Shown here in pieces: positions 1-64,000 of a stretch of 64,000 bases of DNA (positions are counted from its first letter, which is position 1; every line of letters begins with the position of its first letter). This stretch comes from a bacterium. GTDB taxonomy: Bacteria > Electryoneota > JAOADG01. A program made the translations under genes and the position numbers. The stretch spans positions 2,400,001-2,464,000 of the forward strand of contig OY820579.1 in the NCBI GenBank assembly GCA_963681965.1. The letters are read 5' to 3'. Under the pieces are notes generated by a model, which had not been told where the DNA came from, did not search any database, and was given only the letters and a program-made list of their open reading frames with translations.

Positions 1-218
1 GACCGATAACCGTATTTAACAAAGTCGTCGGCAGTGATGACAGTGATGATGCCGGGCGATTCGTCGATTGAGAGTGCCGTCTTGGATGATGTGGTTACTT
101 TCATATTCATCAAATCGTCGAGTGATTTATCCCAGAGATCCTCGGCAATAGCAATCGTGCTAATTGACAGTAATAAGCTTAACAAGGATACAAAAGTGTG
201 AGATTGTTTCTGACACAT
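1..218 (-). CDS. TonB-dependent receptor, N-terminal part (runs off window)
   Basis: Manual translation from ATG at 218 (upstream GGGGG RBS-like): signal peptide then EDLWDKSLDDLMNMKVTTSSKTALSIDESPGIITVITADDFVKYGYR, a typical TonB-box/plug start. Not in the ORF track. Confidence 0.8.
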   Translation of the reverse strand, partial: MCQKQSHTFVSLLSLLLSISTIAIAEDLWDKSLDDLMNMKVTTSSKTALSIDESPGIITVITADDFVKYGYR

Positions 219-237
219 GTTACCCCCTAACATCGAG

Positions 238-258
238 ATCACTGAATATTTCAGTGAT
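238..258. promoter_or_regulatory. 9-bp inverted repeat upstream of the TonB receptor (possible operator or hairpin)
   Basis: ATCACTGAA-TAT-TTCAGTGAT, about 20 nt upstream of the ATG at 218. Confidence 0.35.
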
Positions 259-927
259 GTTCGAGAAGTGAATTAGTCGATTATCGAATCCCAATCAGAA
301 TTTTCAGCTCTGTGAAATTCGAGTGGTTACTAGACAGGCAATTCACAGTGGGTGGTTGTAGTTATAATATCGGAATAAATTGTAACAATATGAATATATG
401 ACTCACGATAATAACAAATTAGTACTCTCGTGTAGTTAATTAACAACTCATCGAAATGTTTGTCGATATGTAATTCATATTATAAATGAGAAATCAGATT
501 TGATCATTAGCAATTTTTAGCTAGAGAGCTATGTGGAACTCTACAAAATAAATTATTCATAGTGGCAATTAATTAAATGAAATAATTGATGAAAATAAAA
601 ACTGTGGCAAGCAGTCGAGTTATTGGTGATTCACTATTTTATACACTACTGAGAGTACAACCGGGCGAAAGAGGATGTCACATTCAATATTCGATCGAAT
701 CGATTTCTATTCAATCGTCTTCGCAAACCATTTATCTGAGAAATAAATGGAAATAGATGGTTTTCGACGAAGAATGAAACGAAAAATAGGCTTGTGAGGA
801 GTTTGTGATTAACTGGCAAGGACCTAAGAATTGTGGAATCGAAAATCGATTGTAACAGATGTTACTTTGCTTTGATTTGATACTGTATCAGGGATAAATG
901 CAATTTTGTAATCGGAAAAAAGACTGA

Positions 928-2166
928 TCAGACGGTTCGTTCGACGATTAGCAGTGTGATGTCGTCGGTTTGTATAGCACCTTCGGAAAAAGCTGCAATC
1001 GCCTCAAGAATTTTTTGTTTGATGATGATCGACGAGTAATTATTTGCAGCGACAAGATCAACCAGACGCGACATCCCAAACATATTTTCATTACAATTTT
1101 CTGCTTCGGTAATCCCATCGGTAAAAAGAATCAGACGCGAACCCCGCTCGAATGGCAGAGATTTACGCTGTGCGGGGAGTTCCGGCAACAGTCCTAACGG
1201 CACGCCAGTCGATTTGATCTGAGTAATCTCGCCCTCGGCGGTTAAGAGAATAACGGGGATGTGACCGGCGCTGATATAGTCGAATCGGTCAGCAGTCACT
1301 TCTGCCGCAAATAGTGTAATGTAAGTACCGAGTGGAAATTGCATGGCAAAATGAGCACCGATCCGGGGAATCGCATCCAGAATCGATTCACCGATACTGT
1401 TGAGGTAGCGCAGTAAATTCGCCAATCCCGACATCCAGAGACCGGCACCGGGACCTTTTCCGCTGACATCGGCGACAATTGCGAAGTAGCCATTGCGGGT
1501 AGGGAATGCATCGAAATAGTCGCCCCCAATATTTCTTGCGACACTGCAATGTCCGGTGACTTGCATCCCGTTGGGTTGGGGAATTTCCGACGGCATCAAG
1601 CGTTTTTGGAATTCACTCGCAATCGACAGTTCGGAGACTAATTGTTGTTCGGCAAGTTCGGTTTCATGCATCTGGCTTTTGCGAATTGCCAAGGCAGCCA
1701 GTGCAGCAAAGCACTCCAACAATTCTTGTTCGCTCTCATGGAATAACTCGCCGTCAATTCGGTTCAGCGCTTGAATCGTTCCGATTGTTTCGTCGCTGGT
1801 TCGAAGTGGTACGCATAAGTAACCGTGTGTTTTGAAGCCGGTTTTTTTGTCGACGCCGCTAAAAAATCGCGGATCGGATTCGACATTGGCAATGTTGATC
1901 GATTGGTTGTTGGCGGCAACCCACCCGGCGATACCGGTACCGACGGGAATGACGATCGGTTTAGTAGGATCAAGAATAAGATTGGTTGAATCGGTAAGTG
2001 TCAGTTGGTCGTGATTTGTGTTCATCAGGAAGATCGAAGCGGCTTCGCAATGAATCAACGATTGAACCGAAAGTAAAATTTGACGAAACATCAATCTTGT
2101 TTCGTTGGATTCAAGCACCGAGCGAATAGCATTAGCCAGTTCGTGGTAACTGGTTTCTGTCATCAT
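928..2166 (-). CDS. GAF-domain SpoIIE/RsbU-type PP2C phosphatase
   Basis: N-terminal GAF (GIAGWV...DPRF..VD..TGF), then PP2C motifs GGDYFD, ADVSGKG, SAGH, FTDGITE, DDIT. Confidence 0.92.
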   Translation of the reverse strand: MMTETSYHELANAIRSVLESNETRLMFRQILLSVQSLIHCEAASIFLMNTNHDQLTLTDSTNLILDPTKPIVIPVGTGIAGWVAANNQSINIANVESDPRFFSGVDKKTGFKTHGYLCVPLRTSDETIGTIQALNRIDGELFHESEQELLECFAALAALAIRKSQMHETELAEQQLVSELSIASEFQKRLMPSEIPQPNGMQVTGHCSVARNIGGDYFDAFPTRNGYFAIVADVSGKGPGAGLWMSGLANLLRYLNSIGESILDAIPRIGAHFAMQFPLGTYITLFAAEVTADRFDYISAGHIPVILLTAEGEITQIKSTGVPLGLLPELPAQRKSLPFERGSRLILFTDGITEAENCNENMFGMSRLVDLVAANNYSSIIIKQKILEAIAAFSEGAIQTDDITLLIVERTV

Positions 2167-2197
2167 ATCTAACCGGCTTCCGATAGCGTACTTCTTA

Positions 2198-2542
2198 TTA
2201 TTTGATCAGCGCGATTGCAGCTTGACGCGTATCGGCAACGGAAAACAACGGAAGTAGCGACGACATCTCTAACAATTCTCTAACATCCTTGGGGATATTT
2301 GCCAATACCAGTTTGGCTTGCGCGCCACGAACCGAAGTCAATACCGCAGCCAGTGCGCCGATACCGGTAGAATTCATCCATTGCACCATTTCAAGGTCGA
2401 GTATGATCTTCAAACCACCACTCATCAATTCATTGCGAACGAGTTCGGTCAAAGATTGAACTTCATTACCGCCCATCCATTTTCCGGCTAAAGCGATTAC
2501 CAGAACCCCTTCTTCCTTTGTCGTCGAAACCATATCCCACAT
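2198..2542 (-). CDS. STAS-domain anti-sigma factor antagonist (RsbV/SpoIIAA-like)
   Basis: 114 aa with ILDLEMVQWMNSTGIG (phosphorylatable Ser motif); adjacent to the SpoIIE phosphatase. Confidence 0.9.
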   Translation of the reverse strand: MWDMVSTTKEEGVLVIALAGKWMGGNEVQSLTELVRNELMSGGLKIILDLEMVQWMNSTGIGALAAVLTSVRGAQAKLVLANIPKDVRELLEMSSLLPLFSVADTRQAAIALIK

Positions 2543-2778
2543 AGTAACTCCCGATTTTAAGTTGAATGCGTTCGAATAAGAATTAAAAGAAATTTTAAGG
2601 ATTGGAACAAGTTGGAATCTTACTATCGATCAATTTGCTGGATCGTGAATAGGATAAATCGATCGATAATCGGTGTAATATACTAATATTGAAGTTGATA
2701 GCAAATGACTTAAATCAAGAATTCCAAAATAGTATCGATCTAGGATTGAGGCTGATATCAATCGATTAGAAATAGAAA

Positions 2779-2799
2779 GGGTGGAAGCATATTCCACCC
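2779..2799 (-). terminator. Putative intrinsic terminator
   Basis: GGGTGGAA-GCATA-TTCCACCC hairpin just downstream of the 2830 stop, followed by a short T run on the minus strand. Confidence 0.5.
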
Positions 2800-2829
2800 A
2801 TTTGACAAGGCAAGATGTCGTTGACTTAG

Positions 2830-3981
2830 CTAATCAGAATCGCTGGCATCCCGGACAAGTCGAAATCCGAGTTCGGTTGCTGGCACATTCTTAAAAGTAT
2901 AGCTACGTTTCGGTGATCGGCACCCATCGCGAATCGTTCCCCAATTTCCCCCGCGATAGACGCAATAATTAGTGGCATCAAGGTAAGGACTGGTATCGGT
3001 CTGATCGGTAGTATAGAGATGAAATGCATCTTCGCAGTACTCTTCGACGTTACCTAACATATCGTAAAGTCCCCATGGATTGGGTCTGAGCGAGCCGACT
3101 GGATGAACATCTGCCAGACACATCTCACCATTCCAACAGTAACCATCCATGTGGATATAATTCGTATCATTACCCCAAAAAAATCGCGTGGTAGTTCCAG
3201 CCCGACAGGCGTACTCCCACTCTGCTTCAGTCGGTAACCGAAATTGATTATTGACATTACCCTCAAATGATTGAATTTCATTCCATGTGATATTATTTAC
3301 CGGACAGTTATCGCCTATCCCGGAACTATCGTAACCAACATGCGAGGGATGGGTTCCTATGATCGCAGCCCATTGCTGTTGCGTGATCTCGTATGCTCCG
3401 ATCCAAAAACCATGTTCAACGATAACCGGGTGTTTCGGCATTTCATTTCGAATCGGCGTGAGATCCGTTTCGGATGACCCCATTAGAAACGTTCCAGCCG
3501 GAATCCAACGCATGTCGATCGATAATCCTGAATCGCCGAGTGGAAACGATCGTGCAGTACCCGCAACCGGGTCGGTCGTTGCTTTTATACGGTAAAAATA
3601 TTGTTGACCGGTATTGGATAAAATATCTGGTAAAAAGAAGGAGGCAGTTGAAGTCGCGCCGATATAAGACCATCCGCTAAGACAGTATGGATTCGGGTCT
3701 TGCCGGTTCACCAACAACCGATAAATCTTATAACGATTTACGGTCATTGTTTCATTCAAAACATTTCGAGTGACCGTCGACCAGGTGAGGCGGAGTGAAT
3801 CCGATTCCTGATACACTGCAAGATGAGGATTGACCGGTGGTTTCGGTGCCGTTGTTGTTTGCGAAATTGAAACAACAAATAGCAAGATTGCAACAGTCAT
3901 TAGCATCACAGAAACATTCTTAACAACATTCCGAATTCGACTGGATATACGTTTCAAAGCTGTTATGTGCATAGAAGTCAC
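2830..3981 (-). CDS. Exported FGE-sulfatase (SUMF1) domain protein with Fn3-like N-terminal region
   Basis: IPAGTFLMGS, RLPTEAEWEYACRAG, PNPWGLYDMLGNV, RGG, GFRL motifs; hydrophobic N-terminal segment; lacks the catalytic Cys pair of true FGE. Confidence 0.85.
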   Translation of the reverse strand: MTSMHITALKRISSRIRNVVKNVSVMLMTVAILLFVVSISQTTTAPKPPVNPHLAVYQESDSLRLTWSTVTRNVLNETMTVNRYKIYRLLVNRQDPNPYCLSGWSYIGATSTASFFLPDILSNTGQQYFYRIKATTDPVAGTARSFPLGDSGLSIDMRWIPAGTFLMGSSETDLTPIRNEMPKHPVIVEHGFWIGAYEITQQQWAAIIGTHPSHVGYDSSGIGDNCPVNNITWNEIQSFEGNVNNQFRLPTEAEWEYACRAGTTTRFFWGNDTNYIHMDGYCWNGEMCLADVHPVGSLRPNPWGLYDMLGNVEEYCEDAFHLYTTDQTDTSPYLDATNYCVYRGGNWGTIRDGCRSPKRSYTFKNVPATELGFRLVRDASDSD

Positions 3982-4491
3982 TAGTCACCTCAACGCATCA
4001 AATTAGTTTCGCGGATAAAAGGAATGATTTAATTAAATTACGAAAATACAGTCATTCGTAACGAATTCAACAGTAAAATTATTCGTCTTCCAGCGATAAT
4101 CAAGTGAATTGAGTAAAAATTGTATCGGTTTTTGTGATAATCATCACTATCACAAGTATCAAAATAATTATAACTAATGCAATCAAAGAGTTGAGAAAAT
4201 TGTGTAGCTGATTTTATCTCATTTATTCTGAGAGTTTAACTATTATCTATATTATTGTTTATTAATAATATGAAGTTCGACGCCGCAACAGACAATACTT
4301 CAGTGATCAACGTTCTTTGATTAAATCAGTAGCTAGATACCGATACTATAGATATACAGCATTTTTTCGAGGGAGTGTTAAATATCATTAAAAGTTATTT
4401 ACCTAGAATAAGGTTCCAGAAAAGAACTATATTAATGCATTGAACAAAATTTTCTTACAAATTATCGTTTCGATCTTCCGGAGTTCAGGCA

Positions 4492-7400
4492 ATGGCTTCA
4501 GATCAAACCAAAGATCCTTTGACACTTCTTTCCAACTTATTACTCGACGAACAACCGTCAACGATTTCAATTCCCGTCGGTGAGCGACGCGAAGTCGTGG
4601 TGTTTTTTCTAGATATTGTTGGATTTTCTACGTTATCAGAAAAGCTGAACAATCCCGAAAAACAGTACACGATTATCTCTCAGGTTTTTGCCGCCTTCTC
4701 AAAAATAATCGATGACCATGGTGGAAAAGTCGAGAAGTATATCGGCGATGCGATTCTTGCAGTGTGGGGGACAGACCAGATTACTGAATTCGATGCGGAG
4801 AAAGCAATACGCAGCGGTATTGAAATTCTACAAAAACTTGTCGCAGTCAACGAAACACTGTCTTCCCTGGGGATTGAAATTCAGGCACGGATCGGGATCA
4901 ATGCCGGAATGGCGGTTTTTGTACCCGATCCTTCGCAAACCCCCGACCCACGCAACGCACGAAGTTGGTCGGTAACCGGCGATACTGTTAATACAGCCCA
5001 ACGATTAGAAAGCAATGCGAAACCGGGAACAATCTTTATCAGCGCATCCGTACGCGAGCAAGCCGGCGAAGCGTTTCTTTACGAGGATATGGGCGATCTG
5101 ACAGTCAAAGGAAAGCAACATCCCATTCACACCTACCAGATCGCCGGGAAAGGAACTGGACGCAAAAAACCGTGGGAACGCGTTGAATTAGTCAAGCACT
5201 CGCGTATGGTTGGACGGGATCGCGAATTGTCACGTTTGAACAACCATCTCACAATTGAACCGGAGTTGAATGACGATGGCTTTGCGAAACCACACATCAT
5301 CGGAATACGCGCCGAAGCCGGTCTTGGAAAATCCCGGTTGTGCAGCGAATTTACAGCCGAACTAACGATTCCATTTCTGAAAGGTCAGACCATCGCCTAC
5401 GCTCAACCTTCTAATTGGGTCTGGATGACCTTGTTACGGGACTTCTTTCATGTGAATGAAATCGATCCCGATGGATATTCGAAGCTATGTGATAAGATTG
5501 GATCGATCGCAAACGAGACGAATCGCAATCGACTTCAATTAAGCATGCCGTTTCTAGCCCACTTACTCGATTTACAATCACCGGATAACAAACGAATTCA
5601 GGCAATGGATTCCAAAATCATCATGCAGGAAGTGAAGCTTGGTATCAAATGGATTTTGGAGAATCTGGCGGAAAAACAGCGAATCGTGGTTTTGCTGGAA
5701 GACTACCATTGGATTGATACCGCGTCCATTTCGCTGCTGAAATACTTGATCCGAACGCTCGAATCGCTTCACCCCGTACTCTTTCTGTTACCGTATCGAC
5801 CTAGTGCGCAACTACCAGTTTTCGATTCCGATGAAGCGGTCGTTGAAGATATTGTGCTCACTGAAATCGGAAATGAAGATTGTCGTGATTTGCTTCGCAG
5901 CATGCTCGGTTCGAGTCTTCCGGAAGAGACTGAACAATTTCTTTTGTCTCGTGCCGAAGGTAATCCATTTTACATCGAAGAAGTCGTAATCTCACTGGTT
6001 TCTCGCGGTATCCTCCTGCGCGAGGGCGAGCATTGGATCGTCATGCAACCGCTAAGCGAAGCCGATGTTCCCTTGACACTTCAAGCGATCATTCTGTCGC
6101 GAATCGACAATCTGGAGCAAAAGCAGAAAGAGTTATTGAAACATGCCTCGGTAATCGGTCGGTTGTTTCTGGTCGATGTCCTGCAGCAGATGGTGCAAAG
6201 GTCTTCTCCGGGAATCGATCTCGAAAAGGAATTGAATGCTTTATCGCAAACCAATCTGATTTTCGAAGCAGTCGATTCACGTGAGCGCGCCTATATTTTT
6301 AAGCACGCTATCACCCGCGAAGTTGCTTATAGTACCTTTCTGGAAACACAGTTACATGATTTACACCGGAATGTCGCTGAAATCATGGAGAACCTGTTTT
6401 CCAGTAGCGATACTTATGCGTCGTTGATTGCAGACCATTGGGAAAAATCGCGATCCGCTCCGGAAAAAGTCGATCAGTGGAATATGCGGGCATTGAAGCA
6501 TTTCTCTGTCAATTATCGCTTCGAAGATGGGATCGCTCTTGCCGAGAAATTATTGAAGCAATTGGATGAGTTACCCGACAGCGTTGAGCGATGTAAGAAG
6601 AAGTATCCGGTTTGGATGATACTCATCGAATTGTTGGCGAACAACTATGAGAAGCAGCTAGCCTTATTAGAAGAAGCGGAAAAGGAATCGCGAAGATACG
6701 AACTGATCGATCAGCTTGCCAGTATTCTAAATCAATTCGGTCGTTTCTATCAGAATCGAAAACAAATCAGTAAAGCCGAATTCTATTATCGCGAAGCCGA
6801 ACCGCTTATTCGATCACTCAATGATAAAGCGATGTTGCAGCGATTTCTTATCGCCAATACCTATTTGGCATTCCAGGATTTGAATAAAGAATTGGCCGAT
6901 AGGTATTTCACTGAAGCTCGGGATTATTTCGATGAATTGAGCAATTTAACCGATTTCTACAATATTGAACAATTCCAGTTAATGCGAGATATCGAATCGG
7001 TTTATTCGCCAGAATTTGACGAACTTTACGATAAGTATATTAAAAAGGCGCATGCGAATTTCGATCGATTTTTAGAAGCACACTGTTTGACACTTTGGGG
7101 TTTGATTTTCGGTCATCGGCTCAATTTCAATGGAGCATACGAGAAACTGAATCAAGCACTCGATATTTATCAACAGATCGGAATATTAAAGGGGTGTGCC
7201 GATTGTTACAAAGAAATTGGTTACTATAATCATTATGCTGGAACCTACGATCTTGCGTTAGCAAATTCGCAGAAAGCCTTATCTATCTTCAAAAAGCTGC
7301 AAGAGCCGTCGCAAGTGGCATTGTGTATTCAGACGATTCATAAATCACTCCTGCGGTTGAATCGCATTCCCGAAGCTGAAGAGATGTACCGACTAGGTAT

Positions 7401-7680
7401 CGAGAATTGGCAAAAAGTAAACTATCATTGGGGTGTCGTAATTTTTAAAATCGAAGCAGGAGTTTTTCATTTACGGCAGAAGAGTGTTGACAGAGCGATA
7501 CAGTTCTACGACGAGATCGTCGAGTTATTCGATGTATTAACGCATTACGGACCGGGTCAACACTATGTCGCTCGCTTTCGAAAACGTCTCATCGAAGCCG
7601 GAGTCGATATTACACGATTGCCAATTCCCGAAGAGTACTTGACTGCAGATCTCGGGCTTTCATATTTGTTCGACTGGTGA
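4492..7680 (+). CDS. Class III adenylate/guanylate cyclase - STAND ATPase - TPR protein (paralog 1)
   Basis: FLDIVGFS, KYIGDA, GDTVNTAQRLE (cyclase); AEAGLGKS Walker A; LLEDYHWID Walker B; GNPFYIEE; helical TPR-like C-terminus; GGAG RBS. Confidence 0.9.
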   Translation: MASDQTKDPLTLLSNLLLDEQPSTISIPVGERREVVVFFLDIVGFSTLSEKLNNPEKQYTIISQVFAAFSKIIDDHGGKVEKYIGDAILAVWGTDQITEFDAEKAIRSGIEILQKLVAVNETLSSLGIEIQARIGINAGMAVFVPDPSQTPDPRNARSWSVTGDTVNTAQRLESNAKPGTIFISASVREQAGEAFLYEDMGDLTVKGKQHPIHTYQIAGKGTGRKKPWERVELVKHSRMVGRDRELSRLNNHLTIEPELNDDGFAKPHIIGIRAEAGLGKSRLCSEFTAELTIPFLKGQTIAYAQPSNWVWMTLLRDFFHVNEIDPDGYSKLCDKIGSIANETNRNRLQLSMPFLAHLLDLQSPDNKRIQAMDSKIIMQEVKLGIKWILENLAEKQRIVVLLEDYHWIDTASISLLKYLIRTLESLHPVLFLLPYRPSAQLPVFDSDEAVVEDIVLTEIGNEDCRDLLRSMLGSSLPEETEQFLLSRAEGNPFYIEEVVISLVSRGILLREGEHWIVMQPLSEADVPLTLQAIILSRIDNLEQKQKELLKHASVIGRLFLVDVLQQMVQRSSPGIDLEKELNALSQTNLIFEAVDSRERAYIFKHAITREVAYSTFLETQLHDLHRNVAEIMENLFSSSDTYASLIADHWEKSRSAPEKVDQWNMRALKHFSVNYRFEDGIALAEKLLKQLDELPDSVERCKKKYPVWMILIELLANNYEKQLALLEEAEKESRRYELIDQLASILNQFGRFYQNRKQISKAEFYYREAEPLIRSLNDKAMLQRFLIANTYLAFQDLNKELADRYFTEARDYFDELSNLTDFYNIEQFQLMRDIESVYSPEFDELYDKYIKKAHANFDRFLEAHCLTLWGLIFGHRLNFNGAYEKLNQALDIYQQIGILKGCADCYKEIGYYNHYAGTYDLALANSQKALSIFKKLQEPSQVALCIQTIHKSLLRLNRIPEAEEMYRLGIENWQKVNYHWGVVIFKIEAGVFHLRQKSVDRAIQFYDEIVELFDVLTHYGPGQHYVARFRKRLIEAGVDITRLPIPEEYLTADLGLSYLFDW

Positions 7681-7720
7681 GAATTCACGAAGGAAATAAT
7701 TTCTTCTGGAGATATGCTCG

Positions 7721-10700
7721 ATGGATTTGACGCACTCAAGCGATCCTTTGATACTTCTTTCCAACTTGTTACTTGACGAACAATCGCCAACAGTTGCTAT
7801 TCCCATCGGTGAACGACGTGAAGTTGTTGTTTTCTTCCTGGATATCGTCGGTTTTACTTCACTAGCTGAAAAGCTGAACAACCCCGAAAAACAGTATACG
7901 ATTATCTCTCAGGTATTTGCTGCATTCTCAAAAATTATCGATGACCATGGTGGAAAAGTTGAGAAGTATATCGGCGATGCGATTCTTGCGGTATGGGGGA
8001 CGGACCAGATAACCGAATTCGATGCGGAAAAAGCAGTTCGCAGCGGTTTGGAAATCTTACAAAAATTGATCTCGGTAAATCAAACATTGTCGCCGTTAGG
8101 AATCGAGATTCAAGCGCGGATCGGGATCAATGCCGGAATGGCGATATTTGTTCCAGATCCATCCCAAACTCCTGATCCACGTAACGCTCGAAGTTGGTCG
8201 GTCACCGGCGACACTGTCAACACAGCGCAACGATTAGAAAGCAACGCGAAACCGGGATCCATCTTGATTAGCGCTTCAGTGCGCGAGCAAGCCGGCGAAG
8301 CATTTATCTATGAAGATAAGGGCGATCTGACAGTCAAAGGAAAGCAACATCCCATTCACATCTACCAGATCGCCGGGAAAGGGGCTGGACGCAAAAAACC
8401 GTGGGAACGCGTAGAACTGGTCAAACATTCACGCATGGTTGGGCGGGACAAAGAATTATCCAGATTGAATAACCATCTTACTAGTGAACCGGAGTTGAAT
8501 GACGACGGTTTTGCGAAACCGCACATCATCGGTATTCGCGCCGAAGCCGGAATGGGGAAATCCCGGTTGTGTAGTGAATTCACCGCGAGTTTGACGGTTA
8601 CCCTTTTGAAAGGGCAGACGATTGCGTATGCTCAACCGTCAAATTGGGTGTGGATGACGTTGCTACGCGATTTCTTCCAAGTGAATGAAATCGATCCCGA
8701 TGGATACCGCAAACTCGAAGAAAAGATTTCGTCGATTGAAAACGAGAAAAGACGGAATCGCTTGCAATCCAGTCTTCCGTTTCTCGCTCATCAACTAGAT
8801 TTGAAATCTCCGGATTCCGATGGAATACGGTCGATGGATGCCAAGATAATCAACCAAGAAGTAAAGCTGGGTATCAAATGGTTATTGGAAAGCCTCGCTG
8901 AAAACAATCGGATCGTCGTATTATTGGAAGATTATCACTGGATCGATTCTGCTTCCAATTCACTGTTGAAGTATTTAATACGAACACTGGAATCGAATTA
9001 TCCCATTCTTTTCTTACTTCCCTACCGTCCGAGTGTAACGTTACCGGCAATCGATCCTGATGAAGCAATCCTTGACGATATTATTCTAACCGAAATTGGA
9101 AATGAAGATTGTCGCGATTTATTGCATAGTATGCTAGGTTCGAGACTACCCGAAGAGACCGAACAATTTCTTCTGTCGCGTGCCGACGGGAATCCGTTCT
9201 ATATCGAAGAGGTAGTGATTTCGTTAGTATCGCGAGGTATCTTGCAGCAAGACGGAAAACAGTGGCTCGCCATGCAACCGCTAAGCGAAGCAGATGTTCC
9301 CCAGACCCTTCAAGCCATCATCCTCTCCCGTATCGATAATCTTGAACTCAAACAGAAGGAACTATTGAAGTATGCCTCGGTTATAGGACGACTGTTTCTG
9401 GTCGAGGTGCTTGAACAAATGGTTGCAAGATTGTCGCCTGAAATCGACTTAGAATCGGAATTGCGAGCATTATCCCATGTAAATTTGATTTTCGAATCGA
9501 TCGATTCCCGCGAACGTGCTTACTTATTCAAGCACGCAATTACCCGCGATGTCGCATACGGTACATTTTTAGATGTCCAATTGCGAAATCTGCATCGGAT
9601 TGTCGCGGAAATTATGGAACAGATGTTTTCCGATACTGAAACGTATGCCGGTATGATTGCCGAACATTGGGAGAAATCGCAAGCTGCCCCTGAAAAGATC
9701 GATCAATGGAATATGAAGGCATTAAAGCACTATGCCTTCAACTACCGATTCGAAGATGGAATCGCGCTTGGCGAGAAACTGTTAAAGCGATTGGACGATC
9801 TACCCGATACAGTGGATCGATGTAAGAAAAAATATCCCATAGCGATGCAGCTCTTCGGTTTGTATGCGAATTTTCCCGAGAAAAAATTAGCGCTGCTCGA
9901 AGATTCCGAGCACGAGGCGCGTAAATACGGTCTGAATGATCAACTGGCAATAATTTTGACGAGATTTGCTCATTTATATGATAATCAAAAACTATTAGAC
10001 AAAGCAACGCAATATTATCTCGAAGCCGAACCACTAGTTCGAGCTCTTAAAAATAAAGAGGAATTGTTAAGTGTTTTAATTAATCTAGCCTATTGCGCGT
10101 TCGTTAAGACAAATTTGGATTCGTCAAATAGATATTTAGAAGAAGCACTGCAATATTTTGACGAATCGAGCAACATCGCAGATTGCTTTAATATTGAACA
10201 AATTCAAATACTGAGTCGAGTCGAAGACGCTTTTTCGCCATTAATAGACGAGCTTTATGAAAAATATATCAGAATAGGAAAAGTCAAATTTAACCGATCG
10301 ATTGTTGCAATTAGCTTGGGACAATGGGGTAGATTTTGTGCGATTCGTCGCGATTTCAACGGCGCGCTCGATAAATTTAACAGTGCAATCGAAATATATC
10401 AACAGATTGGTTTATTGGATAGGATCGCAGATTGTTATTATGATATCGGTCATTGTTACCATTATGCCGGTTCTTACGATCTAGCAATTTCCAATTCACA
10501 AAAAGCGATGTCAATGCATCGAAAACTCCATGATTCTCAACAAATTGTCTGGTGTATCCTGACCATTTATAAATCGCTACTTCGTTTGAATCGGCTGCCC
10601 GAAGCAGAAGAGTTGTATCGGCTTGGAATCGATGAAGCTCGAAAAATTCATGATCTCAATGATGAAGTATATTTTAAAGTTGAAACAGGGGTTTTCTACT

Positions 10701-10906
10701 TACGGCAAAAGGAATTGGATCGAGCTGTGCAATACTACGATGAGATCGGTGCTATGTTCGATATTCTTCCCGATTACGAGCCAATGCATTATTTTGTGAA
10801 TCGATACCGTAAACGCTTGATTGAATCGGGAGTCGATCCGGTACGGTTACCGATTCCGGAAGTGTATTTAACTGCGCAACCTGCGACTGATATGTTCGAT
10901 TGGTAG
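7721..10906 (+). CDS. Class III adenylate/guanylate cyclase - STAND ATPase - TPR protein (paralog 2)
   Basis: Same motif set as 4492..7680; near-identical N-terminal half, diverged TPR region. Confidence 0.9.
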   Translation: MDLTHSSDPLILLSNLLLDEQSPTVAIPIGERREVVVFFLDIVGFTSLAEKLNNPEKQYTIISQVFAAFSKIIDDHGGKVEKYIGDAILAVWGTDQITEFDAEKAVRSGLEILQKLISVNQTLSPLGIEIQARIGINAGMAIFVPDPSQTPDPRNARSWSVTGDTVNTAQRLESNAKPGSILISASVREQAGEAFIYEDKGDLTVKGKQHPIHIYQIAGKGAGRKKPWERVELVKHSRMVGRDKELSRLNNHLTSEPELNDDGFAKPHIIGIRAEAGMGKSRLCSEFTASLTVTLLKGQTIAYAQPSNWVWMTLLRDFFQVNEIDPDGYRKLEEKISSIENEKRRNRLQSSLPFLAHQLDLKSPDSDGIRSMDAKIINQEVKLGIKWLLESLAENNRIVVLLEDYHWIDSASNSLLKYLIRTLESNYPILFLLPYRPSVTLPAIDPDEAILDDIILTEIGNEDCRDLLHSMLGSRLPEETEQFLLSRADGNPFYIEEVVISLVSRGILQQDGKQWLAMQPLSEADVPQTLQAIILSRIDNLELKQKELLKYASVIGRLFLVEVLEQMVARLSPEIDLESELRALSHVNLIFESIDSRERAYLFKHAITRDVAYGTFLDVQLRNLHRIVAEIMEQMFSDTETYAGMIAEHWEKSQAAPEKIDQWNMKALKHYAFNYRFEDGIALGEKLLKRLDDLPDTVDRCKKKYPIAMQLFGLYANFPEKKLALLEDSEHEARKYGLNDQLAIILTRFAHLYDNQKLLDKATQYYLEAEPLVRALKNKEELLSVLINLAYCAFVKTNLDSSNRYLEEALQYFDESSNIADCFNIEQIQILSRVEDAFSPLIDELYEKYIRIGKVKFNRSIVAISLGQWGRFCAIRRDFNGALDKFNSAIEIYQQIGLLDRIADCYYDIGHCYHYAGSYDLAISNSQKAMSMHRKLHDSQQIVWCILTIYKSLLRLNRLPEAEELYRLGIDEARKIHDLNDEVYFKVETGVFYLRQKELDRAVQYYDEIGAMFDILPDYEPMHYFVNRYRKRLIESGVDPVRLPIPEVYLTAQPATDMFDW

Positions 10907-10946
10907 ATCCAATATTGACGAATAACTATTTGTCGCTGTTAACAGC

Positions 10947-10974
10947 AAAAAGGCGGAACTTCGGTTCCGCCTTT
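10947..10974. terminator. Bidirectional intrinsic terminator
   Basis: AAAAAGGCGGAAC-TTCG-GTTCCGCCTTT between convergent genes. Confidence 0.85.
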
Positions 10975-10997
10975 CGTAATTACTGAATTGAGTGGTT

Positions 10998-13208
10998 TTA
11001 CTTGATCAAAACGATCTTGCGAACCGCTTCGTTGTTACCGGCGGTAAGCTTCAGGAAATAGGTACCGGTTGCAAGATGGCTGCAATCGATCGTTTCTCGG
11101 TAACTACCGGCACCAAGGCGCTCATTGCGCACAACCATGACTTCCCGACCGGTCAGATCGAATAACTTGATTGCGACGCGATTTGCCTTAGCCAGCGTAA
11201 AGTCAACTGAGGTTGTTGGATTGAACGGGTTCGGATAAGCATTACCGACTTGGAACGTCGCCGGAAGTGTTACATCCGGTGCTGCACTGCCGGAAATCGT
11301 TAAGGTGACTGGAACAACGACCGGTACAATATTTCCGGAGAAAGTAAATGCTCCGGTGTGTACGGAACCAGCTGTCATGTTCTGTGAATTCCACAATACT
11401 GGAACGGTAGTCGATTGACTCGGTTGCAGGCTGAATGTTGTTTGAATTGGATTTGCCCAGTAAGGTGAGAATTGAATCCGGATCGCGTTGTTCGATGGAA
11501 TGAACGTGGACGGATTGAGGGTTGAATTATAAATATTGACGAATCGCGATCGATCCTCGCTTTGAATACCGATTGCGGTATTGTAATCGGCGATGCTAAT
11601 CGTGCCGTATTGCAATAAAATCGTGCCGTCTTCGTAGAGTGCACACTGCGCGTTGATCCGGGTCGTGACGCCACTGTAACGGCGGGCATTGATCCATGAG
11701 AAGATCACGCGTTCGTTTTGGGAATCGTATACGATCTTTGTGCTGCCGGTGTCCTGAGCGACCCATAGATCGTTCCAGAATACGGCGATACACGATTCCA
11801 CGTAATTGCTCGGGAACGGCTGACGTCGCCAGGAATTCGCATCGGTAATTTGATTGAAGGAGAGGATACCGTTTGCATTCATATAGACAGTCGAATAGTT
11901 ACTGCCATAGAACGGGAATACGAACGGAAGATCGTACGAGATCGTCGCATCGTTGCCCATCGCCCCATCATCCCCCCCGGTAGTATCGATCCAGCGATAA
12001 GCCGGACCACCGGAATTTGCCGTCTGCAAATAGGTAAAGTTGTTGAGTCCGGTATTCGACGTAAGAGTGCCACTATACGGAATCGAACCGGTATTGGTAA
12101 CCGTCAACGTTTGCGTCAGCGTGTCGTTAACTGCTAGCGTCGTGGTGAAGGGGGTAGGCGTTACCGTGATAGATGTAGCACTCGCAATCTTGAAATTACC
12201 GGCAAGTGTGTCGGCATTGCGCGGTCGTCGAATTGACTTGACGATGATGCGTGCACTGTCGGTGGAAGCACCATTCACATTCCACTCACAGTATCCATTG
12301 TTGGGAACGTTGGCAGCGATAGTATCCCACGTACCCGACGGATAATGCCGATTGAGCAGAATATTCATCGTATCGGTGTAGAAAGAATTCCAGATAATCG
12401 GGAAAGTGTGTTCGATAAATGCCATCTGCTGCGGTGCCGGTGACGTGATTCCGTGGCAACGCGTTGACTGCAATACTTCGCGGGAAGAAGTGTTCTGCAC
12501 GAAGGCAATGATACTGCAACTATCGATATTGTAGGGTTCGGTACCAGTCGTACGCGGCGCGAAACGGGTCGTGAACGTAAGGGTATCGGACGTTGAACCG
12601 GAATGGGTAAAAGGAAAACCGGCAACCGATGGTTTTGCCGAAATAAACGGGTAATCCCAGGTGTTGACTCCGTTCGGTGCGGCAGTTGCCCACACTTCGT
12701 GGATTTCAGTCAAATATATTTTTAGGAAAGTGCTACTGGTGATTGCTTGATTGGCAACTGCTTTCACCGTCACGACCAGTGTATCGTTCGTGGTCGGAAC
12801 GACACTGACCTTAAGCCAGACTGGTGACGGGAGTGCGTTGCGGGTATTGACAGCAGTCGTGATCAAGTTCGGTGTAGAAGAAGCACCGAAACCGACGATT
12901 ACGTTACCGTCGATCGCGAAAGTAGGATAACCGGTTACACCGTAAGTATTTCGAAGTGTATCGGCTTGTCCGGTGTTGGCTAAGTACCACGGATCATTGG
13001 GTCCCGGGTAATTTTCATGATACTGGATGTATTGGACTGTACCTTGCCCCGCAAGGTATGGGACGAGCCACGTATGGGCTGTCGCACAGAACGATCAAGA
13101 GTAGTTCGTGTAGTCTTCCAGTAGTACGGTGCGGGGATACGCAAAACCGAGCGCAGCCATCGCGACTACCAGAAGCAACACTGCACCAATAGTAGCACTT
13201 TGCTTCAT
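10998..13208 (-). CDS. Predicted exported selenoprotein (736 aa, Sec38): signal peptide, Omp28/thioredoxin-like UxxC domain, Ig-like and nidogen-like domains, T9SS-type CTD
   Basis: ATG at 13208 with GGAG RBS. In-frame TGA at 13097-13095 gives RTVLLEDYTNYS-U-SFC. The frame stays open for 77 codons into ORF 10998..12866 and includes YH...PGPNDPWY and YGVTGYPTFAIDG (thioredoxin cis-Pro loop). Confidence 0.85.
13040..13083 (-). promoter_or_regulatory. Candidate SECIS hairpin(s) downstream of the in-frame UGA
   Basis: Hairpin A (13083-13062) GACAGCCCA-UACG-UGGCUCGUC starts after an 11-nt spacer from the UGA. Hairpin B (13058-13040) is UACCUUGC-GGG-GCAAGGUA, a perfect 8-bp stem. Confidence 0.5.
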
Positions 13209-13372
13209 AATGATCTCCGGGTTAATCGAGTGAATTGCTATTTTAAGTGAAAATTCAACATGAAAAGTAACCAATTCCGGTTGGATTCTCAATCGAAAAT
13301 TGAATTTTAGAAAAAAAGTGAGAGTGGGGAGGGTGTATCGGTTTAGTACAGGAATGTCATAATTGAACATAT

Positions 13373-13415
13373 AAAAAAAGACTCGCAAGATGCTGTAGTA
13401 CAGCTCAAGCGAGTC
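13373..13415 (-). terminator. Intrinsic terminator after the SDR gene
   Basis: Minus strand GACTCGC..GCTGTA/TACAGC..GCGAGTC followed by TTTTTTT. Confidence 0.65.
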
Positions 13416-13478
13416 CGATTGTCTTACACAGGAAATATCAGGAAAAGAATACGAACTATCTATTGTAAATAAAAATAA

Positions 13479-14228
13479 TTATGCGATAATCGAATAACCG
13501 CCATCGACAGTGATGGTCTGACCGTGGATCATCTTCGCCATCGGGCTACAAAGAAACAGGGCAACATCCGCAACATCGTCCGGAGTGACCAGTCGACCTG
13601 CCGGGGTACGGTGTAACGAGTTTTTCAAGATCTCGTCGCGGTGCGGGAAATGCGAGAGTGCATCGGTGTCGACAACACCTGCCGATAGCACGTTGACATT
13701 GATGTTGCGCGGGGCAAGTTCGACAGCTAGATGGCGGACGAGGGATTCTAACGCTGCTTTCGACGCACCAACCGCGGCATATTGCGGTAGCGCTCGGGTA
13801 GCGCCAAGCGAACTGACGGCGACTATTTTCCCGCCGTGTTCCATCAACTTGACGGAATTCTGAACGAGTGGCAAAAACGCCCCGGCATTGATTCCAAGTG
13901 TCCATTCCCAATGACGGTAGGTCAGCTCCAAGCCCGGTTTAATCACGCCACTGGCGGCATTTGAAATAAGTATGTCGAGCCGTCCGTAGTGCTTGGCGAT
14001 TTCTTCGAACATTGCCGGTTGTTTTTCAACTTCCGCGACATTCCCTTTCAGCAGCAGGCAGTGCGAGCCAGCTTCTTCGATTGCCTGAGCCGTCTCTTCG
14101 GCGGCTTTGCGATTGCGGAGGTAGTTAATGGCGATGTCGGCGCCGGCTTGTGCCAAGCGAACTGCGATCGCGCGACCGATGCCGCGCGAACCACCAGTGA
14201 TGAAGGCGACTTGTTTAGCGAATTTCAT
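13479..14228 (-). CDS. fabL: SDR family oxidoreductase, enoyl-ACP reductase FabL-like
   Basis: TGGSRGIG, NAASGV, YAAVGASKAALESLVR (Y-x6-K), VDTDAL.HFP, typical of FabL. Confidence 0.75.
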   Translation of the reverse strand: MKFAKQVAFITGGSRGIGRAIAVRLAQAGADIAINYLRNRKAAEETAQAIEEAGSHCLLLKGNVAEVEKQPAMFEEIAKHYGRLDILISNAASGVIKPGLELTYRHWEWTLGINAGAFLPLVQNSVKLMEHGGKIVAVSSLGATRALPQYAAVGASKAALESLVRHLAVELAPRNINVNVLSAGVVDTDALSHFPHRDEILKNSLHRTPAGRLVTPDDVADVALFLCSPMAKMIHGQTITVDGGYSIIA

Positions 14229-14261
14229 AGATATTCCAATAGCGAATCAATCGAAAAAAAA

Positions 14262-14594
14262 TTACTCTTGAACCAGTGTCCAGCGGTTACCATAAGGGTC
14301 TTCGAATACTGCCAAATCGACCGGTTCTCCGGCACCACCCGGTTCCTCGACCTCGATCCCGCGTTCCTTCAATTCATTGATCGACGCTTCAAGCGATTCA
14401 ACCACGACACTGATATCGGTACCCTGCAAGACTTCTTCGACTTCATCCAGCACCAGCGTGGTGTCGCCGATGGCAAAGCCGACGAAGTCCTCTTCGTCGA
14501 ATAGTTCGGGTAAACCGATCGTCATGGCATAGAATTCGCGAGCTTCTGCGATATCGGTTACCGGCAGGAAAATTGTGTCGACGCGTAGGAACAT
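14262..14594 (-). CDS. VOC/glyoxalase family protein
   Basis: Start MFLRVDTIFLPVTDIAEAREFY at 14594 with GGAG RBS; C-terminal FEDPYGN. The longer ORF call overlaps the tRNA. Confidence 0.85.
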   Translation of the reverse strand: MFLRVDTIFLPVTDIAEAREFYAMTIGLPELFDEEDFVGFAIGDTTLVLDEVEEVLQGTDISVVVESLEASINELKERGIEVEEPGGAGEPVDLAVFEDPYGNRWTLVQE

Positions 14595-14652
14595 TATATC
14601 TCCAATCCGATTATTGGTGATGGTGTAGGGTGAATGTATATAATGAAATACG

Positions 14653-14700
14653 AAAACCGGACCGGCGCGGAATAATACTGGCAATTCAGCGCGAGTCCGG
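14653..14700 (-). terminator. Hairpin plus T-tract directly 3' of tRNA-Sec
   Basis: Minus strand CCGGACTCGCGCTGAATT...ATTCCGCGCCGGTCCGG followed by TTTT. Confidence 0.5.
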
Positions 14701-14707
14701 TGATACA

Positions 14708-14803
14708 TGGCGGGAGCGTCTGGGAATCGAACCCAGCCGAGAGGTTTCCCCCTCACAACCGGCTTTGAAGGCCGTGGCGTCCACCAGAACCGCAGCCACT
14801 CCC
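14708..14803 (-). tRNA. selC: tRNA-Sec (anticodon UCA)
   Basis: 96-nt GGGAGTGGCTGCGGTTCTGGTGGACGCCACGGCCTTCAAAGCCGGTTGTGAGGGGGAAACCTCTCGGCTGGGTTCGATTCCCAGACGCTCCCGCCA: CTTCAAA anticodon loop, 4-nt TGGT D-loop, long variable arm, TTCGATT T-loop, G discriminator, encoded CCA. Confidence 0.93.
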
Positions 14804-14851
14804 AAAATCAAATTGTACTAAGATACGTAAAATGAACTGAAATATACAGTG

Positions 14852-16570
14852 TTACTTCAATAAGACGATCTTCTGCGATTTTGATGCGCCATTCGCTTGT
14901 AACCGGACAAAATAAGTTCCCGATGGGAGCGACTTGCCATCGATGGTGACGCGATACGATCCGGCTTGTTGTTGGAAATGGGTCGATTGGAATACTTCAC
15001 GACCATTCAAATCGTAGATCTGAATCGACTGCAGTGGTGAATGAAGTGTCGTGATCTGCAACGTAACGGATGAATTAAAGGGATTGGGATAAGCTTTTAC
15101 AGCGAAACTGTCGATTATTGAAGCCGATGGATCAGAATTGACGCTGTTGACATGCAGTAGCGGTTTCGAAAAATCGACGACTTGATACCACATCGTATCG
15201 GAACCAAACGAATTGGTGGCGACCACCTGAAATTGAGCCGATCGATAAATTTGATTCGATGTTGCCGGAATCGTGACGACATTATTTTGCATCGTGATTC
15301 CCGGCCAGGCATTCACCATCTGGTAGCCAGCGATACCGGATGCGCTGTCAAAGCGTATCGTATCGCGTTGAACAGTACCATTAATCCGGAACGACTTTCC
15401 TTCAAATGGAATAAAGCGAGGAAGATATTGAGTCGTACTCCCGACGCGGAACGATTTTGTATATGTAGCTGAACTCGTCACGATTCGCGCTTCCCAGATT
15501 CCGTAATCAGCCGAAGTGACATAGCCGCTGAAATTCCAATACCAATAGAACCAGGCATATTGATAGCGATTGGCGATCGATGTGTTCGATTGGCTGTAAA
15601 CACGACCGGATGGGGTTCGTAGCGAAATCGTATACGTATCGCCTGCCTGATTCTGGTCTTGGAACCAGCACATGATGTAGGGTTCGGATGCTCCGATCTG
15701 CAGGGGTTGCGAAAAGCCATTTTTCAAATACGACATGGAGACGTCATTGAGGCTGCCGCCAGCAGCCGCCTGCGTTGTCACTCCCATATCGAAGACGCGC
15801 ATGGGGAGAGTACCGACATAGGGTTCTTGAACCGACCAAAGTGACGGGAGCGGGTTATTAGTACCGAACCACGGATCGCGAGTGACCCAGTTACTATTTT
15901 CATACTGCCCGAGTTCGAAATGAAGGTGCGCATCGGTCGACATCCCGGAACTGCCTACCAGACCAAGTTGATCTCCCTGTTGTATGGTCTCTCCGACTTG
16001 GACGGTCGGAGAATTGGTGCGCATATGCCAATAATAAGCGTAGGAGTTGTCGCTGTGACGAATGATGACATAATTCGCCGGCGGATAGGGTGGATTGCCC
16101 CAATTGGTATTGCGGTCGAATTCCTGATATGCTACTCCGGCTACTACTCCGGGTGCTGCGGCATAAATTGGTATGCCGCGATCCATTTGCCGGAAATTCA
16201 ACAAACAGTAATCGGTACCACGATGACCATCGTAAGAATGGGGATTTCCCATAAAGTCGCGAATAGCCGATGAAGTATCGTCGTCGACATAGTTGACTAG
16301 TACTAGTTTTTCATTCATCCGTATACTAAGTGGCCAACCGAATAAGGGATAATTTACTTCCTGAATGATGGGTGACGAACTGCGCGATTTGGAAAGATAT
16401 TCTTCTAATGGCTTCGGTGGATAGAGAGCGGGTGGTACTGCATTGACCGTCATCGCGGGAGAGGTGATAACATGTTCGATACCAACACCGTCGGCATCTG
16501 AAGCAAATGCAAGTGAAGTAGTCAAAGTGAGAAGAAAAAAGGTTCCGATGAAGAGACTTACGGTTTTCAT
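14852..16570 (-). CDS. Secreted M23 family metallopeptidase with T9SS-type CTD
   Basis: Signal peptide; HRGTD (HxxxD), YWHM, GSSGMSTDAHLHFE (HxH); YPNPFNS...KIVLLK. Confidence 0.88.
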   Translation of the reverse strand: MKTVSLFIGTFFLLTLTTSLAFASDADGVGIEHVITSPAMTVNAVPPALYPPKPLEEYLSKSRSSSPIIQEVNYPLFGWPLSIRMNEKLVLVNYVDDDTSSAIRDFMGNPHSYDGHRGTDYCLLNFRQMDRGIPIYAAAPGVVAGVAYQEFDRNTNWGNPPYPPANYVIIRHSDNSYAYYWHMRTNSPTVQVGETIQQGDQLGLVGSSGMSTDAHLHFELGQYENSNWVTRDPWFGTNNPLPSLWSVQEPYVGTLPMRVFDMGVTTQAAAGGSLNDVSMSYLKNGFSQPLQIGASEPYIMCWFQDQNQAGDTYTISLRTPSGRVYSQSNTSIANRYQYAWFYWYWNFSGYVTSADYGIWEARIVTSSATYTKSFRVGSTTQYLPRFIPFEGKSFRINGTVQRDTIRFDSASGIAGYQMVNAWPGITMQNNVVTIPATSNQIYRSAQFQVVATNSFGSDTMWYQVVDFSKPLLHVNSVNSDPSASIIDSFAVKAYPNPFNSSVTLQITTLHSPLQSIQIYDLNGREVFQSTHFQQQAGSYRVTIDGKSLPSGTYFVRLQANGASKSQKIVLLK

Positions 16571-16711
16571 CCTGCAGGCTCCTTAGTTGGCATTAGGTAT
16601 AAAAGTAGTTTAAATGAGTGTAAGAGACAATGTTTTTCGGGGTGCTATTCACTTTTTTTGGGCAGTTTCGAGACTGGCACGGAAAATCGAAGCATTTCGG
16701 TGCAATTAACG

Positions 16712-16742
16712 AAAAACGGTGTACTCATCAGTACACCGTTTT
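16712..16742 (-). terminator. Intrinsic terminator
   Basis: AAAAACGGTGTAC-TCATCA-GTACACCGTTTT. Confidence 0.7.
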
Positions 16743-16769
16743 CGAATTGAAGATGTTCAATATTGTGGT

Positions 16770-16869
16770 TCATGAAAATATGTTGTCATGAATTGGTGTC
16801 AGGCTTCGCCTGACCTGCGGGCGGACACGGGGGACCGCCCCTACTACCGATAACAACTTATTTTCAAGA
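16770..16869. repeat. 100-bp palindromic element, copy 1 (17-bp inverted ends around a GTAGGGGCG REP-like unit)
   Basis: Closely matches 22563..22661 and the reverse complement of 51601..51700. Confidence 0.85.
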
Positions 16870-16889
16870 GAAACTATACTATCTCGAAA

Positions 16890-19800
16890 TCACTTCAAGA
16901 TGACCATTCTTTGTGTCTGCGACCATCCTTCGCAATTCAACCGGTAGAAATAGACACCCGATGCCAAACCAGACCCGTTGAAGCGGGTGGAATGATAACC
17001 GGCGGGAAGTTTTCCATCCACCAATCGAGCAATCTCACGTCCGTTCAGATCGAATACGACTAACTGCACACTGCTCGCTTCCGGTAAATCAAAGCGAATT
17101 TCAGTCAGTGGATTGAACGGATTCGGGTAATTCGGATGTAGTGCAATTTTCTCCGGTAAACCGAGCAAACGATGGGGATCGGTACCATTGAAGATGACGT
17201 TCGCATTCACTGAGACGACGCGGGTACTGCAATCATTGGTCGAGAAAATGATGTCACCGATGATCCGATCATTGATGTGATAAGTCGTATCGAGTGTTAT
17301 TGTCACATTGATATTATTAACCGAAGATCCGGGTGCAACGACTCCGGAATCGGGCGATACCGTTAACCAATTACGAAGCGGTGCATAGTTCGGATAGAAA
17401 TATGCCAAACCCCAACCGTTCATATTGGTCGGGAGCCCTTGACCGGCGGATGCACCGTAATAATTCTGGATGTAATAGCGATTTGCACCGGTACTGCCCT
17501 GAATACCGACGGTTGCCGACATTTGACTTACCGGAACACGATCGTATAAGAACACGATCGCTCGGTTGTTTGCATGGAATTGTGCTTCAAAGCGAACCGT
17601 GTCGGTTTCGTGACCAATGCGATTGCCGACCCACTCCAGAATAAAGACGTTATTGACTGCATCGTAAAACTTATAGACAGACGCTTCAAGATCGTCCCAG
17701 AGCGGCATCACGGCATTGATTGCGGTTTCGGTAGGAAGCGGCAAGTTGACGCGGCTGCCGAGTGGATCGTCGCTATTGATGAATTGCGCAACACCATTGG
17801 TGTTGACCCGAATCCGGTTATACTGAGTGCCATAATAATAGAAATTGAAGCCGTCCATTTGCGTCATGATTGCTTCGTCATCGCCTTGCAGTACTAGTGT
17901 ACCGGTGGATGCAATATTTCGGAATGTCAACCATTCGGGGAAATTGATTTCGGATAAGTCGTAACAGTAGTAGCCGAAACTATCGGGACCCCAGAATTGA
18001 TCGACCGATTGAATTACCGGTTGAGTGGTTTCTTCCTGCCCGGGAATCTTAGGCTGATGTTCGATTGCCAGCGTCTGAGCCGGAAGGGGTGAGGGGAGGA
18101 TTGCCGCACGAGCATCGATACTGGGATCGAATCTTTCGCGACGCCATGAAGAACCGGATCGAAGCAATGACGTTCGATTTCGGGTTGTCACTTTCCAATT
18201 GAGTGGTGCATCGCCACTATTGGTGATAGTGAGCGGAACGGTAGTCACGCCGTTGGTCGGTGTCTGCAAATCGAATGATGTTGGTGTGGTCGAGATCGAT
18301 GGATGTCGGACCGTATCGGAAATCGAGGTCGTAGTGCTACTCGTGATCGAGAACGCATGATAAATAGTATCGGGAACGAAGCAGCTCGCGACAATTTTCG
18401 CAACCCAATTCCCGGGTTGCAGAGCAATTGAATAGTATCCGTTTGCCAGCGATGTGGCAGTCCACTGATTTGCCACACTGATTTGGGCACCGGCTAATGG
18501 CAAGCCATTACCGCGAACGATTCGACCGGATAACGATCCGTTGCTTCGCTGTGTCGACCAGAAACCGATACTGGAACTTGACGTCGGTCGAAATACTCCC
18601 GTGCCATTCAGATTGAGTTGGAAACCTTGTGTTCCAGTTTGATCTTCGATGCCGATTCCATAGTCGGAGAAAGATGGTGAATACTGATACGCGAAATATA
18701 TTGCTCCTGATTGATCCAGCCGCACTTGGAAATTACCTGCCGATGCTTGAGATGGTGCATGGAGGATGGATGTATAAGAGACGATAAAGAGACCATTCAG
18801 CGTATTGATTTTGACCGATCCACTGCTGCAATCAAGATCGCCCCAGAGTGGCGCAATCACGGCATTGGGAAGATCTGACGAGGGGAATCCGGGGCACTGG
18901 CGTGGATACCATTGCGGTGAAGTGAATGAAAGGAAACCGTTCGACGAGATATAGACTGAATCGTAATTGACACCGAAGAACGGGAACGAGAATCCGAGCG
19001 GTACCCGAACGGAACCATCGACGCGAAGACCCAAGTCGGTCCAGTTGGTGGTATTGTACCAGGTATAATTTACCGTCGACCACGGTTGTTGAATCGAGAT
19101 AAAGAATGGATCGGATTTTTCCGACACATTTGCCGGAATGGCATCGTCGAATGCCTCGATCCGGTAAGTGTACCCGCGATTGTTGGATGGCGGATCGTAA
19201 ACGAACGAATCGATATTTGCTGCGACTGTACCAATTAATGTAGTATCGCGATAGATCTTGTACCCGGTAAGATCGACACATGGCGTACTATCGGCATTGG
19301 TCGTAACCGGACTCCAGCGCAGAAGCAGCGTCGTATCGACAATTGATGCGGTTAGATACGCCGGTTTTGCTGGTGGCATGTTGTAGGTGGCAAGCGCCGA
19401 ATCGGGACAGAGCGCGATGAATGCCGGAGCAGTGTAGACTGCGGCAACATTATACCAACTGTAGATTCCTTCGCCACGGCTACCACGCGAACTATCAATA
19501 TACTCGTAAATATTCGGTGCAAGATTTGCCAGTAACGTATCGTTGCGATAGATGCGGTATCCACTCAGTGATGCAATTTCATCCTCAGTCGAACCGGGCG
19601 CCTGCCAGTTCATAATGATCCGATCGTCGTGGAATCCATCGCCCATAAAACCGGCGGGTGGCTGATTTGAAATCGGTCGCAATAATATCGTCAGATTGGT
19701 GTCGAGATTAGATCTCAATTGAAACTCAATCGTTCGAGAATGATACCCAAAAGCACTGGCGATAACAGAAACGGGAAGTGCATTCACATTGAGGAATTGA

Positions 19801-21731
19801 AATTCGGAGTTGGGCAGTTGGACATCAACCGAACGAGGATAGGAACCGTCATACAAATCAATTCGACCGGCGATTGCATTGTTATTTGTCGAATCGCGTA
19901 AAACTCCTGCAATCGATCCATATAATCGCGATGTGCGTCGGATTCGAACATTCAAACTATCATGACCCGATGATTCGCCAATATTTGCGCCGGATTGCGT
20001 ACAAATGCCGAAATAAAGTGTAAGCGGTTCTTCGGCATGCAAATAATTAATATCGATCACACCATTCGGATACAAAACGTATTGCATCGTAATCGATAAA
20101 TTCGGATTTTGATATTGATGTGCGTTAAAATAACTGATTACAAACCGGTTGTTGAGAGTATCGAAGGCATACCGAATCGAATCGTTTGCCACGACCAGAT
20201 CCATCCACGATCCGGCTACGATCTGAGCAATGCTACTGTGCTCGATTGGTGTCGGTGCCCTTAATAGCCTGTCACTTGGAGCCAAGTGATTACCGATAAA
20301 ACCGTTGGTCGAACATTCGACTGAATCCCAAGTACTGCTGTATAATGGGAAACGGAATGGAAGTGCAATAGCAGGAGTAAGTTCATCGTCGCCGCAGATT
20401 AATCCAATGCTGCGATTTCGAATATCAATCCAATTGAATTGTCCTAAATCGTAGGAATAACCCGGATCGGGTCGAGGGATGCTCGAAACAACATTCGAGA
20501 GATCGGACATGCCGACTGTGGAGTGTGTCTTGACGAAATAGCGATACTCGATGCCATCGGTGACAGTCGTATCGGAAAACGTCGTGTCGGTCGCGGTAGA
20601 GCGAACACCGATGGGAAGTGTATCGGTTCCGGTTATCCGCCAAATACTATATCCGAATATTCCCGTTCCAGTTGGACGACTCCATATCAACGGAACTCGG
20701 TTATGCAATCCGGTCGTTGCCGTTAGATTGACCGGAGGATTCACCACCAAAGTCGCAGTGGTTAGTGTCAGTCCCGGCGACACGGTCGCGTTCGCAGTCA
20801 CTGAAAATGTACCGGATGACGTTGTACCGCGATAAGTTGGCGCAATCGCTCGCAACCGATAATTGGAAGCGACGAGAATGTTCGGGAAGACGGCGACGCC
20901 TAAACTGTCGGTGACACGGAACAGATTGGGGAAAGCAGTGACTTCGACCAATGCATTGCGGATCGGAACACTGCCAGCACCGCGGATAGTCGCCGAGATT
21001 GTTCCGGTGGATAGATAAAACCGGATCGCCATGGAATTGGTAGGAGTGATCGTCGACGAGTTGTAGCAGTATTGCAAATAGCGATTGTTCGCTCCGCTAT
21101 TGGGTCCCTGCAGACCGATCGTACAGTGGTTATTCAGTGCGCTCATGTCGCGATACATACACTCAATGACACCGGATTCATACAATCGGAGCTGGAATGT
21201 GTAAGTATAGAGTGGTAAATAGTAATGCGGTACTTGATACCATTCGACGATAAACCGGTGATTAGTGCTGTCGCGATAGTACCATATCGAACCCCCCTGA
21301 GTAGGGTCGAGATCGTCCCAAAATGGATAAATACCGGGTTGCACATGGTTGGTGAACGGGAGTGCGACATTGTTGAAATAACTCGACGTGAGCCCGAAAC
21401 CGACAAAACCGTTAGTACAAATATTGATGCTATCGGTGTAGGTTGTACCGTAAAAAGGGAAGAAGCCTGAAAGTGGCACGGCAACGTTCTGATCGTTGAG
21501 TGTAAGTCCAGTGTTGAAACCGGGTCCACCGGCATCGCCAGCGATTTCGAACCAATCGAATGTTGGTCCGGTCGGTTCGACGACATTGTCGATATAGCGA
21601 TAGCCATACCCATCTGGACCACCGGTGCGATTAAGCTCATCGGCAGCAGCGAACACAGTTGTCGGCAGTGTTGCGATCAGAATAAATGTGAGGCATAGCG
21701 AAGTTAGAACGAACGAGAATTTGTTACGCAT
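16890..21731 (-). CDS. Large secreted multidomain protein (repeated nidogen-like, Fn3 and carboxypeptidase-regulatory-like domains, T9SS-type CTD)
   Basis: Start MRNKFS at 21731 with GGGAG RBS; signal peptide; four F.FP(F/L)Y/FG...s.NG..F...W.DL units; NYPNPFNP...RMVILK. Confidence 0.85.
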   Translation of the reverse strand: MRNKFSFVLTSLCLTFILIATLPTTVFAAADELNRTGGPDGYGYRYIDNVVEPTGPTFDWFEIAGDAGGPGFNTGLTLNDQNVAVPLSGFFPFYGTTYTDSINICTNGFVGFGLTSSYFNNVALPFTNHVQPGIYPFWDDLDPTQGGSIWYYRDSTNHRFIVEWYQVPHYYLPLYTYTFQLRLYESGVIECMYRDMSALNNHCTIGLQGPNSGANNRYLQYCYNSSTITPTNSMAIRFYLSTGTISATIRGAGSVPIRNALVEVTAFPNLFRVTDSLGVAVFPNILVASNYRLRAIAPTYRGTTSSGTFSVTANATVSPGLTLTTATLVVNPPVNLTATTGLHNRVPLIWSRPTGTGIFGYSIWRITGTDTLPIGVRSTATDTTFSDTTVTDGIEYRYFVKTHSTVGMSDLSNVVSSIPRPDPGYSYDLGQFNWIDIRNRSIGLICGDDELTPAIALPFRFPLYSSTWDSVECSTNGFIGNHLAPSDRLLRAPTPIEHSSIAQIVAGSWMDLVVANDSIRYAFDTLNNRFVISYFNAHQYQNPNLSITMQYVLYPNGVIDINYLHAEEPLTLYFGICTQSGANIGESSGHDSLNVRIRRTSRLYGSIAGVLRDSTNNNAIAGRIDLYDGSYPRSVDVQLPNSEFQFLNVNALPVSVIASAFGYHSRTIEFQLRSNLDTNLTILLRPISNQPPAGFMGDGFHDDRIIMNWQAPGSTEDEIASLSGYRIYRNDTLLANLAPNIYEYIDSSRGSRGEGIYSWYNVAAVYTAPAFIALCPDSALATYNMPPAKPAYLTASIVDTTLLLRWSPVTTNADSTPCVDLTGYKIYRDTTLIGTVAANIDSFVYDPPSNNRGYTYRIEAFDDAIPANVSEKSDPFFISIQQPWSTVNYTWYNTTNWTDLGLRVDGSVRVPLGFSFPFFGVNYDSVYISSNGFLSFTSPQWYPRQCPGFPSSDLPNAVIAPLWGDLDCSSGSVKINTLNGLFIVSYTSILHAPSQASAGNFQVRLDQSGAIYFAYQYSPSFSDYGIGIEDQTGTQGFQLNLNGTGVFRPTSSSSIGFWSTQRSNGSLSGRIVRGNGLPLAGAQISVANQWTATSLANGYYSIALQPGNWVAKIVASCFVPDTIYHAFSITSSTTTSISDTVRHPSISTTPTSFDLQTPTNGVTTVPLTITNSGDAPLNWKVTTRNRTSLLRSGSSWRRERFDPSIDARAAILPSPLPAQTLAIEHQPKIPGQEETTQPVIQSVDQFWGPDSFGYYCYDLSEINFPEWLTFRNIASTGTLVLQGDDEAIMTQMDGFNFYYYGTQYNRIRVNTNGVAQFINSDDPLGSRVNLPLPTETAINAVMPLWDDLEASVYKFYDAVNNVFILEWVGNRIGHETDTVRFEAQFHANNRAIVFLYDRVPVSQMSATVGIQGSTGANRYYIQNYYGASAGQGLPTNMNGWGLAYFYPNYAPLRNWLTVSPDSGVVAPGSSVNNINVTITLDTTYHINDRIIGDIIFSTNDCSTRVVSVNANVIFNGTDPHRLLGLPEKIALHPNYPNPFNPLTEIRFDLPEASSVQLVVFDLNGREIARLVDGKLPAGYHSTRFNGSGLASGVYFYRLNCEGWSQTQRMVILK

Positions 21732-21857
21732 CGGAATCTCCCAACCCATAGGGGTTGATCGTGTCGAATGTCGAGGATCATCAATCAATCAATTAAAATA
21801 CAGTATTTTTTTGCCAAGGGATAATGATTTTAGGATGTGGAGAAGATTTTCGGAAAA

Positions 21858-22412
21858 TTATAGGTGGGAGAATAGAATATTTAATCCTAGAATTATCAGA
21901 ACGATACCAGCGATAATTTCAATTCGTTTGCCGACCCACTTGCGGACATGATCGGCGAGTAGCATTGCGATTAGCGTCGCAATCGCAGAAACGAGACCGA
22001 TGATTATTACAGAAATAACGATTGGTGCTTGCATTGCGGGGATTCCGATCCCGGCAGCAAACGCATCGATGCTGACTGCGACTGATAGACCGATCAGTTT
22101 CACTCCGCGTGTCAGATCGATCGGATTTTCAGCTTCTTCATCGCCGGTGATCGATTTATAGATCATGATCGATCCTACCACTGCGAGCAAGATGAATGCG
22201 ACCCAGTGATCGATCTTTTCGACGAAATAGAGCAGTGCGCCACCGACCAGCGCACCGCTTAGCGATAGTAAACTCTGAAATAGACCGAAATGGAACGACA
22301 AGCGGAAGATTTGCCGTGGTTCGCGATGCGACAATCCGACCGAAGCTCCGACCGAAAAAGCATCTGCAGCTAAGGCACAGGCTAAAATGAAGATAGGGAG
22401 TAGGTAATTCAT
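21858..22412 (-). CDS. mntP: Manganese efflux pump MntP family
   Basis: ALAADAFSV, FHFGLFQ, DHWVAFILL, AVSIDAFAAG, RIEIIAGIVLI. Confidence 0.88.
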   Translation of the reverse strand: MNYLLPIFILACALAADAFSVGASVGLSHREPRQIFRLSFHFGLFQSLLSLSGALVGGALLYFVEKIDHWVAFILLAVVGSIMIYKSITGDEEAENPIDLTRGVKLIGLSVAVSIDAFAAGIGIPAMQAPIVISVIIIGLVSAIATLIAMLLADHVRKWVGKRIEIIAGIVLIILGLNILFSHL

Positions 22413-22562
22413 CGATCCATTATGTTATTCAAGAATAATCGTAGAATATACATGATAAATTGAAAATCTCCAGATTTGATTTTTCATGAATGGTTGTTCG
22501 ACAATACTAATAAATCAATATCACTTGTAGAAATTCTGTTCCAGAGCCTATTTTATATCGAT

Positions 22563-22661
22563 TCTTGAAAAGAAGTGGTTATGATTTGTTGTCAGGTTCG
22601 CCTGACCTGCGAGCGGGCGCAGGGACCCGCCCCTACGATCGATAACAACTTCTTTTCTTGA
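22563..22661. repeat. 100-bp palindromic element, copy 2
   Basis: TCTTGAAAAGAAGT...GTCAGGTTCGCCTGACCTGC...CGCCCCTAC...ACAACTTCTTTTC. Confidence 0.8.
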
Positions 22662-22721
22662 GAAACTATATTGGAATAATTGGGACTAACTTTCTCGATC
22701 GAGATTGTTATTGGAGTCATC

Positions 22722-23516
22722 ATGAAACCGATGTTGTTATGCATAATTCTATTCTCGTCACTTTCGCTCGGTATCACGGCACCGACAATCGATCCGAATA
22801 TGCCGTATACCGAATTGAAAACTCTGGTGAACCGGAACGATCCGGCTGCGATGAAATTGCTAGGAGAGCGATTGTATCGCGGCGACACGATGCCGAAAGA
22901 TGTTGTCGAAGCGATATCGTGGTTGGAGAAGGCTGCGGCTGCCGGTGACGGGGAAGCGTATTACGATCTCAGTGTGATTTATTTGAACAACGATGGAGTG
23001 ACCCGCGACGTACCGAAAGCGATTGGATATCTTCGCAAAGGGGCGGATCTGAACAATGTGGATGCACAGACCTCGCTTGCGATGTTTTGCCAAGCAGGCG
23101 AACGTGCCGATCCGAGTTTGACAGTCGATATGAAGGAAGCCATTAAGTGGTATTCGCGGGCGGCGGCGCAGAACAATACCGATGCGATTCAACGATTGGC
23201 AATGATTTACCGGATGGGAAACGGAGTAGAAAAGAGTGAAATTGATGCGGTAAAGTGGTTTCAGCGCGGTGCCGATCTGGGCAATTTCGATTGCATGTGG
23301 GCAGTGGGTCAATCGCTGTACGATGGCGTGGGAACGAAGAAGGACATCGTCAAAGGGCTCGCCTATATGACGATTGCTGCCGAGAATTCAAGCGATCCGG
23401 AACAAAAGAAAGCGATGAAAGACCGGCTCGCGAAATACACCGAAACCCTGAAGAAAGGGCAATTGGATGAAATGAAATGGATTGTCGGGGAGTGGAAAGG
23501 GAAAAGAAAGAAGTAG
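22722..23516 (+). CDS. Secreted Sel1-like repeat (SLR) protein
   Basis: Start MKPMLL with GGAG RBS; signal peptide; repeated A..W..KAA..G...A...L...Y..G.GV units. Confidence 0.9.
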   Translation: MKPMLLCIILFSSLSLGITAPTIDPNMPYTELKTLVNRNDPAAMKLLGERLYRGDTMPKDVVEAISWLEKAAAAGDGEAYYDLSVIYLNNDGVTRDVPKAIGYLRKGADLNNVDAQTSLAMFCQAGERADPSLTVDMKEAIKWYSRAAAQNNTDAIQRLAMIYRMGNGVEKSEIDAVKWFQRGADLGNFDCMWAVGQSLYDGVGTKKDIVKGLAYMTIAAENSSDPEQKKAMKDRLAKYTETLKKGQLDEMKWIVGEWKGKRKK

Positions 23517-23543
23517 ATGGAATTTGGTTTGATCAGACAATCA

Positions 23544-24101
23544 TTACCGAAGAAGCAATTGATTCAGTCGATCAATAATCGATAAATCCTCTTTAATGGC
23601 TGCTAGAGGTGATATATTAACCAATATCAGATTAGTATCTAAACGTCTTTGCTGTTTTAGGATTATACTTTCGATATCCCCCCAATCTTTTCCACGATTG
23701 GCAAATGCTTTCATGACGATTAAATCTTCAGCCGAACAGATCTGAAGGTCATATTCCGACATAATACAGATCTTCGAACTTCTTTTAATCATTTGTTCTT
23801 CGAAATCCAAACCAGTCAGAGTAATATCAATCGGCACTCCAGTTGAACTTCGGAGTAGTAAAACGCGTTGTTTGACAGCAAACGATTTGGCATCGGGAAT
23901 TCGGGATGAGAATTTTTGTTGTAATAGGTCGATTAAATCGATCTCATTGCCAAAACCGCACAACAAAGCGATATCAAGATCATTGGTTACGCGAATCTCG
24001 CCCCAATGGATGACTGCGATTCCACCGATAAAACAAAACGGTCGGTTCTTCTCCTCAAGAAACGACTGAATTTCGATAGCCGCTTTCAGTAGATGAATCA
24101 T
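23544..24101 (-). CDS. Nucleotidyltransferase (AbiEii/DUF6036-like), putative toxin or TA component
   Basis: IGGIAVIHWGEIRVTNDLDI, EDLIVMK...R.KD..DI. Confidence 0.75.
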   Translation of the reverse strand: MIHLLKAAIEIQSFLEEKNRPFCFIGGIAVIHWGEIRVTNDLDIALLCGFGNEIDLIDLLQQKFSSRIPDAKSFAVKQRVLLLRSSTGVPIDITLTGLDFEEQMIKRSSKICIMSEYDLQICSAEDLIVMKAFANRGKDWGDIESIILKQQRRLDTNLILVNISPLAAIKEDLSIIDRLNQLLLR

Positions 24102-24325
24102 TTCGGTCTCAGCATAGCAAAATAGCGCTGCATCTCGACCAAGCCACTGGTTTCGGATGGGGTGGAGTGTTCCAGCGAATAGTTGAAGAGATCTTCGAGT
24201 GCTGTCAAGGTCTTTTCAACATAGTCAGGCTGACGCAATTCCGCCGCTTTGATTGCGCGGAGTTCGGCATCGGTCTGTTGCCAGCCATCTGCCCAACGTT
24301 TGATGTTTTCCGGAGTATCGGTCAT
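24098..24325 (-). CDS. Small helical protein coupled to the nucleotidyltransferase (putative antitoxin/partner)
   Basis: 75 aa from MTDTPEN; ATGA overlap with the downstream gene; ends SGLVEMQRYFAMLR. Confidence 0.6.
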   Translation of the reverse strand: MTDTPENIKRWADGWQQTDAELRAIKAAELRQPDYVEKTLTALEDLFNYSLEHSTPSETSGLVEMQRYFAMLRPK

Positions 24326-24567
24326 AACGCTACAAGATAACAAAAAATCGAAATATTCTAACAGGAATTTTGCAAAATCTGGACAATTGAGCATTCCGGA
24401 TGTAATTGCGCGACCGAACTGTACATTCACCCACATCAGTACTCTATATCTTTCATTATCAGTTACTAAGCAACAAATACCAAGTACAAATCACTCATAA
24501 CCTCCACTCGGTTTTGACCGGAACGACAAATCTCTCTACCTTTTACTCTAATCACAAGGAGTAAGTC

Positions 24568-27390
24568 GTGTCGGAACGGGATGTCATCCGCATTGAAGGC
24601 GCACGCGAACACAATCTCAAGAACATCACGCTGGAAATTCCTCGCAACAAACTGGTCGTGATCACCGGACTGTCTGGTTCCGGTAAATCGTCGCTGGCAT
24701 TCGATACGATCTATGCCGAAGGGCAGCGTCGTTATGTCGAATCGCTGTCGGCGTATGCACGGCAGTTCCTCGGCTTGATGGAAAAACCGGATGTCGACCG
24801 GATCGAAGGGCTGTCGCCCGCGATTGCGATTCAACAGAAAGCGGGCACTCGCAACCCGCGCTCGACCGTTGCCACTGTCACGGAAATTTACGACTACATG
24901 CGATTGCTGTTCGCGCGCATCGGTATCCCGTTTTGTCCGAAATGCGGCAAGATTATCGAACGCCAGACCGCAGAACAGATTGTCGATCTGCTCTTGATGT
25001 ATCCCGACGGCACGCGCCTGAATCTGCTCGCACCGCTAATCCGCGGACGCAAGGGGGAGTACAAGGATCTACTCGCTGAAATCAAGCGGGACGGCTATGT
25101 CCGGGTACGGGTCGATGGTATTGTCTACGGCATCGACGACCCGATCCCGATGAAAAAGACGCTCAAGCATACGATCGAAGTGGTCGTCGACCGACTAAAG
25201 ATCGAGAAGAAACTACGTTCGAGACTGGTCGATTCGGTGGAAACCGCGCTGAAGCTATCGAGCGGAATGCTAACGGTGATCGATGAAGCCGGAGTCGAAC
25301 GGATGTTTAGCGAGCGCTTCGCTTGCATCGATTGCGGTATCTCGATCGAAGAACCGGTACCGCGCCTCTTCTCATTCAACTCGCCGTATGGCGCTTGTAC
25401 GACCTGTTCCGGTCTTGGTACGAAGATGGAAATCGATCCCGAGCGAATCATTGTCAATCCACATCTGTCGGTGAAAGAGGGGGCGCTGGCGAATAGTGTG
25501 AGCGGCGATACCCTGTTCAATCAGGCAATGGAGCAGATGGCAAAGGGGCAGGGATTCAAGATCGATGTGCCGTGGGAAAACCTGACCAAGAAACAGGTCG
25601 AGATGATTCTGTACGGCACGGGCGCCGATAAATACAAATTCCGGTTTGCACACAGCGACGGGAAGCGTTATTGGGAGCAGGTTGGTAAGTGGGAAGGGGT
25701 TATTCCGAATCTGCATCGACGCTACCATCAGACGCAATCGACGATGATTCGCGAATGGATCGAGAGCTTCATGGGCTCGATTCCCTGTCCGGATTGTAAA
25801 GGGCAACGCCTTAAGCCGGAGGCGCTCGCGATTAAAATAGATAATCGCTCGATTGCAGAAGTAGCGTCGTACTCGATTTCTACTGCACTCAATTATTTTA
25901 AGCAGCTCAAACTTAGTGAACGCGAATTGAAAATCTCCGGTCAGATTTTGAAAGAGATCAAATCGCGGCTCGGTTTTCTGTTCAATGTTGGTCTTGAATA
26001 TCTCACCCTCAACCGCACTGCGGGCACGTTATCGGGTGGTGAGGCGCAACGAATTCAGTTAGCGACACAAATCGGCAGTCAATTGGTTGGAGTGTTGTAT
26101 ATCCTCGATGAACCGTCGATTGGACTTCACCAGCGCGACAATACAAAATTGATTCAGACATTGGTACAATTGCGCGATTTGAAGAACACTGTGATTGTCG
26201 TCGAACACGACGAAGAGACGATGCGCTCGGCAGATCATTTGATCGACATGGGTCCGAAAGCGGGGCGGTTTGGCGGTCAAATTATTGCCCAAGGAACGCC
26301 AGCGGAAGTCGAAAAAGTCGCCGATTCGCTTACTGGACAGTATTTATCCGGAACATTGAAGATCGATCTACCGAAAAGTCGTCGCAGTGGCAGTGGAAAA
26401 GTGCTGAAGATAACCAATGCGACCGGTAACAATCTAAAAAACGTCAATGTCGAAATTCCTCTTGGCAAATTTGTAACGATTACCGGTGTCTCGGGTAGCG
26501 GCAAGTCGTCGCTAGTTTCGGAAACACTGACCCGGGCACTGGCACAGAAACTGAATAAAGCACGGGAACAATCGTTGCCGTATGGCAAGATCACCGGTCT
26601 GGAACATCTCGATAAGGTGATTGAAATCGATCAATCGCCGATTGGTCGAACACCGCGCTCGAATCCTGCGACTTATACGGGACTATTTGGCGCGATACGA
26701 GATCTGTTTGCGCAATTGCCGGAAGCAAAGATGCGCGGCTACACCCCGGGACGGTTCAGTTTCAATGTCAAAGGGGGACGGTGCGACACCTGCGAAGGGG
26801 ACGGGATCATCAAGATCGAGATGTACTTCCTTCCCGATGTGTATGTCAGTTGTGAAGCCTGTAACGGACGACGTTACAACCGTGAGACGCTGGAAGTACG
26901 CTACAAGGGGAAGAGCATTGCCGATGTATTGGAAATGACCGTCGAAGAGGCATTGGAGTTTTTCAATGCAATACCTCCCATTCGACGGAAACTTCAGACA
27001 TTGTTCGATGTCGGTCTCGGTTATATTCACCTTGGACAACAGGCGACGACGCTGTCCGGAGGCGAAGCGCAGCGGGTCAAACTGAGTACCGAATTGTCGC
27101 GGATGGCTACCGGTAAAACGATTTATGTCCTCGATGAACCGACTACCGGATTGCACTTTGCCGATATCAAATTGTTGTTGGAAGTGCTGCAACGCTTGGT
27201 CGACAAAGGGAATACCGTCGTGGTGATCGAACACAATCTCGATGTAATCAAAGTCGCGGATTGGGTGATCGATCTCGGACCCGAAGGGGGAGATGCCGGC
27301 GGGGAGATTATTGGCGAAGGGACACCGGAAACGATTGCGAAGATCAAACAATCGTATACGGGACAATACCTGAAGCATGTCCTACATTGA
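24568..27390 (+). CDS. uvrA: Excinuclease ABC subunit A
   Basis: [32 protein letters not shown], two ABC cassettes (LSGGEAQR), zinc fingers. Confidence 0.99.
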
Positions 27391-27507
27391 TGCACATTCA
27401 TTTTAATTCTTAAGACAAGTGGTTTTTTCACTGAGAATTTGCGATATTGTGTGATAGATTTGCATAAAATTATGATTTGAATTGCGAATGGGTATGGAGG
27501 GGAAAAC

Positions 27508-28176
27508 ATGAATAGACTTCTTTGGTGTTTGCTAGTCGTAACGATTTTTTGTATAGGTGTATCGGCGCAAGAACTTGTGATCCTGCAGCCGAATGGTGCT
27601 TCACATTGGGTGGTAAACTCGCCTTATCAGGTTCAGGTTGTGCCACAAGGATTTTCCGGCAGATTGCGCACTGTAATCGAACTCAATCGGGTTTATCCGG
27701 ATAATCCGTGGGTGGAAATCGGTAGTTTCAATCCCAATTATATCGATCGCCAGACGATGTACCTTAACGGTTATTTATCAGGCGTACCAACGTCCGATTT
27801 TACCGCAGCGATCCGGGTTCGCATCGATTCGCTGCACATCTCGCAAATTTCCGAACGATTCATTATCGATCCGATCAATGGTATCGATGAATCTACCACC
27901 GGTGTTTTGGTCGATTACCGAATGCTTTCGGTGTACCCGAATCCGTTTAATTCGACTGCTACTATCGCGATCAATTTGGATCGCAGCCAAGATCTCACAC
28001 TGAAAATTCACGACCGAGTCGGTCGCGAAGTGACGACACTAACTTCCGGTTTGGTCTCGGCAGGGGAACATCGATATAAATTCGATGCCTCGCATCTTTC
28101 CGCCGGGGTTTATTTCATTACCGCGAATCGCGCCGGGAAGCCATTGGTGATGCAGAAAGCCGTTTTGCTTAAATAG
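27508..28176 (+). CDS. Small secreted Ig-like protein with T9SS-type CTD
   Basis: Signal peptide, QPNG..W Ig-like start, YPNPFNS...KAVLLK. Confidence 0.8.
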   Translation: MNRLLWCLLVVTIFCIGVSAQELVILQPNGASHWVVNSPYQVQVVPQGFSGRLRTVIELNRVYPDNPWVEIGSFNPNYIDRQTMYLNGYLSGVPTSDFTAAIRVRIDSLHISQISERFIIDPINGIDESTTGVLVDYRMLSVYPNPFNSTATIAINLDRSQDLTLKIHDRVGREVTTLTSGLVSAGEHRYKFDASHLSAGVYFITANRAGKPLVMQKAVLLK

Positions 28177-28214
28177 AATTTGAAACATTATTTAACAATT
28201 TGCTCGAGAAGTAT

Positions 28215-29066
28215 ATGCCCGATTTAATTCCGACCCTCAAAGAAAAAGTGTTGAACGTCCGCCGCGATATTATCACGATGCTAGCATATGCCGGATCGGG
28301 TCATACGGGTGGATCGCTTTCGTGTGCCGATTTCGCATCGGTGCTAATGTTCCACGAATTGAAACGCGATCCCCGCGATCCGAATTGGGATTTGCGCGAC
28401 TTTCTGTTTTACTCGAATGGTCATGTATCGCCAGTGAACTATTCGTGTCTGGCGGAAGCCGGTTACTTCCCGAAACGGGATTTATTGCGTTTCCGGCAAC
28501 TCGATGGTCAATTGCAAGGACACCCGTGTCATGAGACGCCGGGCATCGAAGTTGGTTCGGGATCATTGGGACAAGGACTTTCGATTGGTTGCGGAGCCGC
28601 ACTAGCAGCGAAGCGGGAGCGACATCCCCGACGGGTTTATGTCATCATGGGTGACGGCGAGTTGCAAGAAGGGATGTGTTGGGAAGCGGCGATGTTTGGG
28701 GCGCACTACCGGTTGAACAATCTTTGCGCGATCGTCGATCGGAACTTCAAGCAGATCGATGGCGATACCGAAACTGTGATGGCGTTGGAACCACTTGCGG
28801 ATAAATGGACTGCGTTCGGTTGGAATGTGATTGCGACCGACGGACACGATCTGGCTGGTTTGATTGCCGCTTATGAACAAGCGCGAGCGGTGGATGATAA
28901 ACCGACAGTCTTGTTGCTCCGAACGATTATGGGGAAGGGGGTATCGTTTATGGAGAACGATCACCGCTGGCACGGCAAAGCCCCGTCAAAAGAGCAAGCA
29001 GAAGCGGCGTTACGCGAATTGGGTACTAATTTGGACGAGTGGACTGAATATTTGAAGAATGCATAA
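28215..29066 (+). CDS. Transketolase, N-terminal subunit
   Basis: SGHTGGSLS, LQGHP, GSLGQG, GDGELQEG TPP-binding motif. Confidence 0.95.
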   Translation: MPDLIPTLKEKVLNVRRDIITMLAYAGSGHTGGSLSCADFASVLMFHELKRDPRDPNWDLRDFLFYSNGHVSPVNYSCLAEAGYFPKRDLLRFRQLDGQLQGHPCHETPGIEVGSGSLGQGLSIGCGAALAAKRERHPRRVYVIMGDGELQEGMCWEAAMFGAHYRLNNLCAIVDRNFKQIDGDTETVMALEPLADKWTAFGWNVIATDGHDLAGLIAAYEQARAVDDKPTVLLLRTIMGKGVSFMENDHRWHGKAPSKEQAEAALRELGTNLDEWTEYLKNA

Positions 29067-29119
29067 CGGAATTCACGCATTCAACAGAATATTGAACATC
29101 TCTCTGGAGACTATTGCAA

Positions 29120-30058
29120 ATGGCAGAACAAAAACCGACCCGTGCCGGATATGGCGAAGCGTTGGTCGAGTTGGGCAAGCGGGATAACCGCATTTGGGTA
29201 TTAACCGGCGATTTAGCTGAATCTACGATGGTCGATAAATTCGAGAAAGCTTATCCGGAGCGGTTTGTACAATGCGGAATTGCCGAACAGAATATGTGCA
29301 ACGTTGCCGCCGGTCTCGCTGTCGGTGGAAAGATTCCGTTTTGGACAACCTACGGCGCATTTGCAGCGTGCCGCTCACTCGATATGTTGCGTGTTACGGT
29401 CTGCTACTCCGATTTGAATGTCAAGATCGGAGGAGCGCATTGCGGTATCACCGTCGGACCCGATGGCGCTACACATCAGATTTTAGAAGACCTTGCGATT
29501 ATGCGGGTGTTACCGAATATGAAGGTGGTTGTGCCTGCCGATTATCACGAAGCTTATAATGCCACGATTGCCGCAGCGGAAATTTACGGACCGGTGTATG
29601 TCCGATTGGGACGTGCGCCTGCTCCGGTTTTTACTGATCGCGAAGATCCATTTGTGATTGGGAAAGCGAAAATTCTTCATGAAGGATCCGATATTGCGAT
29701 CATCGCCTGCGGGCAGTTGGTTTCGGAATCGATTCTCGCCGCCGAAGAATTGGCAAAGAGTGGTATTCAGGCACGAGTGATCAACATGTCGACGCTGAAA
29801 CCGATCGATACTGCGGCTATTGTCGCGGCAGCTCGGGATTGCGGGCGGATCGTTACTGCCGAAGAACATCAGATCTACGGCGGTCTCGGCAGCGCTGTGG
29901 CACATGAATGTGCTGTGAATGGTGTGCCGGTGCCGATGAAGATGATTGCGATTCAAGATCGGTTCGGTCAGAGTGGATCACCGGAAGAGTTGCTTACTTA
30001 TTTTGGACTCCGATCCGCGAATATCGTCGATGCTGCAAAATCGTTATTAAAGAAATAA
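29120..30058 (+). CDS. Transketolase, C-terminal subunit
   Basis: GIAEQNM, GPDGATHQ, AEEHQIYGGLGS. Confidence 0.95.
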   Translation: MAEQKPTRAGYGEALVELGKRDNRIWVLTGDLAESTMVDKFEKAYPERFVQCGIAEQNMCNVAAGLAVGGKIPFWTTYGAFAACRSLDMLRVTVCYSDLNVKIGGAHCGITVGPDGATHQILEDLAIMRVLPNMKVVVPADYHEAYNATIAAAEIYGPVYVRLGRAPAPVFTDREDPFVIGKAKILHEGSDIAIIACGQLVSESILAAEELAKSGIQARVINMSTLKPIDTAAIVAAARDCGRIVTAEEHQIYGGLGSAVAHECAVNGVPVPMKMIAIQDRFGQSGSPEELLTYFGLRSANIVDAAKSLLKK

Positions 30059-30079
30059 CTGAAAATGGTAACAAACAAG

Positions 30080-30109
30080 AGGGACAGGCGGTTAAGCCTG
30101 TCCCTTTTT
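30080..30109. terminator. Intrinsic terminator
   Basis: AGGGACAGGC-GGTTAA-GCCTGTCCCTTTTT between convergent genes. Confidence 0.85.
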
Positions 30110-30137
30110 GTAGGAGTAAAGTCATTTCCCGCAGCAA

Positions 30138-31532
30138 TTACTTCAACAGTATCAGCTTTTGAGTGTGAACGAAATCACCGGCAGTCATCCGGGCAAAGTA
30201 AGTACCTGCCGCGAGATTCCTACCATCGAAGACGACATTGTATTCCCCGGGAGACTGATGGGTATCGACAAGCGTTGTAACCTCGTGACCGGCAAGATCG
30301 AAGATTTTTAGCGATACTTTGCTATTCTTCGGGATCGTATATCGAATAGTCGTGGTGGGATTGAAGGGATTAGGATAGTTATCCATCAATCCGGTAGTCT
30401 GGGGTAGCCCGATTGTTGCGTGTTCCGGTGCATTCAACAGTCCCCACAAATTGGTTTTAGTGAGATATGCACCGCTACTGAAACCACATAAAATTAAACC
30501 GTCGTTATTTGCCGTTAGACAGCCACCATATCCCATCGATCCCGCACTGTTGTAATATCGGTGCCAAATCTGTTCGCCGGTGGTTGTGTAGCAAATACCG
30601 GTCATTTGAAATCCGGTAGATAAATGGACATATCCGACAACTACGATATTGCCATCGGGTGAAATGACGATGTGATTGCCATACCCGTCATCTTCATTGA
30701 TTGTGCGTGACCAAATTTCATTACCATCCCAATCGAATTGCACGGTTACAATCCGATTCGGTGTAATCGAATCTCCGTTCATGGGTCCTGTCACCACTGG
30801 TCCAACTGATGAAACCGCGACGCCATTTCCCCATCCGGTAAATCGATCCAGTTTCCGTGACCAAATTGTGTCACCGGAGCTGTCACAGCGGAGCAACCAC
30901 ATTCTATTGGTAATCACCTGATTGCTTCGATTAGCCAGACCTGTAACCAAAAAACCACCGGAAGGAAGTTGCCAAGTCCTGTAGAATGCTTCGGAAGTCC
31001 CACTCCAGCCGTAGATATGTGAACCGAGTGATTCACCTTGTGCAGATAAATGAATCAGTAACCCTTCTGTTGTCGCACCGTCTTGGAAACAGCCGCTTAA
31101 CCAATAGCTGCCATCGAAAGCGCGAGATAAACACGGGACACTTTGATTACTGTATTCGGTGGTTAAAATATCATGAGCCAAAATGATCGCCCCGGAAATA
31201 TTATAAACGGCGAATCGCGGTGTTATGCCGGAGATGTAGACACAAGCAATACTAGTATCCGATAGTGGAGCGATACTGGCACGTGTTGCTCCCGATGGTA
31301 ACTCCCAGTAACGCATTATATCGCCGGTACTATCGATAATGGCAATATTCGATGGGAGATCGGTTAAAATCGCATACCGATTTACGTTAACCGGAAATAC
31401 TGTTTTAGCTCGACCGTTGAGATAATAATACGATTGTTCCCAGCATAGCGCACTGGCAAATTGACATAGCACGAATATTCCAACGGCGATAACAAGAAAT
31501 CGTGCAAAGATAAGAGTTCGAACTTGGAACAT
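30138..31532 (-). CDS. Secreted beta-propeller-like protein with T9SS-type CTD
   Basis: Signal peptide; D..G..IWSR repeats; NYPNPFNP...KLILLK. Confidence 0.8.
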   Translation of the reverse strand: MFQVRTLIFARFLVIAVGIFVLCQFASALCWEQSYYYLNGRAKTVFPVNVNRYAILTDLPSNIAIIDSTGDIMRYWELPSGATRASIAPLSDTSIACVYISGITPRFAVYNISGAIILAHDILTTEYSNQSVPCLSRAFDGSYWLSGCFQDGATTEGLLIHLSAQGESLGSHIYGWSGTSEAFYRTWQLPSGGFLVTGLANRSNQVITNRMWLLRCDSSGDTIWSRKLDRFTGWGNGVAVSSVGPVVTGPMNGDSITPNRIVTVQFDWDGNEIWSRTINEDDGYGNHIVISPDGNIVVVGYVHLSTGFQMTGICYTTTGEQIWHRYYNSAGSMGYGGCLTANNDGLILCGFSSGAYLTKTNLWGLLNAPEHATIGLPQTTGLMDNYPNPFNPTTTIRYTIPKNSKVSLKIFDLAGHEVTTLVDTHQSPGEYNVVFDGRNLAAGTYFARMTAGDFVHTQKLILLK

Positions 31533-31606
31533 ATTATTACTCCTTATGAAGTTATTCTACGTGATTTCTTTACGAAAGAAGTAAGAACTAATTCGGAAAT
31601 TTACTG

Positions 31607-33775
31607 CTATTTCAATAATACTAACTTCTGTGTTTGAATTTCCGATGGTGTGCTTAGCCGGGCAAAGTATGTACCCGATGCAAGCGAACTTCCATTTATT
31701 TTCACGGAGTATTTCCCGGTTTCCTGAGTACGATTGACTAAAGTTGCGACACTTCGACCGGTAAGATCGAACAACTCCAACCGGACTTCGGATCGTTGCG
31801 GCAGCGAATATTTCAGTGTCGTAGTAGCATTGAATGGATTCGGAAATGCTGGTGTCAGTGTAACGCTCATGGGAAGATCAGAATTAGTCGGTTCTACGCC
31901 ATTGATTGTGGCACAATTGAGCAAAATCAAACCGGTGTTATTGGCAACCAGTGTATTGTATCCAATCGGTGCGACACCCCAAGCATTGCTGGTTTGGTGG
32001 GATGCAACGATTCGTAGATTCGTTGGATTGGAAACATCGACAATTTTTATCCCTTGGTTACCGCAGGGTAAGTAGAGCAGATTGTTGACGATTTGACATT
32101 CTCCAAAATTGACAACCCCGCCAGCACCGTAGTCGAGCGAATCGACAACAACAGGATTGGTTTGATTATGCATATCGAGGGCATAAATCAGGTAGGGACT
32201 CATCGATTGATAATAGAGGTATCCGTTCTGTGCAGCGATGAGTCGTAGATCCGATTGAAATGGAACAACCGCATGACCGGTTTCGATTGGATTAGCGGGA
32301 TCGCTCACGTCGTAACACGATACTTCATTATAATTTTTACTCAAATACAGTGTATTGTTTTCCCGCATCAGTTGGTGAGGTGTCATTTCACTATCTTCTA
32401 GGAAAGTCACAAACCGAGGTGCACTGAGGTTGGATCCATCAATTACGTGAATGCCATTCCCATTGGCTAGATACCAGTAGTTACCGATAATCTCCATCTG
32501 TGAAATGTTATCACCACAAATTGAATCACGCGACGAGTGGAAAATTTGTCGGGGATGATAAGCATTGGAGATATCGACAACCGACAGCGAAGAATAGGTT
32601 AACAAATAAATCCGGTTTCCATAGATCCGATAATTAATGATCTCATTATCCGCTTCATACAACCCAGCTAAAATTGGAAGATGCGGACCAGTCATATCGA
32701 TCAATCGAATCGATACTTCGTGAAAAACAGCGGCAGTAGTACCAATCGCTTTCACATCGTTAAAACTACCACAACGATTATAGGTACTTATCTCAGTCGG
32801 ATTTGCCGGATCGGAACAGTCGACAATGCGAACGCCGTAAGTACCATCGGCAACATAGACTGTCGTTCCTCGCACTGACATGTCCCAGATATCGGCGATC
32901 GGATAATAGGTGCCGAGTACTTGCATCGAATCGGGATGAGTGATGTCGATGATCGCCATCGGACAATCTACCGGAGCATATTGCGCATACAATCGATTGC
33001 CCTCAGTTCTTACTAAATAGACATAATCGGGGAGATTGAATGATGTAACTCGATAGATCGAATCCGGATTTGCGATATCGAGCACATCGATATCGCCGTG
33101 TGCCAGATAAGCATAATGACCACTGATCGCGACATCGGACGACAAGAAATTTGGATCTTCGGTATAGGAACCAAGACAAACCGGGGCGATCGGATTGGTA
33201 AGATCGAAAATTGAAAATCGATCACCTGAAGTATAAAGACGGTTGCCAACCAACGTCATACCATATACTCTGAGTAGGAAAGTATCGGTATAGACAATTC
33301 GGTACATGTGAAGCGCGGGGAAGTATCGCGCGACTTGAAAACCATAGTTGTCGCAGCTCAGATAGAGAATATCTCCGGTTCGATTCGGTATGATCTGACG
33401 CAATCCCGTTACGGAGCAGTATTGAGCATTATCTCCAATTGGTTCATATCTGGGTGCACGGCTAAACACCCCATTACCATGATTGACAAAGATGAAACTG
33501 TCCGAAACTGACACGCTATTACACGGTCGATAAGCAGGTACATTGTTCGGAATTTCGGAGGGTACAGCCGGATTAGAGATATTGAGCGTGTGAACGCCCC
33601 CTTCGCTGGCAGCACAGAACAGCGTGTCGCCACTGAGTGCGACACTTATAACTGCACCACCCCAATTGTAATTCCATTGCCAGATTTCGGGGAGGACTTG
33701 GGCAGAAACGAGCAGAGGAATCAATAAAACGAATGGGATCAATACAAGGGATAGGATTGATGTTCGGGGAATCAT
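31607..33775 (-). CDS. Secreted LVIVD-repeat protein with T9SS-type CTD
   Basis: Many G.YAY.A....l.ivD.s.P..P repeats; FPNPFNA...KLVLLK. Confidence 0.85.
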   Translation of the reverse strand: MIPRTSILSLVLIPFVLLIPLLVSAQVLPEIWQWNYNWGGAVISVALSGDTLFCAASEGGVHTLNISNPAVPSEIPNNVPAYRPCNSVSVSDSFIFVNHGNGVFSRAPRYEPIGDNAQYCSVTGLRQIIPNRTGDILYLSCDNYGFQVARYFPALHMYRIVYTDTFLLRVYGMTLVGNRLYTSGDRFSIFDLTNPIAPVCLGSYTEDPNFLSSDVAISGHYAYLAHGDIDVLDIANPDSIYRVTSFNLPDYVYLVRTEGNRLYAQYAPVDCPMAIIDITHPDSMQVLGTYYPIADIWDMSVRGTTVYVADGTYGVRIVDCSDPANPTEISTYNRCGSFNDVKAIGTTAAVFHEVSIRLIDMTGPHLPILAGLYEADNEIINYRIYGNRIYLLTYSSLSVVDISNAYHPRQIFHSSRDSICGDNISQMEIIGNYWYLANGNGIHVIDGSNLSAPRFVTFLEDSEMTPHQLMRENNTLYLSKNYNEVSCYDVSDPANPIETGHAVVPFQSDLRLIAAQNGYLYYQSMSPYLIYALDMHNQTNPVVVDSLDYGAGGVVNFGECQIVNNLLYLPCGNQGIKIVDVSNPTNLRIVASHQTSNAWGVAPIGYNTLVANNTGLILLNCATINGVEPTNSDLPMSVTLTPAFPNPFNATTTLKYSLPQRSEVRLELFDLTGRSVATLVNRTQETGKYSVKINGSSLASGTYFARLSTPSEIQTQKLVLLK

Positions 33776-33990
33776 GGCTTTCTCCTTTCAAATGTAAGCT
33801 GACCACGGACGAATCGAAGATAACCGAAAGTGAAGCGGGTTAACCTCACAAATGAAACTAATATCAATCTACATAACGAATTGAATATCTGTCAATGATT
33901 ATTGTTGAAATTTACAAATATGTCTGTGATCTAGGTAATTTAATTTTTTAAAAATACTAAACTGTGCTGCAGGTTTATTTTGGGTATAAA

Positions 33991-36210
33991 TTATCGAAGC
34001 AGAACGATTTTCTGTGTTTGCGAATATGCACCAGCGGTCAATCTGGCGAAATAGGTACCACTGCTGAGTTTCGAGCCATCGAATTTGACGGAATACTCAC
34101 CCGGATTCTGGTGGAAATCGACTAGATTTGCGACTTCCCGACCGGTCAGATCGAAGATTTTCAGCGATACTTTGCTCGTCTTCGGAATCGAATACCGGAT
34201 GGTTGTGGTTGGATTGAAGGGATTGGGATAATTGGGTTTCAACGCAAACGTTGTTGGGGAGGTCGCGATGATGCGATCGACAACTCCAACACATCCAGAA
34301 CAGTCATAGACGCCGACATTGTAATATTCGGAAGTATAGACATACCGGTTCGTGACCGAAATGGATCGAACATCGATTGATTCTTCATAGAATCCAACTT
34401 CGATTGGTTCTAATAGATCGGCAATTTGGATGATTCTGATTCCAGCAGTACGATCCGATATATAAGCATAGTTTCCATCGATGACGAATTGTTCGGAACA
34501 ATCGGGAAGATGGCAACAGCCAATTAGTCGAAGGTTTTGTATATCCGATGCATTGAAGATATTGAATGTGGAATCACTGGTTGTGGCAAAAATTATTGAA
34601 TCACGAGCGACCATGGACAGTATACCCGCGAGCGAATCGATACCGATCAATTGGGTACTATCGTGATTGGCGAAACTGTATTTGTAGATTTGCGATTCGT
34701 TGCTCTCCAGAATGGTTTCGCCGATAATGCAATCAGGTCGGATCGCGCTGGAAGCCGATCGAAACAAACCAACTCGTTGTGGATGCGATGGATTGGCGAT
34801 ATCGAAAATCAAGTTCATGGTGACAATGCCTTCGATCCCAGCATACCGTCCAATGCCGACCACAGCGTAATGATCTAGGATAAATATTGAATTCGGACTG
34901 TCCTGAATTTCGAATGGACAATTCCAAATTGTAGTCTGACTGAGGAGCCCAAGACTATCGTTTGCAAGAAACTGGTAAATTTTTAAATCGATTCGAGTAT
35001 CACTCGAGTCATTCCAGACAACATCGACGGAATATCCATACTCTCCTGAAAATGCCCAAATATAATTGTTTATTTCGGCTGTCACCCGTGTGGGAATGGA
35101 ATTATCGAGATTCACTATTTGGCAACCGTAATCGAACCAATTGAATAGCCGGTTCCCGGTAACTTGAATTTGTAATGATGGTCGCAGCGGAATAAATCTG
35201 CTGGTGATGAGTGGATTTGCCGGTGATGTCAGATCGATTAATTCCAAATTAGCTTGGTCATTCAGCACTGTTGCGTGATTTCCAGTAATACAGATACTAA
35301 AGGGAAAAGTGCTGGATAGGCTACCGACGTTCCGGATACTGTCCGGGTTTGAGAGATCGAGCACCTGAAGTCGCGAATCGACCGTAGGATACGCACCTCG
35401 ATGCATTGAGCCGTAGTAGAAGTAATTTCCGTGGAATGCGAATTGACATAATAATCCGTTTTGATTCATCGTTCGAGTGCGTTGAGCGAGCAACTGCGGT
35501 GACGCTGGATCCGCAATATTCAGAATCGACACGGTATCAATGCCACCGATCGCGGCGTAATTCCCCTGCACTTGTACTTGATAGGCTGTTCTGGAATAGT
35601 GACCTACTTCGAAACAATTTGCCGGATTGGCAATATTGACAATACGCAATCCTGAATCGACATCAGCGATATAGGCGAAGTTTCCCGATACTACGACATC
35701 AAGAGCATAGTATGGTGTCGCAAGGACACCGAGTTCACTGGGGTTAGCAGGTTCGGTGATATCGAGGATCCTGAGCCCATTCACGCCATCGGCGAGATAG
35801 AGGTTGGTTGCGGAAATTGCGAGCGCATATACATATCCGGGTGAATCGTAACGATTGACTTCGAATGGTGAGCTGGGATTACTAACATCGACAACGCGTA
35901 CACCCGCATCGCCATTGGCGAGGTAAGCGTAATTGTTCGCAACAGCGACACTCCGGACGAGATCATTATCTAAAAAGAAACCGCACTCAAACGGGACCGC
36001 CGGATTGGTCAGATCGATTATCGACAATCCACGGGAGCATGCGACATAGGCATAGTTTCCTACAGTTGTGTGGGTAAAGCCGAATTCACTGGTCTGTTTT
36101 CGTGCGACACAACTGATGCCGGAACTATCTTGCGCCATGACGGAATTGATTGAAAGAAGAATAATAGCGAAAATCAGAGTCGTGAAGGAGGCGATTCGTC
36201 GGAGTGTCAT
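33991..36210 (-). CDS. Secreted LVIVD-repeat protein with T9SS-type CTD
   Basis: NYAYLANGDAGVRVVDVSNP-type repeats; NYPNPFNP...KIVLLR. Confidence 0.87.
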   Translation of the reverse strand: MTLRRIASFTTLIFAIILLSINSVMAQDSSGISCVARKQTSEFGFTHTTVGNYAYVACSRGLSIIDLTNPAVPFECGFFLDNDLVRSVAVANNYAYLANGDAGVRVVDVSNPSSPFEVNRYDSPGYVYALAISATNLYLADGVNGLRILDITEPANPSELGVLATPYYALDVVVSGNFAYIADVDSGLRIVNIANPANCFEVGHYSRTAYQVQVQGNYAAIGGIDTVSILNIADPASPQLLAQRTRTMNQNGLLCQFAFHGNYFYYGSMHRGAYPTVDSRLQVLDLSNPDSIRNVGSLSSTFPFSICITGNHATVLNDQANLELIDLTSPANPLITSRFIPLRPSLQIQVTGNRLFNWFDYGCQIVNLDNSIPTRVTAEINNYIWAFSGEYGYSVDVVWNDSSDTRIDLKIYQFLANDSLGLLSQTTIWNCPFEIQDSPNSIFILDHYAVVGIGRYAGIEGIVTMNLIFDIANPSHPQRVGLFRSASSAIRPDCIIGETILESNESQIYKYSFANHDSTQLIGIDSLAGILSMVARDSIIFATTSDSTFNIFNASDIQNLRLIGCCHLPDCSEQFVIDGNYAYISDRTAGIRIIQIADLLEPIEVGFYEESIDVRSISVTNRYVYTSEYYNVGVYDCSGCVGVVDRIIATSPTTFALKPNYPNPFNPTTTIRYSIPKTSKVSLKIFDLTGREVANLVDFHQNPGEYSVKFDGSKLSSGTYFARLTAGAYSQTQKIVLLR

Positions 36211-36350
36211 GACTTGTTCCTTTCAAAGTGAGTGAAGCAAAGAAGAGAAATAGAACAATGGATTTGCAATAGTAAACTAATAGTAATATGAAGATACCTG
36301 CAAGGGTAAAACATAAAAAATGAAAATTATTGCAATATGTTGATCATATA

Positions 36351-36460
36351 GGTGTTGGGTAGTGGGTGATGGGTGGTAGGGAAAGATAAAAAATGATACA
36401 AGAACGCGGACTAAAGTCCGCCGGTACAAAAAAAAAGAGGTCAGGCTGAAGCCTAACCTC
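36351..36460. repeat. Composite intergenic repeat (G/T-rich leader, A-tract, GCGGACTAAAGTCCGC palindrome, GGTCAGG..CCTAACC hairpin)
   Basis: Resembles units at 46561-46640, 46797-46883 and 47234-47308. Confidence 0.6.
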
Positions 36461-36487
36461 CGTATAATAATATTGTTAGAAAACAAA

Positions 36488-37294
36488 TTATGGATAGCTT
36501 TCCTCATCAGTGGGGAAATTGAGATTCTTGATATCGTCGCGGTACTGCTCCACAGCGGAAATGATGGTGTTCCCGACTTCGGCATAGCGCCGGGCAAATT
36601 TGAACTTCACTTCCGGTTGCAAACCGAGCATATCGTGCAGCACCAGGATTTGTCCATCGCAGAGTGGCCCCGAGGCGATTCCGATCGTCGGAATCGAAAT
36701 TGAATTTGTCACCATTTCTGCAACGTCGCGCGGGATTTTTTCCAGTACAAGACTGAAACAACCAGCTTGTTCCAAGGCTTTCGCATTGGCAATGATTTTC
36801 TCGACCGCTTCCGGGGTACGGGCTTGTAGCAAGTAGCCACCGTACTGCAGCACCATCTGCGGCTGCAGACCGAGATGCCCCATCACTGGAACACCGGTAT
36901 TGACAAGCTTCTCAATCATCGGGCAAAGTTCGACACCCCCTTCGACCTTGACGGCGGAAACACGCCCTTCCTGAAGGAGACGAACGGCGTTGCGGTAGCC
37001 AACTTCAACCGATTCAGTGTAACTGGCAAACGGCATATCCGCGACAACCAGCGCATGATCGACGGCGCGAGAGACTAACCGGCTATGATAGATCATGTTG
37101 TCGAGCGTAACCGGAACCGTGGTTTCTTCGCCTTGCATCGTCATACCGAGTGAATCGCCAATCAATATTAAATCGACTCCGGCTTGATCCACCAGTCGCG
37201 CGAGAGAATAGTCGTATGCGGTCAGCGCGACAATTTTCCGTTTCCCTTTCAGTTCGCGGATATGGCGGGTGGTGATGCGATGAGTGGTGTTCAT
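36488..37294 (-). CDS. panB: 3-methyl-2-oxobutanoate hydroxymethyltransferase
   Basis: LTAYD, LIGDSLG, ADMPF, VKVEGG, GHLGLQPQ, CDGQILV; start MNTTHR overlaps the mnmA stop (ATGA). Confidence 0.97.
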   Translation of the reverse strand: MNTTHRITTRHIRELKGKRKIVALTAYDYSLARLVDQAGVDLILIGDSLGMTMQGEETTVPVTLDNMIYHSRLVSRAVDHALVVADMPFASYTESVEVGYRNAVRLLQEGRVSAVKVEGGVELCPMIEKLVNTGVPVMGHLGLQPQMVLQYGGYLLQARTPEAVEKIIANAKALEQAGCFSLVLEKIPRDVAEMVTNSISIPTIGIASGPLCDGQILVLHDMLGLQPEVKFKFARRYAEVGNTIISAVEQYRDDIKNLNFPTDEESYP

Positions 37295-38421
37295 AACAGA
37301 ATCTCGTCGATAATGCCTCCGGCGATCACGCGATCCCCCCGGAAAGCGACACAACTTTGTCCCCTTGCCGGAGCCCGGACGGGGGTATGAAAATCGCATT
37401 GCGCACGACCGTCGGGCAGTGGTGTCCAATCTGCCAAAACGCCCGGGTCGTGATATCGTACTTGTACAAGGTACGAACCGGAATTGGGAGCGCCAACAAT
37501 ATCGCGGACGATAATCCGGTGCCGGAACAGTGCTGTGACCGGTCCAACCACGACTTTGGTTTCCGGGACATTCACATCGATTACGTAATTCGGTTCGGTA
37601 AATCCGCCCCCCAAACCTTTGCGTTGTCCGACCGTGTAATGATATAGATTTTCACGAATTCCCAGCTTCTTTCCATCACTGGTCACCAATTCCGCTTCCA
37701 ATTTCTGGTCGGGATATTTGCTTGCCAGCCACGTCCGGTAATCGGTGCCACTGAGAAAACAGATATCCTGACTTTCGGGATTACTGGCGGTGGGGAGACC
37801 CGCTTCTTTCGCAATGAGGCGGATTTCGGATTTGCGGAACGCCCCTAACGGCAAGAGCGTTGCGGCGCGGCGTGGTTCTTCCACTACCCAGAGTGCATAA
37901 GCTTGATCTTTGGTCGGATCGAAACCGCGTGCAAACCAATACCGATTATCGACTTTTACCCGCCGGACATAATGACCCGTGGAAATGAAATCGATGCCTA
38001 ATAGCAATTTCCGATCCCACAAAGCGCCCCATTTCAACTCGCGGTTGCATTCGATACACGGATTGGGGGTTTCACCGGAGAAGTAGCTCTGGTCGAAATA
38101 GTCGATGACTTTGGTTTGAAACAGATCGGAGAAATTCCAGACTTGGGAGGTGGCACCAATATGATCGCATACGCGGGCGACATCGATTGAGCTACCCGTA
38201 TGGCAACACCCTTTCGCAGTGGCGGGGGTTCCTTCCGGTACTAATCGGAAATGGACACCGATTACGGTAAGTCCAGCTTGTGCCAGAAGATAGGCAGCAG
38301 CCGAGCTGTCGACCCCGCCAGACATCGCAACGAGCACGCTACTACCACTCCATTGATGACGGGCAGCAGCGATCCAGCGGTCGCGCCGGCGTAAGATGTG
38401 GTCGCGTTCCGTCTCAGCCAC
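37291..38421 (-). CDS. mnmA: tRNA-specific 2-thiouridylase
   Basis: AMSGGVDSS, TPNPCIECN, TGHY, KDQ.Y.L, ESQDICF, YTVGQRKG. Confidence 0.96.
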   Translation of the reverse strand: MAETERDHILRRRDRWIAAARHQWSGSSVLVAMSGGVDSSAAAYLLAQAGLTVIGVHFRLVPEGTPATAKGCCHTGSSIDVARVCDHIGATSQVWNFSDLFQTKVIDYFDQSYFSGETPNPCIECNRELKWGALWDRKLLLGIDFISTGHYVRRVKVDNRYWFARGFDPTKDQAYALWVVEEPRRAATLLPLGAFRKSEIRLIAKEAGLPTASNPESQDICFLSGTDYRTWLASKYPDQKLEAELVTSDGKKLGIRENLYHYTVGQRKGLGGGFTEPNYVIDVNVPETKVVVGPVTALFRHRIIVRDIVGAPNSGSYLVQVRYHDPGVLADWTPLPDGRAQCDFHTPVRAPARGQSCVAFRGDRVIAGGIIDEILL

Positions 38422-39565
38422 CGTTCACCACTCGACGTTGTTTGGCAATGACGGTTGCGACCCGGTTGGCAGCATCTGTCACATCTTCAAGCGAAAGTGA
38501 CGGACCGAAACTGAATCGGATACATTCATTGGCGGCTTTCTCGGTCAGTCCGATTTCTATAAGTACTTGTGAAGGCTTAAGGGCACCACTGGCACAGGCG
38601 GAACCAGCGGACGCAGCTACACCGGCAAGGTCGAACCCGAGTAATAAGGCTTCAGCTTCGGTGTTGGCAAATCGAAGATTCAAGATTGAATCGCTACAGC
38701 GATCAATTGGAGAGATAAATGTAAACTCGCAGCCGAGTGATGTTAATTGTTGAATAAATCTTTGTTTCAGTGTTGCAATGCGGTCGCGATATTCGGTTGC
38801 ATTCCGGTGCCAGAGCTCGCACGCCTTGCCGAATCCGACGATGGCGGGAAGTCCTTCGGTACCGGCATGTTTCCCACGCTCCTGACTTGCTGCGGCAATC
38901 CATGGGGGGAGATCGATTCCCTCGCGTACCCAGAGTGCGCCGATCCCTTTAGGACCATTGATTTTATGTGATGCTACCGAAACCAGATCGGCACCCATCG
39001 AAATTGGGGAGGGGTATTTGCCGATCGCTTGGACGGCATCGGTGTGAAAGAGCGCATCGGAAGCATGAGCAATATTGGCAAGTGCAGAAATATCCTGCAG
39101 TGTTCCTAATTCATTGTTACAATACATTAATGAAATAAATCTAGTATCAGTATCGCTCAATGATTGTAATTGATCAATTAAGTATCTGCCTTCGGAATCG
39201 CTTTTCAACCACCGGACAGTCCATCCTTCGGTGGTTAGTCGTTTAGCGACATTACGGACAGCGGAATGTTCGATCTGGGCAGTGATGAAATTGCCTTTGT
39301 TGGCTTGAAAGAGCTGTGCCATGCCAAGAATTGCCCACTGATCGGCTTCCGAACCACTCGCCGTGAAGAAGATGCGATCCGATGTCGTTTCGAGGAGAGT
39401 TGCAACCTGAATGCGCGCCTGCTCCAGCGCTTTTTTCGCAATTCGACCTTCAGTATGGAGTGAACTCGGGTTGCCCCACCCCTGCTCCATGACATTCACC
39501 ATCACGGCAATCACTTCCGGGTGAACGGGGGTCGTTGCAGCATGATCCAAGTAGATTCGGTTCAT
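38414..39565 (-). CDS. iscS: Cysteine desulfurase (IscS/NifS family)
   Basis: YLDHAATTP, GNPSSLH, HTDAVQ, SHKINGPKG, SAGSAC. Confidence 0.92.
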   Translation of the reverse strand: MNRIYLDHAATTPVHPEVIAVMVNVMEQGWGNPSSLHTEGRIAKKALEQARIQVATLLETTSDRIFFTASGSEADQWAILGMAQLFQANKGNFITAQIEHSAVRNVAKRLTTEGWTVRWLKSDSEGRYLIDQLQSLSDTDTRFISLMYCNNELGTLQDISALANIAHASDALFHTDAVQAIGKYPSPISMGADLVSVASHKINGPKGIGALWVREGIDLPPWIAAASQERGKHAGTEGLPAIVGFGKACELWHRNATEYRDRIATLKQRFIQQLTSLGCEFTFISPIDRCSDSILNLRFANTEAEALLLGFDLAGVAASAGSACASGALKPSQVLIEIGLTEKAANECIRFSFGPSLSLEDVTDAANRVATVIAKQRRVVNGG

Positions 39566-39581
39566 AGGTTTCTGCTTTTCA

Positions 39582-40184
39582 TTATTTTAGATTCGCCGGC
39601 AAATAGCCCTGCCGATAGGCTGCTTCCAATTGTTTATAGGCACGGAATCGATGAGACATGCCATTTTTTACCGCAGGGGATAATTCTGCCAAGGTTTCAG
39701 TGTACCCGGTCGGTACAAAAATCGGGTCATACCCGAAACCGTTATTACCCCGCTCGATCGTAATGATTTCTCCTAATAATACTCCGCGACCCAGCCACTT
39801 CCCACCATTCCATACGACAGCGAGGACCGTCTCAAACCGGGCAGGATATGGCTTTTGGAGAGTGGATAACTCTTGAAGTAATTTCTTACGATTTGCATCA
39901 TAACTATTGGTTTCACCAGCATAACGTGCACTGTGGATACCGGGAGCGCCATTCAGGCAATCGACAAACAGACCGGTGTCGTCGGCAACTGAGATCAGGT
40001 CGGTTGCTTTGTGATAATAGACAGCTTTCAACAACGCATTCGCCTCAAGCGACTCGCCATTTTCTTCCGGTGATGGGAGATTGAAGTCGGTAGCGAGTTG
40101 CCAATCCACCGGAATGTCGCAGATTTCGATTAGCTCTTTCAGCTTGTGAGGATTATTGGAGCCGAGCAGCCACGGAATGTTCAT
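39582..40184 (-). CDS. rdgB: Non-canonical purine NTP pyrophosphatase (RdgB/HAM1)
   Basis: SNNPHK, ADDTGL, PGIHSARY, GFGYDPIF, SHR; start MNIPW overlaps the deoB stop. Confidence 0.93.
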   Translation of the reverse strand: MNIPWLLGSNNPHKLKELIEICDIPVDWQLATDFNLPSPEENGESLEANALLKAVYYHKATDLISVADDTGLFVDCLNGAPGIHSARYAGETNSYDANRKKLLQELSTLQKPYPARFETVLAVVWNGGKWLGRGVLLGEIITIERGNNGFGYDPIFVPTGYTETLAELSPAVKNGMSHRFRAYKQLEAAYRQGYLPANLK

Positions 40185-41344
40185 CGCTGGAGTTCCTTCC
40201 AGAAGGAAGTTCCGGCACTCCATTTCCCCAAGCCAAATGCTTCATATACTGTCGCACCTAAGTCGGCAAAAGTCGTACGAATTCCTAATGATACATTTTG
40301 TCGAATGCTTTTGCCGACGATTAGTACCGGTACCCGTTCGCGGGAGTGGTCGGTGGACGGAGTCGTCGGATCATTGCCATGATCGGCGGTCAATATGAGA
40401 GTATCTTCCGAACCCATTTCAGCGCGGATGACTGGAAGCATCGTGTCGAACCACTCCAGTGCATTGGCAAAACCCTCGATATCGTTGCGGTGACCGTAAA
40501 GCATATCGAAATCGACTAGATTTGCAAATAGGAAACCAGTGTCTTTCTGCCGAAGCCAATCCAATATTCCTTGTACCGATTCCTCATTGTTTTTTGCGCC
40601 AATTTTCTCACTCACCCCTTGACCAGCGAAGAGATCGGCGATTTTACCGACGGATACCGTTGGGATATCATGAGCTTTTAGCACATCCATGACGGTCGGA
40701 CCACCGGGCGGGAGCGATTCGTCGTGCCGGTTCGGGGTACGGTAGAATTCACCGGCGACACCTAAGAAGGGGCGTGCAATGACCCGTCCGACTGCATAAG
40801 GACCAGTCATCCATAATTCACGTAAATCCTTACAGATCCGGTACAGCTCATGAAGTGGTACCACATCCTCGTGGGCGGCAATCTGTAGCACCGAGTCGGC
40901 GGAGGTATAGACGATCAAATCGCCGGTTTTGACATGCTGCTCACCCAGCTCCTTGATGATCTCCGTGCCCGAAGCGGGTTTATTGCCGATGATACCGCGT
41001 CCACTGATCCGGCGGATTTCCTGCAGGACGGGTTCCGGGAAACCATCGAAAAAGTAGGGGAAGGGGGTGTGCGTGATCAATCCTGCCAGTTCCCAATGAC
41101 CAGTGGTGGAATCCTTGCCGGCGGATTGTTCCGTCATCACGCCCCAGGCACCTTCACTGACGCATGCCGGGACATTGGCTATCGGCGTACAATTCCCGAT
41201 CCCAAGTTTTTGTAAATTCGGGATATTCAAATTCTGGTGACGGGAAAGATTACCAAGGGTATTGGAACCCTCATCTTTGTAATCGGCGGCATCCGGGGCA
41301 TCGCCACAGCCGACGCCGTCGAGCACTAATTGGATCCAACGCAT
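40181..41344 (-). CDS. deoB: Phosphopentomutase
   Basis: VLDGVGCG, GKDSTTGHWE, YTSADSV, GRVIARPF, NLVDFD..YGHR, TADHGNDP. Confidence 0.96.
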   Translation of the reverse strand: MRWIQLVLDGVGCGDAPDAADYKDEGSNTLGNLSRHQNLNIPNLQKLGIGNCTPIANVPACVSEGAWGVMTEQSAGKDSTTGHWELAGLITHTPFPYFFDGFPEPVLQEIRRISGRGIIGNKPASGTEIIKELGEQHVKTGDLIVYTSADSVLQIAAHEDVVPLHELYRICKDLRELWMTGPYAVGRVIARPFLGVAGEFYRTPNRHDESLPPGGPTVMDVLKAHDIPTVSVGKIADLFAGQGVSEKIGAKNNEESVQGILDWLRQKDTGFLFANLVDFDMLYGHRNDIEGFANALEWFDTMLPVIRAEMGSEDTLILTADHGNDPTTPSTDHSRERVPVLIVGKSIRQNVSLGIRTTFADLGATVYEAFGLGKWSAGTSFWKELQR

Positions 41345-41900
41345 AATGTGAGATTCCTTTTCGACAAAATACAACGCCATGCAAGAACGGTCAAACGTCT
41401 CGGCGCGATCTAGCCTCGATAGAATAAATACGTAGAAACGGATGCTATCTATTCGACCAGACGATCTGATCGCTCAGCGCAGTGTGTTCTTTAATCTACC
41501 AGTTGAAGGATTAATGATCGATAAGGATATGTCAGATCCACTTTATGGGATGCAGAGTAATCTTTTATTCGATACGGGTTCGTTCGCTTATAAAAAATAA
41601 GCGATCTAGGAGTGACCAACAACTGTACTGACGTCGCAAATTCCTAGCGAGAATAATATCCGACTTTTTCTAGTAGCAGGAACAAGTCATCATCGTCTAG
41701 AACGAAAAAATTGATATACAGAAACACTCATGGTTGAATTTTAATCGAATTGAAAAAAATGTCTTTATAAAACCGTTTACAGAAAATTCGCGCATTCTTA
41801 ACATCTTCTCCGATCAACTTGAACTCACAATTCAAAATATTTAACTTAGCAAGAATACTGACTTCACCTAATACATCACATCAATCCATGAGGAATCCCA

Positions 41901-44006
41901 GTGAAACGACATTTTATCCTTACCCTCGCATTCGTCGCTAACATCATAATTGCTGCATCGGCGTTTGCGCAAGAATGGCAGTGGCAGCATCCGACAACTA
42001 CATCCAATCGACTGATGGATATCTGTTTTCCAACTCCTAGTATTGGGTGGGCAGTAGGCAATTACGGTACGATCATTCACACTACCGATGGCGGCATTAC
42101 TTGGCAAACGCAGTCCTCCGGTACGACTTCTAACATCGCAAGAATTTTTTTCGTCGACACGCTGCACGGCTGGGCGACTTGTTCGAACGACCGATTATTG
42201 TTGATCACCTCGAATGGTGGCACAACATGGGATATCACTACGATCGGGACTTCGAGCTTTCCCGGCGATATTTTATTCCGCTCGCTGACGGATGGCTGGG
42301 TTGTCGATGGTTCTCGACTATTGCGCACAACGAATGGGGGTTTCACCTGGTCGATACTCAATATCGGTGCGAGTGCTACGATTAACAGTTTGTATCGATC
42401 CGATAGCACAACGATCTGGGCGGTGGGAAATTCCGGAATGATTGTCCGATCCACTAATAATGGCAGCAATTGGAGCAGTATAACGAGCAGCACTTCCGCA
42501 AATTTATTAAGCATCTGCATGGTCGATTCCGGATATGGATGGTGTTCCGGTAATAACGGTACGATTGTGAAAACGACGAATCACGGTACGAATTGGTCGC
42601 AACAAACCAGCGGGACTTCTTTGCAACTATCCGGAATTGCGTTTACGAATCGATCGATGGGGTGGGTTGTCGGCAGTACCGGAACCATTCGGTATACGGA
42701 AAATGGTGGTAATAGTTGGAGTGCACAGACGAGCGCTGTCACGATACCATTGAACGCTGTGACAGTACTCGATTCCGATCGGGTGGTAATCATCGGCGAT
42801 TTCGGTGCGGTTTTACGTACGACCGATCATGGCGTGTTATGGGCGCCAATCGATTACCCGCATAATCCGCGAATCCACGCAATGAAATTTCTAAACGAAC
42901 GTATCGGTTGGGCAGCGTGCGATTCCGGTCATGTCTTGCATACCACCGATGGCGGACTACACTGGACATTTCAGGCAACACTAAATATGCAATTGGCGAT
43001 GGGCATCTCAATTCGGGATTCGCTGAAGTTGTGGGTCTGCGGTTTATCGAATAGCGCCCACGAAAATGTCTTCCGATCTACCGACGGCGGAATCAGTTGG
43101 GCGGCAACACAAGTCACGGTTGAGAGTAAAATCCGCGACATCGAATTCGTAACGGATTCGATCGGTTGGGCGGTCGCAACGAATGGTAAAATTCTAAAAT
43201 CGACCGATTGTGGGGCTTCTTGGCAAGTACATCCGTATTCGATTGCAACTTCAGCCGGCTTTTACGACGTTAATTTCATTTCAGCGCGAGAGGGATGGGT
43301 TTGCGGTGAACCCGGAACCTATCATACTTCCGATAGTGGTGCTACTTGGCAGCAACAGGATTGGACCATCGGCATCTCGATGCATTTTATCGATAATTTA
43401 CACGGCTGGATCGGGAGTACGAACGGTATAATCGTGCGAACGACGAATGGTGGTTCGAATTGGACAACCGTACGGGATAATGGGCATATCCAGTATCGCG
43501 GAATTTATTTTGTAAGCGCACAAGAGGGGTGGGCAGTCGGTGACAGTTGTCAAATCCTTTATACGATGAATGGTGGCACAAGCTGGATGCAACAGCAGAC
43601 TGCTTCGACCGACACACTCACCGAAGTAATTTTCACCGATCCCAATCATGGATGGGTTTGCGGAGCGAACGGTCTGATCATGCATTTGTCCTCCACAGGT
43701 AACGAATGGGTACCGGAAAATGTCGGACTTCGATTACCGGAAGCGTATCAATTACTCAGTAATTATCCGAATCCCTTCAATAGCACGACAACAATTTCCT
43801 ATACGCTACCGAAAGCGAGTGCGATCGAACTGAAGCTGTACAACCTTTCCGGTCGCGAGTTAGCGACTTTGTTTACCAGTGCGCAGGAATCGCCCGGCAT
43901 ACACCGAATCGCATTCGACGGGAAAGATCTCGCTTCCGGCACGTACTTTGTACGAATGCAAGCCGGATCTTTTGTGCAGACGCAGAAACTGGTGTTGTTA
44001 AAGTAG
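41901..44006 (+). CDS. Secreted Ycf48/BNR (Asp-box) repeat protein with T9SS-type CTD
   Basis: Numerous GWAVG..G.I..TT.GG..W repeats; NYPNPFNS...KLVLLK. Confidence 0.88.
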   Translation: MKRHFILTLAFVANIIIAASAFAQEWQWQHPTTTSNRLMDICFPTPSIGWAVGNYGTIIHTTDGGITWQTQSSGTTSNIARIFFVDTLHGWATCSNDRLLLITSNGGTTWDITTIGTSSFPGDILFRSLTDGWVVDGSRLLRTTNGGFTWSILNIGASATINSLYRSDSTTIWAVGNSGMIVRSTNNGSNWSSITSSTSANLLSICMVDSGYGWCSGNNGTIVKTTNHGTNWSQQTSGTSLQLSGIAFTNRSMGWVVGSTGTIRYTENGGNSWSAQTSAVTIPLNAVTVLDSDRVVIIGDFGAVLRTTDHGVLWAPIDYPHNPRIHAMKFLNERIGWAACDSGHVLHTTDGGLHWTFQATLNMQLAMGISIRDSLKLWVCGLSNSAHENVFRSTDGGISWAATQVTVESKIRDIEFVTDSIGWAVATNGKILKSTDCGASWQVHPYSIATSAGFYDVNFISAREGWVCGEPGTYHTSDSGATWQQQDWTIGISMHFIDNLHGWIGSTNGIIVRTTNGGSNWTTVRDNGHIQYRGIYFVSAQEGWAVGDSCQILYTMNGGTSWMQQQTASTDTLTEVIFTDPNHGWVCGANGLIMHLSSTGNEWVPENVGLRLPEAYQLLSNYPNPFNSTTTISYTLPKASAIELKLYNLSGRELATLFTSAQESPGIHRIAFDGKDLASGTYFVRMQAGSFVQTQKLVLLK

Positions 44007-44307
44007 TCGCGGATTTATTGCGATAGTGAATTACATCGGTTGTTTTATGGGAAGTAGCGGACATGAGTCCGCTATTTTTGCAATGGCACGTTCGATCGTG
44101 CAAGAAACCCTTGCGGAAGCGAAGATTCATTTCGGCACAATCATCGCTGCAAAGTGTAATCTAAGAATTCTCAAATACTAGATAGACATATATAATTGTT
44201 ATTACATAAATTACTGTCCGCAATTATACTTTTTCCACGAGCATTGAATCGTTACATTGGCTTCGACATGTTGGCTTCGATTAATCAATCAATCTTTGGA
44301 GGCACTT

Positions 44308-44955
44308 TTGAAGCCCAGTTCTATCTTATTATTCCTAGTTATCATGATCGGCACGTTGGTTCTTATTTCGTGTACCGATAAAAGTAATCCTTCAACACCT
44401 GACACGAACAGCAACGGGGATCTCAGACCGCTCGCTGTCGGCAACTATTGGGTGTATCGGGAAAGCGATAATAACGCTCAAATTACTCAATACGATAGTA
44501 TCGTGATCACCACTACTGTAACAATCCAAGGTGCATCCTATTTCCAGGAAGAAACCTTTATCCATGCGCCTGATTCAGTTCATTGGTGGCATTCCCCTTT
44601 TAAGCACTACCTGACTGTTCGAGATGATGGGTATTATCAATTCGACTCTTCGAATATGATGCCGAAAAAGTTTTTACCGAGCCAACCAAGTGCAGGCTAT
44701 CATGAAGTAATTATTGATACAACCGGGGGTCAGTTTCTCACCGATACTATCGATTGTCGATCCATTTCCGATAATAGTACTGTACCGGCTGGAACTTTCA
44801 CAAATTGTACGCACATTCGTAACGGATACAGTTCGGGTAGCGTCTACGATACCTGGTATAAGCCCGGTGTGGGTGAAGTCAGGTTTTTATATTCACTTCC
44901 TTCTGCTCCACAATACAATTATTCGAAAGCATTGTTACGGTATCGGGTGAATTGA
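44308..44955 (+). CDS. Putative lipoprotein
   Basis: TTG start after GGAGG; lipobox LISC; PLAVGNYWVY, TVPAGTF and WYKPGVG motifs. Confidence 0.75.
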   Translation: MKPSSILLFLVIMIGTLVLISCTDKSNPSTPDTNSNGDLRPLAVGNYWVYRESDNNAQITQYDSIVITTTVTIQGASYFQEETFIHAPDSVHWWHSPFKHYLTVRDDGYYQFDSSNMMPKKFLPSQPSAGYHEVIIDTTGGQFLTDTIDCRSISDNSTVPAGTFTNCTHIRNGYSSGSVYDTWYKPGVGEVRFLYSLPSAPQYNYSKALLRYRVN

Positions 44956-44989
44956 TCGATCTTCCGATTCTTGTTTGACAACCTGTTAG

Positions 44990-45027
44990 AAGCGGCAACT
45001 GTTTTTTACATAGCAGTTGCCGCTTTT
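44990..45027 (+). terminator. Intrinsic terminator
   Basis: AAGCGGCAACTG...CAGTTGCCGCTTTT. Confidence 0.75.
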
Positions 45028-45234
45028 GTAATTGGGTCTGGTCAGTACCGCGGTATGAACATACCTATTTTCAAGAATTTCAAAAATCGCCCCTGATGGA
45101 AATCGGTATCCCCAAGAAATATTTTTTTTAGATCCTTCTCGCCTTGCAATATTCATTCGATTGATGGTAGTTTAGAAATAGAAGAATACCGTTCCGAATT
45201 TCCTAGCTGATACCGTCTCCGAAAGGAACTTGCG

Positions 45235-46503
45235 TTGACTCATTCAAGACATCACCGCTTCTGGCTGGTTATCGTCACAATTCTGCTCGCAATCCAATTC
45301 GTGCAAGCACAGGACAGTTTGAATATCAGATGTTTGAGCCGAATACCGACAACCGCTTCTCGCGCTGTAGCGGTTCAGGGAAATTTCGCTTATGTATGCG
45401 ACGATACAGTTGGATTGCGAGTGATCGATATTTCGGATCCGTTACATCCAACACAAGTCGCCTGTTTTGATACTCCTGGTGAAGTAGCTAATATAAAAAT
45501 TGTTGATAATTACGCTTTTGTAATTGATTATGGTGTTGGATTGAAGATTCTGAATATCTCCAATCCCTACTCTATTACCCAAATTGGGTCATTGACACCG
45601 CCTCATTTTAGTGGGATAGATCTCGCCATATCTGGCAACTATGCGTACATCGCCGATATTTCAAACGGAATGCGAATTATCGACATCTCCAATTTATCGG
45701 CTCCAGTTCAGATTGCGCTCGATACGATCAATTGTGAATTGTGGGGGATTGCTGTTTCAGGTCGATATGCTTATCTGGCAGATCATTTAAATGGTATCCG
45801 CATCTTTGATGTATTGAATCCGGTCTCACCGGTCATGATCGATACTAGCTATTTACGCACTACATATGATATCGAAATATCGGGAAATTATGCCTATATC
45901 GCAGGGGGTGGCAGGTGGCTATCGATTGCTGATATTACCAATCCGTCTGCACCGCAGCAAGTTGAATGTCCAAATTACAATGGTTCAGGATATAGCGTTT
46001 CGGTGATTGGCAACTATGCATATTTAACCGGATCATATTTATCTCATCGTAGTGTTCGAATTTTCAATATCAGTAATCCGTTATCGGTCTATCAAGTTGG
46101 ATTCTATAACCTTCCCAATATCTCGATGGGAGTTGCTGTCTCAGGTAACCATCTCTACGTAGTGGAACGAACAAATTTCGGTATCTACGATATCTCTCAG
46201 GCGCTCGGTGTGGTCGATCGCATCAGTGAGGCAGTCCCTTCAACGTTTGCACTGAAACCGAATTTTCCCAATCCCTTCAACCCAACCACCACAATACAGT
46301 ACACGATTCCGAAGAGCAGTAAAGTATCGCTGAAAATCTTCGATTTGAATGGTCGGGAAGTGGCGTCGCTGGTCGATTTCAATCAGAATCCCGGCGAGTA
46401 CAGTGTCAAATTCGATGGCAAGACATTGGCAGCCGGGACGTATTTTGCGCGATTGGAAGCGGGGTCTTTTGTGCAGATGCAGAAACTGGTGTTGTTAAAG
46501 TAG
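45235..46503 (+). CDS. Secreted LVIVD-repeat protein with T9SS-type CTD
   Basis: GNYAYIAD...GMRIIDISN repeats; NFPNPFNP...KLVLLK. Confidence 0.87.
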   Translation: MTHSRHHRFWLVIVTILLAIQFVQAQDSLNIRCLSRIPTTASRAVAVQGNFAYVCDDTVGLRVIDISDPLHPTQVACFDTPGEVANIKIVDNYAFVIDYGVGLKILNISNPYSITQIGSLTPPHFSGIDLAISGNYAYIADISNGMRIIDISNLSAPVQIALDTINCELWGIAVSGRYAYLADHLNGIRIFDVLNPVSPVMIDTSYLRTTYDIEISGNYAYIAGGGRWLSIADITNPSAPQQVECPNYNGSGYSVSVIGNYAYLTGSYLSHRSVRIFNISNPLSVYQVGFYNLPNISMGVAVSGNHLYVVERTNFGIYDISQALGVVDRISEAVPSTFALKPNFPNPFNPTTTIQYTIPKSSKVSLKIFDLNGREVASLVDFNQNPGEYSVKFDGKTLAAGTYFARLEAGSFVQMQKLVLLK

Positions 46504-46560
46504 GATCGTATAATCTTTCTGTAGGGCATATGCATACCTTCGAAGCAAAGCCAGACGAAG

Positions 46561-47310
46561 AGAATGGTTGTTGGGTGATAGGAGGATGGAGTAAGAAAAA
46601 GAAGGGTAGCGGCGGACTTAAGTCCGCCATTTTTTTCGAAGGGTTGAACCACCAAGTGTCGCTGAAGGCAATCGTATTCGGTCGGAGCGGCAGGCAGTAC
46701 CTGACGTAGGAATAGGTTAGATTTGAAGAGAAGGTTGCCACACTTCGCGCGTAAAAAAATCGTGCTTCGTTCACAACGACATATCAGGAAAAAAAATGGG
46801 TATTGGGTTATAGGTGATGGGTGTTAGGGGAAGAAAAAATATAAGAATAGGAGAATTCTAACTGCAGGAATAAAAAAAAAAGATACTGAAAGCGAACTAA
46901 AGGCTTTTAACTAAATAGATTAACTTCGCTGTAGCGTTGGACTTTAGTCCATTCTCTGTTTCATTTTCAAGAATTGCGGATTGAAGACCGAATCGATAAA
47001 TCAGTGTGTTATTGGTAGGGGCGTTCTTACGCGTCCGCCCGTAACAGTTGAATTGGCAGAATTCAAAGATTGAACCTTTGAATCAAAAGATGCGGGTGTA
47101 TTACGTTCAGTGAGAGCTTCACGGTTGCCATAAGCCCCTACTTTAGCTAATGCACCAGACACGGGCGGTTCGCGAACCGCCCCTACCAAAGATGTATAGA
47201 TAAATAGTTAAAAGCCATTAGTCCGCCGCTACCGGATGGTTGATGGGTGGTTAGTAAAAGAAAAAAAGATACATGAAGCGCAGTCTAAAGCCTGCGGCTA
47301 CAAAAAAATG
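46561..47310. repeat. Cluster of REP-like palindromes of several families
   Basis: GTAGCGGCGGACTTAAGTCCGCC (~46606), GTAGCGTTGGACTTTAGTCC (~46931), inverted GTAGGGGCG...CGCCCCTAC pair (47012-47189), AGTCCGCCGCTAC (~47220), GCAGTCTAAAGCCTGCGGCTAC (~47280). Confidence 0.7.
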
Positions 47311-47706
47311 CAGACGCAACTCACAAGAAAACAATAACTGTGCAGATAATGCAGAATATGCAGATACCACCGTGCAAGAGCGTGTGATTGTGATTGCAAA
47401 AAATGCATACTTTCATCAATCTCCCATCTCGCGACTCTCTACTGTCACTTGATCGTCTCTAATAATCAATGATATAAGGTGCTGTTAAGCGTTTGGCACA
47501 GCACTTGCACTATAGTAATCCGGATAGGATGAAGCGAGCCGTAGATGAATAGGGTTCTTTGATGGGGAGAGTGGTGAATAGGATTGATCGATGTGATCGT
47601 TAGTTTTGATTTCTCCCTAAAGTGTTCCCGTTTGACGATGATGATTAGAGCGGTTCGATGATAGTATGAGATGATTGGACGATTGTGACGTTTGCGCGTC
47701 AGGATG

Positions 47707-47744
47707 AAAAAAAGGCAACCCATGTTGGGTTGCCCTTTTTTTTT
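47707..47744. terminator. Bidirectional terminator-like hairpin
   Basis: AAAAAAAGGCAACCCA-TGT-TGGGTTGCCCTTTTTTTTT. Confidence 0.7.
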
Positions 47745-47823
47745 ATCGAGATCTTCGAAGAGTGGCATTTCAGGTTGAACTTCTGTATGCTATAACAGAG
47801 TTCTTTTCCAGTAAGGGGGAGTT

Positions 47824-49326
47824 ATGCTTCGCTATATTTTGCCGCTTGCGGCACTACTGATACTTGTTCCAGCCTGCTTTGCCCAGCTAACCCTGATCAG
47901 CACGACACCGGCAGACCACACCGTCAATTTACCAACGACTACGACGTTTTCTTTCACATTTTCGGCAGCTCTCGATACTGCGATTCGCTATCCGCAGGGA
48001 TATCCGATCGGTACCGCCGAGATGATGCAGGATTCGATGATTGTTGAGAATTACATGATTTCTGCCGATTTGCGTACCATCACCTTTTCGGTGCAATTGA
48101 CTGCGAACACCGACTTCACGATCCTGCTGCTCACCGCTCGCAGTGCCACTGGACAACTGCTCGATCATCCCCATGCTTTGAATTTCTCGACCCGACGAAC
48201 AAGTGGTATTTATTCGGTATCGGGTAACATCACGATGAGTGGTAATTTCATCGCCGATGCCGTTGTCGGATTGTTTACCTATCCACCGTTCGGCAATGAT
48301 GGCGGACGGCTGGAAATCGGCTCGGTCAGCGGTACTGGTGGCAACTACACGCTTTCTTCGGTTCGTCCCGGCGTATATTATCCGATCTGCGCACTAGATG
48401 CCAATCACAATGGCGATATCCGCAATGAGGATGGCGACGGGATCGGTTTCTACGACCCCAATCATGACGGGCATCCTGACAGTATCGTCGTTTCCAATTC
48501 GCTCACTGCGATCAATTTGGTGATGTCGCAAGCGCGTCCGATTACTGCGCGAACGCAGTTACCGCAAGTCCTTCAGATGGCGCATCAGCTTGACAGCGCA
48601 GCCGTGTTGCTGGCAGTGATGAGTGGCGATTCGGTCATCACACCTGATGGTAGAGCTTGGAATTGGGGTTACCTGTTCGCGAACATTCGGGCTCAACGCA
48701 ACTTTATGATTGGTGCCAATTCGCTGAGTATGGAAATGGATACCAATCGGGATCATCTTCCACAGTTTCCTCCCGGGATGCAGCCGATGCCGATTCAATT
48801 CATCGACAGCGACAGCGCACTCGCCATAGCGGAACGGGAAGGCGGTGGGTGGTTCCGTGCCAACACGATTCTGAATCATGTAAATATGATGGGCGGCAAT
48901 CTGACGGTTATTGTACCGGGTCCTGCCAATCAGATGTCATGGGTTGTGATCTATCAGGCGACGATGAATGACGAAGACACCACTCTGGTGGTGGGAATCG
49001 ACATGCTGACCGGAGCGGTGTTGACGAACGATGTCCGCGAAACACCGGTTCGAACGTTACCAACGGGATTTGCGATCACAGCAGTGAGTCCGAATCCGTT
49101 CAACTCGACGACGACCATTCATTACGAATTGGTGACGGCTCAGACTGTGCGCGCTGCGATCTATGATCTTGAGGGGCGCTTCGTGACGACACTGATGAAC
49201 GGCAGAGTGAGTGCCGGGAGCGGGGTGTTGCACTGGAATGCCACCGGAGTCGCTTCGGGTGTCTATCTGCTGCGGATGCAGGCGGGACAGCAAATAGTCA
49301 GCCGAAAGCTGGTGCTGGTGAAGTAG
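47824..49326 (+). CDS. Secreted protein: Big_5-like Ig domain, Asp-rich Ca-binding-like loops, T9SS-type CTD
   Basis: Signal peptide; TTPAD...V...TFSFTFS.ALD; DANHNGD and DPNHDGHPD; SPNPFNS...KLVLVK. Confidence 0.8.
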   Translation: MLRYILPLAALLILVPACFAQLTLISTTPADHTVNLPTTTTFSFTFSAALDTAIRYPQGYPIGTAEMMQDSMIVENYMISADLRTITFSVQLTANTDFTILLLTARSATGQLLDHPHALNFSTRRTSGIYSVSGNITMSGNFIADAVVGLFTYPPFGNDGGRLEIGSVSGTGGNYTLSSVRPGVYYPICALDANHNGDIRNEDGDGIGFYDPNHDGHPDSIVVSNSLTAINLVMSQARPITARTQLPQVLQMAHQLDSAAVLLAVMSGDSVITPDGRAWNWGYLFANIRAQRNFMIGANSLSMEMDTNRDHLPQFPPGMQPMPIQFIDSDSALAIAEREGGGWFRANTILNHVNMMGGNLTVIVPGPANQMSWVVIYQATMNDEDTTLVVGIDMLTGAVLTNDVRETPVRTLPTGFAITAVSPNPFNSTTTIHYELVTAQTVRAAIYDLEGRFVTTLMNGRVSAGSGVLHWNATGVASGVYLLRMQAGQQIVSRKLVLVK

Positions 49327-49349
49327 ATAAACAGAAATTGCTAAGTTTG

Positions 49350-49380
49350 CGGGCGGGAGGAGCATCCTTTCGCCCGATTT
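49350..49380 (+). terminator. Putative terminator
   Basis: CGGGCGGGAGGA-GCA-TCCTTTCGCCCG-ATTT after the 49326 stop. Confidence 0.55.
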
Positions 49381-49479
49381 GTATAATCTGATTAGTTTTT
49401 GCTTGAAAGTAATAAATATTAATGATATTTTGATGGTAATTACTTTTCTTACCATATCCTCGCTCACAAGGGAGAATTT

Positions 49480-50055
49480 ATGTCCCATAATACTCGCTGT
49501 AATCATTGCAAAGACCGGTTAGACGAATTGTTCCGGTATCATTATGGATCGATTGAACATAAACATAAAGTACAAGTTCCGGTTCATCTAGAAAAATTAG
49601 GAGAGTTTACCAATCTAAGGACCTTCCAAAAACTGGAAAAAATTTATCATGCATTAGAAGGATTTAAACAGCAGAAACAATTCGTCAAGTCTGTCAATCT
49701 GCAGCGGTGCGATATCTTCATTCCTCAATTGATGCGAATAGTTGAGTTGGATGAAACGCAGCATTTCAGTGCTGCAAGGGCAATTGCATTGGAACAGTAT
49801 CCAAAATCTTTTGAGTTGGGGTTTTCTCGCAAACAGTGGATTTTATATTGTCGCCATTATAATTCAAAAGATCCTATGCCACCATACCGTGACGAACAGC
49901 GTGCCTGGTACGATACTATACGTGATTTTCTACCATTTTTAATTGGGTACGCACCTACAATTCGAATTCATATCGGAGACTTTGCATGGTGCGAACTTGA
50001 TAGTAGTAGCAAGTCTGATCGAAATAAATTCAGGGAACTTCTGTCGATTAAATGA
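49480..50055 (+). CDS. Putative Vsr/DUF559-like (restriction-endonuclease-fold) nuclease
   Basis: CDIFIP...IVELDETQHF and QRAWYD..RD pattern; N-terminal CxxC; GGGAG RBS. Confidence 0.55.
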   Translation: MSHNTRCNHCKDRLDELFRYHYGSIEHKHKVQVPVHLEKLGEFTNLRTFQKLEKIYHALEGFKQQKQFVKSVNLQRCDIFIPQLMRIVELDETQHFSAARAIALEQYPKSFELGFSRKQWILYCRHYNSKDPMPPYRDEQRAWYDTIRDFLPFLIGYAPTIRIHIGDFAWCELDSSSKSDRNKFRELLSIK

Positions 50056-50066
50056 AGGAGTAATTC

Positions 50067-50909
50067 ATGTTTAACTTCACTGTAAGCCGGTTAATTGTGG
50101 CGAAAGACGAGAATTATTCTGGAATTCGAGCTGCAAATTTAATCAATCGCGCCGCAAAAAAAATGAATCAATTAGGCTGTCATTCGCGCTATTTCATAAC
50201 AAAAGGAGGATTTGTCGGTTTCGATTGGCCAAATGGTGTTTCCGTGACCGATGAACCATGGAATCCGCGGCTGTCGGTAATCCGAGATTTGACAAGCGCA
50301 GCCCTACAAGAGATCAAGTCATTGTTACGACATTTGCATCGTAAGAATCTTCCATTCGATTTTTTAACGATTGGGATCGATTCGTTTTCACCCGATGAGA
50401 ATCGCAGTATAGAATTGGTTTGTGTTATCGATTTCGAACAACGAATACCTACTTTCCGATTCACAGGCAAATCATATCCAATTACAAATCAAGAACGGCA
50501 ATTGTACCGTATTTCCGACCTCAATACACACATAATGAAATTAGGTAAAGACCGAGTTTTGATTTTAGGTTGTCATGATCTCAACTTATTCTCTGCTCGT
50601 CGAGCTAAAACAGCATCATCATCTAGAAAGTCCATACGTACCGAAATGAAAAAGATCGCAAGTAAATTCAAACCAACAATTGTTTTGCAACATCCTCATA
50701 CATCAGATTTTCCAAAAACCTGGCGACTCGGTATTGCCGGATTGAAGAAAACACTTCCATCGGTAAAAACGTTTGCATCTGCAGGAGCCATGGTGGGAAT
50801 ACGTGAGGACATCCACAAGGAAATCCGCGAAGAAACTGGACAGGGAAAGGTTTTAGACATTGTCTATAGCAACCGTCAGTTCCTCTTCGATACATCTGAA
50901 TATTTATAG
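50067..50909 (+). CDS. Hypothetical protein, possible divergent nitrilase/C-N hydrolase fold
   Basis: TGKSYP and VLILGCHDL resemble the K and C catalytic motifs; AGGAG RBS 11 nt after the upstream stop. Confidence 0.5.
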   Translation: MFNFTVSRLIVAKDENYSGIRAANLINRAAKKMNQLGCHSRYFITKGGFVGFDWPNGVSVTDEPWNPRLSVIRDLTSAALQEIKSLLRHLHRKNLPFDFLTIGIDSFSPDENRSIELVCVIDFEQRIPTFRFTGKSYPITNQERQLYRISDLNTHIMKLGKDRVLILGCHDLNLFSARRAKTASSSRKSIRTEMKKIASKFKPTIVLQHPHTSDFPKTWRLGIAGLKKTLPSVKTFASAGAMVGIREDIHKEIREETGQGKVLDIVYSNRQFLFDTSEYL

Positions 50910-51027
50910 AATTGATAACTTCCGAAATTGCTCGAATTGTTCTAATTGATATTGAATTTATTATAACAAAATTAACGATTATTTATGAATGGTATGTCTA
51001 ACGTCAGTATCATTATCGAGGAATTTT

Positions 51028-51591
51028 ATGAGTAGTCTATCGAGTTCCGTTTGTCCCGCGGAAGGGGCGAAATGGCTGGTTCACCCGATCCGGCAATGGA
51101 TTCAATCACCGATCAAGTTATTGCAACCATTCATTAAACCGGGGATGATAGCGGTCGATATTGGGTGCGGTCCGGGTTACTTCGCAGTTGGGTTGGCAGA
51201 ATTGGTCGGGTCATCCGGAAAGGTGATTGGCGTCGACTTGCAACCGGAGATGCTCGCGTTTGCGCAACAATATGCGACCAAGTGCGGTGTATCCGATCGG
51301 ATCAACTGGCAGCTCTGTACCCAGACCAGCTTGGAATTGAACAATGTACAAGCCGATTTCGTGCTGGCATTTTATGTCGTGCATGAGATTCCCGATCGAA
51401 TTGGTTTATTCAAACAAATCCTAAAAGTATTGAAGCCGGATGGAAAATTTCTCTTGATTGAACCGAATTTCCACGTTTCGAAGTCCGCCTTTACGCAAAC
51501 AGTTGCCGATGCGAAGAGTGCCGGTTTGATACCAGTTCAGGATTACAAAGTCTTCTTAAGTCGAGGGATATTGCTGGGCAAGCCGCGTTAA
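51028..51591 (+). CDS. Class I SAM-dependent methyltransferase
   Basis: VDIGCGPG, GVDLQPEML, LKPDG. Confidence 0.9.
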   Translation: MSSLSSSVCPAEGAKWLVHPIRQWIQSPIKLLQPFIKPGMIAVDIGCGPGYFAVGLAELVGSSGKVIGVDLQPEMLAFAQQYATKCGVSDRINWQLCTQTSLELNNVQADFVLAFYVVHEIPDRIGLFKQILKVLKPDGKFLLIEPNFHVSKSAFTQTVADAKSAGLIPVQDYKVFLSRGILLGKPR

Positions 51592-51600
51592 GAAAGTATC

Positions 51601-51700
51601 TCTTGAAAATAAGTTGTAATCGGTAGTAGGGGCGGACCCTCGCGTCCGCCCGCAGGTCAGGTGAAGCCTGACACCGAATCATGACAACTTATTATCAAGA
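51601..51700. repeat. 100-bp palindromic element, copy 3 (opposite orientation)
   Basis: TCTTGAAAATAAGTTGT...GTAGGGGCGGACCCTCGCGTCCGCCC...ACAACTTATTATCAAGA. Confidence 0.85.
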
Positions 51701-51879
51701 ACCACTATAAAAAAATCTTCAAGAACTATTTTTTAGTTGTAGCAAATTCGATATTGCATATATCTTATAATTACGAATTTCGAATAATTGGTAACTTTCC
51801 GATTTCTCTGCTTTATAATGATGCTTCATTGCGAGTGTTGCGCGATGAACGAAGATTCTATTTTCCAAATGAGGTTACT

Positions 51880-53958
51880 ATGCGCTGGATGATTGCTGCT
51901 ATCTGCTCGATACTCATTTTTTCTTCGCTTTCTATTGCTAGTACTTCCGGTAAAATCACTGGACATGTTACGCTCGAGGATACGAAAGAGAGTGCCGTAA
52001 GTGCTTCGGTACTGATTCTCGAATTGAAGATCGGCGCGAAAACTGATTTCGAAGGGAATTATACCATTCTGAATGTGCCACCGGGAACATATACGCTGAG
52101 GTTTAGCTATGTTGGTTATAGATCAGTCAAAATCGATAGCGTAATTATTACTTCAGGTGTGACATTTACGCAGAATGTGACATTGAAGGCGGAATCCGTT
52201 CAACGCTCAGAAATCGTGATAAAAGCTGAACCCCCAAAAGTGCAATTGGATGTGACGGGTGGCGATAAAATAACCCGTAGACAGGATATAGATCGAACTT
52301 CGGCAAGTAGCGTGCAAGACGGTATCTACAAAAAATCCGGTGTGAAAATCGATAATGATGGTGCATTGCACGTTCGCGGAGGTCGGCGGGGCGAATCGGC
52401 GGTTGTTCAAGGGACCAATACTGGCGACCCGATGGCAGGTTCTGCCAAGGAACGTGCTCAACGTGCCGTATCCAGACCTGACAAGATGCCGCCCTATTAT
52501 CCACCGCCATATCGCCCGACCCCGGGACGCGATAACTATGCCCGGATCAATGAGAATCCGTTTATAAGTGTGAATGACGAACCGCTCTCGACTTTTTCGA
52601 TCGATGTCGATAACGCATCGTATAGCAACGTTCGCAGCTTTTTGATGGCGGGGAATCTGCCTCCCATGAATGCCGTTCGACTTGAAGAAATGATTAATTA
52701 TTTCAGCTATAACTATCCCGAACCGAAAGACGAACACCCCTGTTCGATCACGACGAATCTGGCGGAATGCCCGTGGGACGATGAGCATTATCTGCTTCGG
52801 GTGGGATTGAAAGCGAAATCGCTCGATCAGGAAGAAGTGAAACCGAACAATCTGGTGTTTCTGCTCGATGTTTCCGGCTCGATGGCTGATGAGAATAAGC
52901 TTCCATTGGTCAAGCGCGCATTCCGGCTGCTGGCGAATCAACTGCGTCACGAAGATCATATCGCGATTGTCACCTACTCTACGACTGCGCGAATCGCGTT
53001 ATCCAGCACGCGCGGCGATCGTCTCGACGATATCTTGAGTGCAATCGACGGTTTGGCGGCGAATGGATCGACGGCTGGTGCGCAGGGGATTCAGCTAGCC
53101 TATCAGGTTGCCGCCGATAATTTTCTCGAGAATGGTACGAACCGGGTGATTATCGCGACGGATGGCGATTTTAACGTCGGCGTCAGCGACGATAACCAGT
53201 TGTTGCAGATGATCAAACAGAAACGCAAGAGCAATATTTTCCTCTCGATCTTAGGCGTCGGTCGTGGGAATTTGCAGGATGCGAAGATGGAGCTGCTCGC
53301 CGACAACGGGAACGGTCACTACTACTACATCGATACTTTCAATGAAGCCCGCAAAGTGTTTCTAGAACAGCTATACGGTACACTGGTGACGGTAGCGAAA
53401 GATGTCAAGGTGCAGATCGAATTCAATCCGGCGAAAGTGATTGGATACAGATTGATCGGTTACGAGAATCGGCTATTGGCGGCAGAAGATTTCAATAACG
53501 ATCGGGTCGATGCCGGTGAAATGGGGGCGGGACACACGGTTACGGCGTTGTATGAAATCGTACCGGTAGGTGCGGACAATCCGTTCCCGTCGATCGATAG
53601 TCTGCGTTATCAGCAAACTGAACCGGAACCGCAGCATGCTTGGCGCAAGACGGATAAAGAGTGGTTGTTTGTCAAAGTGCGGTATAAAGAACCGGATGAG
53701 AAACGGAGCAATTTGATCGAACATCCAGTCACCGGAACGCCGGTCAAATTCGCGAATTCACCGAGTGACATGCAATTTGCAGTGGCTGTGGCGGAATTCG
53801 GAATGCTCCTGCGCAATTCGCCGTATGGGGAAGATATCGATTATACCGAAGTAAAAAAATTGGCGCGACACAATCTAGGAGAAGATCCTGCGGGGATCCG
53901 TCACGAATTCCTGCGAATGATTGAGGCTGCGGAAGAACCCACGCCGGGGAATAGGTAG
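51880..53958 (+). CDS. Secreted YfbK-like VWA protein with N-terminal carboxypeptidase-regulatory-like domain
   Basis: Start MRWMI after GAGG; STFSIDVDNASY, VRLEEMINYF, DVSGSM MIDAS, TDGDFNVG, YRLIGYENR. Confidence 0.88.
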   Translation: MRWMIAAICSILIFSSLSIASTSGKITGHVTLEDTKESAVSASVLILELKIGAKTDFEGNYTILNVPPGTYTLRFSYVGYRSVKIDSVIITSGVTFTQNVTLKAESVQRSEIVIKAEPPKVQLDVTGGDKITRRQDIDRTSASSVQDGIYKKSGVKIDNDGALHVRGGRRGESAVVQGTNTGDPMAGSAKERAQRAVSRPDKMPPYYPPPYRPTPGRDNYARINENPFISVNDEPLSTFSIDVDNASYSNVRSFLMAGNLPPMNAVRLEEMINYFSYNYPEPKDEHPCSITTNLAECPWDDEHYLLRVGLKAKSLDQEEVKPNNLVFLLDVSGSMADENKLPLVKRAFRLLANQLRHEDHIAIVTYSTTARIALSSTRGDRLDDILSAIDGLAANGSTAGAQGIQLAYQVAADNFLENGTNRVIIATDGDFNVGVSDDNQLLQMIKQKRKSNIFLSILGVGRGNLQDAKMELLADNGNGHYYYIDTFNEARKVFLEQLYGTLVTVAKDVKVQIEFNPAKVIGYRLIGYENRLLAAEDFNNDRVDAGEMGAGHTVTALYEIVPVGADNPFPSIDSLRYQQTEPEPQHAWRKTDKEWLFVKVRYKEPDEKRSNLIEHPVTGTPVKFANSPSDMQFAVAVAEFGMLLRNSPYGEDIDYTEVKKLARHNLGEDPAGIRHEFLRMIEAAEEPTPGNR

Positions 53959-54073
53959 GATTTCAACTTATTGTTGTTTCAATTATTAGCAATATTTTAT
54001 TTTTTTATTGCTTTCTATTAGTATAGATATTATATTACAACATTATTAGTGTTTTAGCTAAAATGGAGATTCC

Positions 54074-56044
54074 ATGATACTCGAACCTGTTATTGAGGCA
54101 AGGCTCAGAAAATTTAAAGAATTTTTTGAATTACAACATTTAAATGAAGATGAAATATTTGAAAAATTTGTTAATCATGTGATAACTATTTCACACCAAC
54201 CAGATGCATTTACTGGTGATGCAGATCTACTTGATATAATTACTGTTGGGGGATCTGATGACATAGGAATTGATGGAATTGGGATAAAATTGAATGATCT
54301 TTTTGTGAAGTCGAAAGAAGATATTGATGATATTTCTAATAAATTTAAACGTGCTAATGCCGAGTTTATTTTTATTCAGTCAAAAAATCAGCAAAAATTT
54401 AAAGCTGATGCATTTCTTTCTTTTTCACAAGGTGTTCGATCTTTTTTTGATTCTAATTCTAAAGCCCCTATAAATGCTAAAATTAAATCTATGCGTAAAT
54501 TTAAGGATTATTTATTTAGCCACGACATGATGGACTTATGGGAAGATAATCCTTCAATTAGATTGTATTATGTTGCATTAGGAAAATGGAAAGGTCAACA
54601 ACTTCATACAGCACATGCTGAAAAGATAAAAGATGATTTAAATAATCTCAATATGTTTTCAAAAGTTGAAGTACATTTTATTGACAGTGAAGCATTAAAG
54701 CTTATTTGTGATAATAATGATAGCAACTTTAAAGTTCAAATCAATGCGATTGAAGTAATGCCATTAACAGAGGTAGCCGGAGTAGATAATTCATGTATAG
54801 CTCTTTGTAAAGCAAATGAATTTTTTAATATTATTAAAACAGATGAGGGTGTTATTAGAAAATCATTATTTGATAATAATGTTCGTGATTTTCAAGGTGA
54901 AAGTTCAATAAATAAAGAAATTGGTGAAACAATAATTAATGAACCAGAAAAAATGGTTTTATTAAATAATGGGATTACACTTGTGTGTGACAAATATCTT
55001 CTTAATTACAGGAGTTTTCAAATAACTAACCCTCAAATAGTTAATGGTTGTCAAACAAGCCATGTACTTTATAATATAGCTAATATGAAATATGATATTA
55101 GCAATGTCACTATTTGTTTGAGAATTATTTCGACTACTAATCTTGATATATCTAACAAAATTGTTAGAGGGACAAATAGACAAAATATTGTTTTGGACGA
55201 AGCTTTTGAAGCAACCAGAAAATTTCACATCCAATTAGAAGACTTTTTCTCTGCTTACTCTGAAAAAATTGGAGTAAGATTATTTTATGAACGCCGGTCA
55301 AAACAATTTGCACATAACCCGAAGATTCTTCAGTCAGAAAAATCAAATTTAAGGACTATTACTCAATCTTTTGTCGGAATGTTTTTAAATAAACCTCACT
55401 TATCTCACAGGCATGAAGCTTTTTTATTAGATACACTTTCTAATGAACTATATCAAGATAGCCACTCAAATTTACCGTATTTCATATCATCTCTTTCGAT
55501 GATTAAGGTCGAGAAATTATTTCGCGAAGGCCGCATTAAAGGCAATTTGTTACCTTACAAGGCTCATATATTAATGTTATTTAGAGAGATTAAGGGAGGA
55601 AAGTGCCCTAACATAAATCACGAAAAAAAGATTGATTCGTATTGTAGTGATCTAATTAAAAATATTAATAATTCTAACGAATTTGCAACTACAATATTAT
55701 CAGCGGTAAATATCATTAACCATGCAAGACAAGAGTGGATAGATTTACATAAAAATCCATATAGAGATGTTTCAGAATTTACTACATTTCTTCTTTCAAA
55801 AATAACTGAATCAAATATTATCGATCCAATTTCAGACCCAATTTGGTTTTACGGTAAAATAGTAAAGATATTATATGATAAAAATGGAAAATTATGTGGT
55901 TTTATTCAGAGTAAACCGGATGATATTTTTTTCCATTCTGCTGAAAACACGATTTCAACAACGTATTTAAATAAATATGTAAAGTATCAAATTAGAGAAG
56001 AGTATTCTCGTAAATATGGGATAAATATTAGTCTACTTGAATAA
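54074..56044 (+). CDS. AIPR family protein with C-terminal cold-shock-like domain
   Basis: LFDNNVRDFQG, LNNGITLVC, PQIVNGCQTS, TNRQN; C-terminal GFI....DIFFH; markedly AT-rich. Confidence 0.82.
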   Translation: MILEPVIEARLRKFKEFFELQHLNEDEIFEKFVNHVITISHQPDAFTGDADLLDIITVGGSDDIGIDGIGIKLNDLFVKSKEDIDDISNKFKRANAEFIFIQSKNQQKFKADAFLSFSQGVRSFFDSNSKAPINAKIKSMRKFKDYLFSHDMMDLWEDNPSIRLYYVALGKWKGQQLHTAHAEKIKDDLNNLNMFSKVEVHFIDSEALKLICDNNDSNFKVQINAIEVMPLTEVAGVDNSCIALCKANEFFNIIKTDEGVIRKSLFDNNVRDFQGESSINKEIGETIINEPEKMVLLNNGITLVCDKYLLNYRSFQITNPQIVNGCQTSHVLYNIANMKYDISNVTICLRIISTTNLDISNKIVRGTNRQNIVLDEAFEATRKFHIQLEDFFSAYSEKIGVRLFYERRSKQFAHNPKILQSEKSNLRTITQSFVGMFLNKPHLSHRHEAFLLDTLSNELYQDSHSNLPYFISSLSMIKVEKLFREGRIKGNLLPYKAHILMLFREIKGGKCPNINHEKKIDSYCSDLIKNINNSNEFATTILSAVNIINHARQEWIDLHKNPYRDVSEFTTFLLSKITESNIIDPISDPIWFYGKIVKILYDKNGKLCGFIQSKPDDIFFHSAENTISTTYLNKYVKYQIREEYSRKYGINISLLE

Positions 56045-56079
56045 CTATATAAAAATCACAAATAAGCATATACTTTACC

Positions 56080-57345
56080 CTACGTCTTCAACTCCTTTTT
56101 CTTCGCAGCCGGGAACAGCACATTGTTCAGGATCAGGCGATAACCGGGGCTGTTGCGATGAAGATTGAGATTGGTCGGTGGATCGCCGACTTGATGGCGA
56201 TAATCTTCCGGATCGTGACCACCGAAAAATGTCCACGTCCCTTTGCCAAGAATCCCGTGGATATATTTCGCGTCGTCTTCCCCTTCGACTTCCCCTAATA
56301 CAGTCACACCGGGCTTGAGCAAATGTCTGCGAAATCCCGTCGTCTGACCCATGAAGCCTTTGACCACTGCAGTATGATCCTGTGTCAACATCGCTGAGAC
56401 CGGGTCGAATTTCGCGGCAAATTCGAACAGCGTGAAGTAGTCGTTGTCTTCACCGCGAGTGCTTAAACCGAATTGCGGAGTAGTATCGATATCGCTGAAT
56501 TCGTAGGTCATCGGATCGAAAATCAACTTAAAATCGGTGAATGCAAGGCAATTGCGATAATCGAGTTTACTCTGCGCCTGTGGATCGGGTGGATCGCCAT
56601 CGAACGGAGTATCGCAGATATCGACGCCACGTGCCGCCAGGGCAATATCGTAGGTATCCGGTCCACTGCACATCGCAAACAGGAAACCGCCGTTCTGAAC
56701 ATATTCACGAATGTTCCAGACGACCGAGCTTTTCAACTGCGAAACTTTTGCGAAACCTAATCTACGGGCGCGCGCCTCTTCTTCGCGCTGTTGCCGGATG
56801 TACCATTCGGCATTGCGGAATTGTCCATAGAATTTGCCATACTGACCGGTGAAGTCTTCGTGATGGAGATGGAGCCAATCGTATTCGGGAAGCTTGTGAT
56901 TGAGTACTTCCTCGTCGTAAATCCGGGTATAGGGAATTTCGGCATATTCCAATGCCAGTCGAACTGCATCGTCCCACGGCAGAGCGTCTGGTGGCGCATA
57001 AACAGCTACTTTCGGGGCTTTCTCCAGTCGTACCGCTTCCATATTCGCTTTTTCAATTTCGGCATCAATTGCCGCCGAAGTCGACGCCGAGAGCTGTTCC
57101 ACCGTGACACCACGCAACATGCACATCCGTTGAATTTCATCGAGCGCCTCAGTCCGGAAACTGCCGCCGCGATAATTCAATAGCCACTCTACGATACCCC
57201 CTTTGGAAAGAATCGAGAAGGCGACACCGTACGCTTTGAGATGGTCACGTTGCGTACCATCCATCGGGATCAGCAGGAATTGTGCATTCGCGGTCGTGAT
57301 CGACAGCAGCAGCAAGAGCGAAAAAACGATAAACCGGAATTTCAT
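56080..57345 (-). CDS. Conserved exported protein with a glutamine-amidotransferase-like region
   Basis: Signal peptide; HLKAYG, WLLNYRGGSF, LHHEDFTGQYGKF, GGFLFAMCS, SPGYRLILNN. Function unknown. Confidence 0.65.
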   Translation of the reverse strand: MKFRFIVFSLLLLLSITTANAQFLLIPMDGTQRDHLKAYGVAFSILSKGGIVEWLLNYRGGSFRTEALDEIQRMCMLRGVTVEQLSASTSAAIDAEIEKANMEAVRLEKAPKVAVYAPPDALPWDDAVRLALEYAEIPYTRIYDEEVLNHKLPEYDWLHLHHEDFTGQYGKFYGQFRNAEWYIRQQREEEARARRLGFAKVSQLKSSVVWNIREYVQNGGFLFAMCSGPDTYDIALAARGVDICDTPFDGDPPDPQAQSKLDYRNCLAFTDFKLIFDPMTYEFSDIDTTPQFGLSTRGEDNDYFTLFEFAAKFDPVSAMLTQDHTAVVKGFMGQTTGFRRHLLKPGVTVLGEVEGEDDAKYIHGILGKGTWTFFGGHDPEDYRHQVGDPPTNLNLHRNSPGYRLILNNVLFPAAKKKELKT

Positions 57346-57365
57346 GATGCCTCAAATACATCAAA

Positions 57366-57454
57366 GATAGATTGCCACAGCCCCTTTGGGGCTTCGCAAT
57401 GACAAATCAGGATAGATTGCCACATCAGCAGCTACGCTGCTTCCTCGCAATGTC
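57366..57454. repeat. Tandem pair of GATTGCCAC...CGCAATG palindromic units
   Basis: 57366-57403 and 57411-57454 both begin GATAGATTGCCACA and end CGCAATG(A/T)C, with different internal hairpins. Confidence 0.7.
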
Positions 57455-57461
57455 ATAAAAA

Positions 57462-59807
57462 TTACAATTTGATCCAGCGCAGCCGGAGACTATTCGAGAC
57501 CACTGTCACCGAACTGAATGCCATTGCCGCACTCGCCAGCATCGGGCTGAGCAATATTCCCGCGACAGGAAACAGCAAACCGGCAGCGACGGGAATACAA
57601 ATCACGTTGTATAAAAAAGCCCAAAACAGGTTCTGGCGCGTGATTTGCATCGCAGTGCGCGACAATGAAATTGCTGTCAAAATTGTCTGTAAATCGTCGC
57701 GAATTAAAATCACTTCACCGGCTTCCGCCGCGATTGCGGTACCGGCACCGATCGCGATCCCTACATCCGCTTGTGCCAGTGCCGGAGCATCATTCACCCC
57801 GTCGCCCACCATCGCGACCCGGTGTCCTGACGCTTGCAGTTGTTTGATAGCAGCGACTTTCCCTTCGGGGAGGAGACTGCCATGAAATTCGGTAATACCG
57901 AGTTGATTGGCGATCGCAGTTGCCGTCCGGATGTTGTCGCCAGTCAGCATACCGACTGTCAGACTATTTTGCTGAAGTTGCTTTACTACAGCTTTGGCAG
58001 TATTTCTAACTGGATCGGCAATCGCGAATGCTGCTACCAATTGTTGCTCAGATGCGACAAAAACGACGGTGTCGGCTGCCGATTCGTGGTGTTGCAGAAA
58101 TGGTTCGACAGCATCCAACGTGATCTCAAGTTCGGTTAGAAACCGCTCATTTCCTAAAACGAGCGACACCCCTTCGACAGTTCCCCGAACACCTCGTCCG
58201 GGTAACGCCTCGAATTGATCAACGTCCGGTAGATTTACGGCGTCTGGTGTAGTGAAGGCTACGATTGCATCGCCGAGTGGATGCCCTGATGCGCGTTCCA
58301 AAGCTGCAATTTTAGCGAATAACGCTGATGGATCAAGAATTTGGGGGGATAGGAAATGATCGGTTACCTGCGGTTTTCCGGCAGTGAGAGTGCCGGTTTT
58401 GTCGAATAGCACGGTGTCAATCTGTGCCAATAATTGAAGTGCTTCGCCACTTTTGATCAGGATGCCGCTGCTTGCCCCGCGCCCGGAAGCGACCATCACG
58501 GCGGTGGGAACTGCTAGTCCCATTGCGCAGGGACAGGCGATGATCAAAACCGCTACTGCCGCAGTCATGGCTCGGAAGAGGGAATGATCGACTGTGAGTG
58601 TCAGCCAAGCGAAAAAGGTCATGATGGCTAGCAGAAGCACGACTGGAACGAAGATGGCACTGATGCGATCTGCCATTTTCTGGATCGGTGCACGGGTTCC
58701 CTGTGTATCCTGAACCAACTGGACGATCCGAGCGAGGGTACTGGCATCGCCAACTGCTTCGGCGCGAATGATTAATCGACCATTCCGATTGATGGTTCCC
58801 CCGACGACGCGATCGTCGGATTGTTTCTCTACTGGGATTGGCTCGCCTGTTAGCATCGCTTCGTCGACACTACTGCTACCCGATTCAACGATGCCATCGA
58901 CGGGGATCCGTTCACCGGGACGGATCGCGATCTTGTCGCCGGCAATAACTTGTTCGATCGGTAATTCGATCTCTTCTTGCTCAATGATTAATCGCGCAGT
59001 TTTCGGTTGCAAGCGCAGTAGTTCGCGAATCGCACCGGTAGCACGGTGTTTTGCTCGCGATTCAATAGTATTGCCGATTAAAACTAGTGCAATAATGAAA
59101 ACGACTGCTTCATAATAGACATCGGCAGTCGTGCCATGACTAGTGAAAAGAGTGGGAGCAATCGTCGCGATGAATGAATAGATAAAGGCGGCACCGGTAC
59201 CGATGGCAATCAGCGTATTCATATCGGTGGTGCGGTGTTTTGCGGCTGCCCACGCGCGGGTGTAGAAATGGCGCCCAGCCCAAGTCATGACGAAAATCGT
59301 TATCAGAAGTAATATCCAGCGAATCAGATCGGGTGAAACTGACATGATTTCCGGAATTGTTGAATGAATCAGCGGCATCACCCCACCGGACAACCACTGC
59401 ATGAACGGATCGGATGATGCGGCATCGGGATCGTGAGTTGTCATCAAAGGCATCGAGAGTAACATTGCCAACAGCGCCAGCGCGAAAGCAAATAAGGCTT
59501 TCCGGCGTAAACTGCGATAATTCTCTTCCTGCTGCCGTTCTAGATTCAACGGGGCGGAGAGAATCGAGGTGCCGGTTTCGGGTAGCGCTGCTTCGTAACC
59601 GGTATCGATTACGGTTTCAACGAGATTGTCGGGGGAAACGGTAGATGGTTCGAACGTGACAGTGGCGTTGTGTAACATCAAGTTAACGACGGCATCTTTA
59701 ACGCCGGGATGTTTCTGCAACGCGCGTTGCACCCGTGCCTGACAGGCGGCACAGGACATCCCTTCGACTTGAAAGGTGAGGCGCTGGATGTTCGTCGGTT
59801 CGGACAT
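57462..59807 (-). CDS. copA: Copper-translocating P1B-type ATPase
   Basis: GMSCAAC metal-binding domain, TGE, CPC, DKTGT, HP, GDGVND, YN and MAFSS Cu(I) ligands. Confidence 0.93.
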
Positions 59808-59908
59808 TGTTATTGATATACCCGGATACGATCAATCATATATACAATACGGATCGAACCGCCTGCTCGGCAGTGTCGGTGCAGATCTGGATTAGCTTCA
59901 CATAAAGA

Positions 59909-60859
59909 TTATTTGCGGGCGCGATCCGATTTCAATTCAACCATACTTGCACACATGCAGGCGCCGAGTATGTAAATACAACCGGAGAGATAGATCCAGA
60001 GCAGCAGCGCCATCATACCGCCGAATGCGCCATATACCGCATTCATTGTGGCAAAATTATGCAAATACACAACGAACAGATTCTCACTAATCCGGATGGC
60101 AATAGTAGCGCAGAATGCGGCTAGCCAGACTTCTCGGAATTTTGTTTGACGTCTCGGTGCAAATATATATAGTAGTGAAAGACTCGTAAAGATGACGATA
60201 ATCGGTAAAAAGAAACTCCCAACACTAGACAAAAAAGAACGCATTTCTGTGGTTGGAATTAACCAATCTTTCACCATACTCACGAGCATAGGAATAGTAA
60301 CGCCAAGGAAGACGGCACAAACCATCACACACAATAAGAATAAACTTCTCAGCGGGAGGCGCCACCATTTAAATTTCGTAAGTCCCCACGCCGAATTGAT
60401 GGAATCGATCATAGTTGCGAAAAATTGGATTGCAACCCATACCAGTGCTAGAAATGCGAACGTTCCAGCATGGCGTTGAGCATGAATGACTTTGGTAATT
60501 GTATCGACGATTTGGGTCTGAATATCGGTATTGAAAGGGAAGTAGCTGGAAACGAACCCAATCACAACATTTCTGACCCACTGACGATTGACTACCGACG
60601 AGATTACCTTAACGAAGATGACAACCAGTGGAAACAACGAGAAGAATGCATAATAAGCAAATGCCGCAGCGCGAATATCACCGTTTATATTAATAAATTT
60701 TTGGAAAGTTAGTTTAGCAATTGAACTGACTTGTTGTGAAAATACAAGGAACCAACTCGATCTTTTGTTCGGTATGAATGAAGATTCATACTTCGGTGGT
60801 GGATCGAATCGGCGTTGCTTGTCTAGTTTGAAGTGCGGCTTTTTAAGTTTTTCGTGCAT
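59909..60859 (-). CDS. YihY/BrkB family membrane protein
   Basis: AAAFAYYAFFSLFPL, YGAFGG...LLWIYLS...ILGA. Start position uncertain. Confidence 0.88.
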   Translation of the reverse strand: MHEKLKKPHFKLDKQRRFDPPPKYESSFIPNKRSSWFLVFSQQVSSIAKLTFQKFININGDIRAAAFAYYAFFSLFPLVVIFVKVISSVVNRQWVRNVVIGFVSSYFPFNTDIQTQIVDTITKVIHAQRHAGTFAFLALVWVAIQFFATMIDSINSAWGLTKFKWWRLPLRSLFLLCVMVCAVFLGVTIPMLVSMVKDWLIPTTEMRSFLSSVGSFFLPIIVIFTSLSLLYIFAPRRQTKFREVWLAAFCATIAIRISENLFVVYLHNFATMNAVYGAFGGMMALLLWIYLSGCIYILGACMCASMVELKSDRARK

Positions 60860-60989
60860 CGATTTGGCTTCTGGAAAGTGATACGATGAATGCGAATTGA
60901 TTCGTTTTTACTTGCTAATTGGTTCAATTAATAGAATCGGTACAAATGTAAATATTAATCATGTAGAGCACTCTGATGAATAGGAATAA

Positions 60990-61355
60990 TTATACTTTCC
61001 CACGGAATTTGTTCAAGTCGCGACGCTCTTTTTTGGTCGGCTTCGATTTATTTTCGGAAAAAGCCCGCTTGGCAGCACGCATGATTTCGTAGCGTTCGAT
61101 GATCTCTTTGGCAGTTTCTTCGCGATAGGTGGTTTTCGCTACTTCTTTCGATACATTCTTACCCGGCATTTCGAGAATTCGGAACGAACGGTACAAGCCA
61201 CGATCGCGAATTTCGATCAGATCGTTTTCTTTCACCAAATCCGCGGCATCGAGTTTCCGGTCACTCCGAAGAATTTTACCTTCGCGGCAAGCGTCGGTGG
61301 CTTGTGTTCGTGATTTGAACAAGCGGGCATGGAATAACCACAAATCGACTCTCAT
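60990..61355 (-). CDS. hslR: S4-domain RNA-binding protein, Hsp15-like
   Basis: MRVDLWL...RLFKSRTQA..AC..GKI, KPTKKERR. Confidence 0.85.
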   Translation of the reverse strand: MRVDLWLFHARLFKSRTQATDACREGKILRSDRKLDAADLVKENDLIEIRDRGLYRSFRILEMPGKNVSKEVAKTTYREETAKEIIERYEIMRAAKRAFSENKSKPTKKERRDLNKFRGKV

Positions 61356-64000
61356 TTTTCCGATTCCTTCTTCCGCGGAGTATTTCGGGGTGGTTCTCCC
61401 CAGTCAGTCTGGATAAAGCTTTCGAGCGATTGTCGCCCTTCCTGATCGCGGCTGGCAGCCAATCGCAACCATGGGAGCAACTGATATTCCACTCGGACTT
61501 TGTTGTTGCTGCTATCAATTCCACCTACCGGCGAAACCAGCGAAAAGAATAGTTCATTCGTGATGTAACCACCGATTTCCAATTCACCGGCTGTCGATCC
61601 AAGATCTTTTCGCTGATCCTGTCGGAATTGCAATACCGACAAACCGAATTTATTTCCGAGGGAATTTGTGATCTGATCGAAACCCATTTGTGTTGCAGTG
61701 CCGACCAAATCTTTCGCTCCGAGTTTTGAAGTATCGGCACCACTGCCCGCCATTCCCAGCGCAGCAGAGGGTTTCCCGATGGTCAGGTAACTGATGACAT
61801 CAAGATCATTCATTTTTTCACCGTTACGGTCGGTACCGGCAAAGATTATATTCGGTTCCTTCGCAGTTCCGGTGATTGAGAACTGAATGTCGACCCCCGC
61901 AGATCGTTTCAAGCTGGGTGCCGATGCCGTTAATTGCATCTGAGGATTGAAGGGATCGCCATTGAAGGTCATGATCCCTTGACTGATTTGCAATTGACGA
62001 CTGTATTGGGTCACCGTGCCGCGGGCAATTTCGATCTTACCGTAAATATTCGGAAAGCGATTACCGGCAAATTTTTCAAGATCGAGATCCATTTTCGCTT
62101 CGGCATTGATCCCCATACCACGAATCCAGACATTGCCGGGTGCAATAACCGATACGTGTCCGTAAGAATTGTCCCACGTTGCCAGCGCTGGGAAGATCGA
62201 AATGTCGTCTTCTTCCAGTACAATTTCTTCCAGATTTTTGTCAGTTTCTCCCAGATCGTAGCGTACTTCCGATAGTGCCATCGAGCCTTCCATCGCCAGA
62301 TGGTTGATCGGTCCACGTAGATTGACATTCATGTCACCGGTGAATGTTTTTCGCGGCAACTTCATAAACTGGTAACGACTCGCTCGAGCTTCGAGATTCA
62401 AACTATCCGGCAGGAAATTCCGGAAAGTAAGTTGTCCCGTCAATTTGATATTACCTTTACCGGATTTCGAGGTAGCTTCTTGAATAACCAGTGATTTTCC
62501 CACGGTTGAGGCGTGGATCACCATATCCCGCTGATCGACGCCGAATTCCGGAAGCAGTAGTTTCTTTCCGGTCATATCGACTTTCATCTTCATGCCGTAG
62601 ACCGGATCGCGGTCGATCTGTATTTGCAGATTACCATCCCAGGTCGAGTGTTGTGGCATCATTCCGGCAAACCATCGCGATGGCATTTCAATGGTCGATA
62701 GATGTAATGAATCGAAACCGGCAATCGAACTATCAGTCATTCGTGCATTACCATACGATGTCAACGCTTCGATCCCTTCCCGCTCGCCTTTCATTTCCCA
62801 GATCAGGCGGTCACCGGTATAGGTAATCTTCGCCTTGAGTGTATCCATCAATTCCAAATTGTTCCAGCCAATGCGATGGGTTGTAATTTGCGTCGAGACA
62901 TGAACTTTTTCGTGAATCGGTTTCGACCATGTTCCGGTTGCATCCACATCACCTTGAAGATTTTGCAAGCTGGGAACGACAGTTAACAGCGATGGTAACG
63001 CCATACCTTTGATTGAAAAACTCCCCTTCATCGAGCCAGCAGTGTCCAGATCAAACGAACCATCGAGAATGCCAAAGGGGGTATCCATCCTGAATTGACG
63101 CCAATTGAAACCGGTTTTCCGGTCGTAAACCAAAGGTTCCGACTCCAATAAGTAGAGCGGGATGTGCGGTGTCCGAAGTGACAAAGAGTCCGCATGGGCA
63201 GTGAAACGCATGGCATTCCGATCAAGAAATCCCTGCAACTTGATCAGGGTGGCAAGCGTGTCGGAAGCTGCGCGAATCGTCGTTTTAAGTGAATCGTTGC
63301 GATATACAGCCGATAACGAAAGTGAAAGTGGTGCAAGGAACGTGGATCGGAGCGAATCGATGGTTGCTTCGATTAAATATGGCGATTCCGGATATTGGAA
63401 TTCGGACTTTATCAATCGTAAAGTATCGATCGAATAATCGCGCATCCGGAATTTTGTAAGCATTCCATGAACCGTCCCACCGATCGATAGATTTGTGCTA
63501 TCTTCAAACTTTTTCTGTTTCCCGATAATCGTAAAGTTCAGTGAAGCTTGCCCGGAAAGGGTAGAATCTGCGGCAACAATTTGAGGAATATTTTTCAACG
63601 AAAGCTGTTGAACTGCGCCGGCGAAACTGAATCCGTCGGTCAGTTGGTAGTATCCTTTCAGTGCAATTGCCGTCTTACCGGAAAGTGCGTGCAGGGAATC
63701 AATATCAATATTTTTCTTCGTGTACTTTCCACTGACGACAACGGTATCCAATCGATTCTGGAACCAGTAATGACGATCCAATCCCGCTCGGAATTGAATA
63801 GTGTCGATCGGTATTTTTTTCCCCGAAGCAGTTGCAGAAATCGCCAGCACAAGACTGTCGGGGAAGTCTTTTCCCGGTAACCAATCGTGCAGTTGATGAA
63901 CCGCACCCGATAGTTGAACAGTTGCCGACGAATGATCCTTTCCCAATCCCTTGGTCGATAAATCGATCGTTACATCACCGTGCGACTCCCCTAGTATTCC
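61352..64000 (-). CDS. tamB: Translocation/assembly module TamB-like protein (C-terminal part; frame open to the window edge)
   Basis: C-terminal DUF490-like region (G.I.I.RG...Y...L.I..G...F.G...NP, GGYI...LF, VEYQL); no stop between 64000 and 63946. Confidence 0.75.
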   Translation of the reverse strand, partial: GILGESHGDVTIDLSTKGLGKDHSSATVQLSGAVHQLHDWLPGKDFPDSLVLAISATASGKKIPIDTIQFRAGLDRHYWFQNRLDTVVVSGKYTKKNIDIDSLHALSGKTAIALKGYYQLTDGFSFAGAVQQLSLKNIPQIVAADSTLSGQASLNFTIIGKQKKFEDSTNLSIGGTVHGMLTKFRMRDYSIDTLRLIKSEFQYPESPYLIEATIDSLRSTFLAPLSLSLSAVYRNDSLKTTIRAASDTLATLIKLQGFLDRNAMRFTAHADSLSLRTPHIPLYLLESEPLVYDRKTGFNWRQFRMDTPFGILDGSFDLDTAGSMKGSFSIKGMALPSLLTVVPSLQNLQGDVDATGTWSKPIHEKVHVSTQITTHRIGWNNLELMDTLKAKITYTGDRLIWEMKGEREGIEALTSYGNARMTDSSIAGFDSLHLSTIEMPSRWFAGMMPQHSTWDGNLQIQIDRDPVYGMKMKVDMTGKKLLLPEFGVDQRDMVIHASTVGKSLVIQEATSKSGKGNIKLTGQLTFRNFLPDSLNLEARASRYQFMKLPRKTFTGDMNVNLRGPINHLAMEGSMALSEVRYDLGETDKNLEEIVLEEDDISIFPALATWDNSYGHVSVIAPGNVWIRGMGINAEAKMDLDLEKFAGNRFPNIYGKIEIARGTVTQYSRQLQISQGIMTFNGDPFNPQMQLTASAPSLKRSAGVDIQFSITGTAKEPNIIFAGTDRNGEKMNDLDVISYLTIGKPSAALGMAGSGADTSKLGAKDLVGTATQMGFDQITNSLGNKFGLSVLQFRQDQRKDLGSTAGELEIGGYITNELFFSLVSPVGGIDSSNNKVRVEYQLLPWLRLAASRDQEGRQSLESFIQTDWGEPPRNTPRKKESEK

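What the first reader, a model, noticed from the sequence alone, without database searches (positions are those of the whole stretch)
10998..13208. Hidden exported selenoprotein: Omp28/thioredoxin-like UxxC domain fused to a T9SS-type secretion domain
Seen: two separately called ORFs share one frame, interrupted only by TGA at 13097-13095. Read-through gives signal peptide-YPRTVLLEDYTNYS-U-SFC...YH..PGPNDPWY...YGVTGYPTFAIDG...Ig/nidogen-like domains...YPNPFNP..KIVLIK. Neither piece makes sense alone: the first is a signal peptide plus 14 residues, the second lacks a signal peptide but has a secretion CTD. Known: the TGA aligns to the first Cys of the E(E/D)FT..WCxxC motif of Omp28/thioredoxin-fold proteins, the usual Cys/Sec swap site. 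Inference: a Sec-containing redox protein exported to the cell surface or medium, which is unusual for bacterial selenoproteins and would be missed by standard annotation. I cannot confirm novelty without a search.
Basis: partly seen in the sequence, partly recalled or inferred. Interest (0 to 1): 0.92.

Follow-up and report, generated by a model that had tools for sequence, protein, structure and literature searches.

The report
Surface-exported selenocysteine thioredoxin-like protein gene
This is one real gene whose single in-frame TGA encodes selenocysteine in the active site of a thioredoxin-like protein that carries a type IX secretion tail; it belongs to a large, routinely mis-annotated family related to a selenoprotein family that is already catalogued.

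Summary
Window 10998-13208 (-) is one frame of 736 codons with a single TGA at 13095-13097.

**Evidence that it is a selenoprotein gene:**
- The genome (1 contig, 99.9% complete) has selA, selB, a TGA-containing selD and tRNA-Sec.
- In 121 aligned family copies from 57 genomes, the column holds TGA 44 times, Cys 71, Ser 4, Asp 1 and Ala 1. No stop occurs elsewhere.
- TGA-type copies carry a hairpin 10-42 nt downstream that Cys-type copies lack. Its stem covaries in 7 of 7 pairs in one taxonomic family.
- Contigs of three runs from two studies show the TGA.

**What the protein is:**
- Signal peptide, then a thioredoxin fold with UxxC, then a beta-sandwich. The best structural match is HBP35 of Porphyromonas gingivalis.
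- A NIDO-like middle region and a T9SS C-terminal domain follow.
- PorU and SprA are present in the genome.

**Novelty is moderate.** The related selenoprotein family NF045500 / "GOS_C" has been catalogued since 2008. This clade scores far below its cut-off. Public annotation truncates the gene.

Secretion, surface location and redox activity are inferred, not shown.

The parts
10998..13208 (-). Complete coding sequence, 736 residues plus stop, read with TGA 13095-13097 as selenocysteine
13140..13208 (-). N-terminal signal peptide, residues 1-23 (K2, hydrophobic core, GFA before Y24). Judged by inspection and family conservation; no signal-peptide predictor was run
   Evidence: the conserved A-[YF]-x-R begins right after it; helix 2-20
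13095..13097 (-). In-frame TGA = Sec38
   Evidence: Column is U 44, C 71, S 4, D 1, A 1 in 121 copies. TGA present in contigs of 3 runs
13086..13097 (-). UxxC redox motif (U38-S-F-C41) at the N-terminus of helix 1 of the thioredoxin fold
   Evidence: (C38 and C41 invariant in 41 sequences)
13057..13088 (-). SECIS-like hairpin, nt 10-41 counted from the U of UGA. Interrupted stem, -11.3 kcal/mol
   Evidence: z -2.30, 5 of 200 shuffles as good. Family-level support
12834..13139 (-). Thioredoxin-fold domain, residues 24-125, with invariant R26, E31, U/C38, C41, H64, Y89 and P95 (the thioredoxin cis-Pro position, by recall)
12453..12833 (-). Beta-sandwich domain, residues 126-252, Omp28-like
   Evidence: 2r2c Omp28 domain; 5y1a HBP35 spans both domains
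11238..12452 (-). Middle region, residues 253-657, not matched by Pfam in this copy. Two paralogs in the same genome match NIDO (PF06119) over its cut-off at the equivalent place
11010..11237 (-). T9SS type A C-terminal sorting domain, residues 658-733
14708..14803 (-). tRNA-Sec (anticodon TCA), the decoding tRNA, 1.5 kb upstream on the same strand
   Evidence: (63.8 bits against gathering score 47)

Best explanation
Window 10998-13208 (-) is a single functional gene for a selenoprotein. At UGA codon 38, SelB with Sec-tRNA(Sec) is recruited by a hairpin that starts about 10 nt downstream, and selenocysteine is inserted instead of terminating. These decoding steps are inferred from the machinery, the Sec/Cys column and the hairpin.

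The product has five parts: a signal peptide; a thioredoxin-fold domain whose UxxC sits at the N-terminus of helix 1; an Omp28-like beta-sandwich; a NIDO-like middle region; and a type A T9SS C-terminal domain.

The inferred route is export by the Sec translocon, signal-peptide cleavage after residue 23, then recognition of the C-terminal domain by the type IX secretion system (SprA, PorV-like, PorU). The protein would then be released or anchored on the cell surface.

The inferred function is a surface thiol/selenol-disulfide oxidoreductase. Sec38 would be the attacking nucleophile and Cys41 the resolving residue. This is analogous to HBP35 of P. gingivalis, which is secreted by the Por (type IX) system and has thioredoxin and hemin-binding activities.

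The gene is one of three Sec-type copies and one Ser-type copy in this genome. The family occurs across the phylum and has switched between Sec and Cys at least 8 times.
For: **Machinery.**
- selA scores 481 bits, selB 364 bits and selD 337 bits with its own TGA; all are over their cut-offs.
- tRNA-Sec is present.
- selA was found in 58 of 61 relatives.

**TGA is not a general sense codon.** The 2221-aa SprA frame and the 1323-aa PorU frame have no internal stop.

**Sec/Cys column.** In 121 of the 123 fetched copies that aligned, the column holds U 44, C 71, S 4, D 1 and A 1. No TGA lies elsewhere. The codons are TGA 44, TGC 47 and TGT 24.

**Conservation on both sides of the TGA.** R26 and E31 upstream, and C41 and H64 downstream, are invariant in 41 sequences.

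**Hairpin.**
- MFE of nt 10-42 has a median of -10.75 kcal/mol in 44 U-type copies and -5.2 in 77 others (p 5.8e-13).
- Two flanking control windows show no difference (p 0.56 and 0.73).
- Family f3 (19 U-type copies, chosen by taxonomy) gives a 7-bp stem in which 7 of 7 pairs have compensatory changes. It is 88.7% paired, 0 of 500 shuffles reach this, and slid controls give 26-51%.
- Cys-type copies of the same family are 38% paired, and 0 of 27 have at least 6 of the 7 pairs, against 16 of 19 U-type copies.
- In the window's own family, all 8 U-type copies fold more stably (-6.5 to -12.6 kcal/mol) than the 4 non-U copies (-4.2 to -5.6).
- The window's own hairpin has z -2.30.

**Assembly.** Contigs of runs X1, X3 and X4 (2 studies) cover the TGA with 0 differences.

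**Fold.**
- The AF2 model has pLDDT 89.4.
- The top Foldseek hit is HBP35 5y1a (E 6.5e-11, TMq 0.68); the second is the Omp28 domain 2r2c.
- The profile hits thioredoxin 1fo5 (7.5e-7) and 5y1a (4e-6). The E-x-F-T...C-x-x-C...H signature aligns with HBP35.

**Secretion.**
- The C-terminal domain scores 52 bits.
- PorU scores 619 bits, a PorV-like gene next to it 209 bits, and SprA about 700 bits.

**HBP35 activities.** These come from the abstract of PMC2907840. Por-dependent secretion comes from the title of PMC3120885 in the search listing.
Against: - There is no expression or protein evidence: no listed run is on record as RNA.
- No Rfam family matches the region.
- Folding the larger 71-nt stretch of the window's own copy gives z -0.57 only.
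- The consensus for the window's own taxonomic family has just 4 pairs and no compensatory change. The strongest covariation therefore comes from other clades.
- With relatedness controlled there are only 8 independent Sec/non-Sec contrasts. The hairpin goes the expected way in about 5.5, the other way in about 0.3, and the median sign-test p is 0.06.
- X1 and X3 may be the window's own source, and contigs drop rare variants.
- Omp28 (Pfam) scores 26.7 bits, under its cut-off of 34.9.
- NF045500 scores 14.4 bits against a cut-off of 200.
- The PorV-like gene scores 209 bits, under its cut-off of 250.
- Identity to HBP35 is 15%.
- No signal-peptide predictor was run.
- The substrate, the reductant and the surface location are all inferred.
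Confidence: 0.85

Rival explanations
1. It is a nonsense pseudogene: the TGA is an inactivating mutation of a former Cys codon and no full-length protein is made.
For: TGA is one base away from TGC and TGT, the codons in 71 homologs. Table 11 splits the gene. There is no expression evidence.
Against: 44 copies in 24 genomes carry the stop in this one column. None of the 128 matches has TAA, TAG or a second stop. Sequence is conserved on both sides of the TGA. A hairpin accompanies TGA but not Cys. The Sec machinery is complete.
Confidence: 0.02
2. It is an assembly or sequencing error: the real codon is TGC or TGT.
For: The change would be a single base. Two of the three runs that cover it may be the window's own source.
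Against: Contigs of X1, X3 and X4 (two studies) agree, with 0 differences. The same TGA occurs in 43 other copies from independent assemblies.
Confidence: 0.01
3. The gene is Sec-decoded and exported, but it is not a disulfide oxidoreductase. The U/C-x-x-C plus invariant His64 site would instead bind a ligand (heme, a metal, or a sulfur or selenium species), with the protein acting as a surface receptor or scavenger.
For: HBP35, the closest structure, binds hemin and is needed for growth when hemin is scarce (abstract of PMC2907840). His64 is invariant beside the UxxC and aligns with a His of HBP35. The column tolerates Ser, Asp or Ala in 6 of 121 copies, and one copy is UxxS. No reductant for a surface thioredoxin is evident.
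Against: The geometry is that of redox-active thioredoxins: UxxC at the N-terminus of helix 1, and Pro95 at the cis-Pro position (the cis-Pro role is recalled). Recombinant HBP35 has thioredoxin activity that depends on its two Cys residues. Sec at the first position of CxxC is the usual redox swap in the catalogues.
Confidence: 0.12
4. There are two products: translation ends at the TGA, and a separate signal-less protein starts downstream, as public annotation has it.
For: NCBI models of the orthologs start at an internal Met after the TGA.
Against: Those internal starts fall inside the conserved thioredoxin fold, within the YH-M-NWP motif. A T9SS cargo without a signal peptide could not reach the periplasm (established knowledge of T9SS, recalled). 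Cys-type homologs are continuous across this point (P0005).
Confidence: 0.02

Closest known systems
HBP35 (35-kDa hemin-binding protein) of Porphyromonas gingivalis, PDB 5y1a
   Same: [quoted passage not shown] It is the best fold match (E 6.5e-11, TMq 0.68, 273 columns) and a profile match at 4e-6 with the E-F-T...C-x-x-C...H signature aligned. Thioredoxin and hemin-binding activities have been shown (PMC2907840 abstract).
   Different: HBP35 has Cys, not Sec. Sequence identity is only 15%. HBP35 is about 344 residues in the PDB chain, against 736 here, which has an extra middle region of about 400 residues. No activity has been tested for this protein.
NCBIfam NF045500 'Omp28-related selenoprotein', listed as 'Hypothetical protein GOS_C' (Zhang and Gladyshev 2008, PMC2398784; 2026 review PMC13188914)
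   Same: It is a UxxC selenoprotein with a thioredoxin-like fold and many Cys homologs (74 Sec and 312 Cys sequences in GOS; passages read). The model aligns to residues 27-250 of this protein and to relatives at up to E 2e-17.
   Different: The score here is 14.4 bits and the best among 61 relatives is 63.4 bits, against a cut-off of 200. This clade is therefore not a member by NCBI's own test and is not named as a selenoprotein by it. The GOS paper's text has no hit for 'signal peptide' or 'outer membrane' and gives no function for GOS_C. I could not see a true NF045500 member, so I cannot say whether it carries a T9SS domain.
Omp28 / 'Omp28-related outer membrane protein' with a T9SS tail (Pfam PF11551 + PF18962), Cys forms
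   Same: The N-terminal module and C-terminal domain have the same architecture. Most of the 120 listed homologs of a Cys-type relative carry PF11551 and/or PF18962, and they include named proteins of Lewinella cohaerens and Bacteroidia MAGs. The beta-sandwich matches the Omp28 domain 2r2c.
   Different: Those are Cys forms. This protein scores 26.7 bits on PF11551, under the cut-off of 34.9, and 27.3 bits on NF033782 against a cut-off of 150.
Other extracytoplasmic or thioredoxin-fold bacterial selenoproteins (SaoB, SaoC, DsbA-like, DsbG-like, thiol:disulfide interchange protein)
   Same: Sec sits in a CxxC-type or Cys-rich site of a protein with a signal peptide.
   Different: None of them is described with a T9SS domain in the passages I read. 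They belong to different folds or families.

Membership tests
Bacterial selenoprotein gene (SelB/SECIS-decoded UGA) | An in-frame TGA aligned with Cys in homologs | tested here: met
   Column is U 44, C 71, S 4, D 1, A 1 in 121 copies; no TGA elsewhere
Bacterial selenoprotein gene (SelB/SECIS-decoded UGA) | selA, selB, selD and tRNA-Sec in the same genome | tested here: met
   All are over their cut-offs in a genome that is 99.9% complete
Bacterial selenoprotein gene (SelB/SECIS-decoded UGA) | A stem-loop immediately downstream of the UGA | tested here: met
   Window copy: -11.3 kcal/mol, z -2.30. U-type against others: p 5.8e-13, with flank controls showing no difference. 7 of 7 covarying pairs in family f3. 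No Rfam match. Independent-pairs p is about 0.06
Bacterial selenoprotein gene (SelB/SECIS-decoded UGA) | Selenium actually incorporated in the product | not testable with these tools
   Needs 75Se labelling or mass spectrometry
NF045500 Omp28-related selenoprotein (GOS_C) | Score of at least 200 bits on the NCBIfam model | tested here: not met
   14.4 bits. The best of 61 relatives is 63.4 bits
NF045500 Omp28-related selenoprotein (GOS_C) | UxxC motif in a thioredoxin-like fold | tested here: met
   motif as listed in PMC13188914
Pfam Omp28 (PF11551) | Gathering score of 34.9 bits | tested here: not met
   26.7 bits over residues 83-252. The fold of the beta-sandwich does match 2r2c
Thioredoxin fold | beta-alpha-beta, alpha, beta-beta-alpha topology with CxxC at the N-terminus of helix 1 and a conserved Pro before strand 3 | tested here: met
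   Order of AF2 secondary-structure elements. P95 is invariant. Profile hits to thioredoxins 1fo5 and 1nho. The cis conformation itself cannot be read from the outputs
T9SS type A cargo | C-terminal sorting domain | tested here: met
   PF18962 at 52.1 bits against 27; TIGR04183 at 46.2 bits against 23
T9SS type A cargo | N-terminal signal peptide | tested here: inconclusive
   Typical n-, h- and c-regions by inspection, conserved across the family. No predictor was available
T9SS type A cargo | T9SS machinery in the genome | tested here: met
   PorU at 619.5 bits and SprA at about 700 bits are over their cut-offs. The PorV-like gene next to PorU scores 209 bits, under its cut-off of 250
HBP35-like surface thioredoxin | Thioredoxin (insulin-reduction) and hemin-binding activity | not testable with these tools
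   Shown only for HBP35 itself (PMC2907840 abstract)

The most novel reading that the evidence does not exclude
This phylum displays selenoenzymes on the cell surface through the type IX secretion system. The family is multi-copy, was found in 57 of the 61 genomes searched, and has Sec forms in 24 of them. It has switched between Sec and Cys at least 8 times. It would perform selenium-based redox or ligand-capture chemistry outside the cell, in the manner of HBP35. If so, this would give the first cellular context (T9SS cargo, HBP35 fold) to the long-uncharacterised and abundant GOS_C / Omp28-related selenoprotein superfamily.
Probability: 0.35. Interest if true: 0.7.

Novelty: new member of a known kind. 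Interest (0 to 1): 0.5.

Why it matters
- **Annotation.** Standard pipelines cut these genes at the TGA and report signal-less "T9SS type A sorting domain-containing proteins". The curated selenoprotein model does not reach them. Dozens of selenoprotein genes in this phylum are therefore mis-called.
- **Biology.** The finding ties three things together that were not connected in any paper I could find:
  - a Sec/Cys thioredoxin-fold family;
  - the only characterised relative, HBP35, a surface thioredoxin and hemin binder;
  - the type IX secretion system.
- **A testable hypothesis.** It gives a hypothesis for the function and location of the GOS_C-type selenoproteins, which were found in 2008 without a function.
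- **An open question.** It raises how a surface-exposed selenol is kept reduced.
- **The principle is not new.** Sec at the first position of a CxxC in a thioredoxin fold is the commonest kind of selenoprotein (review text).

Tried and rejected
**Searches and tests that led nowhere**
- **Rfam.** A scan of 12900-13250 gave no SECIS or other meaningful match.
- **First fold.** Folding 71 nt after the TGA gave z -0.57. Only the tighter 33-37-nt window is distinctive.
- **RNA evidence.** No RNA holder was listed, so nothing can be said on expression.
- **Linkage to tRNA-Sec.** No tRNA lies within the roughly 1.5-kb flanks of 8 loci holding family copies. In G001 and G002 the tRNA-Sec is on other contigs than the orthologs. 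Conserved linkage is therefore not shown, and these fragmented assemblies cannot exclude it.
- **selA as a discriminator.** selA is in 58 of 61 genomes, so it cannot separate Sec-type from Cys-type genomes.
- **True NF045500 members.**
  - The model is over its cut-off in 0 of 61 relatives.
  - None of 8 named Cys-form homologs reaches it.
  - No protein named as a selenoprotein appeared among the 120 listed homologs.
  - I therefore could not test whether GOS_C proper has a T9SS domain.
- **Host lineage.** It was not named: the tools gave only codes or "[bacterium]".
- **Copies not aligned.** L139 and L154 (2 of the 123 fetched) gave no tblastn hit and were left out of the tally.
- **Supplements.** Paper supplements are closed. 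Dataset S2 of PMC2398784 (the GOS_C sequences) could bear on the relation to this clade.
- **Literature.** These searches found nothing relevant:
  - Omp28 + selenoprotein: 0 papers.
  - selenoprotein + "type IX secretion": 1 paper, unrelated.
  - selenocysteine + T9SS: 2 papers, unrelated by title and abstract start.
  - selenocysteine + "C-terminal sorting domain": 0 papers.
Full report
**1. The observation**

Under table 11 the region holds a 622-aa ORF (10998-12866, -). It also holds a short upstream ORF that ends at TGA 13095-13097. Reading TGA as U gives one frame of 736 residues from ATG 13208 to the stop at 10998-11000, with a single recoded codon, U38. A GGAG lies 6 nt before the ATG.

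The N-terminus (MKQSATIGAVLLLVVAMAALGFA) looks like a signal peptide, by inspection only. The C-terminus (658-733) matches the T9SS sorting domain: PF18962 at 52.1 bits against a cut-off of 27, and TIGR04183 at 46.2 bits against 23.

**2. Can this organism decode Sec?**

The window lies in a one-contig genome of 4.24 Mb that is 99.9% complete. That genome has:
- selA at 481 bits;
- selB at 364 bits;
- selD at 337 bits, with an in-frame TGA of its own;
- tRNA-Sec at 63.8 bits, confirmed by ARAGORN with anticodon TCA.

All are over their curated cut-offs.

The tRNA-Sec lies at window 14708-14803 (-), 1.5 kb upstream of the gene on the same strand. TGA is not a general sense codon here, because the 2221-aa SprA and 1323-aa PorU frames contain no stop. 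selA was found in 58 of 61 sampled relatives, so Sec use is a trait of the whole phylum sample.

**3. The Sec/Cys column**

A six-frame search of 61 genomes of the phylum with the N-terminal 263 residues found 128 matches in 57 genomes. By my count from that table, 44 matches have exactly one stop, always TGA, and 84 have none. No match has TAA, TAG or two stops.

I fetched 123 copies (plus the window's own genome). Of these, 121 aligned and two gave no tblastn hit. In the alignment column of U38 there are:
- 44 U;
- 71 C (TGC 47, TGT 24);
- 4 S;
- 1 D;
- 1 A.

No TGA lies anywhere else.

The motif context is VLxExFTNxx-[U/C]-xxC. In a 41-sequence alignment R26, E31, U/C38, C41, H64, Y89, P95 and G197 are invariant. 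Selection therefore acts on both sides of the TGA.

The Sec forms occur in 24 genomes of 5 of the 8 sampled taxonomic families. The window's genome has three Sec copies and one Ser copy.

A maximum-likelihood tree of the 121 copies was built with the trait column masked. It needs 15 Sec/non-Sec changes, of which at least 8 are forced by well-supported branches. Shuffled labels need about 36. The window's copy is sister to a 75-78% identical paralog at C1:1590202.

**4. The SECIS-like hairpin**

*All copies.* Nucleotides 10-42 after the codon fold with a median of -10.75 kcal/mol in the 44 TGA copies, against -5.2 in the 77 others (Mann-Whitney p 5.8e-13). Same-sized windows upstream and 100 nt downstream do not differ (p 0.56 and 0.73). 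Z-scores against shuffles are -1.88 and 0.19.

*By taxonomic family.* I grouped by family so as not to select on the feature being counted, and let RNAalifold predict the structure.

| Family | U-type copies | Predicted pairs | Pairs with compensatory change |
|---|---|---|---|
| f3 | 19 | 7-bp stem with triloop, nt 14-20 / 24-30 | 7 of 7 |
| f5 | 12 | 7 | 4 |
| f1 (window's own) | 8 | 4 | 0 |

*Controls for f3.* The stem is 88.7% paired, 0 of 500 shuffles reach this, and slid partners give 26-51%. Cys-type copies of the same family pair in only 38% of cells. None of those 27 has at least 6 of the 7 pairs, against 16 of the 19 U-type copies.

*Family f1.* The 8 U-type copies fold at -6.5 to -12.6 kcal/mol. 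The 4 non-U copies of f1 fold at -4.2 to -5.6.

*The window's own hairpin.* It spans 13057-13088 and folds at -11.3 kcal/mol (z -2.30, 5 of 200 shuffles as good).

*Weak points:*
- The 71-nt fold is unremarkable (z -0.57).
- No Rfam family matches.
- With relatedness controlled there are only 8 independent contrasts: about 5.5 go the expected way, about 0.3 the other way, and the median p is 0.06.

The loop lies about 21-28 nt from the UGA. That fits the range I recall for bacterial SECIS elements; this is recall, not a call.

**5. Not an assembly error**

Contigs of runs X1 and X3 span the whole stretch. A 2478-nt contig of X4 spans 11940-13400. All three have 0 differences, and they come from two studies. 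X1 and X3 may be the source of the window, and contigs drop rare variants. The 43 other TGA copies in other assemblies are the stronger argument.

**6. What the protein is**

An AlphaFold2 model of residues 1-263, built with the family alignment, has pLDDT 89.4. It shows:
- a strand-helix-strand, helix, strand-strand-helix order, with UxxC at the start of helix 1 and invariant P95 before strand 3, which is a thioredoxin fold;
- a beta-sandwich over residues 130-251.

Foldseek against the PDB gives HBP35 of P. gingivalis (5y1a) as the only hit with E <= 0.001 (6.5e-11, TMq 0.68, both domains). The Omp28 domain 2r2c is second, followed by DsbA and thioredoxins. The family profile hits thioredoxin 1fo5 (7.5e-7) and 5y1a (4e-6). 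The alignment pairs E31, C38, C41 and H64 with HBP35 residues.

[quoted passage not shown] It shows Cys-dependent thioredoxin activity, binds hemin, and supports growth when hemin is scarce (abstract of PMC2907840). Its secretion depends on the Por system (title of PMC3120885 in the search listing).

The middle region (253-657) has no Pfam match in this copy. Two paralogs in the same genome match NIDO over its cut-off at the equivalent place (28.9 and 30.0 bits against 25). Orthologs in G002 and G003 carry a different middle region. The N-terminal module and the C-terminal domain are therefore the constant parts.

The genome encodes PorU (619.5 bits), a PorV-like protein next to it (209 bits, under the cut-off of 250) and SprA (about 700 bits). 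It also has dozens of ORFs bearing the C-terminal domain. Two of those lie just upstream in the window.

**7. Mechanism**

*Shown:*
- one frame with one TGA;
- the Sec machinery;
- the Sec/Cys column;
- a hairpin specific to the TGA copies;
- the thioredoxin/HBP35-like fold (as a prediction);
- the T9SS sorting domain and T9SS genes.

*Inferred:*
- SelB-dependent insertion of Sec at codon 38;
- Sec-translocon export and cleavage after residue 23;
- T9SS transport to the surface or medium;
- Sec38 as the attacking nucleophile and Cys41 as the resolving residue of a surface oxidoreductase.

The main functional rival is a ligand-binding role (heme, metal or chalcogen) for the U/C-x-x-C plus His64 site. 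This is suggested by HBP35's hemin binding and by the 6 copies that have lost the first Cys/Sec.

**8. Comparison with what is known**

*NF045500.* NCBIfam holds this model, "Omp28-related selenoprotein". This protein scores 14.4 bits and the best relative 63.4 bits, against a cut-off of 200.

*GOS_C.* The 2026 catalogue of 119 prokaryotic selenoprotein families lists NF045500 as "Hypothetical protein GOS_C", with a UxxC motif (passages of PMC13188914). The 2008 paper reports 74 Sec and 312 Cys sequences, a Trx-like fold and no function. Its text has no hit for "signal peptide" or "outer membrane" (passages of PMC2398784).

*Cys forms.* Proteins with the Omp28 module plus T9SS tail are common and already named, for example "Omp28-related outer membrane protein" of Lewinella cohaerens.

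*Other exported selenoproteins.* Extracytoplasmic selenoproteins are already in print.

This gene is thus a new, unmodelled member of a known kind. It is not a member of NF045500 by that family's own test, but it is homologous and works like it.

*What I did not find in print:*
- any link of selenoproteins to T9SS;
- any mention of Omp28 together with selenoprotein.

These are negatives from the held library only.

**9. Annotation consequence**

The public models of the orthologs are P0007 (622 aa) and P0012 (616 aa), both named "T9SS type A sorting domain-containing protein". Both start at the Met of YH-M-NWP, after the Sec, and so lack the signal peptide and the UxxC.

**10. Verdict**

The gene is real and robustly supported as a selenoprotein gene. 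Export and chemistry are inferred. Novelty is moderate. Interest is 0.5.

Noticed in passing
window 14708-14803 (-): tRNA-Sec lies 1.5 kb upstream of the selenoprotein gene on the same strand, separated from it by an SDR gene. In G001 and G002 the tRNA-Sec is on other contigs than the orthologs, so conserved linkage is not shown.
   Followed up: partly
G000:C1:4177383-4178309 (-), locus L010: The genome's selD has one in-frame TGA, so it is itself a likely selenoprotein.
   Followed up: no
G000:C1:201723-202460 (+); L103, L116, L155, L105, L134, L144: Six family copies have lost the Sec/Cys: Ser in 4, including a paralog in the window's own genome (SxxC), Asp in 1 and Ala in 1. One Sec copy (L103) is UxxS, with Ser in place of the second Cys.
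   Followed up: partly
window 14852-16570 (-) and 16890-21788 (-): Two more T9SS cargo genes lie just upstream. One is an M23 peptidase with a C-terminal sorting domain. The other is a 1632-aa protein with NIDO, CarboxypepD_reg and sorting domains.
   Followed up: partly
window 7721-10906 (+): A convergent 1061-aa gene has an adenylate/guanylate cyclase domain, AAA_16 and TPR repeats.
   Followed up: no
relatives G006, G007, G011, G012, G016, G017, G021, G025, G029, G033, G037: Several genomes, mainly of families f4 and f5, have two full-length selA matches over the cut-off. In G049 the selA match carries a TAG and a TAA.
   Followed up: no
G000:C1:3383978-3384154 (-): A short match to the C-terminal sorting region has one TGA inside an open frame of only 55 aa. 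It could be another TGA-containing T9SS cargo, or merely a gene end.
   Followed up: no
L025 (G003) and L027 (G002) against the window: Orthologs share the N-terminal Sec module and the sorting domain, but their middle region differs from the NIDO-like one here. The module is combined with variable passenger domains.
   Followed up: partly
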